Part shown: positions 1 through 64,000 of the stretch, in pieces
How the letters are laid out: each line of letters starts with the position of its first letter
Position numbering within the stretch: the stretch's first letter is position 1
NCBI GenBank assembly: GCA_003278735.1
Contig: QCDO01000009.1
Coordinates: 1,060-65,059 of the forward strand
Length of the DNA: 64,000 bases
DNA from: Prochlorococcus sp. AG-355-J09
GTDB lineage: Bacteria; Cyanobacteriota; Cyanobacteriia; PCC-6307; Cyanobiaceae
Direction of reading: 5' to 3'
Made by a program: the position numbers and the translations under genes
The notes under the pieces: model-generated
What the model saw: the letters and a program-made list of their open reading frames with translations, nothing else
What the model was told of the DNA's origin: nothing
Database searches by the model: none

Positions 1-422
1 CATCTGTTCCACCAGCACCTGCATTAATAGAAACTACTGCTCCTTCCTTATCGTATTCACCACATAACAATCTTTCAAATTCCCATTTATCCAAATTCTC
101 TCTTAATTTCTCTAATCCCAGTTGCGATTCTAAAATCATTTCCTCTTCAGGTTCTAGAGAATAAAGCTCAAGAGATGCATTAGCATCAGAAATAAAAGTT
201 TTCCATTTATCTAACAATTCTAGTTGTGCTTTGACATCATCAAGGATTAACATTTGCTTTTTAGCTTCTTCTTGATTTTGCCAAAATTCTTGCTGAGCAG
301 AAATTTGCTCTAACTCTTTCCTTTTCGCTTTTAATCTTGGAACGTCAAAGACAATCCTGAGCATTACCCAGGCGCTCTGTTAGTTCCGAAAGATCCTTTT
401 TGAAATCTGTAATATCTATCAA
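1..422 (-). CDS. prfB: Peptide chain release factor 2, N-terminal part. The gene runs off the left edge and is read in two frames joined by a programmed +1 frameshift.
   Basis: The minus-strand frame from 364 reads ..FDVPRLKAKRKELEQISAQQEFWQNQEEAKK...SINAGAGGTD, an RF2-like N-domain with the GAGGT(E/D) motif. The upstream frame from TTG 422 reads (M)IDITDFKKDLSELTERLGNAQDCL and then hits TGA within CTT TGA C. Confidence 0.85.
344..350 (-). promoter_or_regulatory. prfB: RF2 autoregulatory +1 frameshift site CTT TGA C, preceded by a Shine-Dalgarno-like AGGA
   Basis: The forward sequence gtcaaag at 344-350 is CTTTGAC on the minus strand. The 26-codon leader frame ends at this TGA, and the +1 frame continues as the RF2 body. 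Confidence 0.8.
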
Positions 423-498
423 AATAGAATTTAATCGTTATTTATAATCTAACAAGCACTTTTGTTTAATAGTATAAACTAAGTATTATTTTAAAAAA

Positions 499-753
499 AT
501 GTCCAAAGTTGAAATTTATACTTGGCAATATTGCCCATTCTGTATTCGAGCAAAATCACTACTAAAGAAAAAAAATGTAGATTTCGCAGAATATAAAATA
601 GATGGCGACGAAGATGCCAGAGCATTGATGATTGAAAGAGCTGATGGTAGAAGAACATTACCACAAATATTTATAGATAATGAGGGTATCGGAGGCTGCG
701 ATGATCTCTACGCATTAGAAAATGAAAATAAATTAGAAGCATTATTAAACTAG
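499..753 (+). CDS. grxC: Glutaredoxin (CPFC active site)
   Basis: 84 aa with [13 protein letters not shown] and the TLPQIFI..GGCDDL glutaredoxin signature. Confidence 0.9.
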
Positions 754-758
754 ATCTT

Positions 759-1682
759 ATGAAATTTCTATTCGTAATAGATCCAATTAAAAATATAAAT
801 CCCTTAAAAGATTCAACTGCTGCTTTAATGCAAGCATCATCAAAAAAAAATATTGAAATCTGGAGTTGTACTCCTCAAGACCTTGAAGCTAGAGGTGATG
901 AAGTATGGGCATCTTCCATAAAAGTTGAAGTAATTCCATGGATTTCTTTCAAAGAGAATGATTGCATACCTCTCGCTGAATTTAATTGCATTTGGATGAG
1001 AAAAGATCCACCTGTAAATGAGGCTTATTTATATGCTACCCATCTTTTAGAAGTTGCCGAAAGAAAAGGAGTAAAAGTAATTAACAAACCCTCATCGTTA
1101 AGAGCCTGGAATGAAAAGCTAGGTGCTTTAAGATACAGCCACTTAATGGCACCTACAATAGTTGCGAGTAAGGTAAAAGATCTTATTAATTTTGCAAATA
1201 TAAATAATGAAGTAGTCATAAAACCTCTTGGAGGAAAAGGTGGTCAAGGTGTTATAAGGATAAATAAAAATTCTCCAGGAATTAAATCAATCATTGAATT
1301 AATCACTTCTCAAGAAGAATTACCCGTTATGATGCAAAAATTTATTCCTGAAGTCATAGAGGGTGATAAAAGAATAATTATCGTAAATGGAGAAGCAATT
1401 GGATCAATAAATAGGATTCCTCAAGGAGGCGATTTTAGGAGTAATTTAGCGATGGGAGGCAAGGCTGAACCCACATTATTAACAGAAAAAGAAAAAAGTA
1501 TCTGCTCAGAATTATCTCAACACTTCAAAGATGAGGGTTTATTTTTTGTAGGTATTGATGTAATAAATGGAATGCTTAGCGAGATTAATGTAACCAGTCC
1601 AACAGGCTTAAGAGAAATAGAAAATTTATCCAATAAGAATGTTTCAGCGGAAGTTATTAAAAAATTAGTAGAAATTATCTAG
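759..1682 (+). CDS. gshB: Glutathione synthetase (ATP-grasp)
   Basis: 307 aa with typical GshB motifs (MRKDPP, KPL.G.GG.GV, IIVNGE..G...[13 protein letters not shown]). It lies adjacent to grx. Confidence 0.9.
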
Positions 1683-3087
1683 GATTTTTAGCGCAAAATA
1701 TCTGTTTTACTATAGATTCAAATTTTAATTTAATCTCATCTATTTCTTTCTCTAAAACGGAGCCTGAAACTATACCTGAACCTGCAGTAAATTCAATATT
1801 TTCTTCAAGAGATCTGGCGCCTCTTATTGTCAAAAGAAATGAAGCATTGCCTGATGAATCCACCCAACCCATTGGAGAAGCATAATTTCCCCTAGGAAAA
1901 GACTCAAGAGTGTTTATCCAATCCAATGCTGCATTTTTTGGGTATCCACAAACAGCCGGAGTTGGATGAAGGTTTTTAAGCAATTCAAAAGGACAAATAT
2001 TTTCAACCTTAGAGAAAATAAGTGTTTGCAAATGAGAAATATCTCCAAATGAATTTACCTTTATATCACTTTTTTTAAAGTTTGTTATTTTTGAAACTTC
2101 TAAAGATTTAATTAAATATTGTATTACATAATTATGTTCCTTTAAGTCTTTAGTACTTTTTAGGAGTTTCTTAAAATTTGAATTATTAGATATAGTTCCA
2201 GCAAGAGCCTCTAAAGTTAAATTGGGTTTAGAAAAAGAAAATAATTTTTCTGGAGATGCTCCAAACAAAATATCCTTATTATTCCTTTTCCAAACATATC
2301 TGCATGTATTTGGTTGATTTTTTTTAAATCTTTTTAAAATTTCTACTAAATCAAATTTATTTTTATGTTTTATTTTAATCCTATTCGCTAAAACTATCTT
2401 TTCGAGGATACCTTTCTCAACTAATTGAATTCCTCTATTAACTACTTTTTTCATATTTGTTTTAGAAGTTTCCAAGGAGCGCGAGAAATCATCAATAAAA
2501 GAGGAATCAAAACTATTCTTTAAGCCAGGTGATTTTATTAATTCCGACTCAGAATTAATAACTTTATTTCTAATTGTCCATATTTCTTCAATTAAAGTTC
2601 TTAATGATGATTTACCTTCAACGTGACCATTGATTCTTAACCAGCAATTCTTATCACTTCTAGTAATTAATATTTTTGGCAAGATGGCTTCCAAACTAGG
2701 GATATCTGAAGGTAAATTCTTATTATTCAAATTTTCAGAGAAAGAAAATAGATAAATTATTTTTGAAAGTGCAGAATTATGCGATTCATTAGTTAAGTTA
2801 ATTAAATTTTTAAAATTCTCAGAATTAAACTCTTTTGCTACATCAAATCTTTTTGGACCATCCAAAGTAACATATTTACACTTCTCGAAAGCTATATATG
2901 AAATGCCATCAGATTCCTCCCAAAATGAAGAAAACGGATATTTATTTATTAACAATTCATAAACTTGAAATAAATCAATACAAGGAATCTCAACACAAAT
3001 ACTTACTAACCCAGAATTTTCAACTTTCTTATCGAAAGAGGAAAATACATCTTTTAAAAAATCTGTTAAGTTTAAATCATTTTTCAT
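1675..3087 (-). CDS. menF: Isochorismate synthase (phylloquinone pathway)
   Basis: 470 aa with a chorismate-binding C-terminal domain (HPTPAVCG.P...A, RG.Y..P.GW.D..G). It diverges from menA-menC-menE. Confidence 0.8.
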
Positions 3088-3188
3088 TACTTATTGAAAA
3101 TAACTAAAAATCATGCAATAAAGTAAAAAATGTAACTCAATTTATAAACTACATTTAATAATTATCGAATTTTGTGTGTTAATTAAAA

Positions 3189-4106
3189 ATGGAAGAAGAT
3201 AAAAAAAAATTATGGAAACAAGCAATAAAATGGCCCCTTTATTCTGTTGCCATACTTCCAGTTTTAATAACAGGGGCTTATTTGCTAAATCTATATGAAA
3301 AGGTAAAAATTTATAATTTGATTGCATTTACTTTAGCCGCAATTTTGATATTACTTTGGGAAAATCTAACTAATGATTTATTCGACGCAGAAACAGGAAT
3401 CGATGAATTTAAATTCCATTCAATTGTAAATCTTGTAAAAAATAAAAAAATAATTTCATTTATTGCATATACATCTTTAGTTATTGGCTTATTAATAATT
3501 TCAATTATTTCAGTATCAACAAGTATAAACATTTTAATTTTGGTGGCAGCTTGCTGCTTCTTAGGATATTTATATCAAGGTCCTCCTTTTAGATTTGGCT
3601 ATAAAGGTTTAGGAGAACCATTATGCTGGCTTGCATTTGGACCTTTTGCTTACTCTGCAGTCTTAATTGCGTTAAATCCATCTAATATTTACTTTGAAGA
3701 TATTCCATGGAAAGTTTCTTTATTACTTAGTTCAGGACCTTCCTTGGCAACAACTCTTGTATTATTTTGTTCTCATTTTCATCAAATTTCTGAAGATAAA
3801 AAGCATGGAAAAAATTCACCTTTAGTTCGCTTAGGGGCAAAAAAAGGTTCTCAATTTGTGCCTTGGATAATTTTTACAATATATATTTTTCAACTTTTCA
3901 CTATAGTTAATGGATTTATTCCAGTGTTTTGTATCCTTTATTTGATTAGTTTCCCTCAAGCAATAAGACTTATAAATTTATTAAAATCTTCATATAAAAA
4001 ACCTAGTGCAATAAAAAATTGTAAATTCATCGCAATAAAATTTCAAACTCTTAATGGAGTTGGCTTAATCACAGGATTAATATTTAATTACTTGCTTAAT
4101 AAATGA
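3189..4106 (+). CDS. menA: 1,4-dihydroxy-2-naphthoate phytyltransferase (UbiA family)
   Basis: 305 aa polytopic membrane protein with the UbiA-type NDLFDAETGID motif, located in the men cluster. Confidence 0.85.
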   Translation: MEEDKKKLWKQAIKWPLYSVAILPVLITGAYLLNLYEKVKIYNLIAFTLAAILILLWENLTNDLFDAETGIDEFKFHSIVNLVKNKKIISFIAYTSLVIGLLIISIISVSTSINILILVAACCFLGYLYQGPPFRFGYKGLGEPLCWLAFGPFAYSAVLIALNPSNIYFEDIPWKVSLLLSSGPSLATTLVLFCSHFHQISEDKKHGKNSPLVRLGAKKGSQFVPWIIFTIYIFQLFTIVNGFIPVFCILYLISFPQAIRLINLLKSSYKKPSAIKNCKFIAIKFQTLNGVGLITGLIFNYLLNK

Positions 4107-5068
4107 ACTTAATATTTCAAAAAAAATCTTATAGTTTTAAGTTATCCGCCAAAGTAGAAAATTCTAAAACCACTTACCATACAAAATCGGGGTGGATAAT
4201 TAAATTAATAAGTAATGATAAAAAAATTGGGTTTGGAGAAGTTTCACCGCTTCATAAAGAAGACCTAAAAAAGTGTGCGAAACAACTAGATATGATCCCT
4301 TCGTATGTAGAAGTATTGAATTTATCTGAGCAAATAAATATTTTTCACCCATGCATTCAATCTGCAATAAATTCTGCATTAGCCGAAATAAATGGAAAAA
4401 TAATTTTTAAAGAAAAATACTACTTTGATAAAATTGATAAAACAGCCATATTGTTAAATCATGAAAATGTAGTTTCAGATCTAAATGAAATTAAAAAAAG
4501 ACAATCTGATATTGGAAAATCATTAACCATAAAATGGAAAGTAGCATTAAAAAATAATCATGAGGAAGAAGCAAGTTTAGAAGAAATTTTAAGCCAAATA
4601 GGCAACAATATTAAGTTAAGAATAGATGCTAATGGTTCTTGGGGAAGAGAGATAGCTAATAGATGGGCTGATATTTTGAAGGATAACAAAAATGTAGATT
4701 GGTTAGAACAACCTCTCTGTGTTGATGATATTGATGGACTCACAGAACTCAACAAAAAAATCCCTATAGCCTTAGACGAATCACTTTTAAAATTTCCAAA
4801 TTTGATTGATGAGTGGAAAGGTTGGCAAATTAGAAGGCCTTCTCAAGAAAATAATCCTGTTAAACTTTTAAGAGAATTAGAAAATAAAAAAGCTTTAATA
4901 TCTATAAGTACCTCATTTGAAACTGGTATAGGGAAGAGATGGCTTTATCATTTATCGTCTCTACAATTACAGGGACCAACTCCAAAAGTTCCTGGTTTAG
5001 CAATTAATAAATTCCCTAATTCTTTTCTATTTTTAAATGAAGCAAAAAAGATATGGGATCAACTATGA
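4103..5068 (+). CDS. menC: o-Succinylbenzoate synthase (enolase superfamily)
   Basis: 321 aa with the pattern KLRIDANGSW...LEQP...ALDES. It has an ATGA overlap with menA. Confidence 0.75.
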   Translation: MNLIFQKKSYSFKLSAKVENSKTTYHTKSGWIIKLISNDKKIGFGEVSPLHKEDLKKCAKQLDMIPSYVEVLNLSEQINIFHPCIQSAINSALAEINGKIIFKEKYYFDKIDKTAILLNHENVVSDLNEIKKRQSDIGKSLTIKWKVALKNNHEEEASLEEILSQIGNNIKLRIDANGSWGREIANRWADILKDNKNVDWLEQPLCVDDIDGLTELNKKIPIALDESLLKFPNLIDEWKGWQIRRPSQENNPVKLLRELENKKALISISTSFETGIGKRWLYHLSSLQLQGPTPKVPGLAINKFPNSFLFLNEAKKIWDQL

Positions 5069-6267
5069 AAAATAAAATTCATACTATTGAAGTGGAAAAT
5101 AACGAAACTCAATCTGTAGAGAAAATTATTGAAAAAATTAGAGAGAATAAAATTATTTATATAAAAAACAAATTTTATGAAGACAAAGATGTATTAAATT
5201 CAATTACTGAAAATGGGCCAGCAATTATCTTAAACAGTAGTGGGAGTTCTGGAAAACCGAGACAATGTTTTCACCATTTAGATAATCTTAAATTATCTGC
5301 AATTACATCAGGTCAATGGCTAATAGAGCAAGGATTTGAATTGCAAAACTGCTTAATTTTAAATACTTTACCACTGAACCATATAAGTGGATTAATGCCA
5401 ATTTTTAGAAGTCAAACTTGGGGATGTGATTGTATTAATATTTCTCCGAATTTGTTAAAAAAAACTAGAGAACTTTTACTTTTTACAATTAAATTTAAAA
5501 AAAACAAAAAACACTTGATTACGTCATTAGTACCTACCCAATTACAAAGACTTTTAGCGCAAAAAGATGGAATTAGTTGGCTAAAAATTTTTGATCTAAT
5601 TTGGGTAGGTGGAGCTTCAATTTCAGACGCAACTGCAGAACAATGTATAAAAGAAAAAATAAAATTAGCACCTTGTTACGGGTCAACTGAAACTGCAGCA
5701 ATGGTTACGAGTTTAAAACCAAAAGAATTCTTAATGGGTTTTAAAAATGTTGGAGAAATACTACCTGATACAAACATAAGAATTAACGCACAAGGATTAA
5801 TCGAGATAAAATCAGCAAGAATTGGAATCGAAATAATAGACTCTTTAAAAACTAAAAATTTCACAAATAAAAATGGGTGGTGGCAAACAAGTGATTTAGG
5901 TGAAATTAATCAAATCAATAATTCTTTCTATTTAAACTTTGTTGGAAGAAATGATAATGCCTTTAATTCAGGAGGAGAAATCGTTTTCCCTGAAGTAATT
6001 GAATCTAGATTAAATGATTTCATTATTAAAGAAAATATCCCAATTAATAAATTCAATATTTCTAAAGTATCTAACAAATTATGGGAAAATAAAATTAAAG
6101 TAATAGTTGAATTTAGAGAACTTACTAATAATAAAAATATTGAAATTTCTTTAAATTTATTAAAAAAATTTTCTCAAAGTTGGCCTAAACATGAAAAGCC
6201 TGAAAAGTGGATTGTTAAAAACAAAAATAGCATTGCAGAAAAAATAAACTATAAATTTAAAAAATAA
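5053..6267 (+). CDS. menE: o-Succinylbenzoate-CoA ligase (adenylate-forming)
   Basis: 404 aa with an AMP-binding-like SSGSSGKPR and YGSTET motifs. It overlaps menC by 16 nt. Confidence 0.75.
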   Translation: MGSTMKNKIHTIEVENNETQSVEKIIEKIRENKIIYIKNKFYEDKDVLNSITENGPAIILNSSGSSGKPRQCFHHLDNLKLSAITSGQWLIEQGFELQNCLILNTLPLNHISGLMPIFRSQTWGCDCINISPNLLKKTRELLLFTIKFKKNKKHLITSLVPTQLQRLLAQKDGISWLKIFDLIWVGGASISDATAEQCIKEKIKLAPCYGSTETAAMVTSLKPKEFLMGFKNVGEILPDTNIRINAQGLIEIKSARIGIEIIDSLKTKNFTNKNGWWQTSDLGEINQINNSFYLNFVGRNDNAFNSGGEIVFPEVIESRLNDFIIKENIPINKFNISKVSNKLWENKIKVIVEFRELTNNKNIEISLNLLKKFSQSWPKHEKPEKWIVKNKNSIAEKINYKFKK

Positions 6268-6270
6268 TCA

Positions 6271-6723
<453 letters not shown>

Positions 6724-6732
6724 TTAAAGAAA

Positions 6733-7920
6733 TTATCTATCAACAGATCCCATAATGACATCTATTGAACCAAGGATTGCCATAATATCAGCGATTTTGG
6801 CACCTTTAAGAATATGAGGCAATATTTGCAGATTATTTAAATCAGCTGCTCTGATTTTAAATCTCCATGGGGTAACTTCATTATTTCCTTGAATAAATAC
6901 ACCTATTTCTCCCTTGCCGGACTCTAATCTTGTATATAATTCTCCGTTAGGAATTTTAAAAGTTGGAGCAACCTTCTTAGCTACATATTGATAGTCGATA
7001 CCAAAGATTTCACTTTTCTTATCTTCAGTCGCCATTCTTTGAGCTTCTAAATTTTCTGTTGGACCTCCTGGAATCATTTTGCAAGCTTGGCGAATGATGC
7101 TTAGTGATTGTCTCATCTCTTCAACTCTTACTCGATATCTCGCATAACAATCTCCTTCTTTTTCTGAAGCAATCTGCCAATCAAAATCGTCATAACATTC
7201 ATAACTATCGACTTTCCTTAAATCCCAGGAAACTCCAGAAGCTCTAAGCATTGGGCCAGACAAAGACCAATTAATTGCCTGGTCTCTTTGTATTGTTCCT
7301 AGACCTTCAATTCTTTTTCTAAAAATTGGATTATTTGTGATTAATTTTTCGTATTCATCTATCTTAGGACCGAACCAATCGCAAAAGTCTATACATTTTT
7401 CTAACCATCCGTATGGGAGATCACATGCAACACCGCCTATTCTAAAAAAATTATTATTTATTAGCCTTTGTCCAGTAGCAGCTTCCCAGAGATCATAGAT
7501 CATCTCTCTTTCTCTAAAAATATAGAAAAATGGAGTTTGAGCTCCTACGTCTGCTAAAAAGGGACCAAGCCATAAAAGATGATTAGCAATACGATTCAGT
7601 TCGAGCATAAGGACTCTGATGTAACTAGCTCTTTTGGGAACTGGAATATTAGCTAATCTTTCAGGAGCATTTACTACAATAGCTTCATAAAACATTCCTG
7701 CTGCGTAATCCATTCTGCTTACATAAGGGACATACATTACATTTGTCCTATTTTCAGCTATCTTTTCCATTCCTCTATGTAAATATCCAATTACTGGCTC
7801 ACAATCAATGACATTCTCACCATCAAGAGTTACAACTAACCTTAAAACCCCATGCATTGAGGGATGATGAGGGCCAAAATTGACAACCATTGGTTCTGTT
7901 CTAGTCTCTAGCTGAGCCAT
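6733..7920 (-). CDS. ndhH: NAD(P)H-quinone oxidoreductase subunit H
   Basis: 395 aa with strongly conserved NdhH/NuoD sequence ([30 protein letters not shown]-terminus). Confidence 0.95.
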
Positions 7921-7958
7921 TCAAAATTTAAGTTCTAAATAAATCTTAGTCGAAAGTT

Positions 7959-8861
7959 ATGCAAACTGACCTATCTGATTCATCTTTTTTCAATCATCAA
8001 TCAGTTATGACAGATGAGATTATGGCCTCATTAGAGCATTACCCACTTATACATAACAATCAACTTAAGGGAATAGACGCAACTTTAGGCGGAGGCGGAC
8101 ACTCTTATCATTTATTGAGAAAATATTCGGATTTAAATATAATTGGACTTGATCAAGATCCATTCGCTAGAAAGTCAGCATTAAAAAAACTTGATGAGTT
8201 TAAAAGTAGGATTGATATAAGGGCTTCAAATTTTGCGGATTTTGTACCAAAAGAAAAAGTTTCTTTTGTGATTGCAGATCTTGGAGTAAATAGTAACCAA
8301 CTTGATGACCCTAAAAGAGGATTTAGCTTCCAAAAAGATGGTCCGCTTGATATGCGCATGAATCCTTTTCTTGATGTTGATGCAGAGAAATTAATTGAGG
8401 CTTTAAATGAAAAAGATTTAGCTAACCTGATCTATAAATATGGAGATGAGAGATTATCAAGAAAGATTGCGCGGAAAATAAAATTGGATTTAAAGGAAAA
8501 TGGGAAATATTCTGGGACAAAAGAGTTAGCTTATTCTATTGCAGGCTGCTTCCCACCAAAACAAAGATATAAAAAAATACATCCAGCAACAAGAACATTT
8601 CAAGCTCTAAGAATTGCTGTTAATAAAGAAATTGAGGTATTAGAAAATTTTTTGCAAATTGTACCTGAATGGCTTTTGCCAGGGGGTATTGTTTCTATTA
8701 TTAGTTTTCATTCCCTTGAGGATAGGTTAGTTAAAAGTTGTTTTAAGAATGATCAAAGACTAAAAAATCTGACAAAAAAGCCAATAACTCCTTCCGAACA
8801 AGAAGTCGAACTTAATAAAAGAGCTAGAAGTGGAAAATTAAGAATTGCTCAATTAAATTAA
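7959..8861 (+). CDS. rsmH: 16S rRNA (cytosine1402-N4)-methyltransferase
   Basis: 300 aa with the motifs DATLGGGGHS, DLGVNSNQLD..RGFSF, HPATRTFQALRI and ISFHSLEDR. Confidence 0.9.
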   Translation: MQTDLSDSSFFNHQSVMTDEIMASLEHYPLIHNNQLKGIDATLGGGGHSYHLLRKYSDLNIIGLDQDPFARKSALKKLDEFKSRIDIRASNFADFVPKEKVSFVIADLGVNSNQLDDPKRGFSFQKDGPLDMRMNPFLDVDAEKLIEALNEKDLANLIYKYGDERLSRKIARKIKLDLKENGKYSGTKELAYSIAGCFPPKQRYKKIHPATRTFQALRIAVNKEIEVLENFLQIVPEWLLPGGIVSIISFHSLEDRLVKSCFKNDQRLKNLTKKPITPSEQEVELNKRARSGKLRIAQLN

Positions 8862-8874
8862 AAGCCAATAATTT

Positions 8875-10020
8875 CTATCGTAATGATCTGATCGTATTTG
8901 TAAGAATATTAATTGCTTCTTTTATATCTTTAGCATTAGTGCTTAATCCAATACTTAACCTTATTGAAGATTCTGCTTCTTTAAATGATCTACCCAAGGC
9001 TAGTAAAACATGAGATGGTTCACCATTACTGCATGCAGATCCACTAGAACAAATTATTTTAGATTTTAAAAGTTTGTGAAACTTTGCTCCGTTTAAATCC
9101 AATACAGTCAAATTTAAATTGTGAGGTAATCTTTTTTCTATGGAGCCATTAATTAATAAGCCAGAATTATTTTTTAACAAACCCTCTAAAAGGTTATTTC
9201 TATGAAAAAGTAATTTCTCAGCATTATTTTTTTGATTAAGAACTGCTATCTCTATTGCTTTAGCAAAGCCAACTACTAAAGGAAGAGGTAATGTGCCAGA
9301 CCTAAGACCATATTCCTGACCTCCTCCAACAATTAAAGGCTCAAGATTAATTTCTTCATCAATCAAAAGAAGTCCTATCCCTTTAGGACCATATATTTTG
9401 TGAGAACTAATCGTTATCATGTTTACATCTGATAAAAGATTGTCTAACACCATATAACCTAAACATTGTGCAAAATCAGAGTGAAATGTTATTCCTCTCG
9501 ATTTACATATCTTTGAAATATTTTCTATGGGCTGAATAACTCCTATTTCGTTATTTGCCAACATGACACTAACCAGAAATGTATCTTCTCTTATATTTTT
9601 TTTGAATTGTTCTTCTGAAATTAAGCCATCTTTCTCAGGATTAATTTCTGTAACCATAAATCCCTCTTTTTTTAGTTGGTTTAGGGGCTCCAAAACAGCT
9701 TTATGCTCCGTTTTTAAGGTAATGATATGTCCATAATTTCCTGTGTTTTTATAGAAATTTCTAGCAAAACCTAATAAGGCTAAGTTATTAGATTCAGTTG
9801 CCCCACTTGTAAAAATAACTTTTTTATTCTTAAGAAATAAATTTTGTTCTATTTTTTCTCTTGAGGCTTCCAATACAGCGCTTGCGTTAATCCCCGCCAA
9901 ATTAGATTTGCTTGCAGGGTTAGAAAATATCTCACTCCAAAAAGGTTTCATAGAATCAACAACATCTTTAGAGCAAGGAGTCGAAGATTGATAGTCTAGT
10001 AGTATGGGAGTTGATAGCAT
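8875..10020 (-). CDS. Cysteine desulfurase (class V aminotransferase, NifS/IscS-like)
   Basis: 381 aa with the PLP-lysine motif SSHKIYGPKGIG and the active-site region SSGSACS. Confidence 0.8.
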   Translation of the reverse strand: MLSTPILLDYQSSTPCSKDVVDSMKPFWSEIFSNPASKSNLAGINASAVLEASREKIEQNLFLKNKKVIFTSGATESNNLALLGFARNFYKNTGNYGHIITLKTEHKAVLEPLNQLKKEGFMVTEINPEKDGLISEEQFKKNIREDTFLVSVMLANNEIGVIQPIENISKICKSRGITFHSDFAQCLGYMVLDNLLSDVNMITISSHKIYGPKGIGLLLIDEEINLEPLIVGGGQEYGLRSGTLPLPLVVGFAKAIEIAVLNQKNNAEKLLFHRNNLLEGLLKNNSGLLINGSIEKRLPHNLNLTVLDLNGAKFHKLLKSKIICSSGSACSNGEPSHVLLALGRSFKEAESSIRLSIGLSTNAKDIKEAINILTNTIRSLR

Positions 10021-10078
10021 TATGTTTAGTATATAAAATTCTGTTTATTGCTAAAAATCAAATTAAAGAATTTAAAAA

Positions 10079-10807
10079 ATGAATGAAATTAATCAAATAA
10101 ATAATGAACCGGTAAGAAAATCAAGAATTTTATTAGTTGATGATGAGCCTGGTTTAAGAACAGCTGTTAAAACATTTCTAGAAGATGAAGGCTTTGAAAT
10201 ATTTATTGCAGTTGATGGAGAGGATGGTTGGGAAAAAGCTCAAACAATTTTCCCCGATTTGATAATTAGCGATGTAATGATGCCCCGAGCCAACGGTTAT
10301 GCTTTATTAGAAAAAATTAGAGAGGATGAAAAATTAGGAGGAACTCCAGTTATTTTTCTAACCGCAAAAGGAATGACCCTAGACAGAACCGAAGGTTATC
10401 TTGCAGGAGTTGATGATTATATTTCCAAACCTTTCGATCCCGATGAATTAGCAGCAAGAGTTAAAAATGTAATAAACAGACAAGAACGTTTACTAAAAGA
10501 AGCTGCAAGATTCGCAGATATTGATGTAAGCAAAATGGCAAAACAAATTACTGAAATAAAATTTATGCTCACAGACCAAAACCAGACTAATCCAGAAAAT
10601 AAAATAAATCTTCCTAGTTTTACGCCAAGAGAAGCAAGTGTGCTTCAACTAGTAGCAGAGGGACTGATGAACAAGGAAATTGCAAGACAGCTTGAAACGT
10701 CTATTAGAAATGTTGAGAAATATGTAAGTAGACTTTTTATCAAGACAGGTACATCTAGCCGAACAGAATTAGTTCGTTATGCACTTGAAAATCATTTAGT
10801 AAAATAA
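10079..10807 (+). CDS. Two-component response regulator, NarL/LuxR-type output domain
   Basis: 242 aa with a REC domain (LLVDDEPG...SDVMMP...TAKG) and a C-terminal LuxR HTH (TPREASVLQLVAEGLMNKEIA). Confidence 0.85.
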   Translation: MNEINQINNEPVRKSRILLVDDEPGLRTAVKTFLEDEGFEIFIAVDGEDGWEKAQTIFPDLIISDVMMPRANGYALLEKIREDEKLGGTPVIFLTAKGMTLDRTEGYLAGVDDYISKPFDPDELAARVKNVINRQERLLKEAARFADIDVSKMAKQITEIKFMLTDQNQTNPENKINLPSFTPREASVLQLVAEGLMNKEIARQLETSIRNVEKYVSRLFIKTGTSSRTELVRYALENHLVK

Positions 10808-10808
10808 A

Positions 10809-11510
10809 CTACTTAATTTTTTCGAATTCAATTAGTTTTGAAAAGTAAAAAGGAGCTTGATTTAATTTCTTTTTAACAACTTTAAATCCTCTTTCTTTAG
10901 CAGCATTAATAATACCCATTTCTTTCAATGTATATGCCCTTGTAGTTTTACTTGGCCCAGGAAATAATTTTCCAATATTTTTTAGAACAGCAAGAACAGG
11001 AGTATAAGGAGCAAAGCTAACGATTAGTTTTTCTTTGCTTAAATCGCATAAATGTTGAACCATTTCTTCTGCGACCGGTTGAGGATAATGAATAAATACA
11101 TCCAAACAAATTACAACATCAAATAATCCTTTTAATTTTTCCAGATCACAGACTTCATATTTAATTTTACCTTGACTCAAACCTAATTCATGAATGCGTT
11201 TTTTTGTTTCTTTAATCATTTCAGAAGAAATATCGCTCACCTGTAGTTCTTTTATACCGAGTCTTAATAAAGGTATGGAAAGACTTCCTACACCACAGCC
11301 TGCATCACAATAACTTTTTTTTGTTAGTTCAGGATAATTTTTGATGTATGAGACTACATCATCTACAGTTTTTTGATGTCCTTTCCTAATATTTTTCTGA
11401 ACTGTATTAATTTCATCAGATTTGCTATAAATTTTATTCCACCTTTCAAAGCCAATACCATTAAAGTACTCCTTAACTTCACTTTTTTCGATAATCTTAT
11501 TTGACGTCAT
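10809..11510 (-). CDS. chlM: Mg-protoporphyrin IX methyltransferase
   Basis: 233 aa with a SAM-binding DAGCGVGSLSIPL motif and the ChlM-type N-terminus (VKEYFN..GFERWNKIY). Confidence 0.85.
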   Translation of the reverse strand: MTSNKIIEKSEVKEYFNGIGFERWNKIYSKSDEINTVQKNIRKGHQKTVDDVVSYIKNYPELTKKSYCDAGCGVGSLSIPLLRLGIKELQVSDISSEMIKETKKRIHELGLSQGKIKYEVCDLEKLKGLFDVVICLDVFIHYPQPVAEEMVQHLCDLSKEKLIVSFAPYTPVLAVLKNIGKLFPGPSKTTRAYTLKEMGIINAAKERGFKVVKKKLNQAPFYFSKLIEFEKIK

Positions 11511-11599
11511 AATATTCTTTGAAAATTTATTCTTTTTATACTAACTAACTGGCGTCAAATTAATTGCGCGCCATTATAGGAAAGAATTGATTTGTTATT

Positions 11600-12139
11600 T
11601 TGTCAGAATTGAATTCTAAAGATATTTATAAAATTGCTGTCGTCATGGGTAGTGATTCAGATCTAAAAACATTGAAACCAGCCATTGATATTTTAAGAGA
11701 ATTTGGAATAAAAACTGAAGTTTGTATACTTTCTGCACATCGAACGCCTATTGAAATGATGGAATATGCAAAAAATGCAGAATCAGAAAACATAAAAGTA
11801 ATAATTGCCGGTGCTGGGGGTGCTGCTCATCTTCCAGGAATGCTGGCATCCATAACTTGCATTCCTGTAATTGGCGTACCAGTAGAGAGTAAGACACTTA
11901 AGGGGATTGACTCTCTTTTATCAATAGTTCAAATGCCCGCTGGAATTCCAGTTGCAACAGTTGCAATTAATGGAGGTCAGAATGCTGGATTATTGGCAAT
12001 AGAGATGATCAGTTTATTTGATGAATCCATAAAGAAAAATTTGATAAAATTCAGAGAAAATCTACATTCACAGGTAAGAACTAAAAATAGTAAGTTATCA
12101 AATATTGGACCTGACAATTATCTTCAAAATATGAACTAA
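11600..12139 (+). CDS. purE: N5-carboxyaminoimidazole ribonucleotide mutase
   Basis: 179 aa with the motifs VVMGSDSD, SAHRTP and IAGAGGAAHLPGM. Confidence 0.9.
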   Translation: MSELNSKDIYKIAVVMGSDSDLKTLKPAIDILREFGIKTEVCILSAHRTPIEMMEYAKNAESENIKVIIAGAGGAAHLPGMLASITCIPVIGVPVESKTLKGIDSLLSIVQMPAGIPVATVAINGGQNAGLLAIEMISLFDESIKKNLIKFRENLHSQVRTKNSKLSNIGPDNYLQNMN

Positions 12140-12149
12140 TATTTTTCTA

Positions 12150-12773
12150 TTAGGACTTGTTAAGAAAGTTTTCTTTTTTAAGGTACTTAATAATTTTTTC
12201 AACGGAATCATTTAAATCTAACGAACCTGTATCAACAACAATTTCGGGATCAAGAGGAGCTTCATATGGACTAGAAATCCCTGTGAATTCCTTAATTTCA
12301 CCCAAACGAGCTTTCTTATAAAGACCTTTAGTATCCCTATTTTCGCAAACTGTTATATCAGCAGCACAATAAACTTCAATAAAATCCTTAGATCCAATAA
12401 TTTTTCTCACCTTATCTCTATCGCTAATAAATGGCGAAACGAATGCTGTAATAGTGATTATCCCAGCATTCATAAATAAATTCGCAACTTCGCCAATTCT
12501 TCTTATATTTTCTTCTCTATCTTCATCCGAAAAACCAAGATCTCTACACAAACCGTGTCTAATATTATCTCCATCCAACACATAAGTCGAAAAACCATCT
12601 AAGTGTAAAACTTCATTTAAAGCGTTAGCCAAAGTACTTTTACCAGAACCAGATAAACCTGTAAACCAGATAACCATACCTTTATGACCTCTCATTTTCT
12701 CTAACTTTTCTCTATCAATTGTTAAGTTGTGCCACTTTATATTGGTTGACTTTGTTTGATTTTGTTCTTTCAT
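12150..12773 (-). CDS. cysC: Adenylylsulfate (APS) kinase
   Basis: 207 aa with the P-loop FTGLSGSGKSTLA and the motif LDGDNIRHGL..DLGFS..DR. Confidence 0.9.
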   Translation of the reverse strand: MKEQNQTKSTNIKWHNLTIDREKLEKMRGHKGMVIWFTGLSGSGKSTLANALNEVLHLDGFSTYVLDGDNIRHGLCRDLGFSDEDREENIRRIGEVANLFMNAGIITITAFVSPFISDRDKVRKIIGSKDFIEVYCAADITVCENRDTKGLYKKARLGEIKEFTGISSPYEAPLDPEIVVDTGSLDLNDSVEKIIKYLKKENFLNKS

Positions 12774-12814
12774 TTTTTACTTCATCAAAATTAAAACCTA
12801 TCCTAACCCTTGCT

Positions 12815-13126
12815 TCATAAATTATGAAATCCCTCTTTACGAAGAAACTCAATTGATTTCGATACCATATCACCCTGTAACTGGATATTTCTATCAATTA
12901 ATATTCCTCCAGTCCCACAAAAAACTTTAATTTTTTTTAGTAATTCTTTTAATAAGATTTCATCCTCAGTTCCAAAACCTTTAATTAAAGTTATAGTCTT
13001 GCCCTTTTTACCTTTTTTTTGTTTTGAAATAATTATTTTTGTTCTTTTATTAAAGGTATCTACCTTAGCTGTTTCTTCAAATTTCTTTTCTTGATTATCA
13101 AATTCGATCCAATTCTTTTTTCCCAT
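12815..13126 (-). CDS. Translation initiation factor SUI1/YciH family
   Basis: 103 aa with KKGKKGKTITLIKGF, CGTGG and IQLQGD. Confidence 0.8.
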   Translation of the reverse strand: MGKKNWIEFDNQEKKFEETAKVDTFNKRTKIIISKQKKGKKGKTITLIKGFGTEDEILLKELLKKIKVFCGTGGILIDRNIQLQGDMVSKSIEFLRKEGFHNL

Positions 13127-13174
13127 TATTTTAAATATAATCTATAGTTAGTTAATACTTATTCTATAGAAAAA

Positions 13175-14419
13175 GTGGTAAGTACATTTTCTCGCAAAGA
13201 TCAAAACTATAAAAATGACGATTTAAATCAACCCTCCAAAGAGGGAAGATTTGGAAAATATGGTGGTCAATATGTTCCTGAAACGCTAATGCCCGCTCTT
13301 TTTGAGCTTGAAGACGCTGTATCTAATGCATGGAAAGATAAACTTTTTGTAGAAGAATTAAATCATCTACTTAAGACTTATGTAGGAAGAGAAACACCAC
13401 TTTATGAAGCCAAAAGACTTACTGAACATTACAAAAATAAACAAGCAACTCCTAGAATATGGCTTAAAAGAGAAGATTTAAATCATACTGGGGCTCACAA
13501 AATCAATAATGCTCTTGGACAAGCTTTATTGGCAATAAGAATGGGCAAAAAAAGAATAATTGCAGAAACTGGAGCAGGTCAGCATGGAGTTGCTACGGCT
13601 ACTGTTTGTGCGAGATTTGGATTGAAATGTATTATCTACATGGGTGCTGAAGACATAAAAAGGCAATCCCTTAACGTTTTCAGAATGAAACTTTTAGGAG
13701 CTGAAGTTAAAGTTGTAAATTCTGGAACTGCAACACTTAAAGATGCTACTAGTGAGGCCATTAGAGATTGGGTTTCTAATGTCGAAACCACACACTACAT
13801 TTTAGGATCTGTTGCAGGCCCACACCCTTTCCCAAAGATTGTGCGAGATTTTCATGCAGTTATAGGTGAAGAAACTAAAAAACAATGTTGGGAATCATTT
13901 GGATCTTTGCCCGATATTTTGCTTGCTTGTGTAGGTGGAGGATCAAATGCAATGGGGCTTTTCCATCCTTTTGTTAAAGAAACTTCTGTGCGACTTATTG
14001 GAGTTGAAGCCGCAGGGCGCGGAGTTGATACTGACAAACATGCTGCTACTATCACTAAAGGGTCAGTTGGAATTTTGCATGGATCAATGAGTCTTCTCTT
14101 GCAAGATGATAATGGTCAAGTACAAGAAGCTCACTCAATAAGTGCAGGTTTAGATTACCCAGGAGTCGGACCTGAACATAGCCATTTAAAAGATATAGGT
14201 AGAGCAGAATATGGATCAGTCACAGATCAAGAAGCTTTAGACGCACTAAAACTTGTTAGTAAATTAGAAGGAATTATACCTGCACTTGAAACTTCTCATG
14301 CCTTTGCTTGGTTAGATAAATTATGCCCTACTCTTGAAAAAGATACTCATATAGTTATCAATTGCTCTGGTAGAGGCGACAAAGATGTTAATACTGTTGC
14401 ATCTTCGTTAGATATTTAA
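13175..14419 (+). CDS. trpB: Tryptophan synthase beta chain
   Basis: 414 aa with [16 protein letters not shown] and GGGSNAMG. The start codon is GTG. Confidence 0.95.
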
Positions 14420-14770
14420 TCAATACCTTGGGATTGATGGGTCAATATATCTACTCCATCCATCAATACCCTCCTCCAAATTCCATATTTCGCTCACAAT
14501 ATTATTATCCAAGCACCATTGAGAAAAATTATAACTTCTTATTCCTGCATGACAGGTAACTACAATTTTTCTGTCTAATAAACCAGCAAATATTTCTTCA
14601 ACATATTTAGATGTGACTTTACTAATTGGTATATGTAAAAATTCTTTTGAGAAACGAGCTATTTCAAGCTCTGACTGCTCTCTTACATCAATCAAAACTG
14701 GATCTTCTTTCTCAGAATTAAACCAATCATTGAGACTAGAAGCATTTATAGATTTTGGATAACTTCCCAA
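14420..14770 (-). CDS. Rhodanese-domain protein
   Basis: 116 aa with an active-site loop CHAGIRS and the pattern LIDVRE..E. It abuts the trpB stop codon. Confidence 0.7.
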   Translation of the reverse strand: MGSYPKSINASSLNDWFNSEKEDPVLIDVREQSELEIARFSKEFLHIPISKVTSKYVEEIFAGLLDRKIVVTCHAGIRSYNFSQWCLDNNIVSEIWNLEEGIDGWSRYIDPSIPRY

Positions 14771-14853
14771 TTTATAGGATAAATTATGTGTTATTTACAA
14801 TTTAATAAATTAACTTGCAGTAGGAAGTTTATTGTTAAAAATAAAAATAAACA

Positions 14854-16320
14854 TTGATAATGAAACTTAGAATAGTAGCAATAATACTATTATTATCTTT
14901 ATTACTTTTTTTTGGTTTTAAAAAAGTTTCTGCTAATAAAAATAAGGAGCAAAGTACAAATATTGAGCAATTAAATATCTTAAGATATGTACCTAAAAAC
15001 CAAAAATTATTATTTATTTCAAATTTAGATAGTTTTCATATTGTTGATAATAATGAAAAAGATAAAAATTCAACAAACCAAGATGACTTTGTTTTAATAA
15101 AAGACTCTATATTAGATTACTTAGGTATAGATTTAGGCAAAAACAAATTAGAAGATATCTATAACAATGAACTTATAATCTCATTTTTTGAAAATAATAA
15201 AAAGCTTAAAGATGATATTTTGATTATTTTTAAAATTAAGCCAGAAAAAACAATAGACGATTTATTAAATTTGCCAAATAAAATTGATAAAATTGATGAG
15301 ATAATTTCAATTTATAGAGAAAAGAAAATAAATTTTCTCAACTATATATACCGAACCGACGATAATTATATAATTGCTTCATCAGATAAAAAATTAATAA
15401 AAAATAGTATTAACTCTAGTAATGATTTTAAAGAAAAAAAATTTCAATATCAGGGAGAACTTTTTGGACTCAAAAATCAAAAAAATATATTATTTACAAA
15501 AAAATTTGGGGAAAGTATATTTTTTGATAAAGAAATTTTTTCTAATAAAAATGAGGATATTGTAGCTACTATATTTGATTTTAAAAATAAACATTTGATT
15601 TTAAAATCATATTTACTAAATAATAAAAAAAATATTGATATTCTTACTTATAATGAGTTGTTAAATAAAGAAAATACACATAAAGATAATCCTCAAATTT
15701 CTATTTTTACTGAAATTAAGAATTTCGAAAAATATCTAAAACCTTTTATAAATAATTTTGAACTAAATTTTTTTGAAGAATTTAACCAAAATACAAATCA
15801 AAACATTTTAATTCTCAATTCAAAAAAAGATTGGCTTTTTACATTTGAAACAAATAATGAAAATCAATTTGATTTTAGTTCTTTGAAAAAACTAAAAGAT
15901 TTCAACAAATATACTTTAAAACAAAATGAAGATATTTATTCAATATACTCCAAAGATATTCTTGAAGAAAAAAACGATGCAATAAAACAATTAACTTTTG
16001 AAAATATCTATTCAATAGAATCAGGAGGTTTGCAATTCATAAGTAATTTTTTAATAGATAGTAAAAAACTAGAAACAATCTCAAAAAAATTTTTCAACCT
16101 AAAAAGTTATAAAGATAAATCTACTATTCTTTTTGCCAAAGTTGATATCAAAGATGAAAATTCCAATAAAATTGAATATTTACCTGATTTGGAAGATCTT
16201 AATTTTCTCGTTAGAAATATTTTAAAAATATCGAATGAAGAATATTTAGAAATCATAAGTCAATCTATTCCAGAAAAAAATCCAATTCTTTATACAGAAA
16301 CAAGTTTAAAAATACCTTAA
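14854..16320 (+). CDS. Hypothetical Lys/Asn-rich protein with an N-terminal signal anchor
   Basis: A long open frame of 488 aa in very AT-rich DNA, with an N-terminal hydrophobic segment (LRIVAIILLLSLLLFFGF). No motif was recognised. Confidence 0.5.
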   Translation: MIMKLRIVAIILLLSLLLFFGFKKVSANKNKEQSTNIEQLNILRYVPKNQKLLFISNLDSFHIVDNNEKDKNSTNQDDFVLIKDSILDYLGIDLGKNKLEDIYNNELIISFFENNKKLKDDILIIFKIKPEKTIDDLLNLPNKIDKIDEIISIYREKKINFLNYIYRTDDNYIIASSDKKLIKNSINSSNDFKEKKFQYQGELFGLKNQKNILFTKKFGESIFFDKEIFSNKNEDIVATIFDFKNKHLILKSYLLNNKKNIDILTYNELLNKENTHKDNPQISIFTEIKNFEKYLKPFINNFELNFFEEFNQNTNQNILILNSKKDWLFTFETNNENQFDFSSLKKLKDFNKYTLKQNEDIYSIYSKDILEEKNDAIKQLTFENIYSIESGGLQFISNFLIDSKKLETISKKFFNLKSYKDKSTILFAKVDIKDENSNKIEYLPDLEDLNFLVRNILKISNEEYLEIISQSIPEKNPILYTETSLKIP

Positions 16321-16444
16321 TAAAATTATTCAAATAAGCTTCAAAGACAATCATTTGAAATTTTTGTGAAGTTAATAACTTGTGGTTAATTAAAAATTAT
16401 TTTACTATCTTTAATCTATAAGTATTTGATATTGAATTAAGCAA

Positions 16445-17590
16445 TTGGACAATAAAAAACTAATTTTAAAACCAGGATTAGAAGGTGTCCCAGTGACTAA
16501 TTCATCTATCTGTGATATTGACGGCAACAAAGGTAAATTATTGTACAGAGGCTACTCCATTGAGGAACTATCCAAAAAAAGCAGTTTTTTAGAAACTGCA
16601 TACCTTTTGATTTGGGGTGAATTGCCCACAGCTATTCAACTTAGAGATTTTGAACAAGAAGTTCAGATGCATAGAAGGTTAAGTTTTAGAGTCAGAGATA
16701 TGATGAAATGTTTCCCTGCGACAGGTCATCCTATGGATGCTCTTCAATCTAGCGCGGCTTCTTTGGGGCTCTTCTATTCGCGCAGGGCAATAGATGATCC
16801 TAATTACATCTACAACGCAGTCATAAGGCTAATAGCAAAAATACCCACAATGATTGCTGCATTTCAACTTATTAGAAAAGGACAAGACCCAATTCAACCT
16901 AGAGATGATTTAACTTACTCATCAAATTTTCTTTACATGCTGACTGAAAAAGAACAAGATCCTATAGCTGCAAAAGTTTTTGATAGGTGTTTAATTCTAC
17001 ATGCTGAACATAGTTTAAACGCCAGTACATTTAGCGCTAGAGTTACTGCAAGCACTCTTACAGACCCATATGCTGTAATCGCCTCTGCAGTAGGAACCCT
17101 TGCTGGCCCATTGCATGGAGGAGCAAATGAGGATGTGATTGCAATGTTAGAAGAGATTAAAACCCCAGAAAATGCTGGGTCTTTTTTAGATAACGCAATA
17201 AAAAATAAAAGTAAGATAATGGGCTTCGGCCACAGAGAATATAAAGTCAAAGATCCAAGAGCAATAATTCTTCAAAAACTGGCAGAAGAGCTTTTCATTA
17301 GATTTGGTGCAGATGAAATGTATGATGTTGCTAAATCACTTGAGGAAGAGGCAATCCCAAGACTCGGTCCAAAGGGTATATTCCCTAACGTGGATTTTTA
17401 TTCTGGTCTTGTTTATAGAAAACTTGGAATTCCTCGTGATTTATTTACTCCAATTTTTGCCATATCTAGAGTGGCTGGTTGGTTAGCTCATTGGAGAGAG
17501 CAACTTGGAGCAAATAGAATTTTCAGACCATCGCAAATCTATACAGGTTCAGAACCAAGAGATTGGATCAGCCTAGAAAATAGAGAATAA
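16445..17590 (+). CDS. gltA: Citrate synthase
   Basis: 381 aa with the motifs LHAEHSLNAST, GPLHGGANE and GFGHREYK..DPR. The start codon is TTG. Confidence 0.9.
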   Translation: MDNKKLILKPGLEGVPVTNSSICDIDGNKGKLLYRGYSIEELSKKSSFLETAYLLIWGELPTAIQLRDFEQEVQMHRRLSFRVRDMMKCFPATGHPMDALQSSAASLGLFYSRRAIDDPNYIYNAVIRLIAKIPTMIAAFQLIRKGQDPIQPRDDLTYSSNFLYMLTEKEQDPIAAKVFDRCLILHAEHSLNASTFSARVTASTLTDPYAVIASAVGTLAGPLHGGANEDVIAMLEEIKTPENAGSFLDNAIKNKSKIMGFGHREYKVKDPRAIILQKLAEELFIRFGADEMYDVAKSLEEEAIPRLGPKGIFPNVDFYSGLVYRKLGIPRDLFTPIFAISRVAGWLAHWREQLGANRIFRPSQIYTGSEPRDWISLENRE

Positions 17591-17667
17591 TATTTGCAGC
17601 TTTTCAAAAAAAACACACACATATTGTTTGTGAAGAGTTAATGTATTAATTAAAGAGCATAAAAATT

Positions 17668-18786
17668 TTGGAATACGGTTTAGATCTCGAATATAGTTTT
17701 AATGAATTCTTGAAAGGTTTTGGCCTTTCCAGCGAAATCGCTCATATAATCTGGCTCCCTCTACCTATGCTTCTGGTTTTAGTAGCAGCAGTTGTTGGCG
17801 TTTTAGTAACAGTTTGGCTTGAAAGAAAAATATCTGCTGCCGCGCAACAAAGAATAGGGCCCGAATATGCAGGAGCGCTTGGCGTCCTTCAACCAATTGC
17901 AGATGGTCTTAAGTTACTTGTCAAAGAGGATATTATTCCTGCTAAAGCAGATGGAATTCTTTTCACTGCAGGACCTATATTAGTTCTTGTTCCAGTAATT
18001 CTGTCCTGGCTAATTGTCCCTTTTGGACAAAATCTTTTAATAAGTAACGTTGGTATTGGAATTTTTCTATGGATTGCTTTAAGCAGTATCCAGCCAATTG
18101 GACTTCTTATGAGCGGATATGCATCTAATAATAAATATTCTTTATTAGGAGGATTAAGAGCAGCAGCTCAATCGATAAGTTATGAAATTCCTTTAGCTTT
18201 ATCTGTACTTGCTATCGTACTAATGACAAATTCTCTAAGTACTGTTGACATTGTCAACCAACAAAGTGGTGCTGGAATTCTAAGCTGGAATATATGGAGG
18301 CAACCAGTTGGTTTTATAGTCTTTTGGATTTGTGCTCTTGCAGAATGTGAGAGACTTCCATTTGACTTACCTGAAGCTGAAGAAGAATTAGTTGCAGGAT
18401 ATCAAACTGAATATGCAGGGATGAAATTCGCATTATTCTACCTTGGTAGTTACATCAATCTAATACTTTCAGCTTTATTAGTATCAATACTTTATTTGGG
18501 AGGATGGGGTTTTCCTATACCAGTTGAATTAATAGCAAAGTTTCTAAATTTGCCCATCAATGCACCTTTTATACAAGTTTTCACTGCATCAATAGGAATT
18601 GTAATGACTGTTTTGAAAGCATATCTTTTAGTGTTCATTGCAATATTATTGCGTTGGACAACACCTAGAGTAAGAATAGATCAACTATTAGATCTAGGAT
18701 GGAAGTTTCTTCTTCCAATTTCTCTTGCTAATCTTTTGATAACTGCAGGATTAAAACTTGCTTTTCCGCAATTCTTTGGTGGTTAA
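17668..18786 (+). CDS. ndhA: NAD(P)H-quinone oxidoreductase subunit 1
   Basis: 372 aa NuoH/NdhA membrane protein with [14 protein letters not shown] and [25 protein letters not shown]. Confidence 0.95.
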
Positions 18787-18854
18787 ATTTAAGTAAAAAT
18801 ACTTAAATTTAATATTAATCCACTAAAATAAAATAACTAAGTAAATTCTTCAAA

Positions 18855-19481
18855 ATGAAAAATTTCCTTCAACAAATAAATAGCTATATCAAAGAAGCAA
18901 TCAATGCTGGCAAATATTTATATAATGGTCTATCAGTTACTTTTGATCATCTTCGAAGAAGACCTGTTACTGTCCAATATCCCTATGAAAAATTAATACC
19001 TTCCGAAAGATATAGAGGAAGGATACACTATGAATTCGATAAATGTATTGCTTGTGAGGTTTGCGTGAGGGTATGCCCCATAAATCTACCAGTAGTTGAT
19101 TGGGTAATGAATAAAGAAACGAAAAAAAAGGAACTTAGAAATTATTCTATAGACTTTGGAGTTTGTATATTTTGCGGAAATTGTGTTGAATATTGTCCAA
19201 CTAATTGTCTATCAATGACCGAAGAATATGAATTAGCTACTTTTGACAGACACAATCTAAATTTTGATAATGTTGCGCTTGGTAGACTACCCACGAATGT
19301 TACTACAGATCCTTCAGTTAAACCTTTAAGAGAACTTGCCTATCTTCCCAAAGGTGTCATGGACCCTCATGAAATCCCAGTTTCAGATTCTAGAGTTGGT
19401 AAATTACCTGAAGAAGTCTATGATTGGATGAGACCAGAATCCAATGAAAATAAAGATAAAGTTTCTAATCCAAGCAATTAA
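18855..19481 (+). CDS. ndhI: NAD(P)H-quinone oxidoreductase subunit I (2x[4Fe-4S])
   Basis: 208 aa with two ferredoxin motifs, [12 protein letters not shown] and [12 protein letters not shown]. Confidence 0.95.
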
Positions 19482-19494
19482 TTTCCCTTAATTT

Positions 19495-20094
19495 ATGACC
19501 ATTGCAATAACTACTCAAATTATTTGTTTTACAATATTATCCTTAGTTATCCTTATCGGAGCACTTGGCGTTGTATTGCTCGAAAGTATTGTTTATTCAG
19601 CCTTTCTTCTAGGAGGAGTTTTCATGAGTGTGGCAGGATTATATCTTCTTTTAAATGCAAGTTTTGTTGCTGCAGCACAAGTTTTAGTTTATGTGGGTGC
19701 AGTTAATGTATTAATAATCTTTGCAATAATGCTAGTCAATAAAAAAGAAGATTTAAAGCCCATCAATGATATTAAATCAAGAAGAATCATATCAACATCA
19801 ATATGTTTAACCCTGCTAATCCTTTTAATAAGAGTTGACTTGACTAATGTATGGAGTCTATCAAGTCCTCAAAACTCTATTGGAGAAGAATCAACCATCA
19901 GAATTGGTGAACATCTATTTAGTGATTATTTACTCCCATTTGAAGTAGCATCAGTTTTACTTTTAATGGCAATGATTGGAGCTATAGTTTTAGCTAGAAG
20001 AGATGTAATGAGCAAGGATATTTCTACTGGATTACCTGTAGATCAAGAGTTAATTGAAAAATCATCAGAACCATTACTTACAAATAAAAATTAA
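19495..20094 (+). CDS. ndhG: NAD(P)H-quinone oxidoreductase subunit 6
   Basis: 199 aa membrane protein with AAAQVLVYVGAVNVLI, positioned within the ndhA-I-G-E order. Confidence 0.9.
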   Translation: MTIAITTQIICFTILSLVILIGALGVVLLESIVYSAFLLGGVFMSVAGLYLLLNASFVAAAQVLVYVGAVNVLIIFAIMLVNKKEDLKPINDIKSRRIISTSICLTLLILLIRVDLTNVWSLSSPQNSIGEESTIRIGEHLFSDYLLPFEVASVLLLMAMIGAIVLARRDVMSKDISTGLPVDQELIEKSSEPLLTNKN

Positions 20095-20109
20095 CCTTTC
20101 ACCTTTCTT

Positions 20110-20433
20110 ATGATGAGTTTAGAATCAATCCCTGTTCAAGCATTTTTAATAGTATCTTCAGCACTATTCTGTATTGGGATTTGGGGATTATTAAATAGCA
20201 GAAATGCAGTAAGAGTTCTTATGAGCATTGAGTTAATGCTCAATGCAGTAAATATAAATCTAATGGCGTTTTCTTCCTATGTTGATAATAATTTAATTCA
20301 AGGACAAGTTTTTACAATTTTTGTAATTACTGTTGCTGCCGCAGAAGCAGCAGTTGGATTAGCTATCTTATTATCTCTTTATAGGAATAGGGTGACTGTA
20401 GATATGGAAAGTTTTAATTTATTAAAATGGTAA
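20110..20433 (+). CDS. ndhE: NAD(P)H-quinone oxidoreductase subunit 4L
   Basis: 107 aa with the NuoK-like motifs SIELMLNAVN and AAAEAAVGLA. Confidence 0.9.
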   Translation: MMSLESIPVQAFLIVSSALFCIGIWGLLNSRNAVRVLMSIELMLNAVNINLMAFSSYVDNNLIQGQVFTIFVITVAAAEAAVGLAILLSLYRNRVTVDMESFNLLKW

Positions 20434-20442
20434 AACCACTAA

Positions 20443-21354
20443 ATGAAACTTTCATTAGTGCTTATTATATATCGTTCAGATAGTTCTAAAGCTCATGAAG
20501 CTTCTAAATTCTGTGAAGAAGTACTCAAAGCTAAAAATATAATCTCAAAAAGAATTGAAAGTGATTTTTATAAAGATGAAATTGAAAAATATTTTTGTAA
20601 TCTAGAATTACAACCAAATATTGGCATAGTTCTTGGCGGAGATGGAACCTTCCTAAAATGTGCAAATGCTTTAGCTGATTATGATATTCCTTTGTTGAGC
20701 ATTAATATTGGTGGCAATCTGGGTTTCCTTACTCAAGAAAAAGATTTTTTGTTTGACAAATCTTTTATTGAAATCCTTGAAAACAAAGAATATACAATTG
20801 ACTTTCGTAATAGATTAAATTGTAATGTTTGTATTAATGGGACTAGTTCTGAGAAAAAGATTATAAAAAGCTACGATGCTTTAAATGATTTTTATTTTAA
20901 ATCTGTTGAAGAAGACATTTCTCCCACCAACCAAATACAAATTGAAATAGATAACGAGAAGGTTAATGAATACAAAGGTGATGGATTAATCATATCTACA
21001 TCTACTGGTTCAACCGCCTACTCAATGGCCGCAGGGGGGCCAATAGTCCACCCTAGTATTGATGCAATGATAATTAACCCTATATGCCCGATGAGTTTGG
21101 CTAGCAGACCAATAGTTATACCTAATACAAGTAAGGTAATCATAAAACCAGTAAAAAAAAGTAAGGGGGAGATTAAATTATGGAGAGACGGTTCCAAATG
21201 TATGACCATTAAGGAAAATTACTATTGTGAGGTCAAAAAAGGGCAATCACCCTGCAAAATAATAAAGTTTAAAAAAAGCACAAGCTACTATAATACTCTA
21301 ATAAAAAAACTAGATTGGAAAGGTGATTTATCTCAAAAAAATTTCAAAAATTAA
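20443..21354 (+). CDS. nadK: NAD kinase
   Basis: 303 aa with GGDGT, LGFL and the motif [17 protein letters not shown]. Confidence 0.85.
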
Positions 21355-21828
21355 ATGGCCTTAGAGATAGAAAGAAGATTTCTTATAAAAAATAATAATT
21401 GGAAAGAATTCATAAATAAAAAAATTTATATTGAACAAGGATATTTATCCAAAAATATAGATGGCTGGATTATTAGGGTAAGGCTTATAGGCAAAAACTC
21501 TAAAATTACACTTAAAAAACATATCAAAGGTTTTACCAACTTTGAATTTGAATACTCCATTCCACGAAGCGATGCTGAAATAATAATGTTAAATCTTTCA
21601 AATACAATTAAAAAAGATAGATTCTTTCTAGAAATTGAAAAAAAATCTTGGATTATAGATTGCTTTAAAGAAAATAATTATCCACTTCAAATTGCAGAAA
21701 TTGAACTTTCTAATGAAGAAGAGGATTTATTTCTTCCATCTTTCATTGCAAAAGAAATTACTGGGCTGACCCATTACTCTAATTTCAGTCTCGCTAACAA
21801 TCCTTTTTCACATTGGAAAGAAAACTAA
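21355..21828 (+). CDS. CYTH-domain (triphosphate tunnel metalloenzyme) protein
   Basis: 157 aa with an N-terminal EIERRFLI (ExExK-like CYTH signature) and an AEIEL strand. It starts directly after the nadK stop codon. Confidence 0.6.
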   Translation: MALEIERRFLIKNNNWKEFINKKIYIEQGYLSKNIDGWIIRVRLIGKNSKITLKKHIKGFTNFEFEYSIPRSDAEIIMLNLSNTIKKDRFFLEIEKKSWIIDCFKENNYPLQIAEIELSNEEEDLFLPSFIAKEITGLTHYSNFSLANNPFSHWKEN

Positions 21829-21914
21829 TTAACAACTTTCAAAAGTATCTAGCCAAAGAAACCACTCATCCTTTATATTTTCTTTATATTTAAGCAAAGT
21901 ATTTTTTTCTTCAG

Positions 21915-22061
21915 ATGTACGGTCTTTACGACAAAGAAGGCATATTAAGATTTGTTGATGCAGACAAGGATGTTTGTATTGCATATGCTGAACTCTTCGA
22001 ATTAGGATCTACAAATTATTGTCTAATTGATTTGGCTAATGATAAAAAAAGTAAAGGGTAA
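21915..22061 (+). CDS. Candidate small protein of 48 aa (MYGLYDKEGILRFVDADKDVCIAYAELFELGSTNYCLIDLANDKKSKG)
   Basis: This is the only open frame in an otherwise unexplained 235-nt gap. It falls below the ORF-track length cutoff, and no obvious RBS is present. Confidence 0.3.
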   Translation: MYGLYDKEGILRFVDADKDVCIAYAELFELGSTNYCLIDLANDKKSKG

Positions 22062-22063
22062 TA

Positions 22064-22342
22064 CTAATCTTGATCAGAGTCTGGAAGTGTACAACAATTA
22101 AATCCATCTCTACAAATCTTGCCGTTATCCATTGCCCAATTCAAAAGTGCTACTCTGTTTTTAGAACCAGTTTTTGTAAACATATTACTTACATGGTTAT
22201 CAACAGTTCTTTTACTAATAGTTAGTTTTACCGCAATTTCTTGATTTGTAAGCCCATCAGCTACGAGACCAATGATTTCCATCTCTCTTGCTGAGAGGCC
22301 CATCATATCAATGTTGTTTACTTCTTCTTCAACCATTTGCAT
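22064..22342 (-). CDS. Small LuxR-family HTH transcription regulator
   Basis: 92 aa with LSAREMEIIGLVADGLTNQEIAVKLTISKRTVDNHVSNMF and a Cys-containing tail. Confidence 0.75.
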   Translation of the reverse strand: MQMVEEEVNNIDMMGLSAREMEIIGLVADGLTNQEIAVKLTISKRTVDNHVSNMFTKTGSKNRVALLNWAMDNGKICRDGFNCCTLPDSDQD

Positions 22343-22419
22343 TTAAACAGTTCCTTTTTTATATTAATTAAGTTTAGCAATCTCAGTACACTTGTTAACC
22401 AACTAGGAAACAAAAGCAA

Positions 22420-23310
22420 TTGAAATCAAAACTTCAGCAGACTTTAGAAAAAAGATCTAAGGTAATAACGGCAGAGTTAATGCCGCCAAGAGGTGGAAGC
22501 CCCATAAGATCTCTTAAGATAGCACAACTTTTGAAAGATAAGGTACATGCTGTTAACATTACAGATGGAAGTAGAGCTGTAATGAGAATGTGCAGCTTGG
22601 CAATGTCCAAACTATTACTGGAAAATGGGATAGAACCAGTAATGCAAATTTCTTGCAGAGATCGTAATAAAATTGCTTTACAATCAGACATTCTTGGAGC
22701 AAATGCTTTAGGAATTAGAAACATTTTATGCATTACCGGTGATTCAGTAAAAGCTGGGGATCAACATGATGCAAAGGCCGTACACGAATTTGAGTCAGTT
22801 AGATTACTTCAACAAATTCAGGCTTTCAATAAAGGGATTGATCCTACTCTAGGAGAACTTTCAGATAAAAAAACATTTATTTTTGCAGGTGCTGCAGCTG
22901 ATCCAAATTGCAAAAATAAAAGAAGTTTAGAAAATAGAATGAGGAAGAAAAAAGAAGCTGGAGCTAGATTTATACAAACTCAAATGGTCATGGAAAAACA
23001 AAATTTAATAGAGTTTTGTGAAAAAATTAGCAATCCTCTCGAAGTTCCTGTAATTGCAGGTGTGTTCCTATTAAAGTCTTACAAAAATGCTCTCTTTATA
23101 AACAAATACGTACCAGGTGCAAACATCCCTGAAAAAATCTTATATCGTCTTAAAGATGCTAAAGAGCCTTTACAAGAAGGTATTGAAATTGCAGCTGAAC
23201 AAGCTCATGATTTTATGAATATCGCAAATGGTGTTCATCTAATGGCCGTAAATGCAGAGCATTTAATTCCTGAGATTATTAAAAAAGCTAATATTAGTCT
23301 GGAATATTAA
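22420..23310 (+). CDS. metF: Methylenetetrahydrofolate reductase
   Basis: 296 aa with MetF-type motifs (E..PPRG, NITDG, LCITGD). The start codon is TTG. Confidence 0.85.
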   Translation: MKSKLQQTLEKRSKVITAELMPPRGGSPIRSLKIAQLLKDKVHAVNITDGSRAVMRMCSLAMSKLLLENGIEPVMQISCRDRNKIALQSDILGANALGIRNILCITGDSVKAGDQHDAKAVHEFESVRLLQQIQAFNKGIDPTLGELSDKKTFIFAGAAADPNCKNKRSLENRMRKKKEAGARFIQTQMVMEKQNLIEFCEKISNPLEVPVIAGVFLLKSYKNALFINKYVPGANIPEKILYRLKDAKEPLQEGIEIAAEQAHDFMNIANGVHLMAVNAEHLIPEIIKKANISLEY

Positions 23311-24472
23311 TCAAATCAGTACCTAATAATTCTGCCATAGCTTTCTGCTGAGGAGATGGCTCAGTCAAATCAGATCTTCTTGAATCTGCTATTAACCAAT
23401 CTAAAGATGCATCTTGCAAATCAAAATGATCTCCATTTTTCCCAACACAATATTTACCAAACACTAACTTATCCATAAGTCTTACACCTTTACCAATTTT
23501 AGAATAATCAAAAATAATTGAGTTATCTATAGTTGCTCCCTCGCAAATGCAACAACTTGGTCCAATCATGGAAGGGCCAATAATAGTTGCTCCATCCTCG
23601 ATCCGGGTCATGCCTCCTATGTAAACCGGCCCTGTAATATGAACTTTGTCCCAATTTGCAGCAACATTTAATCCTGTGAAAACTCCAGGTTTTATTTCCT
23701 TACCGGGTATTTGTACTTGTCTTACCTTGCCTTGCAATACATTTCTAATAGCACTCCAATAATCAGGAACTTTTCCAATATCTACCCATTCAAAATCCAT
23801 TGGTAATGCAAAAAATGGTAAATCCATTTCGACAAGTTTAGGGAAAAGATCAGCTCCAATATCAAATTTCTCTGCTGAAGGAATATAATTAAAAATTTCG
23901 GGTTCGAAAAGATAAATTCCTGTATTTATAGAGTCACTTAAAGCTTGATCAACTGTTGGCTTTTCCTGAAAAGCCTTTATTCTCCCATTTTCATCAGAAA
24001 CTACGACACCGTAACTTGATACTTGATCTTTAGTTACCTTCTTTGTTATTAAACTCGCAATAGCTCGTTTCTGCTTATGTTTTTTAACAGCCTGAGTTAA
24101 ATCTAAATCAACTAAAGCATCACCACATAAAACAACAAAGGTTTCATCAAAGAAATTTTGAAAATCCTGAATTTTTTTTAATCCTCCTGCAGATCCCAAA
24201 GCATCACCTATTAATTCTCCATCTTCAATTCTTCCCTCAAAACTATAAGCAATTTCTACTCCAAATCTTTGCCCATCCCTAAAATAATTTTCAATTTCTT
24301 CAGCCAGATGAGAAACATTTACCATTATTTCCTTAAAGTTATGTTCTCTTAAAAGTTCTAAGAGAAACTCCATAACAGGTTTTTGCAAAATCGGAATCAT
24401 CGGTTTCGGAATAACATGCGTAATAGGCTGAACACGTGTACCTTTACCTGCCGCAAGTATCATTGCCTTCAT
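23294..24472 (-). CDS. Sugar-phosphate nucleotidyltransferase (mannose-1-P guanylyltransferase-like) with a C-terminal left-handed beta-helix
   Basis: 392 aa with MKAMILAAGKGTRVQPIT..IPKPM. The 3' ends of this gene and metF overlap convergently by 17 nt. Confidence 0.8.
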   Translation of the reverse strand: MKAMILAAGKGTRVQPITHVIPKPMIPILQKPVMEFLLELLREHNFKEIMVNVSHLAEEIENYFRDGQRFGVEIAYSFEGRIEDGELIGDALGSAGGLKKIQDFQNFFDETFVVLCGDALVDLDLTQAVKKHKQKRAIASLITKKVTKDQVSSYGVVVSDENGRIKAFQEKPTVDQALSDSINTGIYLFEPEIFNYIPSAEKFDIGADLFPKLVEMDLPFFALPMDFEWVDIGKVPDYWSAIRNVLQGKVRQVQIPGKEIKPGVFTGLNVAANWDKVHITGPVYIGGMTRIEDGATIIGPSMIGPSCCICEGATIDNSIIFDYSKIGKGVRLMDKLVFGKYCVGKNGDHFDLQDASLDWLIADSRRSDLTEPSPQQKAMAELLGTDLINIPD

Positions 24473-24520
24473 GGATTCAGAGCCTCTTTTTAAAGATTAT
24501 ACGTTATTACTAATAAGCTC

Positions 24521-25342
24521 CTAAACAGCAGAAGGATAAGTCTTGGATACCTCAAGATTCTCTATAGGCAATTGAGCTAAACCTCCCTCAGGAATTATTC
24601 TTTTAATTTGAATTGGGCCATATAGAGAGTTAATTTGTTTAATTTCAATTTTGTTTTCAGATGATAAAAATAACAAGGCCCAAAAAACCCCCAAACGATC
24701 TTTATCTAAATCATTTTTTACAACAGTTTGCCATTTCTCAACTAGATATTCAAAGTCTGTCCACTGTAATGCTTTTTCCCACCCATCAATGAATTTACCT
24801 AATGCTTTTGTCGTTTCTGGTAGTTTCTCACGATGCGCTAATGATTTCACTTGAGCAATTAAAACTTTATCTGAATATTTTTTATTTCTTTTTCTCTTCA
24901 TGAGCAGAAGATCTTGGGTTTCTAAAACTTCTGCTATGGACTCTAACTGACTTACAAGTTCTCCCAATGTTGTTGTACGTTTAAGAATTGGTTGTGCAAT
25001 TGATCTTCTCCTTAGATATTTTTCAGGATATTTTGGAATATCAAATTCTTTATCAATCCAATCTTGATCATCCAAATCAAATTCATCTTCAAAATCTGAA
25101 GAATTTTCTTTGAAAACATCAGATTCCAACACCTGAGCCTTAAGATTAACCAGTACGGAAGCCGCAAAAAATGCTTCGCTGGTCTCAGCTAAATCCTTCT
25201 GATATGAGATTTGACTATTTGAAGATTGATTAAAAGTATGTGAGTATTGCTCTAAAAAACTATCAATTACACTTATTACATCAATATCCCATGGATCAAG
25301 ATCACCTTTACCTGCGGCATCTTGAAGAAACTTAATCAACAA
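24521..25342 (-). CDS. scpA: Segregation and condensation protein A
   Basis: 273 aa with an ScpA-like N-terminus (GDLDPWDIDV..I...FL) and an acidic middle region. The start codon is TTG. Confidence 0.7.
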   Translation of the reverse strand: MLIKFLQDAAGKGDLDPWDIDVISVIDSFLEQYSHTFNQSSNSQISYQKDLAETSEAFFAASVLVNLKAQVLESDVFKENSSDFEDEFDLDDQDWIDKEFDIPKYPEKYLRRRSIAQPILKRTTTLGELVSQLESIAEVLETQDLLLMKRKRNKKYSDKVLIAQVKSLAHREKLPETTKALGKFIDGWEKALQWTDFEYLVEKWQTVVKNDLDKDRLGVFWALLFLSSENKIEIKQINSLYGPIQIKRIIPEGGLAQLPIENLEVSKTYPSAV

Positions 25343-25466
25343 TCTAGGCCCTAATTGTTGTTTATGAATAGGGTTGTAGTTAGATATTTTTAAAATAGGT
25401 AATAACTATTCATAAGATATACCCTTAATTATTTAATGCCAAACAATATTGCGTTAATTTTAAAAA

Positions 25467-27107
25467 TTATATAGTTGGAGCTTTTAGGATATCATTTGTT
25501 TTAGTCCCTGAAAAAATATTTGTTTTCACAGCACCTTTAACTGCAGTTAAATCTCGATCCACCAAATTATTGATTGATGCAATGTAACTTTCAGTAACTA
25601 ATCTAGGGTACAAACCTATTCCAATAATCGGTAAAAGTAAACAAGCAATAATATAAACTTCCCTTGGCTCTGCATCTATAAGTTTTCGTTCTTCGATTAA
25701 TTTAGGATTTTCTTTGCCAAAGAAAATTTCTCGTAACATTGAAAGTAGATAAATAGGAGTAAGTATTACACCGATAGCAGCTAAAGAGGCCATTACTACC
25801 CTAAAAGGAAGTGTATAAACTTCATCAGTAACAAATCCTGTAAATACCATCAATTCGGAAACAAATCCACTCATACCTGGCAAAGCAAGCGAAGCAAGAG
25901 AGCAAGCAGTCCATAGGGCAAACATGATTCTCATTTTTTGCCCTACACCACTCATTTCATCAAGTTTAAGAGTCTTTGTTCTGTCATAGGTGGCACCAAC
26001 AAGAAAAAATAAACTTGCACCGATTAATCCGTGACTAACCATTTGTAGCATTGCTCCGCTTGTTCCAAGGCTACTAAAACTCCCTATACCAATAAGAACA
26101 AAACCCATATGACTTATCGAACTGTATGCAATTTTTCTTTTAAGATTTCTTTGAGCAAAAGAAGTTAATGCAGCATAAATTATATTGACTACCCCTAGAA
26201 CTATTAATAATGGGGCAAATTGAGCATGAGCAACGGGTAATAATTGTGCATTAAATCTTAAAAGAGCATATCCTCCCATCTTTAATAAAATTCCTGCCAG
26301 AAGCATATGAACAGGAGCTGTAGCCTCTCCATGAGCATCTGGGAGCCAAGTATGAAGAGGTACGATTGGTAGTTTCACTCCAAATGCGATTAAAAGCCCT
26401 ATGTAACATAATATTTGGAATTTTTGACTAAAATCTTGAGCCGCCAAATGAGAAAACTCAAAGTTAGGAATTTCTGTACCATAGAAGCCCATTGCTAACG
26501 CTGCTAGAAGAATGAATATAGAACTGCCAGCTGTATAAATAATGAATTTTGTTGCTGCATATTGTCGATTTTTGCCACCCCATATAGCCAATAATAAATA
26601 AACGGGAATTAACTCAAGTTCCCAAGTTAGAAAGAATAAAAGCATATCTTGTACTGCAAACACAGCGATTTGACCGCCATCCATAACCAATATTAAAAAG
26701 AAAAATAACTTTGGTTTGAACTTCACTGGCCATGCAGCAAGAACTGCTAAAGCAGTTATAAAACTAGTCAATAATATTAACGGCATAGACATACCATCAG
26801 CGCCAACAGACCAAGTAAGACCTAAATCAGGGAGCCAACTAATATTTTCTTTCAGTTGAACATTTTCATTACTAATATCAAAGCCATTTATATATGAACC
26901 TACAGTTATTAAAAAAGTTATTAATGCAATAGACAATGCAAACCATCTCACCTCTTTACCATCCCCTTTATCTGGGAAAAAAGGTATAACAAATGCACTA
27001 ACAATTGGGAATAAAATTGAAGCAGATAACCAAGGAAAATTAGACAACCCGGCTCCCAAAGTTCCTAAAATTAGTGTCGCAAAATGTGGATAAAAATAAG
27101 TACTCAA
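25467..27107 (-). CDS. ndhD: NAD(P)H-quinone oxidoreductase chain 4
   Basis: 546 aa NuoM/NdhD antiporter-like subunit with [27 protein letters not shown]. Confidence 0.9.
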
Positions 27108-27192
27108 TTTAATAAGAAATTTATCTTAAATAAAGTCTAGAAATTTTCTGTATTTTTTCACCCCAATGGACAGTGAAGACACACAATTGTAA

Positions 27193-29214
27193 TTAAGATA
27201 CTTGAGGAGATTGAAAACCAAATATAGCAACAAGTAAAATTACACCTCCAAAAACAATAAGCGCATAAAATTGAGCCCTACCAGTCTCAAAATATTTTAA
27301 ACCTTCTCCACTACCTAAAGTTACAAGTCCAGTAAGATTTACGACGCCATCAACAACCTTAGAATCAACCTCTAAAACTTCTTTAGCAAGTTTTCTACTA
27401 CCCTTAACAAAAAGTTTTTCATTAATATCATCTAGATACCATTTATTGGATAAAAATCGGTTAATGGTAGGAAACTTTTGGGCAAATAAAACTGATAAAT
27501 TAATTTTTTTCACAAAATATGCCTGATAAGCAATAATGATTCCAGCTGATGCAATAAGTACTGACGCAAGTGCTAAAGGCAAAAATTCTTTTAATTCGAA
27601 GGCTTGTGCAGCAGTTTCTGCTTCTTCAGGATCCAGTAAATTTGCAATTTTGCTATCCCATGGAAGGCCCATAAAACCGATAATTACAGACGGTACAGCT
27701 AGAAATACCAATGGAAATGTCATTGACCAGGGTGACTCATGAATAGAGCCATGTTCTTCATGCTCTTCTTCATTTTCTTCATCTAGGTTTGTTTTAGAGG
27801 CTATTAGAAGCTCTTTTTGCAATTCTTTATTCTCCCCTCTGAAATCTCCTTCAAATGTCAAGAAATAAAGCCTAAACATATAAAAAGCAGTCATACCAGC
27901 TGTTAGAAGTCCTACGAACCAAAAAGCTGGAAATGATATAAAAGCATTTCCGAGTATCTCGTCTTTACTCCAAAAACCAGCCAATGGGGGGATTCCACTA
28001 ATTGCTACACAACCTATTAAAAATGTTGTTGATGTATATGGCATTTTTTTTCTTAAACCGCCCATCAATCTCATATCTTGAGCTAATACAGGCTGATGAC
28101 CAACTACTTCTTCCATAGCATGTATTACTGAACCAGATCCCAAAAATAGCATTGCTTTAAAGCATGCATGAGTCACTAAATGAAAAATTCCTGCTATTGG
28201 TGCTCCACAACCCATGGCGAGCATCATATACCCAAGCTGAGAAACTGTGCTATACGCTAAACCTTTTTTTAAATCCATTTGGGTCAAAGCTATAGAGGCT
28301 CCTAAAAAACAAGTAATGGTGCCAACAAAAGCAATAATGAACTGAATAGAGGGGAATATTGAATACAAAGGTTGCAGTCTTGCTACAAGAAATATTCCTG
28401 CTGCAACCATTGTTGCAGCATGGATAAGTGCAGAAATAGGTGTTGGGCCTTCCATCGCATCAGGTAACCACACATGAAGAGGAAACTGAGCAGATTTAGC
28501 CATGGGCCCTAAAAAAACTAAAAAACAAAGTAATAAAGCAGCCCAAATGGGTATCGAATTGTCAGATATTGATTGAGAAATTCCAGTAGCTATTTCATTA
28601 AAATCAAAACTATTTGTTGCCCAAAATAGGCCAAGAATTCCCAGTAATAAACCAAAATCTCCCACTCTATTAACAACAAATGCTTTTTGTGCAGCGTGTG
28701 CAGCGCCATCCCTGTCATACCAAAAACCAACCAATAAATAAGAACACATCCCAACTAATTCCCAAAAAACGTAAATTTCTAATAAATTCGGACTAACTAT
28801 TAATCCCATCATTGAACTACTAAATAATGCTAAATATGTAAAAAATCTGACATAACCTTTGTCATGCGCCATATAACCATGAGAGTAAATCATTACAAGC
28901 AAAGTTATTGTAGTTACTAACGCAAGCATTACACTCCCCAAAGGATCAAGGACAAATCCCATTGGAATTGTGAAATCTCCAGCATTGGCCCATACAAATA
29001 ACTTTTCTACTGATTGATAACCATTAACTTGTTCAATTAAAGCTTTATAGCTGATTACCGCAGAAATTCCAACGAAAGAAATCAGACCTACAGAAACAAT
29101 TTCTCTTGAATTATTAATTTTCTTATTAATGCTTATTAGTCCTAAGCCAGAAAGCACTGCTCCAATAAGTGGGAAAACGGGAATTAACCATGCAATTTCT
29201 GAAGCTTGTGGCAT
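27193..29214 (-). CDS. ndhF: NAD(P)H-quinone oxidoreductase chain 5
   Basis: 673 aa NuoL/NdhF with WLPDAMEGPTPISALIHAATMVAAG. Confidence 0.9.
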   Translation of the reverse strand: MPQASEIAWLIPVFPLIGAVLSGLGLISINKKINNSREIVSVGLISFVGISAVISYKALIEQVNGYQSVEKLFVWANAGDFTIPMGFVLDPLGSVMLALVTTITLLVMIYSHGYMAHDKGYVRFFTYLALFSSSMMGLIVSPNLLEIYVFWELVGMCSYLLVGFWYDRDGAAHAAQKAFVVNRVGDFGLLLGILGLFWATNSFDFNEIATGISQSISDNSIPIWAALLLCFLVFLGPMAKSAQFPLHVWLPDAMEGPTPISALIHAATMVAAGIFLVARLQPLYSIFPSIQFIIAFVGTITCFLGASIALTQMDLKKGLAYSTVSQLGYMMLAMGCGAPIAGIFHLVTHACFKAMLFLGSGSVIHAMEEVVGHQPVLAQDMRLMGGLRKKMPYTSTTFLIGCVAISGIPPLAGFWSKDEILGNAFISFPAFWFVGLLTAGMTAFYMFRLYFLTFEGDFRGENKELQKELLIASKTNLDEENEEEHEEHGSIHESPWSMTFPLVFLAVPSVIIGFMGLPWDSKIANLLDPEEAETAAQAFELKEFLPLALASVLIASAGIIIAYQAYFVKKINLSVLFAQKFPTINRFLSNKWYLDDINEKLFVKGSRKLAKEVLEVDSKVVDGVVNLTGLVTLGSGEGLKYFETGRAQFYALIVFGGVILLVAIFGFQSPQVS

Positions 29215-29247
29215 TTTTATAAGAACTTATGTTTTGATTTTAAACTG

Positions 29248-29976
29248 TCAATTGAAAAATTCAGACAAAAATGATGAATTAAATGTTTTAACAGCAATAT
29301 TTATGTATTTATGAGACCACCAAATTACTCCTATTGCAATTAATATGCCAAATTGAGATAACCTAAAAAATTCTTTAATCTTAAATTCTTGCCTCCCCTC
29401 AAGTATTGCCATAAAGGGGATTATTGAAGTATTTTTTTTAAAATTTTCAAATTCTTCTCCAAATCTATTTGCTAATCTCTTATCGCCATGCCAGATTGCA
29501 AAAAGATGATGCAAAACTAAGCCAATAGAAGTTATTAATGTGAATGATGTACCAATCCATAAAGTATGAGCAAAACACCAAATTATCTGTCCAAATGCTT
29601 GTGGATGTCTTGTGATTCGCATTATCCCAGTTCCATAGATTCGTACTTTAGGTTTTAAAACCGAAGGAATTTCTAGCAAATTGTAAGTAGCGGGATATAA
29701 AAATAAAAAACTTATTGCAGTTAATAACCAAACGACTATAAAAACAAAATTATTGCCCTGTAAATTCCATAATCTGATTCCATCATATCTATGAGCCAAA
29801 AAATAACTAATCAAGATAATTGCAGATGGCAAACTAAAGAAAACAAAACATAACCTCCATAATCTTGGACCCATAATTGATTCGGCTTTAATTCTTAAGG
29901 CCGCTCCTCCACTATGAATAACTGCAAAAATCAAAATCAAAAGGAAGATAATTAGGGAAGTTTTATGAGTCTCCAT
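29248..29976 (-). CDS. NnrU-family membrane protein, probable 15-cis-zeta-carotene isomerase (Z-ISO)
   Basis: 242 aa polytopic protein. ITRHPQAFGQIIWCFAHTLW and HHLFAIWHGDKRL resemble the Z-ISO/NnrU signature. Confidence 0.6.
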   Translation of the reverse strand: METHKTSLIIFLLILIFAVIHSGGAALRIKAESIMGPRLWRLCFVFFSLPSAIILISYFLAHRYDGIRLWNLQGNNFVFIVVWLLTAISFLFLYPATYNLLEIPSVLKPKVRIYGTGIMRITRHPQAFGQIIWCFAHTLWIGTSFTLITSIGLVLHHLFAIWHGDKRLANRFGEEFENFKKNTSIIPFMAILEGRQEFKIKEFFRLSQFGILIAIGVIWWSHKYINIAVKTFNSSFLSEFFN

Positions 29977-30059
29977 ATATTAAGATTGTTCAAATAATTT
30001 TTGTTCTTAACAAGTATGCTCTTAAGCATTAGAATTATAGGAAATTGTAGGCATAATAG

Positions 30060-31004
30060 ATGCCAGAATTACCATTTACACTCGACCAATTAAGAATATT
30101 AAAAGCTATAGCAGCTCAAGGAAGTTTTAAAAAAGCTGCGGATCTCTTATATGTGACCCAACCTGCCGTGAGTTTACAAATACAAAATTTAGAAAAACAA
30201 CTTGAAATTACAATTTTCGACAGGGGTGGTAGAAAGGCTCTATTGACTGAAGCAGGGAGACTATTACTTGAATATTGTGAACGAATTTTGAATCAATGCG
30301 ACGAAGCTTGCAAAGCTATTGAAGATTTAAATAGCTTAAAAGGTGGAACTCTTGTTATTGGAGCGAGTCAAACAACTGGTACCTATTTAATGCCGAGAAT
30401 GATAGGACTATTCAGACAAAAATATCCTGATGTATCTGTTCAACTTCAAGTCCATAGTACTAGAAGAACTGGTTGGAGTGTTGCCAATGGACAAATTGAC
30501 TTAGCCATTATTGGCGGTCAATTACCTGGAGATTTGGAAAATTTGCTACAAGTAATTCCATATGCCACTGATGAATTGGCATTAGTTTTACCATCTAAAC
30601 ACCCACTTTCGAACAAAAAAGAGCTTCTAAAAGAAGACTTATACAAATTAAATTTCGTAACGTTAGACTCACAATCTACAACCAGAAAAGTTGTTGACAA
30701 ACTTCTCCAAGATTCTGGGCTTGATATTCAAAGATTAAAAATTGAGATGGAACTTAACTCTCTAGAAGCAATCAAGAATGCAGTGCAATCAGGTTTAGGA
30801 GCATCCTTTTTGCCTGTTGTTTCTATTGAAAGAGAATTATCGGCTGGAACAATCCACAAAGCATTTGTTGCTGATTTAGAAGTTAAAAGAGAACTTAAAT
30901 TAATTACTAATCCGTCAAGATATACATCAAGAGCATCAGAAGTATTTAAGAAGAACATTCTTCCACAATTTGCTAGTTTAGAAAGCCCTTTGAGGCATAT
31001 ATAA
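30060..31004 (+). CDS. LysR-type transcriptional regulator (RbcR/CmpR/NdhR group)
   Basis: 314 aa with an N-terminal wHTH ([40 protein letters not shown]). It diverges from the Z-ISO-ndhF-ndhD string. Confidence 0.85.
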
Positions 31005-31625
31005 TTAAAACTGAATTGCTTCTTTGTTAATACCTACTCCTCCGTCTTCGGCTTGTCCATCGCCTTTTATTATAAATTTATTTTCATTTACATCAGTCTG
31101 ATAAACGCACTTAACTATTGGCTTATCTCTTATGGAGCCAATATAAGCAAAAGTATTCATCCTTTGCTTACATTCTCTTACATCTTCATTACTAATTGCG
31201 CCCTGTTTTTGTAAAACTGTCCAATTCTCTCTTCTTATAACACATCCTGGCTGAAGAGCTGGTTGCGTTACAAAGCTCGTAGATGGATTTAGAGTCGTAT
31301 ACATTTCAACATCAATTACAAAAGCACTAGCTCCCCATTGTCTGCAAAATTCAGGGTCTGGAACAGCCATATCTAGTTGTTGTTGACTTGCTATATTTCC
31401 CTGACCGCCATCTGTTGTGCTGGTAATAGCGCTCCCAATACCAACTCCTAAAATTAGTACTCCAGCAAGTACGGCAATGGTTCCTGTACTAAAGTTGATC
31501 TTTTGTTCAGAAGAAGAAGGCAATCTATTATTTCTTTGACCATACGAATCCATATCCCTTGTTTTTGGATAATAACTTCTATTTGGGCCTCGCCTTGGCC
31601 TTCTATTTGAGGATGATCTATTCAC
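31005..31625 (-). CDS. Conserved hypothetical protein with a basic N-terminus and one TM helix
   Basis: 206 aa with the TM segment [15 protein letters not shown]. It has a 4-nt overlap with ndhM upstream. Confidence 0.5.
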
Positions 31626-31969
31626 AGCACTTCATTTGTCTTTGGTAAACCCATTGAATAATTCATTACTCTACAATCAGGGTTATAACTTAACTGACCA
31701 TTTTGAAGCAAATATTTTATTAAACCTTCAATTTCTGATCCTATTTTTCGAAGTTCATAATCATCTAAATCCTTTCCTGCTCTATCTTTTATTAATTCAT
31801 TGAATTTTTCATTTATTTTGTCTAGAGAATCTTTGCTCCAAATAAATTCATTATCTGGATCTAAATCAAGAGTTAATTTGTTGGGATGAAACTTTAATTC
31901 TTCATCTACCACTTCGGCAGTAAAAATTCTTACATGTCTAGTAGTCGATTTTAAAAGCATTTTTTCCAT
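31622..31969 (-). CDS. ndhM: NAD(P)H-quinone oxidoreductase subunit M
   Basis: 115 aa. [15 protein letters not shown] is typical of cyanobacterial NdhM. Confidence 0.8.
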
Positions 31970-32017
31970 AATTTTACGAAATAATCAACGAAAAAAACTA
32001 TTATGTTCTAACTTTAA

Positions 32018-33460
<1,443 letters not shown>

Positions 33461-33493
33461 CGTTTACAAACCCTTGAATTTAGCTAAAACTTT

Positions 33494-34402
33494 TTGAAAA
33501 ATTCAATTTCTCAACTAGATCAAGCATACGAGGTATGCCGGAAAGAAACTCAACAATGGGCTAAAACCTTTTACTTGGGAACTCTCTTATTACCTCAAGA
33601 AAAGAGAAGAGCTATTTGGGCTATCTATGTATGGTGTAGAAGAACAGATGAAATAATGGATAGCGCAGAAGCCTCAACTAAATCGCAAGATGAACTTTCA
33701 GATAATCTAGATGCATGGGAAGAAAATACTAAAAATGTATTTAAAGGAAACATTAAGTCTGAATTAGACTCAGTTCTATTAGATACGATCGAGAGATATC
33801 CACAAAGTATTCAACCTTATCTTGATATGATAGATGGTCAGAGAATGGATCTGAATAAATTTAGATACAAAGATTTTGATGAATTAAAACTCTATTGTTA
33901 TAGAGTCGCAGGGACTGTTGGTTTAATGACTCAAAATGTAATGGGAATTGATAGCGCTTATACATCAGCGCCATGGAGTGCTATGCCTGACCCCTCTGAA
34001 GCAGCTATAGCTCTTGGAATTGCAAATCAATTAACAAATATCTTGAGGGATGTAGGAGAAGATAGACAGAGAGGAAGAATTTATCTCCCACAAGCGGATA
34101 TTGAAAAATTTAATTACTCTGAAGAAGAACTTTTAAAAGGAAAAATAAACAAGCAGTGGAAAGCACTGATGAACTTTGAATTAACAAGGGCTCGCGAATG
34201 GTTCCAAAAGTCTGAGGATGGTATTAAGTGGCTATCTTCTGACGCAAGATGGCCGGTATGGACGTCTTTACGACTTTATAGAGGAATATTAGATTCTATT
34301 GAAAGATTAGACTATGATGTCTTTAATAATAGGGCTTTTGTAAAAAATTCAGTAAAAGCTCTTGAGATTCCAATATCTTTTTTAATTTCTCGAATTAAGT
34401 AA
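33494..34402 (+). CDS. crtB: Phytoene synthase
   Basis: 302 aa with YVWCRRTDE, YCYRVAGTVG and LTNILRDVGED..RGRIYLP. The start codon is TTG. Confidence 0.95.
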   Translation: MKNSISQLDQAYEVCRKETQQWAKTFYLGTLLLPQEKRRAIWAIYVWCRRTDEIMDSAEASTKSQDELSDNLDAWEENTKNVFKGNIKSELDSVLLDTIERYPQSIQPYLDMIDGQRMDLNKFRYKDFDELKLYCYRVAGTVGLMTQNVMGIDSAYTSAPWSAMPDPSEAAIALGIANQLTNILRDVGEDRQRGRIYLPQADIEKFNYSEEELLKGKINKQWKALMNFELTRAREWFQKSEDGIKWLSSDARWPVWTSLRLYRGILDSIERLDYDVFNNRAFVKNSVKALEIPISFLISRIK

Positions 34403-34822
34403 CTAGGCAGGCGTCTTCTGATTCGCCAACAAATCTTTCAATTTAGATAATTCTCCAGCCCATCTTGGATCAGGAGCTTCGAGGTTAGGAGCATCACTAT
34501 GAACAATTTTCTTAAAGTCTTTCTTCTTCTTGTTTTTGTTTAATTTTCCACCATTTCTTTTGTTTAAAGAAGAATCTTTCTTTTCTGATAGCTCTACTCT
34601 TAATTTAGAACCATTAAATTCAAAACCATTTAAATTTTGAATTAATAAATTAGCGTTATCTTCATTATTAGCTGTAGCGAAACCAAACCCCCTGCATTCC
34701 TTAGTTTCTTTATCTAGAACTGCTTTAAATCTAATAGAATCAGAAACTGATTTTAAAAGTTTATCAAATTCCTTTGAATTAAATCCTTGTGGTAAGTTGC
34801 CAATGTAAATGCGAATACTCAT
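34403..34822 (-). CDS. RRM-type RNA-binding protein with a Lys-rich tail
   Basis: 139 aa with RNP2 (IYIGNL) and RNP1 (RGFGFATA). Confidence 0.85.
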   Translation of the reverse strand: MSIRIYIGNLPQGFNSKEFDKLLKSVSDSIRFKAVLDKETKECRGFGFATANNEDNANLLIQNLNGFEFNGSKLRVELSEKKDSSLNKRNGGKLNKNKKKKDFKKIVHSDAPNLEAPDPRWAGELSKLKDLLANQKTPA

Positions 34823-34880
34823 AAATTTTTAAAAATGATTTTGAAGTCTGAACTTCTAAACAAAACTAAGCTATGTGTAT

Positions 34881-36098
34881 TTAATCACATTTTGGCGCAT
34901 TTTGTTCAATCCATAGCTTTGCTTTATAAATAGCTTCATCAAAATTATTCAATCTCTTATACGCAAGTTCCTTAGAAAGATAATGTAAAAGCTCTCCTAA
35001 TAGAGGACCATCTTTTATTTGAAATTTTTTTTTGATTACATCACCATTAAGTAAGTTTGAAGGATGAAATAATTTATCGTCACTGTCACGCCATCTACGA
35101 AGCCAATCTAATCGTAAATTTTCAGGTAAAAAGAAAATAAAAGATGGAAGAAACATCTCTAATTCTTTATGTAACGCAAATCTATCTGATTCAGTTAATC
35201 GAGTGATATTTTTTTTCTCCAAGAAAAAGTGCCATTTTCGCAATAACTTAGTTTTTGTAATATCAGATTTACTAAATTTCAGTTTCTCTAAAGATAAAAC
35301 ATCTAAAATTTGAGCAATAAAAAATGAAGGTAAAAATTTTTCTTTTTCTTCCTGATTAAGTTCTGCGTAATTAATTTTCTCTAAATCCAAAAAAAAAGAA
35401 TCTTTAGATAAATTATCAGTACCAAATATATTTAATTTTTTTATCGGCAATACTGCATCAAGAGCATTGGCTCCATGGACTATTTTCTGGATTTCATAAT
35501 TAATCCTCTCTTTAGCAACGAGGTATAGTTTCCCTTTATTTTTTGTTATAAAATCAACCAATTTTAAATCGATTTTAAAATTCAATTCTGAAACAAATCG
35601 AAAACATCTTAATATTCGTAAAGGATCATTTAATAAATTTTTTTCAGAATGAGTTCTAAGTAAAGAATCCTCAAGATCCTTAAGACCATTTAATGGATCA
35701 ACCAAACACTTCTTATCAATTAAAAAAGCAATTGAATTAATCGAAAAGTCCCTAGAACATAAATCTCCCTCTATCGTAGATGAAACCTGATTTGCAATAT
35801 CAATATAAATATGATTAATAATAATTCTTACTACTTCTCTTTTTTCATCCAAAATTATAAATTTTGATCCAATATTATCTGCAATCTTTTTCCCAATTTC
35901 AATTGCATTTAAAGGTACAACAATATCAAAATCTACCTTTTCAGTTACTCTTTTCAAAATAATATCTCTTATGTAACCACCAACCAGATATGATCCCTTA
36001 GGTAAAAAACCTAATATTGAATCCAAATTATGAAATCTTATACTTGTTTCTAATTCATCAATTATTAATGTATGATCTGAGAGGATGTTACTTTTCAT
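34881..36098 (-). CDS. tRNA nucleotidyltransferase / poly(A) polymerase family protein
   Basis: 405 aa with the LVGGYIRD nucleotidyltransferase motif and DPLRILRCFRF. Confidence 0.75.
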   Translation of the reverse strand: MKSNILSDHTLIIDELETSIRFHNLDSILGFLPKGSYLVGGYIRDIILKRVTEKVDFDIVVPLNAIEIGKKIADNIGSKFIILDEKREVVRIIINHIYIDIANQVSSTIEGDLCSRDFSINSIAFLIDKKCLVDPLNGLKDLEDSLLRTHSEKNLLNDPLRILRCFRFVSELNFKIDLKLVDFITKNKGKLYLVAKERINYEIQKIVHGANALDAVLPIKKLNIFGTDNLSKDSFFLDLEKINYAELNQEEKEKFLPSFFIAQILDVLSLEKLKFSKSDITKTKLLRKWHFFLEKKNITRLTESDRFALHKELEMFLPSFIFFLPENLRLDWLRRWRDSDDKLFHPSNLLNGDVIKKKFQIKDGPLLGELLHYLSKELAYKRLNNFDEAIYKAKLWIEQNAPKCD

Positions 36099-36112
36099 TT
36101 TATTTATTAATT

Positions 36113-36364
36113 ATGTGCATTTGCATCAACTGTAAATGGGTTGATAGATGTATCACATATCATGATGTTGAGAATAATCATGGTATTGATCATATTTGTG
36201 ATCTACCTGATTTTAAAGCAAAAAAACCATTCATTCATGTCAACATAGTTAAAGACACTAATGGTGATTATAAAACTGATTGGGATGTTCAATCTTGTGC
36301 AAGTTTTGAAAATGAATTTGGTAAATGGTCTAAGTTGAATCCAGGTATGGAATTACCTGTTTAA
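36113..36364 (+). CDS. ycf34: Ycf34 (small Cys-rich Fe-S protein)
   Basis: MCICINCKWVDRCITYH matches the Ycf34 N-terminus. The track ORF starting at 36017 adds 32 implausible residues that overlap the divergent gene. Confidence 0.7.
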   Translation: MCICINCKWVDRCITYHDVENNHGIDHICDLPDFKAKKPFIHVNIVKDTNGDYKTDWDVQSCASFENEFGKWSKLNPGMELPV

Positions 36365-36373
36365 AGGTAATAG

Positions 36374-37027
36374 ATGACAAATAAAATCAATCAAAGAGAA
36401 AATTACTCTACATTAGTGATTCATAGCACAGATAATTCTTTTGGCTTTGGGTATAGAAAAAACAATGACCTAGAATCTGATGAATTATTTTTTAAGAAAT
36501 TTGATAATGACCTTTGCAACAACTTAATAAATGATCTTAACAAGTTCATTTCCAAAGAAAATTTACAAAAAATAAATAAGTTATCTGTCAGTATAGGGCC
36601 AGCAAATTTTAATGCTTCACGACTAATTGTAGTTTTAGCAAGAACCATCTCACAACAAATAAATTGCCCTCTAGACAGTTTTAGTTCATTTGAAATAATG
36701 GCAAAAAGAATTGCATCAAAAAATAATATCTTAATAGACAAAAAATCATTCTGGATTTTCAAAAATTTAAAACGTAAGGGTTTTATTGCAGGTAAATATG
36801 AAATTTGTGGTAACGAAAAAAACTCCTCGGATCTAATCATTCGAGAAACAATCTTACCAAAAGTTGTCAAAGAACTTGATAGTAAAGAACTTTCTTTTGA
36901 AGCTACTTATGATGATAAAAAAGATTTGAAAGAATTATTAGATTTATCAAATAAAAATTTATTAAATTCAACTATAGATTCCTGGAGAAAAGTTTTGCCT
37001 CTTTACCCTATTTCTCCAATTAACTAA
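36374..37027 (+). CDS. TsaB-like protein (inactive glycoprotease homolog, t6A pathway)
   Basis: 217 aa. LSVSIGPANFNASRLIVVLARTISQ resembles the TsaB GPGSFTG.R segment. Confidence 0.55.
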   Translation: MTNKINQRENYSTLVIHSTDNSFGFGYRKNNDLESDELFFKKFDNDLCNNLINDLNKFISKENLQKINKLSVSIGPANFNASRLIVVLARTISQQINCPLDSFSSFEIMAKRIASKNNILIDKKSFWIFKNLKRKGFIAGKYEICGNEKNSSDLIIRETILPKVVKELDSKELSFEATYDDKKDLKELLDLSNKNLLNSTIDSWRKVLPLYPISPIN

Positions 37028-37031
37028 ATAT

Positions 37032-37652
37032 TCATCCAATCAAATTATTAATTTTATCTTGAAGGTGCATTGTTACAGAATTCAGATCATGTCTTGATGA
37101 ACTTTGTGGAGGTTGAACAGGTTTCCCCACTTTAATAACTATTTTTGAAAACAAAGGAATAAAGCATCTAAATCTTATTAGTCTATGTGAATTAACTATT
37201 GCAACAGGCAATAATAATTTTTGATTTTTAAAGGCTAATAATGCTGCACCTTGTTTGGGCTTATTCACTCGACCATTTTTTTGACGAGTGCCATCAATAA
37301 AAATTCCAATACAATTATCATCTGATAATTTCTTACATGCTGTTTTAATTGTGTTTTTATCAGCAATTCCTCTTTTTACAGGATACGCTCCACAAGCCTT
37401 GATAATAAAGCCGAGGAAAGGGATTCTAAAAAGCTCTGCCTTGGCCATAAAAGATATATTGCGTCCAAGGGCATGTCCTAACAGAGGAGGGTCAAGTAAA
37501 GAACCATGATTAGAAACCATGATAAAGGAATCTTTTTGCGGAATATTGTCTCTACCTATTAAATGACCTTTAAATACAAATTTATAAATTGGAAATACAA
37601 AAAGCTTGCTTACTAATTCATAGATTAATTTTTGAATAGTATGATTTTTCAT
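37032..37652 (-). CDS. plsC: 1-acyl-sn-glycerol-3-phosphate acyltransferase
   Basis: 206 aa with the H(X)4D motif NHGSLLD plus FIDGTR. Confidence 0.8.
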   Translation of the reverse strand: MKNHTIQKLIYELVSKLFVFPIYKFVFKGHLIGRDNIPQKDSFIMVSNHGSLLDPPLLGHALGRNISFMAKAELFRIPFLGFIIKACGAYPVKRGIADKNTIKTACKKLSDDNCIGIFIDGTRQKNGRVNKPKQGAALLAFKNQKLLLPVAIVNSHRLIRFRCFIPLFSKIVIKVGKPVQPPQSSSRHDLNSVTMHLQDKINNLIG

Positions 37653-37657
37653 ACAAA

Positions 37658-38554
37658 TTAATAAGATATTTGATCAGAAGATGAAACTTGAGAAATTTTT
37701 ACATCTTTAAGATGTCTTTTTCCTAAACCGCTTAGTACATTAGAAGGGCCAATTTCGACAATATGAAGATCACTATCTTTTGCCATTAAATCCATAGTTT
37801 CTCGCCACCTCACTCCATTACACATTTGCTTTTCTAATCTAATTTTAATCTCGTTTGGATCGCTACACAGTGAAGGTTCATAATTACTTATTACAGGGAA
37901 AGAGGGATTGTTAAATTTAATCTTTTTTAAATACTCACAAAATTTTGATGAAGGTTCATTCATAAATGGCGAATGAAATGCTCCTGAAACATTTAATTTC
38001 AAGAATCTTTTACAAGCAATTTCTCTCGATAAATTATCTAGGGCTTCATTAGATCCTGATAAGACAACTTGTGAAGAGCTATTGTCATTCGCAATGACAA
38101 TATCATCAATTTTTTTCACTAATAAATCAAGCTGATATCTATCAAAACCAATTACTGCTGCCATAGATCCTTTCCCAGCATTGACCATTAATTGAGACCT
38201 TTTTTTTATAAGAGAAACACAATCTTCGAATGAAAAAACATCGGCACAATATAGTGCAGTGATTTCTCCAAGACTATGTCCCGCAACATAAGTTGGTTTA
38301 AACCCATTTTCCTTTAATGCATCTAATAAGATTGATTCAACTAAAAAAAGACAAATTTGTGTATTCCTTGTGTTATTTAAATCAAGAAGAGGATTTGTTG
38401 GTTCAGTATCTAACTCACAAATTTCAAATAAATTCCTCTCAAATATTTCAGATGCATAATTAAACCTCTCTTTTGTATTGGGCAAAGTTTCGATTTGTTT
38501 TGCCATTCCAATTTTTTGCGAACCCTGTCCAGGGAATACCCATGCTACTGTCAT
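37658..38554 (-). CDS. fabD: Malonyl-CoA:ACP transacylase
   Basis: 298 aa with FPGQGSQ and the active site GHSLGE. Confidence 0.9.
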   Translation of the reverse strand: MTVAWVFPGQGSQKIGMAKQIETLPNTKERFNYASEIFERNLFEICELDTEPTNPLLDLNNTRNTQICLFLVESILLDALKENGFKPTYVAGHSLGEITALYCADVFSFEDCVSLIKKRSQLMVNAGKGSMAAVIGFDRYQLDLLVKKIDDIVIANDNSSSQVVLSGSNEALDNLSREIACKRFLKLNVSGAFHSPFMNEPSSKFCEYLKKIKFNNPSFPVISNYEPSLCSDPNEIKIRLEKQMCNGVRWRETMDLMAKDSDLHIVEIGPSNVLSGLGKRHLKDVKISQVSSSDQISY

Positions 38555-38572
38555 AATGTTCCTATTTTGTTT

Positions 38573-39580
38573 TTAACCCCATTTAATTAGGGCTGCACCC
38601 CAACTTAGCCCAGCACCGAAACCACTTGTAGCAATAATATCATTTTGTTTAATTCTATAATCTCTTACAGCCTCATCCATCATTAATGGAATTGTTGCTG
38701 CTGAGGTATTGCCATATTTTTCTAAATTGCTAAGAATCTTTTCTCTGGGAATTTTTAACCTTTCTCCTACAGAATCCAATATTCTTTGATTAGCTTGATG
38801 TAACAAGAGCCAATCAACTTGATCAGAATTATATTTCATTTTTTTCAACAACTTTTGAAGAATTACGGGGACTTCTTTAACTGCGAATTTATAAACTTCC
38901 TGACCATTCATCTGAATTGGAGAAAAACCTCCACTTAAAAAGTCAATTTCATCCACTATTGAATCCTTATTATTTTTTGATGGAAGATTAAGAAAAGAGC
39001 CCCTCCCCCCATCAGTTCTCATATCAAAACCTATAAAATTATCAAATTCATTTGTGGCTTCAATTGCTAATGCACCGGCACCATCTCCAAAGAGAATACA
39101 ACTTCTTCTATCATTCCAATCAACAAAACTTGATAATTGATCTGCTCCAATAACAATAGCCCTTTTAAAACTACCCCCTTTTAAAAATTGTGAGGCTGTT
39201 ATTAAGGCAAATAAAAAGCCACTACAAGCTGCAGTTAAATCAAAAGCTACAGCATTAGCTGCCTTTAATTTAGCTTGAATTGATGGGGCTGATCCAAATA
39301 AATCATGCGGAGTAGAAGTAGCTAAAACAATCAAATCAATCGTTTTAATATCCCAATTAGCCATTTCTATAGCAGTTAGAGCAGCCTTATAACCCATCTC
39401 AGTAACATTATCTTCTACGTTCGAGATTCTTCTCTCAGAAATACCAGTTCTAGATTGTATCCATTCATTGCTTGTATCAACCTTTTGACTAATTTTTTGA
39501 TTGGTTAGGATTTGATCAGGTACATAACTTCCACTTCCCTTGAATGACACTCCAATCTGATTAAAATTTATTCCTTCCAA
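38573..39580 (-). CDS. fabH: 3-oxoacyl-ACP synthase III
   Basis: 335 aa with AACSGF, HQANQRI and GNTSAA. Confidence 0.9.
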   Translation of the reverse strand: MEGINFNQIGVSFKGSGSYVPDQILTNQKISQKVDTSNEWIQSRTGISERRISNVEDNVTEMGYKAALTAIEMANWDIKTIDLIVLATSTPHDLFGSAPSIQAKLKAANAVAFDLTAACSGFLFALITASQFLKGGSFKRAIVIGADQLSSFVDWNDRRSCILFGDGAGALAIEATNEFDNFIGFDMRTDGGRGSFLNLPSKNNKDSIVDEIDFLSGGFSPIQMNGQEVYKFAVKEVPVILQKLLKKMKYNSDQVDWLLLHQANQRILDSVGERLKIPREKILSNLEKYGNTSAATIPLMMDEAVRDYRIKQNDIIATSGFGAGLSWGAALIKWG

Positions 39581-39633
39581 AAGAGTTTTTTAGTTACTTA
39601 TATTAGTCAAACATAAATTTGACTCAATATGTT

Positions 39634-41052
39634 TTATGAATTTAAAACTTGAAGCTTTTGCAGTTGATTTAAATTGTCCATAACACCATGATTCACTGCA
39701 GAGTGGGCCAAGCGAAGAGCACTAACTACTGATAAAGATTTGCTACTTCCATGACCAATAACGCAAATACCATTCACCCCAAGTAATAAAGCTCCTCCAT
39801 GTTCGGCATGATCTAACCTTTTCTTAATTCTGAGTAGATTACTTCTTAAAAAAGCTGAACCAACTTTCCCCCGCCTTCCACGTGGCAGCTCAGATCTCAA
39901 AATATCTAATAGAACTCCTCCCACAGATTCAAGAAATTTCAATAATATATTTCCAGTAAATCCATCACAGACTACTACATCGAAGCTACCTGATAATACA
40001 TCTCGCCCTTCACAATTACCTCCAAAATCAAAACTTTTTTCAGAAGATAATAATTCAAATGTTTTTAGGGATAAATCATTACCTTTGCATTCTTCTTCTC
40101 CAATATTTAGAAGACCTATCCTTGGTTTTTTTACTTGTAAGACATCTTTTGCATAAATGTTACCCAGAAGAGCAAATTGATGCAGATAAGATGGCTTACA
40201 ATCAGTATTTGCACCAACATCTAAAACTAATACAGGGCGAGTTTGATCCCTTGTTGGAAATAATGCTCCTATAGCTGGTCTATCAATCCCTTTCAATCTT
40301 CCAATTCTAAATATGGCAGAAGCCATCATGGCACCTGAATTACCAGCTGAGTAAACAGCTTCAGCTTTATTATTTCTCACTAAGTCCATTGCAACGTTTA
40401 TACTTGCATTTTTCCTTTTTCTGACTGCAGTAGCTTCTTCATTCATCCCAATAGGCTCTCCACTATCAATTAATTCAAGACGATTATTATTAATTTCATT
40501 TTCTAATAATTCTGCTAAACCAGTTTTTTCAGCTGCATCTTTAACTTTTTGAATTTTGCCGACAAACTTTATATTTATTGGGAATCTACTTATTGCTTCG
40601 AGGCAACCTTCTAGAATTGGAACAGGAGCATAATCTCCACCCATACCATCAACTGCGATCCAAATTCTTTTAGATTGAATGTCTTCGACCTTATCTAAAA
40701 TATTATCGCTATTTTGTAATCTTTTTAATGGGTCAAAAACTAATGGCTGTAATGTATTTTTCGCTATTGAGCTAGCATTTGAAACAACACTGCTGGCAGT
40801 ATTCACAACAGATTCAGCGCTTGAAACTACATTGCCCGCAACATTACCTGCAACATTACTAGCAACATTACTAGCAGTGGTCACAACAGAACCAGCACCA
40901 GAAACGACATTACCTGCAACATTACTAGCCGTTGCCGCAGAACTAGCAGCAGTATCTACTATTGAAGTGACAGCCGAATTTCTTTTATACCAAATAACTA
41001 ATCTTCTAATAGCTCTGGACTTGTTAATTTTTTGCGCTGTTTCTTTCCCCAT
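39634..41052 (-). CDS. plsX: Phosphate acyltransferase PlsX with an N-terminal extension of about 128 aa
   Basis: The core begins at IAVDGMGGDYAP. The preceding 128 codons are open in AT-rich DNA and encode a basic head followed by a low-complexity Ala/Ser/Asn/Val repeat region. Confidence 0.85.
   Translation of the reverse strand: MGKETAQKINKSRAIRRLVIWYKRNSAVTSIVDTAASSAATASNVAGNVVSGAGSVVTTASNVASNVAGNVAGNVVSSAESVVNTASSVVSNASSIAKNTLQPLVFDPLKRLQNSDNILDKVEDIQSKRIWIAVDGMGGDYAPVPILEGCLEAISRFPINIKFVGKIQKVKDAAEKTGLAELLENEINNNRLELIDSGEPIGMNEEATAVRKRKNASINVAMDLVRNNKAEAVYSAGNSGAMMASAIFRIGRLKGIDRPAIGALFPTRDQTRPVLVLDVGANTDCKPSYLHQFALLGNIYAKDVLQVKKPRIGLLNIGEEECKGNDLSLKTFELLSSEKSFDFGGNCEGRDVLSGSFDVVVCDGFTGNILLKFLESVGGVLLDILRSELPRGRRGKVGSAFLRSNLLRIKKRLDHAEHGGALLLGVNGICVIGHGSSKSLSVVSALRLAHSAVNHGVMDNLNQLQKLQVLNS
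40841..40929 (-). repeat. Intragenic direct repeats in the plsX 5' region
   Basis: The 23-nt exact repeat acattacctgcaacattactagc occurs at 40841-40863 and 40907-40929. A tandem caacattactag lies at 40851-40874. Confidence 0.8.
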
Positions 41053-41799
41053 TTATTTACCATCAAAAGGAGCAATATCAACAATCCTTTGAAAAAGATA
41101 ACCTGTACCCCTTGCTGTCAAAATTAATTCAGGATTTGCTGGATCAGCTTCAAGTTTTGATCTTAATCTTGATATATGAACATCTACGACTCTCGTGTCT
41201 ACATGTCTCTCGGGGGTATATCCCCAAACTTCTTTCAAGATCTCTCCTCTACTAAATGGCTCTCCTGACCTACTTACCAAAAGCTCTAAGAGACTAAATT
41301 CCATTCCAGTTAATCTTATTCTCTCATCGCTTTTAAAAACTTGTCTTCGATTTGTATCAATTTTAATATCCGTTACCAAAATTAATCCCGAATTAGGCAT
41401 TCCAGGAATTTGTTCTTTGTCGATTCTTCTAAGAACACACCTAATTCTAGCTTCCAATTCCTTTGGGCTGAATGGTTTTACTACATAATCATCAGCCCCT
41501 AATTCTAAACCTGTTATCCTATCTGCGACATCTCCTAATGCAGTTAACATAACAATTGGGACATCAGAATCTTTCCTTAATTCTTGACAAACTCCATAAC
41601 CATCTAGCTTTGGCATCATGACGTCTAGCACTACTAAATCAGGTTCATAATCCTTAAATAACTTTAATGCTTCTTTACCATCACTTGCAGTTACAACTTT
41701 GTAGCCAATCATGGAGAGACGTGTCTCCAGAATTCTTCTAATACTTGCCTCGTCATCTGCGACCAGTATAGTTTCTTTAGTTTGACTAGATAGAGCCAT
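41053..41799 (-). CDS. rpaB: OmpR-family response regulator RpaB (Ycf27)
   Basis: 248 aa with ILVADDEASIRRILETRL..DLVVLDVMMPKLDG..MLTALGDVADRITGLELGADDY. Its stop codon abuts the plsX ATG. Confidence 0.85.
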   Translation of the reverse strand: MALSSQTKETILVADDEASIRRILETRLSMIGYKVVTASDGKEALKLFKDYEPDLVVLDVMMPKLDGYGVCQELRKDSDVPIVMLTALGDVADRITGLELGADDYVVKPFSPKELEARIRCVLRRIDKEQIPGMPNSGLILVTDIKIDTNRRQVFKSDERIRLTGMEFSLLELLVSRSGEPFSRGEILKEVWGYTPERHVDTRVVDVHISRLRSKLEADPANPELILTARGTGYLFQRIVDIAPFDGK

Positions 41800-41906
41800 T
41801 TGTTTCTATTAGCTAATCAGTAAGAGAATTTATTATTAACCTAATCTAACTTGTAGAGGGGCAATATCCCAAACATTCTAGTTCCATTACTTCATTCAGA
41901 AACTTA

Positions 41907-43268
41907 ATGTCTAGCAAATTATCGACTTTTATTTGTCAGAATTGTGGATCTGAAACTTCTCAATACTTTGGGAAATGCCTTAATTGCAACTCATGGAATT
42001 CCATTGTTGAAGAAATAAAAAGTAAGAGCTCTAAATATCAAGAAATAAAAGATATCAAAAACAGTAAAAAATCTATACCATTTAATGAGATCTCATCAAA
42101 AAAAATATCAAGATTCACGAGTGGTTTTACTGAATTTGATAGAGTTCTTGGGGGTGGAATAGTACCTGGATCCGTTGTTTTACTTGGAGGAGAACCAGGG
42201 ATAGGTAAAAGCACAATAGTTCTTCAATCAGCAGGAAAAATATCTCTTAAAGAGAAAGTTTTATACATAACTGCAGAAGAATCTTTAGAACAAGTAAAAA
42301 TTAGATGGGAAAGATTAAATCAAAACAGTATTGATTTAAAAATTTTTGCAGAAACTAATTTATCCCTAATTATTGAAGAGATCAAAAGTGTCAATCCAAG
42401 TTTCGCAATTATTGATAGTATTCAAGCCATCCATAATCATGAAATGCAAAGTTCTCCAGGATCAGTTTCTCAGGTGAGAGCATGTTCGTCTGAATTGCAA
42501 AATCTTGCCAAAGACAATAATATTGCGCTTCTAATAATTGGTCATGTAACCAAAGATGGTGCTTTAGCTGGTCCTAAAACTTTAGAGCATTTAGTTGATA
42601 CAGTAATAAACTTTGAAGGAGATAATATTTCCTCACATAGATTACTAAGAAGTATAAAAAATCGATTTGGATCGACCTTCGAGATTGGAATCTTTGAAAT
42701 GCTTGAAGAGGGTTTACGAGAGATAAAAAACCCAAGTTCAATTTTTACAAATAAAGAAAACATATCAGGTGTAACAACTACGATTACCAATGAAGGTACT
42801 CGACCATTAGCAGTTGATATACAAGCACTGGTAAATAAAACTTTCTACAGCAACCCAAGACGGACTACAACTGGAATAAGCATTAATAGATTGCATCAAA
42901 TCCTAGCTGTTATTGAAAAACACGTAGGGATAAAATTATCTGAATTTGATTGTTATGTAGCTACTGGTGGGGGTTTTGAGATTAATGATCCTTCATCTGA
43001 CTTAGGTGTTGCAATATCAATTTTATCAAGTTTGAAAAATATTCCTCCTTTGGCCAGTAGCTCATTTATTGGTGAATTGGGTTTAAGCGGTCAGGTTAGA
43101 AAATCGAATAACCTTCGAACAAAAATAGAAGAAGCTGTAAGACTAGGGATCAAAAATATCGTAGTGCCAAAACTAGAGGAAGAACTAAATAATAATTTTC
43201 AAAATTTAATAAATATCAAAGAGATATCAAATATTAAAGAAGCAGTTGAATATTCTTTATCAGTTTAA
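41907..43268 (+). CDS. radA: DNA repair protein RadA
   Basis: 453 aa with an N-terminal zinc finger (CQNCG..CLNC), the Walker A motif GGEPGIGKST, the KNRFG motif and a Lon-like C-terminus. Confidence 0.9.
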   Translation: MSSKLSTFICQNCGSETSQYFGKCLNCNSWNSIVEEIKSKSSKYQEIKDIKNSKKSIPFNEISSKKISRFTSGFTEFDRVLGGGIVPGSVVLLGGEPGIGKSTIVLQSAGKISLKEKVLYITAEESLEQVKIRWERLNQNSIDLKIFAETNLSLIIEEIKSVNPSFAIIDSIQAIHNHEMQSSPGSVSQVRACSSELQNLAKDNNIALLIIGHVTKDGALAGPKTLEHLVDTVINFEGDNISSHRLLRSIKNRFGSTFEIGIFEMLEEGLREIKNPSSIFTNKENISGVTTTITNEGTRPLAVDIQALVNKTFYSNPRRTTTGISINRLHQILAVIEKHVGIKLSEFDCYVATGGGFEINDPSSDLGVAISILSSLKNIPPLASSSFIGELGLSGQVRKSNNLRTKIEEAVRLGIKNIVVPKLEEELNNNFQNLINIKEISNIKEAVEYSLSV

Positions 43269-43273
43269 AAAAA

Positions 43274-43795
43274 TTAGAGATACATATCGATTGAACTTCT
43301 TCCTGAGTTTTTCAACCAATTTTCAATATCTAGATAACCACCTGGATATAATCTAACTGCTTTAGACCAGACTTCTGCAGCTTTATCGAACCAAATATCT
43401 CTCTTATCTAAATCACCATTTTGCTCAGCATATCTTCCCCTTTTTTCATAAATCAAACCTATATTTTTAAGGCATGATGGCTGTTTGGGATTTTCTACTA
43501 ATGCTTTTTCATAAGTTTCTATAGACAGATCCTCTTCACCATTACTCATATATATTATGGCCATATTTTTTAAAGTCTCACCTCTATCAATTTTATTTTC
43601 TTCAAGTAGTAAACTCTCTTTGTAATACTCTAATGCTTCCGAATAATCTCCATTATTTTGTGCAGCTAAGCCATCTCTATAATAGATATATGCTTTTTTT
43701 TCTTTCTCTGCAATAGGCATTATTTTTACTATTGATTCAGCAATTACAGTAAAAGCTTTATCGATAAAGTTGTCTCTGTTTTGATTACTAGGCAC
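43274..43795 (-). CDS. ycf3: Photosystem I assembly protein Ycf3 (TPR)
   Basis: A GTG start at 43795 gives 173 aa beginning (M)[16 protein letters not shown], the canonical Ycf3 N-terminus. The 31-aa extension in the track is not Ycf3-like. Confidence 0.85.
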
Positions 43796-43904
43796 CTGTC
43801 TAAAACTAATAAAATTAATATAGTAATTTAAAAAATTACTATTTAAAAAGTCTATTACATTTATTATTATAGTTAAAAAATAAGTCAAGCATTAATTTGC
43901 TTCA

Positions 43905-46211
43905 ATGGCAAAAAATATGGAAAGCATTCAATTAAATATTTCAGGAATGAAGTGCGGAGGTTGTGTTAGTACTGTTGAAAAAATATTAAATAATTCTGAT
44001 GGTATTGAAAATGTTTCTGTTAACTTACTCACTGAAAGTGCATATTTTGAAATTACTCAGAAACATATAGAGATAGAAGCAGTTCTCAAAAATCTAAAAG
44101 AAAATGGTTTCCCATCAAAAATTTATGTAAATGATTTTTCAAAAAAAATAAACAAGGCAGAATTAGAAAAAAAAAAGAAGTGGAATAATCAATGGAAAAA
44201 ACTAACATTTGCTTTATTACTTTTATTATTTTCAGGTTTAGGTCATCTAGCAGAAGGAGGATATATAAATTTTCCGATATTAGGTAATATATTTTTTCAC
44301 GCTTCATTAGCGACATTAGCTCTTTTATTTCCTGGCAGAGGAATAATTATTAATGGGTTTAAATCATTTATTAAGAACCGTCCTGATATGGATTCTCTAG
44401 TAGCTCTTGGAGTAACTAGCGCATATATAACAAGTCTTCTATCCTTAATATTTCCTGCTACTGGTTTTCCTTGTTTTTTTAATGAACCAGTTATGCTGTT
44501 AGGTTTTATATTGATTGGGCGTTTCTTAGAGGAAAGAGCAAGATATCAAACTGGTTCATCCATTGGAGAGTTATTAGATCTTCAACCTGAAATGGCAAAT
44601 ATCTACACAGAAGATAATCAAATAAAATCAATAAGAGTAAACACTTTAAGACCAAATCAAGAAATTCAAGTTTTAGCTGGAGACAGAGTGCCTGCTGACT
44701 GCATTGTTACTCAAGGCAATTCATATATTGATGTTTCGCATATCACTGGAGAATCCAAACCTATCGAGGTAAAAGAAGGCGAAAATCTATCTAGTGGGTC
44801 TTTAAATATTAATTCAACTCTTAGACTTAAAGTAAAAAATGTAGGAGGGGATTCTTCTCTTGCAAAACTAGTAAATCTTATTGAGTCTGTAAACGCTAGA
44901 AAACCTCGCATTCAAAGAATTGCCGATGAAATTGCAGGCAAATTTACTTACTTTGTGCTTATTTTTGCTACTTTAACTTTCTTCTTTTGGTGGAAAGGGG
45001 CAAGAAACATTTGGCCAGATTTATTAAGTCATAATCATCAATTCATCACTCACTCAAGCCATACACTTCATAGTTCGCTTGGTAGTAATGCTGAGAATTT
45101 TCTTAGTTTAGCCATACAATTGTCAATTGCTGTTTTAGTAATAGCTTGTCCTTGTGCATTAGGTTTAGCCACCCCAACTGTAATAACTGTCGCATCAGGT
45201 AAAGCAGCAAAAAAGGGCGTTTTATTTAAAGGCGGGGACAAAATAGAGATGGCTTCAAAAATTAATCAAATTATTTTTGATAAGACAGGCACTTTAACAA
45301 AAGGTAAGCCTTTCATTGTTGATTATAAAAATTATGATGATCATTCATTTTTATTAAAAATAGCTGCCAGTTTAGAAAAGGAAAGCAGACATCCAATCGC
45401 AGATGCCCTAATTCAAGAGGCAAAAAAGCAAAATTTAAGTTTATTTCCAATAAAGAAAATTTTTACTCATTCAGGGCGAGGTATTTCTGGAGAACTTAAA
45501 TCAATTGATGGAATTATTAATATTGGAAATATTGAATGGCTACTAAGCAAAGGAATAATTATTGATAGTGAAGCAAAAAAAGTCATTGAAAATGAAGAAA
45601 CAAAAACGAACACTATCATTGGAGTAAGTATCAAAGATAAGTTATTAGGCTTTATTTTGCTGGGAGATTTACTCAGAGATGATTCAATTAAAACAGTTCA
45701 AAATTTGAGAGAAAACAATTTTAAAATTAATATTTTAAGTGGTGATAGGAAACAAACGGTTTTAGCTTTAGCAAAAAAAATTGGTTGTAAAGAAACAGAA
45801 GTAAAATGGGATCTTCTTCCTGAAATGAAGCTCAAGACTATAGAAAATTTAAAAATTAATAATAAAGTGGCAATGATTGGTGATGGTATTAATGATGTCC
45901 CAGCCTTAGCATCCTCAGACTTAGGAATTGCGGTAGGATCTGGTACTCAAATAGCCAAGGCAAATGCAGATGTAGTATTAATGGGAGATCAACTAAATGG
46001 ATTACCCTACGCCTTAAATCTTGCAAAAAAAACTATAAGAAAAATAAATCAAAATCTAACATGGGCTTTTGGTTACAACTTACTAGCTATACCTTTAGCC
46101 GCCGGCATTTTATTCCCTAAATACGGTATTCTTCTTACTCCCTCAATAGCAGCATTATTGATGGCGATTAGCTCTATTACAGTTGTAATTAATGCTTTAT
46201 CTTTGGATTAA
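43905..46211 (+). CDS. Copper-translocating P1B-type ATPase
   Basis: 768 aa with an HMA domain (GMKCGGCV), the CPC motif ACPCALGLATP, plus DKTGTLT and GDGINDVPAL. Confidence 0.9.
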   Translation: MAKNMESIQLNISGMKCGGCVSTVEKILNNSDGIENVSVNLLTESAYFEITQKHIEIEAVLKNLKENGFPSKIYVNDFSKKINKAELEKKKKWNNQWKKLTFALLLLLFSGLGHLAEGGYINFPILGNIFFHASLATLALLFPGRGIIINGFKSFIKNRPDMDSLVALGVTSAYITSLLSLIFPATGFPCFFNEPVMLLGFILIGRFLEERARYQTGSSIGELLDLQPEMANIYTEDNQIKSIRVNTLRPNQEIQVLAGDRVPADCIVTQGNSYIDVSHITGESKPIEVKEGENLSSGSLNINSTLRLKVKNVGGDSSLAKLVNLIESVNARKPRIQRIADEIAGKFTYFVLIFATLTFFFWWKGARNIWPDLLSHNHQFITHSSHTLHSSLGSNAENFLSLAIQLSIAVLVIACPCALGLATPTVITVASGKAAKKGVLFKGGDKIEMASKINQIIFDKTGTLTKGKPFIVDYKNYDDHSFLLKIAASLEKESRHPIADALIQEAKKQNLSLFPIKKIFTHSGRGISGELKSIDGIINIGNIEWLLSKGIIIDSEAKKVIENEETKTNTIIGVSIKDKLLGFILLGDLLRDDSIKTVQNLRENNFKINILSGDRKQTVLALAKKIGCKETEVKWDLLPEMKLKTIENLKINNKVAMIGDGINDVPALASSDLGIAVGSGTQIAKANADVVLMGDQLNGLPYALNLAKKTIRKINQNLTWAFGYNLLAIPLAAGILFPKYGILLTPSIAALLMAISSITVVINALSLD

Positions 46212-46850
46212 ATGAAAGGAAAATTTATCGTTATTGAGGGTATTGATGGATGTGGTAAAACTACCCAAATAGATGAACTATCTAAATGGCTTCCTAATAG
46301 TGGTCTAATAAAGAAAGGGTCAAAATTAATCACGACTAGAGAGCCGGGGGGCAGTCTTTTAGGAAAAAAACTTAGAGGACTGATTCTTGAAAATAATGAA
46401 AATAATAAGCCTTCATCTCTTGCAGAATTATTGCTTTATTCAGCGGATAGAGCTGAACACGTTTCCAAAATTATTTCACCTGCTTTAAATAACAATGATT
46501 GGGTAATAAGTGATAGATTTTCCGATTCGACACTTGCTTATCAAGGTTATGGAAGAAATATAAATTTAGAAATAATTAAAAATATTGAATCTATTGTGTG
46601 TCAAGGAGTATCTCCAGATCTTACTTTCTTCTTAGAAATTTCTCCAGAAGAGAGCATATTTCGAAGAAAAAATGAAATTCCAGACAGAATAGAATCAGAA
46701 GGTATTAAATTTTTAGAAAAAGTAAATGAAGGCTTCAAACTAATTGCCAAACAAAAAAACTGGAAAGTAATATCTGCTTCACAAAATATTAAAACTATTT
46801 CCAATCAAATCAAAGAGACTTTACTAAACAATTTTTCTAATAACAAATGA
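46212..46850 (+). CDS. tmk: Thymidylate kinase
   Basis: 212 aa with the P-loop [12 protein letters not shown] and the motif DRF.DST.AYQG. Confidence 0.9.
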
Positions 46851-47815
46851 TTGAGGTTAAAAAAAACAATTTTTTCTTGAATGAAGAAGTCAATACCTTT
46901 CTTAAGAACATAATTAAAAACAAATCATTGGCTAATGGTTATATATTTTATGGTGCTGAAGGATTAGGCAAAAAACAAACTGCTCTTGAATTTATAAAAG
47001 AGATTTTCAAACAGTATTCACAAAGCGAAAATGTTGAAGAGAGAATTACAAACAATAACCATCCTGATTTTTTAATTATTGAACCTAATTCTCTTTTATC
47101 AACAAAAAGTTCAGGAACATCCGATCTTGAAAAAACAGCAAAAAGTGGATCTGAGATTATTAAAATTGCTCAAATACGTAATATCAAAACTTTTCTTGGT
47201 CAAAAATCAATAAACTCAGAAAAAAAAATTGTTTTGATTATTGATGCACACCTTTTAAACGAAGCAGCCTCGAATTGCCTTTTAAAAACCTTAGAAGAAC
47301 CTAGTAACGGAATTTTTATTTTACTAACATCTAAATTAAATCTTCTCTTAGATACGATTATCTCAAGATGTCAAATCGTCAGATTTCGATCTTTTTCTAG
47401 TAAACAAATAAAGTCAATTTTAAAAGAATATTTAGATACTTCTAAATCAAAGATAAATACAAATTTAAAATTTGAAGATTTAATTAATTCAGCCAATGGA
47501 TCTCCAAATCAATTATTGAAAAATATTGAAATTTGGAATGATTTTTCAGATGAAATTATAAGTAAATTGGATTCTCCAATTAAAAATAGTCTAGAAATAT
47601 TAGAAATATCTAAATCAATATCTGAAAAATTAGAAATTTTGCAACAGATTTGTCTAGTAAATTTAATTCAAACAATTTGGTGGAGAAAAACAAAAAATAT
47701 CGGTTTAGTTAAAAAACTTGAAAATTTAAAATACCTCTTAAGAAATAACATTCAACCAAGGTTGTCATGGGAAATAGCTTTTTTAAAAATTTCAATGGAA
47801 GATGTAATAGATTAA
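46847..47815 (+). CDS. holB: DNA polymerase III delta-prime subunit
   Basis: 322 aa with an AAA+ clamp-loader-like sequence ([25 protein letters not shown]). It has an ATGA overlap with tmk. Confidence 0.8.
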
Positions 47816-48594
47816 TCTACCGCAGAATTTATCAAGTTAGGATTTCTTGCTTGAATAAACTCTTGCCTAGCAGTTTCCACTTGAGAACCAATAGGTAACT
47901 CAAGACAATATCCAGCACCATATACAGTCTTTATATAAACAGGTTTACGTGGATCGGGTTCAAGTTTAGTGCGTAAATGTCTAATATGAACTCTTATTGT
48001 CTCAATATCATCATCAGGTTCATATCCCCATACTTCTTTAAGGATTAATGCTGGCGATACAGTTTGACCATGTCTCTGCAAAAGACAATGAAGAAGTTCA
48101 AATTCAAGATGCGTTAACCTAACAGGAGATTCAAACCATATAGCTTCAAATCTTTCCGGAACAAGAGTTAAAGGGCCATAATTTAATATTTCTTGCTGGT
48201 TAGTAGAATTTAATTGTGCTCTGTTGGTTCTCCTTAATAAAGCTTTTATACGTACATATAATTCTTCTAAATCGAATGGTTTAGTAATGTAATCATCTGC
48301 TCCAGAATTAAACCCAGTAACTTTATCTTTAAGGCCGCCTAACGCAGTTATCATCAAAATTGGTATATTTGATGTTCTTTCGTCTCTTCTTAATCGTTGG
48401 CACAAAGTTAAACCATCAACACTTGGTAGCATTAAATCCAAAAGTATTAGATCTGGTGAATATTGAAGAGCTAATGCTTGTCCTTTGATTCCATCTTCAG
48501 CTTTTTGGACATCAAAACCAGAATGTTCTAAATGTCTAGCAACCAAATCACGCATATCACGATCATCTTCAATTAAAAGGATTGAAATTTTCAT
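47812..48594 (-). CDS. rpaA: OmpR-family response regulator RpaA
   Basis: 260 aa with [13 protein letters not shown]...[20 protein letters not shown] and a winged-helix C-terminus. Confidence 0.8.
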
Positions 48595-48993
48595 ATTTAT
48601 AAACTATTAAATTAAGATTAAATTTTAGTAATATGATTCTCTCAAGAATTTGTAAAGATTGCTGAATTACTGTAAACAATTTTATCAATTAGAATTATCA
48701 GATAACTTAGTGATGGTAATGGATTAGATGGAAATTGCTAATTTTAATAAAGTTGAAATTTTAGAATTTCTTTCGATTCTATTCATTTTTTCTTAATAAT
48801 TAAAGGATTAATAGAAACAAATAATGGTTCGAATTGAAAGAATATTGTATTCAGATTGCCATTATATTTATATAAAAATTGATTTAAATGGAGTTTTTCA
48901 GCTTTCAAAATGTAATTAAGTTTAAAATTTTTTCATTTCTACAAAATGTTTAAACGCATAATACTATTTATATAAAAAAAAATTGAAGTATCT

Positions 48994-49353
48994 ATGAAAA
49001 AGAAATCTATTATTTATTCTGATTTATCAAAAAAACAACTAGAAGCTCTGAAAGAACTTTACATCTTAAAAAAAGTTGAATCGATGAGTCATCAAGAACT
49101 TAAAAAATATGTATTAGAAATTATTTCACATCAGATAAACGATACTATTGGCAAAGAAGAGGAAATGGAAGCATGGAGAGAAATGTCAGATTTTTTTGGA
49201 GAACAATTTGAAATAAATATCTTAGAAATACAAACAAAATATATTGACGATAAAAACGTAATTGAAACAGAAATAGATTCTCAGAAGCAAAGAATAGAAT
49301 TACTTGAAAGGAATAATTTAGATCAAGAGAAAAAGGATATGTGGGATGACTAA
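48994..49353 (+). CDS. Hypothetical acidic, coiled-coil-like protein (orphan)
   Basis: A 119-aa open frame isolated within about 1.1 kb of otherwise non-coding AT-rich DNA. No motif was recognised. Confidence 0.4.
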   Translation: MKKKSIIYSDLSKKQLEALKELYILKKVESMSHQELKKYVLEIISHQINDTIGKEEEMEAWREMSDFFGEQFEINILEIQTKYIDDKNVIETEIDSQKQRIELLERNNLDQEKKDMWDD

Positions 49354-49630
49354 AATTTCTTGAATGGTGTAGTAATTCAAAGTATGTAAACGAAAATATG
49401 TCTTAATTTTAAAGAAATGAAAATAAACCAAAGAGCTTGTTATTCACGTTTGCAGAGAATTTTGTAACCGTTCTAATAACTGTTCTTAAAAAACACCTAT
49501 GCAATTTAAAACTAAATATATTTAAAGTAAACTTGATTATACTAAATGTTCTATATACTGTTATTAAAATTATATCAAATATACTTGATTATATCTTCGG
49601 CTAACCACTATTTGGCAAAAAAAGTCAAAG

Positions 49631-49663
49631 AAATAAAAAAGTCACCTTTTTTATGGTGACTTT
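49631..49663 (-). terminator. Intrinsic terminator just downstream of the orphan tRNA-Asn 3' fragment
   Basis: On the minus strand this reads AAAGTCACC-ataaaaaa-GGTGACTTT, followed by TTTTTTATTT. Confidence 0.55.
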
Positions 49664-49684
49664 GGATAACTTTTTGGAATTTAT

Positions 49685-49703
49685 AAACTCCCCGGGCGGG
49701 ATT
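49685..49703. repeat. Distal att-like direct repeat: an orphan copy of the tRNA-Asn 3' end
   Basis: AAACTCCCCGGGCGGGATT is identical to 56889-56907. It is a GC-rich 19-mer in about 30 percent GC DNA. Confidence 0.75.
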
Positions 49704-49768
49704 ATATTCAACTCATCAAGAGTAGTCATGACATATCCTGAAGCACTAAATCCATAGAATTTATAGAA

Positions 49769-49789
49769 AAAACCCATAAGAAAACCCAT
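49769..49789. repeat. Tandem 9-mer AAAACCCAT-aag-AAAACCCAT (left inner arm of the island)
   Basis: The same arrangement, followed by the same TTTTTAT tail, occurs at 56748-56768. Confidence 0.55.
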
Positions 49790-49876
49790 TTTTTATTTGA
49801 TTCTCTTATAAAAAGAACTTAGAAGAAATTCAAGAGGAAAATAAATTTCTTTAGATGAATTTTTATACAAATTAGA

Positions 49877-50197
49877 TCAAATATCTTCTTCTCCGATAAA
49901 CATATATTCGGGAATATCTTCAGGATGATAATATTTCCATTCACATTTTGTGCATGCCCAACGACTCCTTACTGGTTCCATACAGCATCCCATAATTGCC
50001 CACTCTCCAGACTCAAATGCTTCTTTAGTTGGATGGCCCCACAAACATTTTTTTACAGTTTTTTTAGCACCACATCTTTTGCAATTTTGAACTTTATGCC
50101 AAAGATATTCACCATCTTGCAATAGAGGCAAATTTTCCATAAACTTACCCCGAAAGTACCAAGTATCATCAATTTTAGGTGGGGAATTTTTCTCCAT
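49877..50197 (-). CDS. Hypothetical Cys-rich protein of 106 aa, putative zinc ribbon
   Basis: It has CxxC at residues 39-42 and 82-85, additional Cys at 51, 71 and 72, and an acidic tail. It is the third gene of the coupled cassette. Confidence 0.5.
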   Translation of the reverse strand: MEKNSPPKIDDTWYFRGKFMENLPLLQDGEYLWHKVQNCKRCGAKKTVKKCLWGHPTKEAFESGEWAIMGCCMEPVRSRWACTKCEWKYYHPEDIPEYMFIGEEDI

Positions 50198-50199
50198 AA

Positions 50200-50373
50200 T
50201 TATTCTTCATAATCATATCCAGTAATTTCCTCATATCGAACTAGAACTTCTGCCCAAGTTTTGCATTGACCTGCAGCAAGAAGAACTTCATGCCACATAT
50301 CTACTGAAAGATGATTTTTATTTAGGAGTCTTGCCATTTTTCTTGATGCTTCAGGTCCATTTAGTTCATTCAT
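50200..50373 (-). CDS. Hypothetical 57-aa protein (MNELNGPEASRKMARLLNKNHLSVDMWHEVLLAAGQCKTWAEVLVRYEEITGYDYEE), absent from the ORF track
   Basis: Its ATG overlaps the upstream stop codon (ATGA at 50373-50370). Its TAA lies 2 nt before the next ATG. It fills the gap between the two flanking ORFs exactly. Confidence 0.45.
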   Translation of the reverse strand: MNELNGPEASRKMARLLNKNHLSVDMWHEVLLAAGQCKTWAEVLVRYEEITGYDYEE

Positions 50374-50573
50374 AAGAAATCACCCTCAACTTCAAAAGGT
50401 ATATACATCTCAGGATTCTTTATCCCATGTTTCTCTGCAGTTTCAAGCATGATTTTATGATCACGAACTAATGATTCATATGCTTCCTTTTCTTCCCCTG
50501 TAGCATCTTTGGGTAATTTTTCACCAGTTGTTGCAAGTGCTAATAGTTGTTGCCATTTTTTATTACTTATCAT
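50370..50573 (-). CDS. Hypothetical acidic 67-aa protein, first gene of the cassette
   Basis: An open frame divergent from hsdM across a 107-bp spacer. No motif was recognised. Confidence 0.45.
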   Translation of the reverse strand: MISNKKWQQLLALATTGEKLPKDATGEEKEAYESLVRDHKIMLETAEKHGIKNPEMYIPFEVEGDFL

Positions 50574-50680
50574 TAGATATGATTTCTACTTAATTAGAAA
50601 GATAACAAATCTAATGTCATAAAGTCAGCATTGAATCAAACAAAATAAAAACTAGGTATAAAATAAGAGCAATTATTTTA

Positions 50681-52261
50681 TTGGTCATTCCTAAAAAGAA
50701 ACAAAATACTCCACTAGATTTCAAAGCAGATCTTTGGGACTGTGCAAACAAACTGCGCAATCAGATGGATGCTGCAGAATATAAGCATTTAGTATTAGGT
50801 TTGATATTTTTGAAATATATTTCCGATTCTTTTGTTGAACAACAAAAAAAAGTTATGGAAATGATTAGTAATCCCAAGAATATTGAGTTTTATCTAGAAC
50901 CAGAATTGAGGGAAGAAGCGTTAGAAGATAAAGATTATTATGAACAAGATGTAATTTTTTGGGTACCACCAAAAGCAAGATGGGAATACATACAGAAAAA
51001 TGCAAAAGTTCCTAAAATTTTCAATGAGGGACAACTAATTGATGAAGCTTTAGTTTCAATTGAAAATGAGAATCCCTCATTGAAAGGAAAATTAGATAAG
51101 CGTTTTACTGCTGCATTACTAGAACCAGGAACAAAGGGACAATTAGTAGATGTTATCTCAAAAATTGGTTTCAACTCTAATGAAAAAGATAGAGATATTC
51201 TCGGAGAAGTTTACGAATATTTTTTAGGAAAATTTGCGGTGCTAGAAGGGAAAAATGCAGGATCTTTTTATACTCCCTCTCATGTAGTCAAATTACTAGT
51301 TGCTATTCTTTCACCTAATAAAGGTAGAGTTTATGATCCTTGTTGTGGTTCTGGTGGAATGTTCGTTCAAAGTGAAGATTTCATAAGGAATCACGGGGGG
51401 AAACTTGATGATATTTCAATTTATGGTCAAGAGAGCAACCCAACCACTTGGAGATTAGCCGCAATAAATCTCGCAATCAGAGGTATTTCTGCAAATTTAG
51501 GAAAAGAGCCAAGAGATACTTTTGCTGCTGATCAACATCCTGATCAAAAATTTGATTACATACTTGCAAATCCACCTTTCAATATTTCTGAGTGGAGTGG
51601 AGAAAAATATGATAATGATCCTCGTTGGGTATATGGGAGGCCACCTATAGGTAATGCTAACTTTGCATGGTTGCAACACATGCTTTGGAAGTTGAGACCA
51701 GGTGGTCAAGCAGGCATTGTACTGGCAAACGGATCTATGAGTTCCAATACGAGTAATGAAGGAAATATTAGAGAAGAAATGGTCAGAAAAGATGTAGTTG
51801 AAATAATGATTGCCCTGCCTAGTCAACTATTTCTGAATACTCAAATATCTGTATGCTTATGGTTTTTGACAAATGATAAAACTAAAAAAGGAAGAGATAG
51901 AAGAGGTGAAACTTTATTCATTGATGCTCGTCAAATTGGGAAAATGAAATCCCGTGTAGAAAGAATTCTTACTACTGAAGATATTTCTAAAATTGCAGAT
52001 ACTGTTGATTCTTGGCGCAATAAAGAAGACTTTGTTGGTGTAGAAGGTTTCTGCCACAATGCAAATTTTGAAGAAATTGAAAGAAATGGTTTTATTCTAA
52101 TTCCCGGAAGATATGTAGGTACTCTAGAAGAGGAAGATGATGATGAAAGTTTTGATGAAAAAATGAAAAAACTTACTTTTTTACTCAAAGAGCAACAAGA
52201 GGAAGGAGCAAAATTAGATAAGCAAATTAGTAATCACTTGAAGAGGATTGGTTATGGTTGA
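50681..52261 (+). CDS. hsdM: Type I restriction-modification system, DNA methyltransferase subunit
   Basis: 526 aa with an HsdM N-domain (LW..ANKLRN.MDAAEYKHLVLGLIFLKYISD), the SAM motif DPCCGSGGM and the catalytic NPPF (ILANPPFN). The start codon is TTG. Confidence 0.95.
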   Translation: MVIPKKKQNTPLDFKADLWDCANKLRNQMDAAEYKHLVLGLIFLKYISDSFVEQQKKVMEMISNPKNIEFYLEPELREEALEDKDYYEQDVIFWVPPKARWEYIQKNAKVPKIFNEGQLIDEALVSIENENPSLKGKLDKRFTAALLEPGTKGQLVDVISKIGFNSNEKDRDILGEVYEYFLGKFAVLEGKNAGSFYTPSHVVKLLVAILSPNKGRVYDPCCGSGGMFVQSEDFIRNHGGKLDDISIYGQESNPTTWRLAAINLAIRGISANLGKEPRDTFAADQHPDQKFDYILANPPFNISEWSGEKYDNDPRWVYGRPPIGNANFAWLQHMLWKLRPGGQAGIVLANGSMSSNTSNEGNIREEMVRKDVVEIMIALPSQLFLNTQISVCLWFLTNDKTKKGRDRRGETLFIDARQIGKMKSRVERILTTEDISKIADTVDSWRNKEDFVGVEGFCHNANFEEIERNGFILIPGRYVGTLEEEDDDESFDEKMKKLTFLLKEQQEEGAKLDKQISNHLKRIGYG

Positions 52262-53531
52262 AGGATGGAACATAATCCCTTTACGGGAAATAGCAGAATT
52301 TCAAAACGGATTTGCTTTTAGCAGCAGAGATTATGTAAAAAAATCCCCCAAAAATAAAGAAGTATTGAGGATGGGTTATATAAAAAGAGGTGGTGGTTTC
52401 AAAGAATTTGATAAGGCAGTTTTCATACCTCAAAACCATAAAGCAAATGAAGAGAAATTCGCTTTAGAACACGGTGATATTGTTATAGCGATGACAGACA
52501 TGAAAGATAAAGTGGCAATATTAGGTAACTGCGCAAGAATCACAGATACAGGGAGATTCCTTCTAAATCAAAGAGTAGGAAGAATTAGGACCAAAGATAA
52601 GAATAAAGCTAACCAGAGATTTCTCTATTATTTTTTGAATTCACCAAGTCATATCCGAAATTTACGATCAAGAGCTAATACTGGCGTTCAAGTAAATCTA
52701 ACAACAGAATCTATTATTGAATCGAATATTTCTTTACCTTCAATATCAGAGCAAATAGCAATATCTTCGATACTAGGAGTTTTAGATGAAAAAATTGAAC
52801 TAAATCAAAAAACTAACGAAACAATTGAAAAAATAGCTAAATCACTTTTCAAATCTTGGTTTATTGATTTTGATCCCGTGAAAGAAAAAGTAAAAGATCG
52901 TTCAACAGGATTACCAAAAGAAATTAGTGATTTATTTCCAGATTTACTTGTAGATTCTGAATTAGGAAAAATTCCTCGTGGATGGGAAATAAAAAAACTT
53001 GGAGAAATAATTGAACTTGTTTATGGAAAACCTTTGAAAGAGTCAGATAGAATAAAAGGCTCATATCCGGTGTTCGGTTCAAATGGAATAGTTGGTTTTC
53101 ATAATAATTATCTTGTGAAAGGGCCAGGAATTATTGTTGGCAGAAAAGGTAATCCAGGAATAGTGAAATGGTCATATGATGATTTTTTCCCAATTGATAC
53201 TACTTTTTATGTGAAACCGAAAAGTAGCATAAGAGAAATGACTTTTATCTTTTTTGCCTTACATAACCAAAAATTATCAAATTTATCTGCAGATTCTGCA
53301 GTACCTGGTTTGAATCGAAATATTGCATATATGAGCCAGCAAATCATTCCATCTGCCTCATTATTAGAAATATTTGAACAACAGATAAAAGATTTATTTC
53401 TTGGTATGAAAGCAAGAAACTTGCAGAGTTTATCTCTTCAAAAAGTAAAAGATACTCTTCTTCCTAAACTTATATCAGGAAAAATTAGAATTACTGACGC
53501 TGAAAAAATGATTGATGAGGTAGGTATCTAA
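52248..53531 (+). CDS. hsdS: Type I R-M specificity subunit with two target-recognition domains
   Basis: 427 aa with a conserved central spacer (LPSISEQIAISSILGVLDEKIELNQK) and a distal spacer (LLPKLISGKIRI). It overlaps hsdM by 14 nt. Confidence 0.9.
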   Translation: MVMVEGWNIIPLREIAEFQNGFAFSSRDYVKKSPKNKEVLRMGYIKRGGGFKEFDKAVFIPQNHKANEEKFALEHGDIVIAMTDMKDKVAILGNCARITDTGRFLLNQRVGRIRTKDKNKANQRFLYYFLNSPSHIRNLRSRANTGVQVNLTTESIIESNISLPSISEQIAISSILGVLDEKIELNQKTNETIEKIAKSLFKSWFIDFDPVKEKVKDRSTGLPKEISDLFPDLLVDSELGKIPRGWEIKKLGEIIELVYGKPLKESDRIKGSYPVFGSNGIVGFHNNYLVKGPGIIVGRKGNPGIVKWSYDDFFPIDTTFYVKPKSSIREMTFIFFALHNQKLSNLSADSAVPGLNRNIAYMSQQIIPSASLLEIFEQQIKDLFLGMKARNLQSLSLQKVKDTLLPKLISGKIRITDAEKMIDEVGI

Positions 53532-56500
53532 TGTCATTTCTCAATGAAGAAGATTTAGAAAATATTTCTATTGAATGGTTCAAAGAGATTGGCTATGCCT
53601 ATGCTCATGGGCCAGATATTGCACCTGATGGATCCACGCCTGAAAGAGATGACTTGCGACAGGTTTATCTGATAGATCGTTTGAGAACAGCACTTATAAG
53701 ACTGAACCCCGAAGTTCCTAATAAAACTATTGAATCTGCAATTCTTCAAATTACTAATCCAAGTATCCCTGGATTAGTTTCTTGTAATCGTCAACTGCAT
53801 CAATGGATAACCATGGGGTTCCTTGTTTCATACTTGAATGGCGATGAAGAAAAAAATATAAGATTGAAAATTATTGATTTTGAAGAACCTTCTGAAAACG
53901 ACTTTTTAGTAGTCAATCAACTAAAAGTTGCAGGTCCAAAATATAATCGTATTCCAGATATTGTGGCATATATCAATGGGATTCCAATAGCGGTGATTGA
54001 GCTCAAAAATCCAGCAGATGAAAATACAGACATTTGGGATGCATATAATCAATTACAGACTTACAAAGACAATATTCCTGATCTATTTTCTTCTAATATT
54101 CTTCTTGTAATTAGTGATGGAACATATGCAAAAGTTGGTTCACTTTCTGCCAATGAGGAAAGATTTCAAAGATGGCGAGTAATTGAAAAAGAACAAGATT
54201 TAGATCCCTTAGGAAACTTTAGAGAACTAGAAACTTTAGTAAGAGGATTATTTGATCAAAAAAGATTATTAGATTTTATACGTTCATTCTGCCTCTTTGA
54301 GGAGGACGGAGAAATTATCAAAAAGATTGCTGCTTATCATCAGTTTTATGCTGTAAACAATGCCATAGAGAGAGTTGTTGAAGCGAGCAGTTCTGGGGGA
54401 GATAGAAGAGGTGGAGTCGTTTGGCATACGCAAGGTGCAGGCAAAAGTATTGAGATGGCTTGTTTAGCTGGAAAATTGCTGACTGATGAAAGACTACAGA
54501 ATCCTACCTTGATTTTTGTTACTGACAGAAACGATTTGGATGGGCAATTGTTCGGAGTATTTGCAGGATCAGGGGGTTTACTTGGTGAATCTCCTAAGCA
54601 GGCAGAAACAAAAGATGATCTTAGAAAATTACTTGAAGACATTCCAAGTGGAGGAATCATTTTTACTACTATTCAGAAGTTTGCCAAAAAGAAAGAGGAG
54701 CATAAATTTCCTCAACTTACCTCTAGGGAAAATATTATTGTCATTTGTGATGAAGCTCATAGATCACAATATGGGTTCAGAGCAAGAATTGATTCAAAAA
54801 CTGGGGAAATCAAATATGGTTTAGCAAGAGGTCTTAGAGATGCCCTTCCAAATGCAACATTTTTAGCTTTCACTGGAACTCCAATTTCTTTCGCTGATAA
54901 AAATACACAATCTGTTTTTGGACATTACATATCCATTTATGACATACAGCAGGCTGTTGAAGATAAAGCAACAGTTCCAATTTATTACGAGTCTAGGCAA
55001 GCAAAATTAGAACTCAAAAAAGATGCGATTCCCATTATCGATAGTAGAGAAGAGGAAATTTTTGCTAGTGAAGATGAATTGCCAGAAAATTATAAAAAGA
55101 AAAGTAAATGGGCAGCATTAGAAAAATTAGTTGGTTCTCCTCCACGCCTAAAACAAATTGCTCAGGACCTCGTAAAACATTATGAGAAAAGATGTGAAAT
55201 ACAACCAGGAAAAGCATTAGTAGTTGGCATGAGTAGAGAAATTTGTGCATCTCTTTATAAAGAAATAATCGCAATCAAACCTGAGTGGGAAGATTCATCT
55301 CATATGAGAGGTTCCATCAAGGTCGTCATGACAGCAAAAGCGTCTGATAAATTTGAACTTCAAAAACATAATACAAATAAACAACAAAGAGATGACTTAG
55401 CTAAGAGATTCAAAGATCCAAATGATCCTCTAAAGATTGTTTTAGTTAGAAATATGTGGCTTACAGGATTTGATGCTCCATGCTTAGCGACAATGTATAT
55501 TGATAAACCAATGAAAGGTGCGAATCTTGCTCAAGCTATTGCAAGAGTCAATAGGGTTTTCAAAGATAAGCCTGGTGGATTGATTGTCGACTATATTGGC
55601 TTTTCTCCTCAATTGAAAGAGGCCCTCGCTACATATACTGGAGATCGAGGAAGAGGAGAACCAGCTCTTGATATCGAAGAAGCATTATTGATTTTGAAAG
55701 AACAAATACAAATAGCTCATGATCTTTTATTTCCAGTTGAATGGGAGAATTTTAGTGAAAAAGGTAAAGCTTTTGAATTGATTCCAAATTGTCTAGAAAA
55801 AATACTATCAATCGAAAATGGTAAGCAAAGATTTTGTGATGCGGTTCTTAGAATGACTAAAGCTTTTTCTCTTTGCAGCTCAACTGATGAAGCCAATCAA
55901 TTCTCTGAAAAAGTTGCTTTTCTAAATGCTGTAAGAGCTCCTCTTATAAAAGATTCAAGAAGCGGAGGTACTCCTACTGAAGGAGTAGATTATAAACTTC
56001 AACAACTTTTATCAGAATCATTAGTAGCTCAAGGAGTTACGGATATTTTCAAAGTCGCTGGATTGAAAAATCCTGATATAAGTATTTTGTCGAATGCTTT
56101 TTTAGAGGAAGTTTATAAAATTCCTCAGAAAAATTTAGCAGTTGAACTACTAGAAAAACTTATAAATGATGAAGTAAAAAGTAAATTCAGAACTAACTTA
56201 GTCAAGCAAAAAAGATTTAGTGAAATGCTAAAAGCAACACTCAACAAATACGAGAATCGAGCGATTGAAGCAGCCCAAGTTATTGAAGAACTTATTGAAA
56301 TGGCAAAAAAATTCCGTGAAGATTTGGAAAAAGGAATTTCATTAGGGTTATCTTCTGCAGAACGATCATTTTATGATGCTTTAGCAGAAAATCCTTCTGC
56401 TCAACAATTGATGGAAGAGAAAGTTCTCGCAAACATGGCAAAGGAGCTTGCAGAAATTATCAGAAGGGATGCAAATATTGATTGGCAATATAAAGATAAC

Positions 56501-56635
56501 GTCAGAGCAAAACTGAGAATCAAAATAAAAACACTTTTGAAAAGATATAAATATCCTCCAGATGAACAAGTTACCGCAGTTGAAACTGTCCTTCAACAAG
56601 CAGAAACTCTTGGAGAGGAATTAGTGGCGAGTTAG
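53531..56635 (+). CDS. hsdR: Type I R-M restriction endonuclease/translocase subunit
   Basis: 1034 aa with a nuclease region (PDIVAYINGIPIAVIELK), helicase motif I (TQGAGKS), the DEAH box (ICDEAHRSQYG) and motif VI (QAIARVNR). It has a TAATG overlap with hsdS. Confidence 0.95.
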   Translation: MSFLNEEDLENISIEWFKEIGYAYAHGPDIAPDGSTPERDDLRQVYLIDRLRTALIRLNPEVPNKTIESAILQITNPSIPGLVSCNRQLHQWITMGFLVSYLNGDEEKNIRLKIIDFEEPSENDFLVVNQLKVAGPKYNRIPDIVAYINGIPIAVIELKNPADENTDIWDAYNQLQTYKDNIPDLFSSNILLVISDGTYAKVGSLSANEERFQRWRVIEKEQDLDPLGNFRELETLVRGLFDQKRLLDFIRSFCLFEEDGEIIKKIAAYHQFYAVNNAIERVVEASSSGGDRRGGVVWHTQGAGKSIEMACLAGKLLTDERLQNPTLIFVTDRNDLDGQLFGVFAGSGGLLGESPKQAETKDDLRKLLEDIPSGGIIFTTIQKFAKKKEEHKFPQLTSRENIIVICDEAHRSQYGFRARIDSKTGEIKYGLARGLRDALPNATFLAFTGTPISFADKNTQSVFGHYISIYDIQQAVEDKATVPIYYESRQAKLELKKDAIPIIDSREEEIFASEDELPENYKKKSKWAALEKLVGSPPRLKQIAQDLVKHYEKRCEIQPGKALVVGMSREICASLYKEIIAIKPEWEDSSHMRGSIKVVMTAKASDKFELQKHNTNKQQRDDLAKRFKDPNDPLKIVLVRNMWLTGFDAPCLATMYIDKPMKGANLAQAIARVNRVFKDKPGGLIVDYIGFSPQLKEALATYTGDRGRGEPALDIEEALLILKEQIQIAHDLLFPVEWENFSEKGKAFELIPNCLEKILSIENGKQRFCDAVLRMTKAFSLCSSTDEANQFSEKVAFLNAVRAPLIKDSRSGGTPTEGVDYKLQQLLSESLVAQGVTDIFKVAGLKNPDISILSNAFLEEVYKIPQKNLAVELLEKLINDEVKSKFRTNLVKQKRFSEMLKATLNKYENRAIEAAQVIEELIEMAKKFREDLEKGISLGLSSAERSFYDALAENPSAQQLMEEKVLANMAKELAEIIRRDANIDWQYKDNVRAKLRIKIKTLLKRYKYPPDEQVTAVETVLQQAETLGEELVAS

Positions 56636-56747
56636 TTTTTCTATTTTATATCCAAAAAAAGAACCTGTTGCTATTCAAATTTGATTAGATATAAACTACA
56701 AGAATCTAAATAAATTGCATAATAAAAACACATTTTTGAAAAGAGCT

Positions 56748-56768
56748 AAAACCCATATAAAAACCCAT
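56748..56768. repeat. Tandem 9-mer AAAACCCAT-ata-AAAACCCAT (right inner arm of the island)
   Basis: Partner of the repeat at 49769-49789, in the same orientation and with the same T-rich tail. Confidence 0.55.
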
Positions 56769-56847
56769 TTTTTATCTTTCTTTTGAGGTATCCTGAGGTC
56801 GGGTGACGTCCTAAATTTTGAAGATTGTAGTGCTTGCAATAAAAAAG

Positions 56848-56873
56848 ACCCCTAGTGGAGTCTCTTGATTACT
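56848..56873 (-). terminator. Intrinsic terminator downstream of the intact tRNA-Asn
   Basis: On the minus strand this reads AGACTCC-acta-GGGGTCT, a 7-bp stem with one G-U pair, followed by TTTTTTATT. Confidence 0.45.
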
Positions 56874-56891
56874 ACTGATGTTTGAATAAAA

Positions 56892-56963
<72 letters not shown>

Positions 56964-57012
56964 ATATAGAATGAATTTAGCTCTTTAAAGTACCTTATGA
57001 CAAGTACAAGAG

Positions 57013-57687
57013 TTAATTATATTGAAATTTTGATGGTTCTTGCCAGCTAGATAAAAAACCATTTTTCAACTCTGCTACTGCATCAGCATAAGTTAATTCT
57101 TCATAACGATGAGTAATCCACAAAGCCGATAAAGGTTTTTTATAATCACTTGTGAGATTTTTAATAGTTCGTAAAACTTTTAATTGACTAGTTTGATCAA
57201 GTAACGCTGTAGGCTCATCTAAAAGAATAAAATTTCTATTACTAATAAGAGCACTTGCAATGGTTAAGCGTTGTTTTTGTCCACCGCTCAAAGTATGAAC
57301 TGGCCTTTTTTCAAAACCAGTCATTCCTACCTGATCAAGTACATATTCAATTTTTTTATTAATTTCATTTTGACTTATATTCTGATTAATATTAATCAGA
57401 AGTTCACTCCTACAGTTTGGCATCAATATTTGATGATCAGGATTTTGGAACACCATGCCAATATTTGCATTAGAGTAGATAAAACCATTTTTGGGTTTGA
57501 TTATTCCATTAATTAATTTTAAAAGAGTACTTTTTCCGCTCCCGTTTTTACCTACGACCATCCAAAATCCATTTTTTTTTATTGATAAATTACATTTAAA
57601 AATTAAATTTTCTTTTTCTCCAGGATATGAAAAAGAAACATCTTTAAAGTTAATATGAGGTATTTCATTTTCAAAGGAATCTAGCAT
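57013..57687 (-). CDS. ABC transporter ATP-binding protein (ECF/CbiO-like)
   Basis: 224 aa with Walker A (GKNGSGKSTLL), the signature LSGGQKQR and Walker B (ILLDEP). Confidence 0.85.
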   Translation of the reverse strand: MLDSFENEIPHINFKDVSFSYPGEKENLIFKCNLSIKKNGFWMVVGKNGSGKSTLLKLINGIIKPKNGFIYSNANIGMVFQNPDHQILMPNCRSELLININQNISQNEINKKIEYVLDQVGMTGFEKRPVHTLSGGQKQRLTIASALISNRNFILLDEPTALLDQTSQLKVLRTIKNLTSDYKKPLSALWITHRYEELTYADAVAELKNGFLSSWQEPSKFQYN

Positions 57688-57695
57688 TAATTCTA

Positions 57696-57974
57696 TTAAT
57701 CTATGTTGAGAGAAAATCCTGGTCTTTTAGCTCCTCCTGCTACTGAAGATTTTTCATATATCTGAACAGAAATGATTTCTTTAGCTCTTACAGCAATTAA
57801 TTTATCTTGCACTTTGTCACACCTTAATTCGATCAAGTTTGATGATTCCAAAGTTTCATTCATAGAACTTTTTATTTCTTCATAAATTCCTTTTACATCA
57901 TCAAATTCTTTCTTCTGAATTGAAAGTGGAAAAGGTGAATATCTCAGACTTAGTTCCAACGAATACATAATCAT
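57696..57974 (-). CDS. Conserved cyanobacterial small protein (UPF0367-like)
   Basis: 92 aa. MYSLELSLRYSPFPLSIQKKE...ELRCDK resembles the UPF0367 family. The true start may be the second ATG, at 57968. Confidence 0.55.
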   Translation of the reverse strand: MIMYSLELSLRYSPFPLSIQKKEFDDVKGIYEEIKSSMNETLESSNLIELRCDKVQDKLIAVRAKEIISVQIYEKSSVAGGAKRPGFSLNID

Positions 57975-58119
57975 AATAAAAACTACCTCTTATATTACTA
58001 AATATTTTTCAGCAGGAAGTTATTTAATTTAAATTCTTTTGAGAAAATTATACAAAAGATCTTTAAATACAATTATTATAGATGAAGGAAATTTTATTTT
58101 GAATTTTGAAAATAATTTC

Positions 58120-59088
58120 ATGGGAATAGCAAATGATATAACTTCTCTAGTTGGAAATACCCCATTAGTTAAATTAAATCGAATCAGAAAGTATTTTGAT
58201 TGTTATCCAGAAATAATAGCCAAACTAGAAAGTTTCAATCCATCAGCGTCAGTTAAGGATCGGATCGCTTATTCAATGTTATGTAAAGCTGAAGAAGAAG
58301 GATTGATAACACCAGATAAAACAACGTTAATTGAAGCAACTAGTGGAAATACTGGCATCGCATTAGCAATGGTTGCAGCAGCAAAAGGCTATAAATTGAT
58401 ATTGACTATGCCGGATACGATGAGTATTGAGAGAAGGGCAATGTTGAGAGCATATGGAGCTGAATTACAGCTAACACCCGGGAGAGACGGAATGAAAGGA
58501 GCTTTAGATTTAGCTAATGAGTTGTCTTCAACCATTGCAAATAGCTATCAATTTAATCAGTTTGAAAACTTTGCTAATCCAGATATTCATGAAAGAACGA
58601 CGGCTCAAGAAATATGGTCCCAATCCAATAACAATTTAGATGGACTAGTTACAGGAGTAGGCACAGGAGGAACAATTACTGGTTGTGCACGTTTTTTGAA
58701 AAAAGTTAATCCAAATTGCAAAATTTATGCCGTAGAGCCCAAAAAAAGTGCTGTGATTTCCGGAGAAAAAGCAGGATCTCATTCGATTCAAGGAATTGGT
58801 GCGGGTTTTGTACCAAAAGTTCTTAATACTAAATTAATTGATGAAATTATAAAAATAGATGACGATGAAGCATTTTATTATGGGCGTTTATTAGCTAGAT
58901 TGGAAGGCCTTTTATCTGGCATCAGCAGCGGTGCAGCTTTAGCAGCAACTATAAAAATCGGCAAAAGAAAAGAACTAATGAATAAAAGATTGATAGTTAT
59001 TCTTCCAAGTTTTGGAGAAAGATATTTATCAACAGCAATGTTTGAATCTAATACTTCAATTCAAGCCAGAAAAGATGGTTATCTTTAA
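58120..59088 (+). CDS. cysK: Cysteine synthase A (O-acetylserine sulfhydrylase)
   Basis: Starting at ATG 58120 gives MGIANDITSLVGNTPLV with the PLP motif PSASVKDR and GTGGTITG. The 27-aa extension from TTG 58039 in the track is not CysK-like. Confidence 0.9.
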   Translation: MGIANDITSLVGNTPLVKLNRIRKYFDCYPEIIAKLESFNPSASVKDRIAYSMLCKAEEEGLITPDKTTLIEATSGNTGIALAMVAAAKGYKLILTMPDTMSIERRAMLRAYGAELQLTPGRDGMKGALDLANELSSTIANSYQFNQFENFANPDIHERTTAQEIWSQSNNNLDGLVTGVGTGGTITGCARFLKKVNPNCKIYAVEPKKSAVISGEKAGSHSIQGIGAGFVPKVLNTKLIDEIIKIDDDEAFYYGRLLARLEGLLSGISSGAALAATIKIGKRKELMNKRLIVILPSFGERYLSTAMFESNTSIQARKDGYL

Positions 59089-59104
59089 TGCATAATTTCT
59101 AAAG

Positions 59105-59782
59105 ATGGAAAAAAATTTATATGAAGAATTAGGTCTCAAACAAAATGCAACCATAAGTGAAATTAAATCTTCATATCGCTCTTTAGTTAAGCAACATCAT
59201 CCAGATGCAGGCGGCAAGAAAGAACGATTTCTTGCCATACAAAATGCCTGGGAAACTCTAAATGACCCTATTAAAAAGAAACAATACGATAGCAGTTTTT
59301 CCTTTTCCAGCTCATCATATGATTCATTAAATGAAAATTGGGAAGAGAAATTTAATTCAAAAAAACATAATTCTTCAATTAAGGACAAAGAAGTTGAAAC
59401 ATGGATTAAAGAAATTTATAGTCCGATAAATAGATTAATTAGTCAAATCATTAAACCTTTGAATAACGAAATAAAAGAACTATCTGCGGATCCATATGAT
59501 GACGAACTAATGGAAAATTTTTGCAGTTATATTATTCTTTCACAAAAGAAAATAGAAAAAGTTGAAAAAATTTATAACAAAAAAATAGTTCCAAAGTCTA
59601 TTTCAGCTTTAGGCCTCGATCTTTATCATTGTTTTTCACAAGTTAAAGATGCGCTATCAGAATTTGATAGATATACACAAGGATACGTAGATAATTATTT
59701 ATTTGATGGCAAAGAAATGATCAAAGAAGCAAAAAGAATACAATCAAAGATGTCTATAGAGAAAAAAAATAAAAACTTTTAG
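59105..59782 (+). CDS. J-domain (DnaJ-like) protein
   Basis: 225 aa with NLYEELGL...YRSLVKQHHPDAGG (HPD motif). It has no Gly/Phe or zinc-finger region. Confidence 0.8.
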   Translation: MEKNLYEELGLKQNATISEIKSSYRSLVKQHHPDAGGKKERFLAIQNAWETLNDPIKKKQYDSSFSFSSSSYDSLNENWEEKFNSKKHNSSIKDKEVETWIKEIYSPINRLISQIIKPLNNEIKELSADPYDDELMENFCSYIILSQKKIEKVEKIYNKKIVPKSISALGLDLYHCFSQVKDALSEFDRYTQGYVDNYLFDGKEMIKEAKRIQSKMSIEKKNKNF

Positions 59783-59793
59783 ATATAAAAATT

Positions 59794-60030
59794 TTATTGA
59801 GTATATTCTTTTAGTTGATCTAATTTCAACCAAACATCTGGAACAGGTCTGCGCCATCGAACCTGAGCATATTCCTCTTTGACTGAAAGTATCTCTCCAG
59901 GACCTTCAAAGACATAATTAGGTAGATCATCATCACTGGCTAGCGCTTCAATACTTTTTATATAATTTTCTCTATCGACAAAAACTAAGCTTCCTTTCTT
60001 GAGAGGCTTCTTTGGAATAGAATCTGTCAT
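59794..60030 (-). CDS. ndhO: NAD(P)H-quinone oxidoreductase subunit O
   Basis: 78 aa. KKGSLVFVDRENY..S.EALASDDDLPNYVFEGPGEIL matches the NdhO pattern. Confidence 0.7.
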   Translation of the reverse strand: MTDSIPKKPLKKGSLVFVDRENYIKSIEALASDDDLPNYVFEGPGEILSVKEEYAQVRWRRPVPDVWLKLDQLKEYTQ

Positions 60031-60166
60031 GATAAATTCAAGAAAGTTATTTGGAATCCATTATACAAAAACTTGTTTGAAAACTATTAAAAAAAATTTA
60101 TACCGGAATAATTTTTACAAACGTCTAAAAAATTTAATAGTCTTTAATGATAAACATCTATAAGAT

Positions 60167-61093
60167 ATGCGTCTTTTACTACTTGGCTGCACTGGATTTA
60201 TTGGTAAAGAATTAGTACCAACACTACTTAATAAAAATCACGAAATATACATTGTAAGTAGAAAACCAATTAGTAAATTAAATCTTGATTTAGATTTCAA
60301 TAAGTTTAAATTTTTTCAAATAGATTTATCAAAAGAAAAAAACTGGAATAACGAAAATCTTCTAAATATTTTAAAAGAGACAGATGGAATTATTAACTTG
60401 ATGGGAGAACCCATAGCAGAAAAAAAATGGACTTCTGAACAAAAACAGGAGATTGAAAATAGTCGTATTAACACCACGAAATTTATGATAAAGACCCTTA
60501 AAAATTTAAAAATCAACCCAAAAGTCATTATAAATGGATCAGCTATAGGATATTACGGTACAAGTTTGTCTAGTGAATTCACTGAAAATAGTCCTGTAGG
60601 AAAAGACTTTTTATCTAATCTTTGCAAAAAATGGGAAGCAGTCGCCGCTGAAAAACCGTTTTTCTCAAGGTTAGTTATTTTTAGAGTTGGAATTGTTCTA
60701 GAGAAAGACGGAGGAGCATTAGGAAAAATGCTCCCTATATTTAAAGTTGGATTAGGTGGACCAATTGGAGATGGTAAGCAATGGATGAGTTGGATTCATA
60801 GAACTGATTTATGTGAATTAATTACTCAAGCATTAGTTGATAAAAAGTATTCAGGAGTATTTAATGCTGTTGCACCAAATCCAGTATTAATGAGAGAATT
60901 TTCTCAGACTTTAGGCAAATGTCTGAATAGACCTAATTTACTTCCAGTGCCTGGAGCGGTTTTAAAAATATTGTTAGGAGATGGAGCGAAAGTTGTTTTA
61001 GAGGGACAAAAAGTAATTAGCAGTAAACTAAAAAATTATTCTTTTAAATATCCTCTTCTTGAGAAAGCAATTTACGCCTCCACCAAGAATTAA
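60167..61093 (+). CDS. NAD-dependent epimerase-family protein (YfcH/TIGR01777-like)
   Basis: 308 aa with a Rossmann fold (LLLGCTGFIGKEL) and a C-terminus conserved in that family (GDGKQWMSWIH..D). Confidence 0.7.
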   Translation: MRLLLLGCTGFIGKELVPTLLNKNHEIYIVSRKPISKLNLDLDFNKFKFFQIDLSKEKNWNNENLLNILKETDGIINLMGEPIAEKKWTSEQKQEIENSRINTTKFMIKTLKNLKINPKVIINGSAIGYYGTSLSSEFTENSPVGKDFLSNLCKKWEAVAAEKPFFSRLVIFRVGIVLEKDGGALGKMLPIFKVGLGGPIGDGKQWMSWIHRTDLCELITQALVDKKYSGVFNAVAPNPVLMREFSQTLGKCLNRPNLLPVPGAVLKILLGDGAKVVLEGQKVISSKLKNYSFKYPLLEKAIYASTKN

Positions 61094-61313
61094 TACCGTT
61101 TACTAAAGCACCAATAATTAGAATTGTTATCAATGGAACTACAAGAGGATTCCAAACTATCTGAATAAAATTAATAAAAATAAATATCCCATTAAATTGC
61201 ATGATGATTGCAAAAATAAAAAATATTGCAAAAAAAATGACTGTAAATAAATTTATTAATAACAAATTATCGATAATTTGTTTTAACTTATTTTGATTAT
61301 TCTCCTTAGTCAT
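61044..61313 (-). CDS. Hypothetical small membrane protein
   Basis: 89 aa with two hydrophobic segments. It overlaps its neighbours at both ends, so the start and extent are uncertain. Confidence 0.35.
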   Translation of the reverse strand: MTKENNQNKLKQIIDNLLLINLFTVIFFAIFFIFAIIMQFNGIFIFINFIQIVWNPLVVPLITILIIGALVNGINSWWRRKLLSQEEDI

Positions 61314-62508
61314 TTTTTATAACAATATTCATATCATCAACCATTTTAGGACAAGCTTTGTTTTCACCCAGTCTTTTTTTAGCATTTACATTACATGAGA
61401 TCATAAACTTCTTATTTAACTGTATAAGGTATATTACTTTTATGATCAATTTAATTGTCTGATTGATTTGGTCATTTTTATCTTTATAATTACTGGCACA
61501 AAAAACATATTTTCCAAGCAAACGTCTTTGCGCTTCTGCAAAAGTTTTTGTAAATTGTGGACCTTTTCCTTCAATCTGAATAACTGGTTTTCCTAATCCA
61601 ATCGCCTGCTCTGCTGCTGTTCCTGCCATGCTAATACAGCATCTACTTTTCGATAATATTTTGTCAAAATTGTTCCAATATATATTCACTTCTAAAAATT
61701 TATATTGGAATTTCAAGAGATTATCATCTTTTATATTTTCTATATTTAACCATCCTCTTTTTTGAAATATCTCCTTTATTTTTGATGAAGATAGAGCATT
61801 AACTATTGCAAAATTAAACTGAATTTTTTGAAAATATCTTAAATCTGACAATGCCTCTAATACCTCTAAAATAAAAACAAAATTATCTAAAATCTCAGGG
61901 AATCTACTTCCTGGAAATAATCCAATACTAAATTCAGCTTTATTTAATTCTTTGTTTCTAGGAAAAAACTTGTCCATAAATGGATTGCCTAAAAAAGAAA
62001 CTTTCTTTTTTAATTGCAATGTTAAATCATTAGCTGTAAGGGAATCTCTCGCATATATTTTTTTTGCTTTTTGTGAGACCAAGAAAAATTTAGAGGGCCA
62101 TGGTAATTTCAACTTCCCTTCATAATGGCTGGAATAAGCAACTAGGTATGTAAAAAAATCTTTCTTACAAACCCATGCAAAAAAAACTGGCACAATATCT
62201 CCAACTACAAAAAAATAATCATATTTATTTCTTACTTTAAAAGTTAAATATAATCTCTTTAGAAGATAAAATATCTCTCCTCCTAATATCTCAGTAAGTC
62301 TTCCCTTAAAAGTATTATAGCCAATTCCTCCAGTTCTAAATTCATTAGTTTTACCAATAATTTTAATTTTTTCTTTTTCGTAATGGTTTCCCATTCCAAC
62401 AATTGGCAAAGCATGAACAGAATAACCACTTTTTACGAATTGTTTAGCTAATAGACTGCCAGAAAGATCTTCTCCATGTCCATTACTTAATATTAAAATC
62501 TTAAACAA
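61306..62508 (-). CDS. Lipid-A-disaccharide synthase-related glycosyltransferase-like protein
   Basis: 400 aa with an N-terminal ILSNGHGEDLSG and a C-terminal MAGTAAEQAIGLGKP, as in LpxB-related cyanobacterial proteins. Confidence 0.55.
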   Translation of the reverse strand: MFKILILSNGHGEDLSGSLLAKQFVKSGYSVHALPIVGMGNHYEKEKIKIIGKTNEFRTGGIGYNTFKGRLTEILGGEIFYLLKRLYLTFKVRNKYDYFFVVGDIVPVFFAWVCKKDFFTYLVAYSSHYEGKLKLPWPSKFFLVSQKAKKIYARDSLTANDLTLQLKKKVSFLGNPFMDKFFPRNKELNKAEFSIGLFPGSRFPEILDNFVFILEVLEALSDLRYFQKIQFNFAIVNALSSSKIKEIFQKRGWLNIENIKDDNLLKFQYKFLEVNIYWNNFDKILSKSRCCISMAGTAAEQAIGLGKPVIQIEGKGPQFTKTFAEAQRRLLGKYVFCASNYKDKNDQINQTIKLIIKVIYLIQLNKKFMISCNVNAKKRLGENKACPKMVDDMNIVIKND

Positions 62509-62509
62509 T

Positions 62510-62938
62510 CTAAAATTCCAACCATTTTTTTACTTTGGTTAATTCAGGCCAATCTGGATATCTATTTAATCCGTCTTCAACAGATTCTTTCAACTCACTT
62601 TTCACATCTGGCATCATCATAGACATTTTTTTTATTAACTCAATATGATCCCTAACACCTTTATTATTGGTAGCCAAAAGAGCTAAAGACAAATTCATTC
62701 TTGCTTGTGGATCTTGCTGATTTAATCGAACAGCTTGTCTGGCAGCTGATAAAGCTTCTTCATTATTTTTCAAAAGTAATTGAAGCCATGATAAACAAGT
62801 CCAAGCAGCAAAATGATTTGGAATTTGCTGTATAATTTTTTGAAAATCTTGAACGATTGGAATTAAATCTTGCCCTGCTTTATATCTTGATAAAGCTGCA
62901 TTAAAATCCTCTTCAATGGGATTAATTTCGTTATTCAT
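62510..62938 (-). CDS. TPR-repeat protein
   Basis: 142 aa with an A/L/Y-spaced helical repeat pattern (ALSAARQAVRLNQQDPQARMNLSLALL). Confidence 0.6.
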   Translation of the reverse strand: MNNEINPIEEDFNAALSRYKAGQDLIPIVQDFQKIIQQIPNHFAAWTCLSWLQLLLKNNEEALSAARQAVRLNQQDPQARMNLSLALLATNNKGVRDHIELIKKMSMMMPDVKSELKESVEDGLNRYPDWPELTKVKKWLEF

Positions 62939-62944
62939 TATTTA

Positions 62945-63337
62945 TTAAACTGCAAAGGAGCTTCCACAACCGCAAGTTTGAGAGGCATTGGGATTTACAA
63001 AATTAAAGCCACCGCCAATTAATTCCTTACTAAAATCTAACTGCATTCCATAAATGTATAAAAGACTTTTAGGATCACAAACTACTTGAAAGCTTTGATC
63101 AGCTTTTAACGAATAATCATAAACTTTATCATCAGGATTTATTTCATCAGCTCCTATAAAATCCATCGTATAACTCATCCCACTACATCCGCCTGATCTT
63201 ACTCCTACCCTTAGTGCTTTTTTATCACTTTGGCCCTTCAATAAATTTGATATTTGTTCTATAGCATCATTCGTAATTAAGATACCTTTGCCATCATCAG
63301 AATTTTTAATTTCCTGTTTAACTTCTACATTTTCCAT
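62945..63337 (-). CDS. Iron-sulfur cluster insertion protein (HesB/IscA/SufA family)
   Basis: The start is at MENVEV (63337). The protein has GGCSGMSY and a C-terminal CGCGSSF. The 20-aa upstream extension in the track is unlikely to be real. Confidence 0.85.
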   Translation of the reverse strand: MENVEVKQEIKNSDDGKGILITNDAIEQISNLLKGQSDKKALRVGVRSGGCSGMSYTMDFIGADEINPDDKVYDYSLKADQSFQVVCDPKSLLYIYGMQLDFSKELIGGGFNFVNPNASQTCGCGSSFAV

Positions 63338-63436
63338 AAACGCGGGATTTCTACTATTTATAATATAAAAACTTAATCGATAGGATGCATAGAACAAACG
63401 TTATCCAAACTTGATTTGTTATAATTTTAAGAAAAA

Positions 63437-64000
63437 GTGAAAATTGCAATAGTTGGTTCTGGATTAGCTGGTCTTACAGCTGCAGTCAATTTAGTTGATG
63501 AAGGTCACAAAGTGGAAATTTACGAGAGCAGGTCATTTTGGGGAGGTAAAGTAGGAAGTTGGGAAGACAAGGATGGCAACCACATAGAAATGGGTTTACA
63601 TGTATTTTTTTACAATTATGCAAATCTTTTTAAATTAATGAAAAAAGTGGGAGCTCTAGACAATTTACTCCCAAAAGATCATACTCATCTATTTATCAAT
63701 AATGGTGGTAATTTAAAATCTTTAGATTTCAGATTCCCTTTAGGTGCTCCATTTAACGGACTTAAAGCTTTTTTTACCACCGAACAACTTACTTGGGTAG
63801 ATAAGCTCAGAAATGCCTTAGCTTTAGGGACAAGCCCAATAGTTAGAGGATTGATAGATTATGAAGGCGCAATGAAAATAATTAGAGATCTAGATAAAAT
63901 TAGTTTTAAAGAATGGTTTTTAAACCATGGTGGGAGTCAAAAAAGCTTAGAAAGAATGTGGGATCCCATCGCATATGCTTTAGGTTTTATTAATTGCAAA
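63437..64000 (+). CDS. crtQ: Zeta-carotene desaturase, N-terminal 188 codons (runs off the right edge)
   Basis: A GTG start gives (M)[57 protein letters not shown]. The frame is open to the end of the window and is absent from the track because no stop codon is reached. Confidence 0.85.

Follow-up and report, generated by a model that had tools for sequence, protein, structure and literature searches.

Within the window, the 64,000-nucleotide stretch of Prochlorococcus sp. AG-355-J09 analysed here, three small genes, designated A, B and C, are located on the minus strand next to a type I restriction-modification (R-M) operon, hsdMSR, and on the same side of a tRNA-Asn(GTT) as this operon (Table 1). 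The start of B overlaps the stop of A in an ATGA (50373-50370), while only two nucleotides separate the stop of B from the start of C (TAAttATG, 50202-50195). Gene A is separated by 107 bp (50574-50680) from the divergently transcribed hsdM, the start codon of which, a TTG at 50681, is conserved in the relatives. The earlier note had described the three open reading frames (67, 57 and 106 aa) with these junctions and this spacing, and its coordinates proved exact. Apart from the tRNA, no RNA family was matched by Rfam over positions 47500-57500.

Table 1. Features of the tRNA-Asn locus, with positions in the window
Feature	Position	Strand	Basis and remarks
att', second 19-nt copy	49685..49703	-	exact direct repeat, 174 nt beyond C stop
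Arm-type repeat, ATGGGTTTT x2	49769..49796	-	about 65 nt inside att'
Gene C	49877..50197	-	106 aa; ORF call
Gene B	50200..50373	-	57 aa; ORF call; start overlaps A stop
Gene A	50370..50573	-	67 aa; ORF call
Putative bidirectional control region, A/hsdM	50574..50680		107 bp; 17-locus alignment
hsdM, type I methyltransferase	50681..52261	+	N6_Mtase 2.6e-104, HsdM_N 2.6e-21
hsdS, specificity subunit	52248..53531	+	Methylase_S 7e-31
hsdR, restriction subunit	53531..56635	+	HSDR_N, SWI2_SNF2, T1RH-like_C
Arm-type repeat, ATGGGTTTT x2	56748..56775	-	about 113 nt inside tRNA-side att
att copy, 19 nt at tRNA-Asn 3' end	56889..56907	-	exact direct repeat; chance expectation 0.00
tRNA-Asn(GTT)	56891-56964	-	tRNA search; Rfam

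More than 20 independent contigs of Prochlorococcus, which stem from different samples, show the 67/57/106 layout with identical offsets. The A/B junction was always an ATGA overlap, while B and C were joined either by the 2-nt spacer or by a second ATGA overlap. Gene order and packing were kept even in the lineage of L034, in which C is just 57% identical. Mean dN/dS values (pairwise, Nei-Gojobori) were 0.14 for A (21 alleles), 0.28 for B (14 alleles) and 0.07 for C (14 alleles), indicating purifying selection. Spurious open reading frames are ruled out by these values together with the recurrence of the layout; A, B and C are real genes and their packing is conserved. The overlaps would imply translational coupling and a fixed stoichiometry of the products, which suggests a complex. 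Disrupted frames do occur. In the divergent lineage L021/L022, in-frame stops are present at codon 32 of A and at codon 82 of C (Cys82, TGC to TGA), while B is intact, and rare metagenome variants of C are frameshifted near two A7 runs (634 of 652 member sequences belong to three intact clusters).

Word-indexed searches across 5.8 billion proteins yielded 57 protein clusters homologous to A (69-100% identity, most complete ones 67 aa long), 105 homologous to B (65-96%, nearly all exactly 57 aa) and 18 homologous to C (53-97%). All of them originated from marine metagenomes or Prochlorococcus assemblies, and a Pfam domain was found in none. A scan of a genome collection with the concatenated query returned two loci. 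None of the three proteins was matched above noise in Pfam, PHROGs, PADLOC or NCBIfam, and neither an enzymatic domain or motif nor a toxin, antitoxin or defence model was detected with these four libraries, in agreement with the lack of enzymatic motifs noted before. Helix-turn-helix (HTH) families in Pfam and NCBIfam were not matched by A, B or C at E<=1. The description of the trio as a tightly coupled unit of small unknown proteins is supported; curated libraries, searches of PDB sequences and a Foldseek search with C assigned none of the three to a known family.

A and B are both mildly acidic (pI about 5.0-5.1, net charge about -4 each), as had been noticed for A, and are not paralogues (hhalign probability 0.4%). 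A is probably helical, as judged from its sequence, and carries a nearly invariant C-terminal tail (IKNPEMYIPFEVEGDFL), while B is predicted to form three helices. With profiles of the two proteins, PDB sequences gave chance-level matches only, to a glutathione transferase for A and to a clathrin repeat for B.

C contains seven cysteines, four of which form CxxC pairs at positions 39-42 and 82-85, and six tryptophans. The protein is near neutral (pI 6.3, net charge about -1) and carries a basic patch, KRCGAKKTVKK. Its N-terminal segment is rich in tryptophan, and the two knuckles are separated by a conserved insert of about 25 residues, [YW]GxPTxEAFxSG...GC. An exhaustive HMMER search with the C profile recovered 29 relatives with the common core CxxC-x9-[YW]GxPTxEAFxSG-x4-GC-x8-WxCxxC, in which C39, C42, C82 and C85 are conserved. 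The distant ones among them are found on other kinds of contigs and include a fusion to leucine-rich repeats (LRR) and a tandem duplicate; in the context of one of them, L036, no A- or B-like partners were detected. Some relatives match Zn_ribbon weakly (Zn_ribbon_8, best 0.0015), while C itself passes no curated threshold and its profile matched the S27ae ribbon among PDB sequences at chance level only (E 0.045). An AlphaFold2 model of C calculated from 7 close sequences was unusable (pLDDT 41); that obtained with 22 sequences was confident (pLDDT 83.8, pTM 0.73) and comprises one N-terminal helix followed by beta strands. With this model, no analogue was found by Foldseek in the PDB (best E 4.8), and BFVD yielded a single weak match, an uncultured-phage protein of 80 aa (E 0.017, TM 0.39/0.49). 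The zinc-ribbon-like character assigned to C by the earlier note is therefore supported by the two conserved CxxC pairs, the beta-rich model and the weak Zn_ribbon matches of the relatives. C is predicted to be a four-Cys zinc ribbon of an undescribed subfamily, representing a widespread domain without a curated family. It resembles generic zinc ribbons (Zn_ribbon_8; S27ae/eS31) in its two CxxC knuckles about 40 residues apart, but differs from them by the insert of about 25 residues, the W-rich N-terminal segment and the lack of a fold match in the PDB.

At all 17 loci with a visible upstream flank, the trio and hsdM are divergent. Alignment of 17 loci showed that the 107-bp region and approximately 20 initial codons of hsdM hardly vary in 16 of them, with the divergent L021 as the exception, and the region is conserved even beside HsdM proteins of 58-70% identity. 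Among the relatives, trio proteins are 82-98% identical, compared to 58-89% for the adjacent HsdM, 71-88% for HsdR and 27-32% for HsdS. The same contrast is seen on the DNA level with single amplified genome (SAG) AH-321-C14 (L009), where the trio and its intergenic region are 93-95% identical to the window and the core-genome flanks 85-89%, while values of 66-78% were obtained for hsdM, 51-58% for hsdS and mostly 63-84% for hsdR. Higher identity is regained at the hsdR 3' end and at the end next to the tRNA. L023, L024, L026 and L029 have kept no more than remnants of hsdM (aa 16-58) and hsdR (aa 869-1034), and other genes occupy the slot, yet the trio is intact and constrained despite the loss of the R-M system. 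This pattern fits a conserved scaffold, consisting of the element ends, the control region and the trio, beside an exchangeable R-M slot, the alleles of which could have been exchanged by recombination anchored in the conserved element ends. The trio had been proposed as an accessory system; it is a real unit of unknown proteins, but behaves as backbone, with the R-M genes as variable cargo. A scan for promoter consensus sequences revealed no sigma-70-like site in the 107-bp region, and a conserved palindromic operator upstream of A was not found. An 8-bp dyad (CATTAGAT-N30-ATCTAATG) is present upstream of A in the window; it is imperfect in the relatives, most of which have CATGAGAT as the first arm, in an otherwise invariant region.

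The 3' end of the tRNA-Asn is duplicated beyond C as an exact direct repeat of 19 nt (AATCCCGCCCGGGGAGTTT on the minus strand). The two copies bound positions 49704-56888, of which the trio and hsdMSR are the sole contents; a recombinase was not found between the att copies in the window. Inside each att copy lies an arm-type repeat of 28 nt with two ATGGGTTTT units. The same att repeats are present in L012, L017, L020 and L024. The arm geometry of the att' side recurs in L012, L017 and L020 and at the integrase end of L024, that of the tRNA side in L009 and L024. Among genomes encoding a response regulator identical to that of the window (47812-48594), empty sites were found in two close relatives, L048 and L049, in which the tRNA-Asn joins directly to the sequence following att' in the window. 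In the alignments of these sites, the tRNA-Asn flank corresponds to window positions 57012-56889 and the next segment to 49703-49348, the two overlapping by exactly 19 nt. This overlap shows that a precise insertion of 7,204 bp was made by site-specific recombination at the tRNA 3' end. A gene encoding a DUF7326 protein (48994-49353) is not part of the insertion and occurs at the empty sites as well.

A full-length element with the same att and arm repeats at its ends was recovered on metagenome contig L024. Beginning at the tRNA-Asn, the arm repeats are followed by an ORF of 91 aa rich in cysteine, the gene of a small serine recombinase (PF00239, 4.9e-26), the C-terminal hsdR remnant and a polysaccharide-lyase gene to which the first 48 hsdM codons are fused. 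Next come A-B-C, five small ORFs and, on the opposite strand, an ORF of 107 aa. The element ends with the genes of a tyrosine integrase (phrog_1, 1.3e-30) and of an HTH_17 protein resembling excisionases (phrog_66), its second arm repeats and att'. Alignment of the ends revealed that the end type of the window, also present in L012, L017 and L020, corresponds to an internal deletion of the L024 layout, joining the region just after C to approximately 140 nt preceding att'. The window element is, by this comparison, a 7.2-kb derivative which lost its integrase by internal deletion. L024 is the single integrase-bearing element recovered (n=1), most contigs being short. The earlier assignment of the cassette to a tRNA-Asn island can be refined accordingly: to judge from the att duplications, the empty sites and the integrase-bearing relative, the island is a discrete, formerly mobile integrative element.

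Islands that integrate into tRNA genes and carry defence cargo, as well as their integrase-less derivatives, are a known kind of system. In its gene content and ends, the element is similar to a tycheposon or to a genomic island of small size. With the tycheposons of Prochlorococcus (Hackl et al., 10.1101/2020.12.28.424599), it shares the host genus, integration at a tRNA 3' end with duplication of part of the tRNA, host-benefiting cargo, accretion and decay at the island and, compared by gene type alone, the tyrosine recombinase, excisionase and small serine recombinase of L024. It differs in its target, as tRNA-Asn(GTT) is not among the seven published ones (tRNA-Pro, Ser, Ala, Thr, Arg, Met and tmRNA; 10.1101/2020.12.28.424599), and in its equipment, as neither a primase nor a helicase of a replication module was seen in L024 and the window copy is devoid of any recombinase. 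R-M cargo and the trio are not mentioned in the tycheposon preprint, in the main text of which the word 'restriction' is absent (10.1101/2020.12.28.424599). Compared by sequence anatomy alone, the window element is also similar to CIME-like, integrase-less cis-mobilisable islands, since att and arm repeats are kept at both ends while the recombination genes are deleted, and an autonomous relative with the same ends exists in L024. A literature search yielded no description of this locus, and this member of the kind appears to be undescribed in its tRNA-Asn target, in its type I R-M cargo, which occurs in many alleles, and in its conserved trio of three families absent from the libraries.

The reading preferred here regards A, B and C as one backbone operon, coupled in translation, of an element that integrates site-specifically at the 3' end of tRNA-Asn; the type I R-M operon would be the cargo of this element, transcribed divergently from a shared 107-bp control region. 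That A, B and C are backbone genes of this element is highly probable on the comparisons given above. At least an hsdM remnant was found beside every trio seen, hence the trio and hsdMSR could also form one six-gene cargo module instead of backbone and cargo. The three proteins are most likely made in fixed proportion and would act jointly as a small, non-enzymatic complex, with C, the bearer of the basic patch, as the predicted nucleic-acid-binding member and the small acidic A and B as its possible partners or modulators. The most likely role of such a complex would be regulatory, concerning either expression from the bidirectional control region, with the cargo promoter or the operon of the trio itself as possible targets, or the life cycle of the element. 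A regulatory role is suggested by the location of the trio: the control region beside it is the only divergent one in the element and hardly varies, an arrangement reminiscent of the switch regions by which phages and phage-inducible islands are regulated. On the other hand, the trio includes no recognisable DNA-binding family, and a regulatory complex is put forward as a tentative and rather doubtful proposal. The combined reading, a backbone operon of the tRNA-Asn element encoding a small regulatory complex, is plausible, if somewhat short of probable.

To our knowledge, Prochlorococcus is largely devoid of classical mobile elements and defence systems, so that it is an open question how defence cargo moves between cells. 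The locus offers a compact, bounded tRNA-Asn element delivering highly divergent type I R-M alleles beside an almost invariant operon. Should the trio regulate the cargo slot or the life cycle of the element, three new protein families would take part in spreading defence genes within the most abundant phototroph of the ocean; if it is not regulatory, three conserved families deserving a name would still remain. A more specific version, in which A, B and C form a controller complex of a new type, carried by a mobile element and based on a zinc ribbon instead of an HTH, which sets the expression of any cargo in the adjacent slot, normally a type I R-M system, is quite improbable. If true, such a controller acting at the 107-bp region would allow the safe establishment of the R-M system after horizontal transfer, and no dedicated controller of type I R-M, be it transcriptional or post-transcriptional, would have been described before it.

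A homologue of A without B and C is encoded in Prochlorococcus XMU1411 and on many metagenome contigs (84-88% identical, always 67 aa). It is located just downstream of guaA and approximately 100-125 bp upstream of a gene for a 327/335-aa protein without known family, which is followed by a C5 DNA methylase (PF00145, 1.9e-73) and a Cro-like HTH protein; the 327/335-aa protein and the methylase form a putative type II R-M system. According to the alignment, the copy retains about 45 nt upstream of A and the first approximately 45 nt of B, in which the ATG is changed to GTG and a stop follows after nine codons. The retained sequences on both sides suggest that the stand-alone A arose from one truncation of an A-B-C cassette. 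The pN/pS ratio in this lineage was 0.42, calculated from very few differences. An unrelated island near a tRNA-Ser in SAG AG-436-O11 contains a 240-bp fragment that begins at codon 19 of A and extends to about codon 22 of B. These copies show that recombination has relocated the A-B segment and that A is able to persist on its own. Because A survives without the other two in another lineage, the three proteins need not act only as a complex.

These copies also bear on a role of the trio as a controller or establishment module of the R-M system, as the earlier note had considered. The trio would time or level the expression of hsdMSR, or alleviate restriction, for safe entry into an unmodified host, in a role that might be analogous to that of type II C proteins or of Ral/Lar. 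This reading would account for the constant position of the trio divergent from hsdM across the almost invariant 107 bp, for the extension of the conserved block into the first approximately 20-50 codons of hsdM, and for the second lineage, where A with its upstream 45 nt heads a different putative R-M system in many samples. The latter layout, however, goes back to a single B-truncating event and counts as one observation. Moreover, where only remnants of hsdMSR are left and other genes have replaced it, the trio is still intact and under purifying selection, it does not co-diverge with the very different hsdM, hsdS and hsdR alleles, and neither an HTH nor a match to a C-protein, Ral or Ard family was found in it. 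C proteins are HTH_3/XRE-type dimers which bind to palindromic C-boxes, and we know of no C-protein-like controllers of type I systems. The trio is similar to type II C-protein modules in being small and promoter-proximal to the R-M genes, with which it shares a compact, highly conserved control region, but differs in the lack of an HTH match in A, B and C; a dyad conserved in the manner of a C-box was not found. A function as establishment controller is conceivable, though weakened by the persistence of the trio without hsdMSR, and is regarded as unlikely.

The persistence of the trio in elements without an R-M system, and in the minimal derivative, would fit an addiction or toxin-antitoxin (TA)-like stabiliser, in which A and/or B serve as antitoxin or adaptor and C as toxin and which would prevent the loss of the integrase-less island. 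The close coupling and the gene order, with small acidic proteins preceding a larger one, are in line with this, and so is the pattern of decay: intact C was never found without intact A and B, A survives alone, and A and C are both disrupted in L021. This pattern is derived from very few lineages, however, C is not basic (pI 6.3) and has neither a nuclease nor another toxin motif, and a three-gene layout of these sizes is atypical. TA and defence families were not matched in Pfam, NCBIfam or PADLOC, which also speaks against the independent TA or anti-phage module suggested previously; a stabiliser of this kind is very unlikely.

Least probable of all, and hardly to be expected, is that A, B and C are independent anti-phage, anti-defence or DNA-mimic anti-restriction proteins: they are small and uncharacterised, lie on an island with defence cargo, and C showed the weak fold match to the 80-aa uncultured-phage protein, but PADLOC and PHROGs gave no match, the trio is absent from cultured phages and IMG/VR contigs, and the net charges of A and B (about -4) are far from those of known DNA mimics. 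DNA mimicry of the Ocr or ArdA type, raised for the small acidic proteins by the earlier note, was rejected because of these charges, that of C (about -1) and the lack of a match to the Ard, Ocr and Ral families. A tblastn search with the trio against cultured phages gave no match, and neither did the profiles of A, B and C or the L024 integrase among the viral contigs of IMG/VR. A phage origin of the trio was rejected on the absence of matches in these two collections. The DNA pattern of the arm repeats matched two viral contigs, one of which (L053) is an unrelated phage contig matched by chance, while the other (L054) is labelled as giant virus.

The hsdMSR operon of the window and that of the SAG AH-321-C14 (L009) were found to form a mosaic. 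The first 20 to 50 codons or so of hsdM and the last 170 or so of hsdR are kept between the two, while the interior is only 51–80% identical and hsdS, at the protein level, 27–32%. Since the ends are conserved and the interior is divergent, the comparison suggests that hsdMSR alleles are exchanged whole, by recombination in the conserved ends. In two loci with an intact trio and only remnants of hsdM and hsdR, the full-length, integrase-bearing element L024 and L026, a Polysacc_lyase-domain protein (PF14099, 1.5e-15) is fused in-frame to the first 48 codons of hsdM, and L026 additionally carries a second paralogue and a series of sulfotransferase-like and radical-SAM-like genes. Judged from this arrangement, the new cargo appears to reuse the promoter and start of hsdM.

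At the same tRNA-Asn site, two further loci (L047 and L050) carry a different insertion of approximately 1.24 kb. Its two small ORFs are 129 and 96 aa long, each end has GTGAAATGGT-type tandem repeats, and its att' is degenerate. The tRNA-Asn site is thus a hotspot that serves more than one family of elements. The DUF7326 gene lies immediately outside att' and, as it also occurs at the empty sites L048 and L049, is chromosomal and not part of the element.

Parts of the trio were also detected elsewhere. Downstream of guaA, gene A is located in a segment of approximately 3.9 kb together with genes for a 335-aa protein, a C5-methylase, a Cro-like HTH protein and two unknown ORFs. This segment is bordered by tandem 11-mers, (GGTTACACGTG)x2, with (GGTTTCCCTCA)x3 at the same position in a related contig; these repeats may mark the two edges of a cassette of another type. 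The A-B fragment in SAG AG-436-O11 (L010), spanning codon 19 of A to about codon 22 of B with approximately 95% DNA identity, contains no intact ORF, is located in an unrelated island about 2 kb 3' of tRNA-Ser(CGA), and is a recombination remnant.

Several relatives carry a Shine-Dalgarno-like AAGGAG 8 nt upstream of the start of A, and most keep GAG; the window has AGAAAT in its place, and its copy of A may initiate translation more weakly. Several uncommon C variants among metagenome proteins change frame near the two A7 runs, which could reflect assembly or sequencing error or slippage. A zinc-ribbon core like that of C is shared by many unrelated small proteins retrieved by profile search. 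It is also present in an LRR fusion (P0192, 254 aa), in P0202, a protein of 188 aa, and as a tandem duplicate in P0203; in one case its gene lies in tight coupling with that of a LytTR response regulator. The domain is covered by no Pfam model. The 15-nt motif AATAAGTGTGCTAAA is present three times in L024, with two copies upstream of the serine recombinase gene and one directly downstream of C, and could be a regulator binding site.

Coordinates of the features discussed
Feature	Location	Strand	Remarks
hsdMSR mosaic	window 50681-56635; L009 1931-7897		
hsdM-Polysacc_lyase fusion	L024 2087-3154	-	
hsdM-Polysacc_lyase fusion and second paralogue	L026 8824-9891; 7794-8810	-; -	
~1.24-kb insertion at tRNA-Asn	L047 7656-8900; L050 2430-3680		
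DUF7326 protein	window 48994-49353	+	119 aa, acidic (3.1e-17)
Tandem repeats at A/C5-methylase segment	L001 7877-7897, 11781-11790; L006 7816-7897, 11783-11803; L037 ~825-860		
A-B fragment	L010 8001-8239		~240 bp
Region upstream of A	window 50574-50595		
Two A7 runs, GCTAAAAAAACTGTAAAAAAATG	window 50046-50066		within gene C; encode KKTVKK
C-like zinc-ribbon core	P0190-P0205; L036 224-433		L036, context of a distant C-like protein
AATAAGTGTGCTAAA copies	L024 562-576, 643-657, 4076-4090
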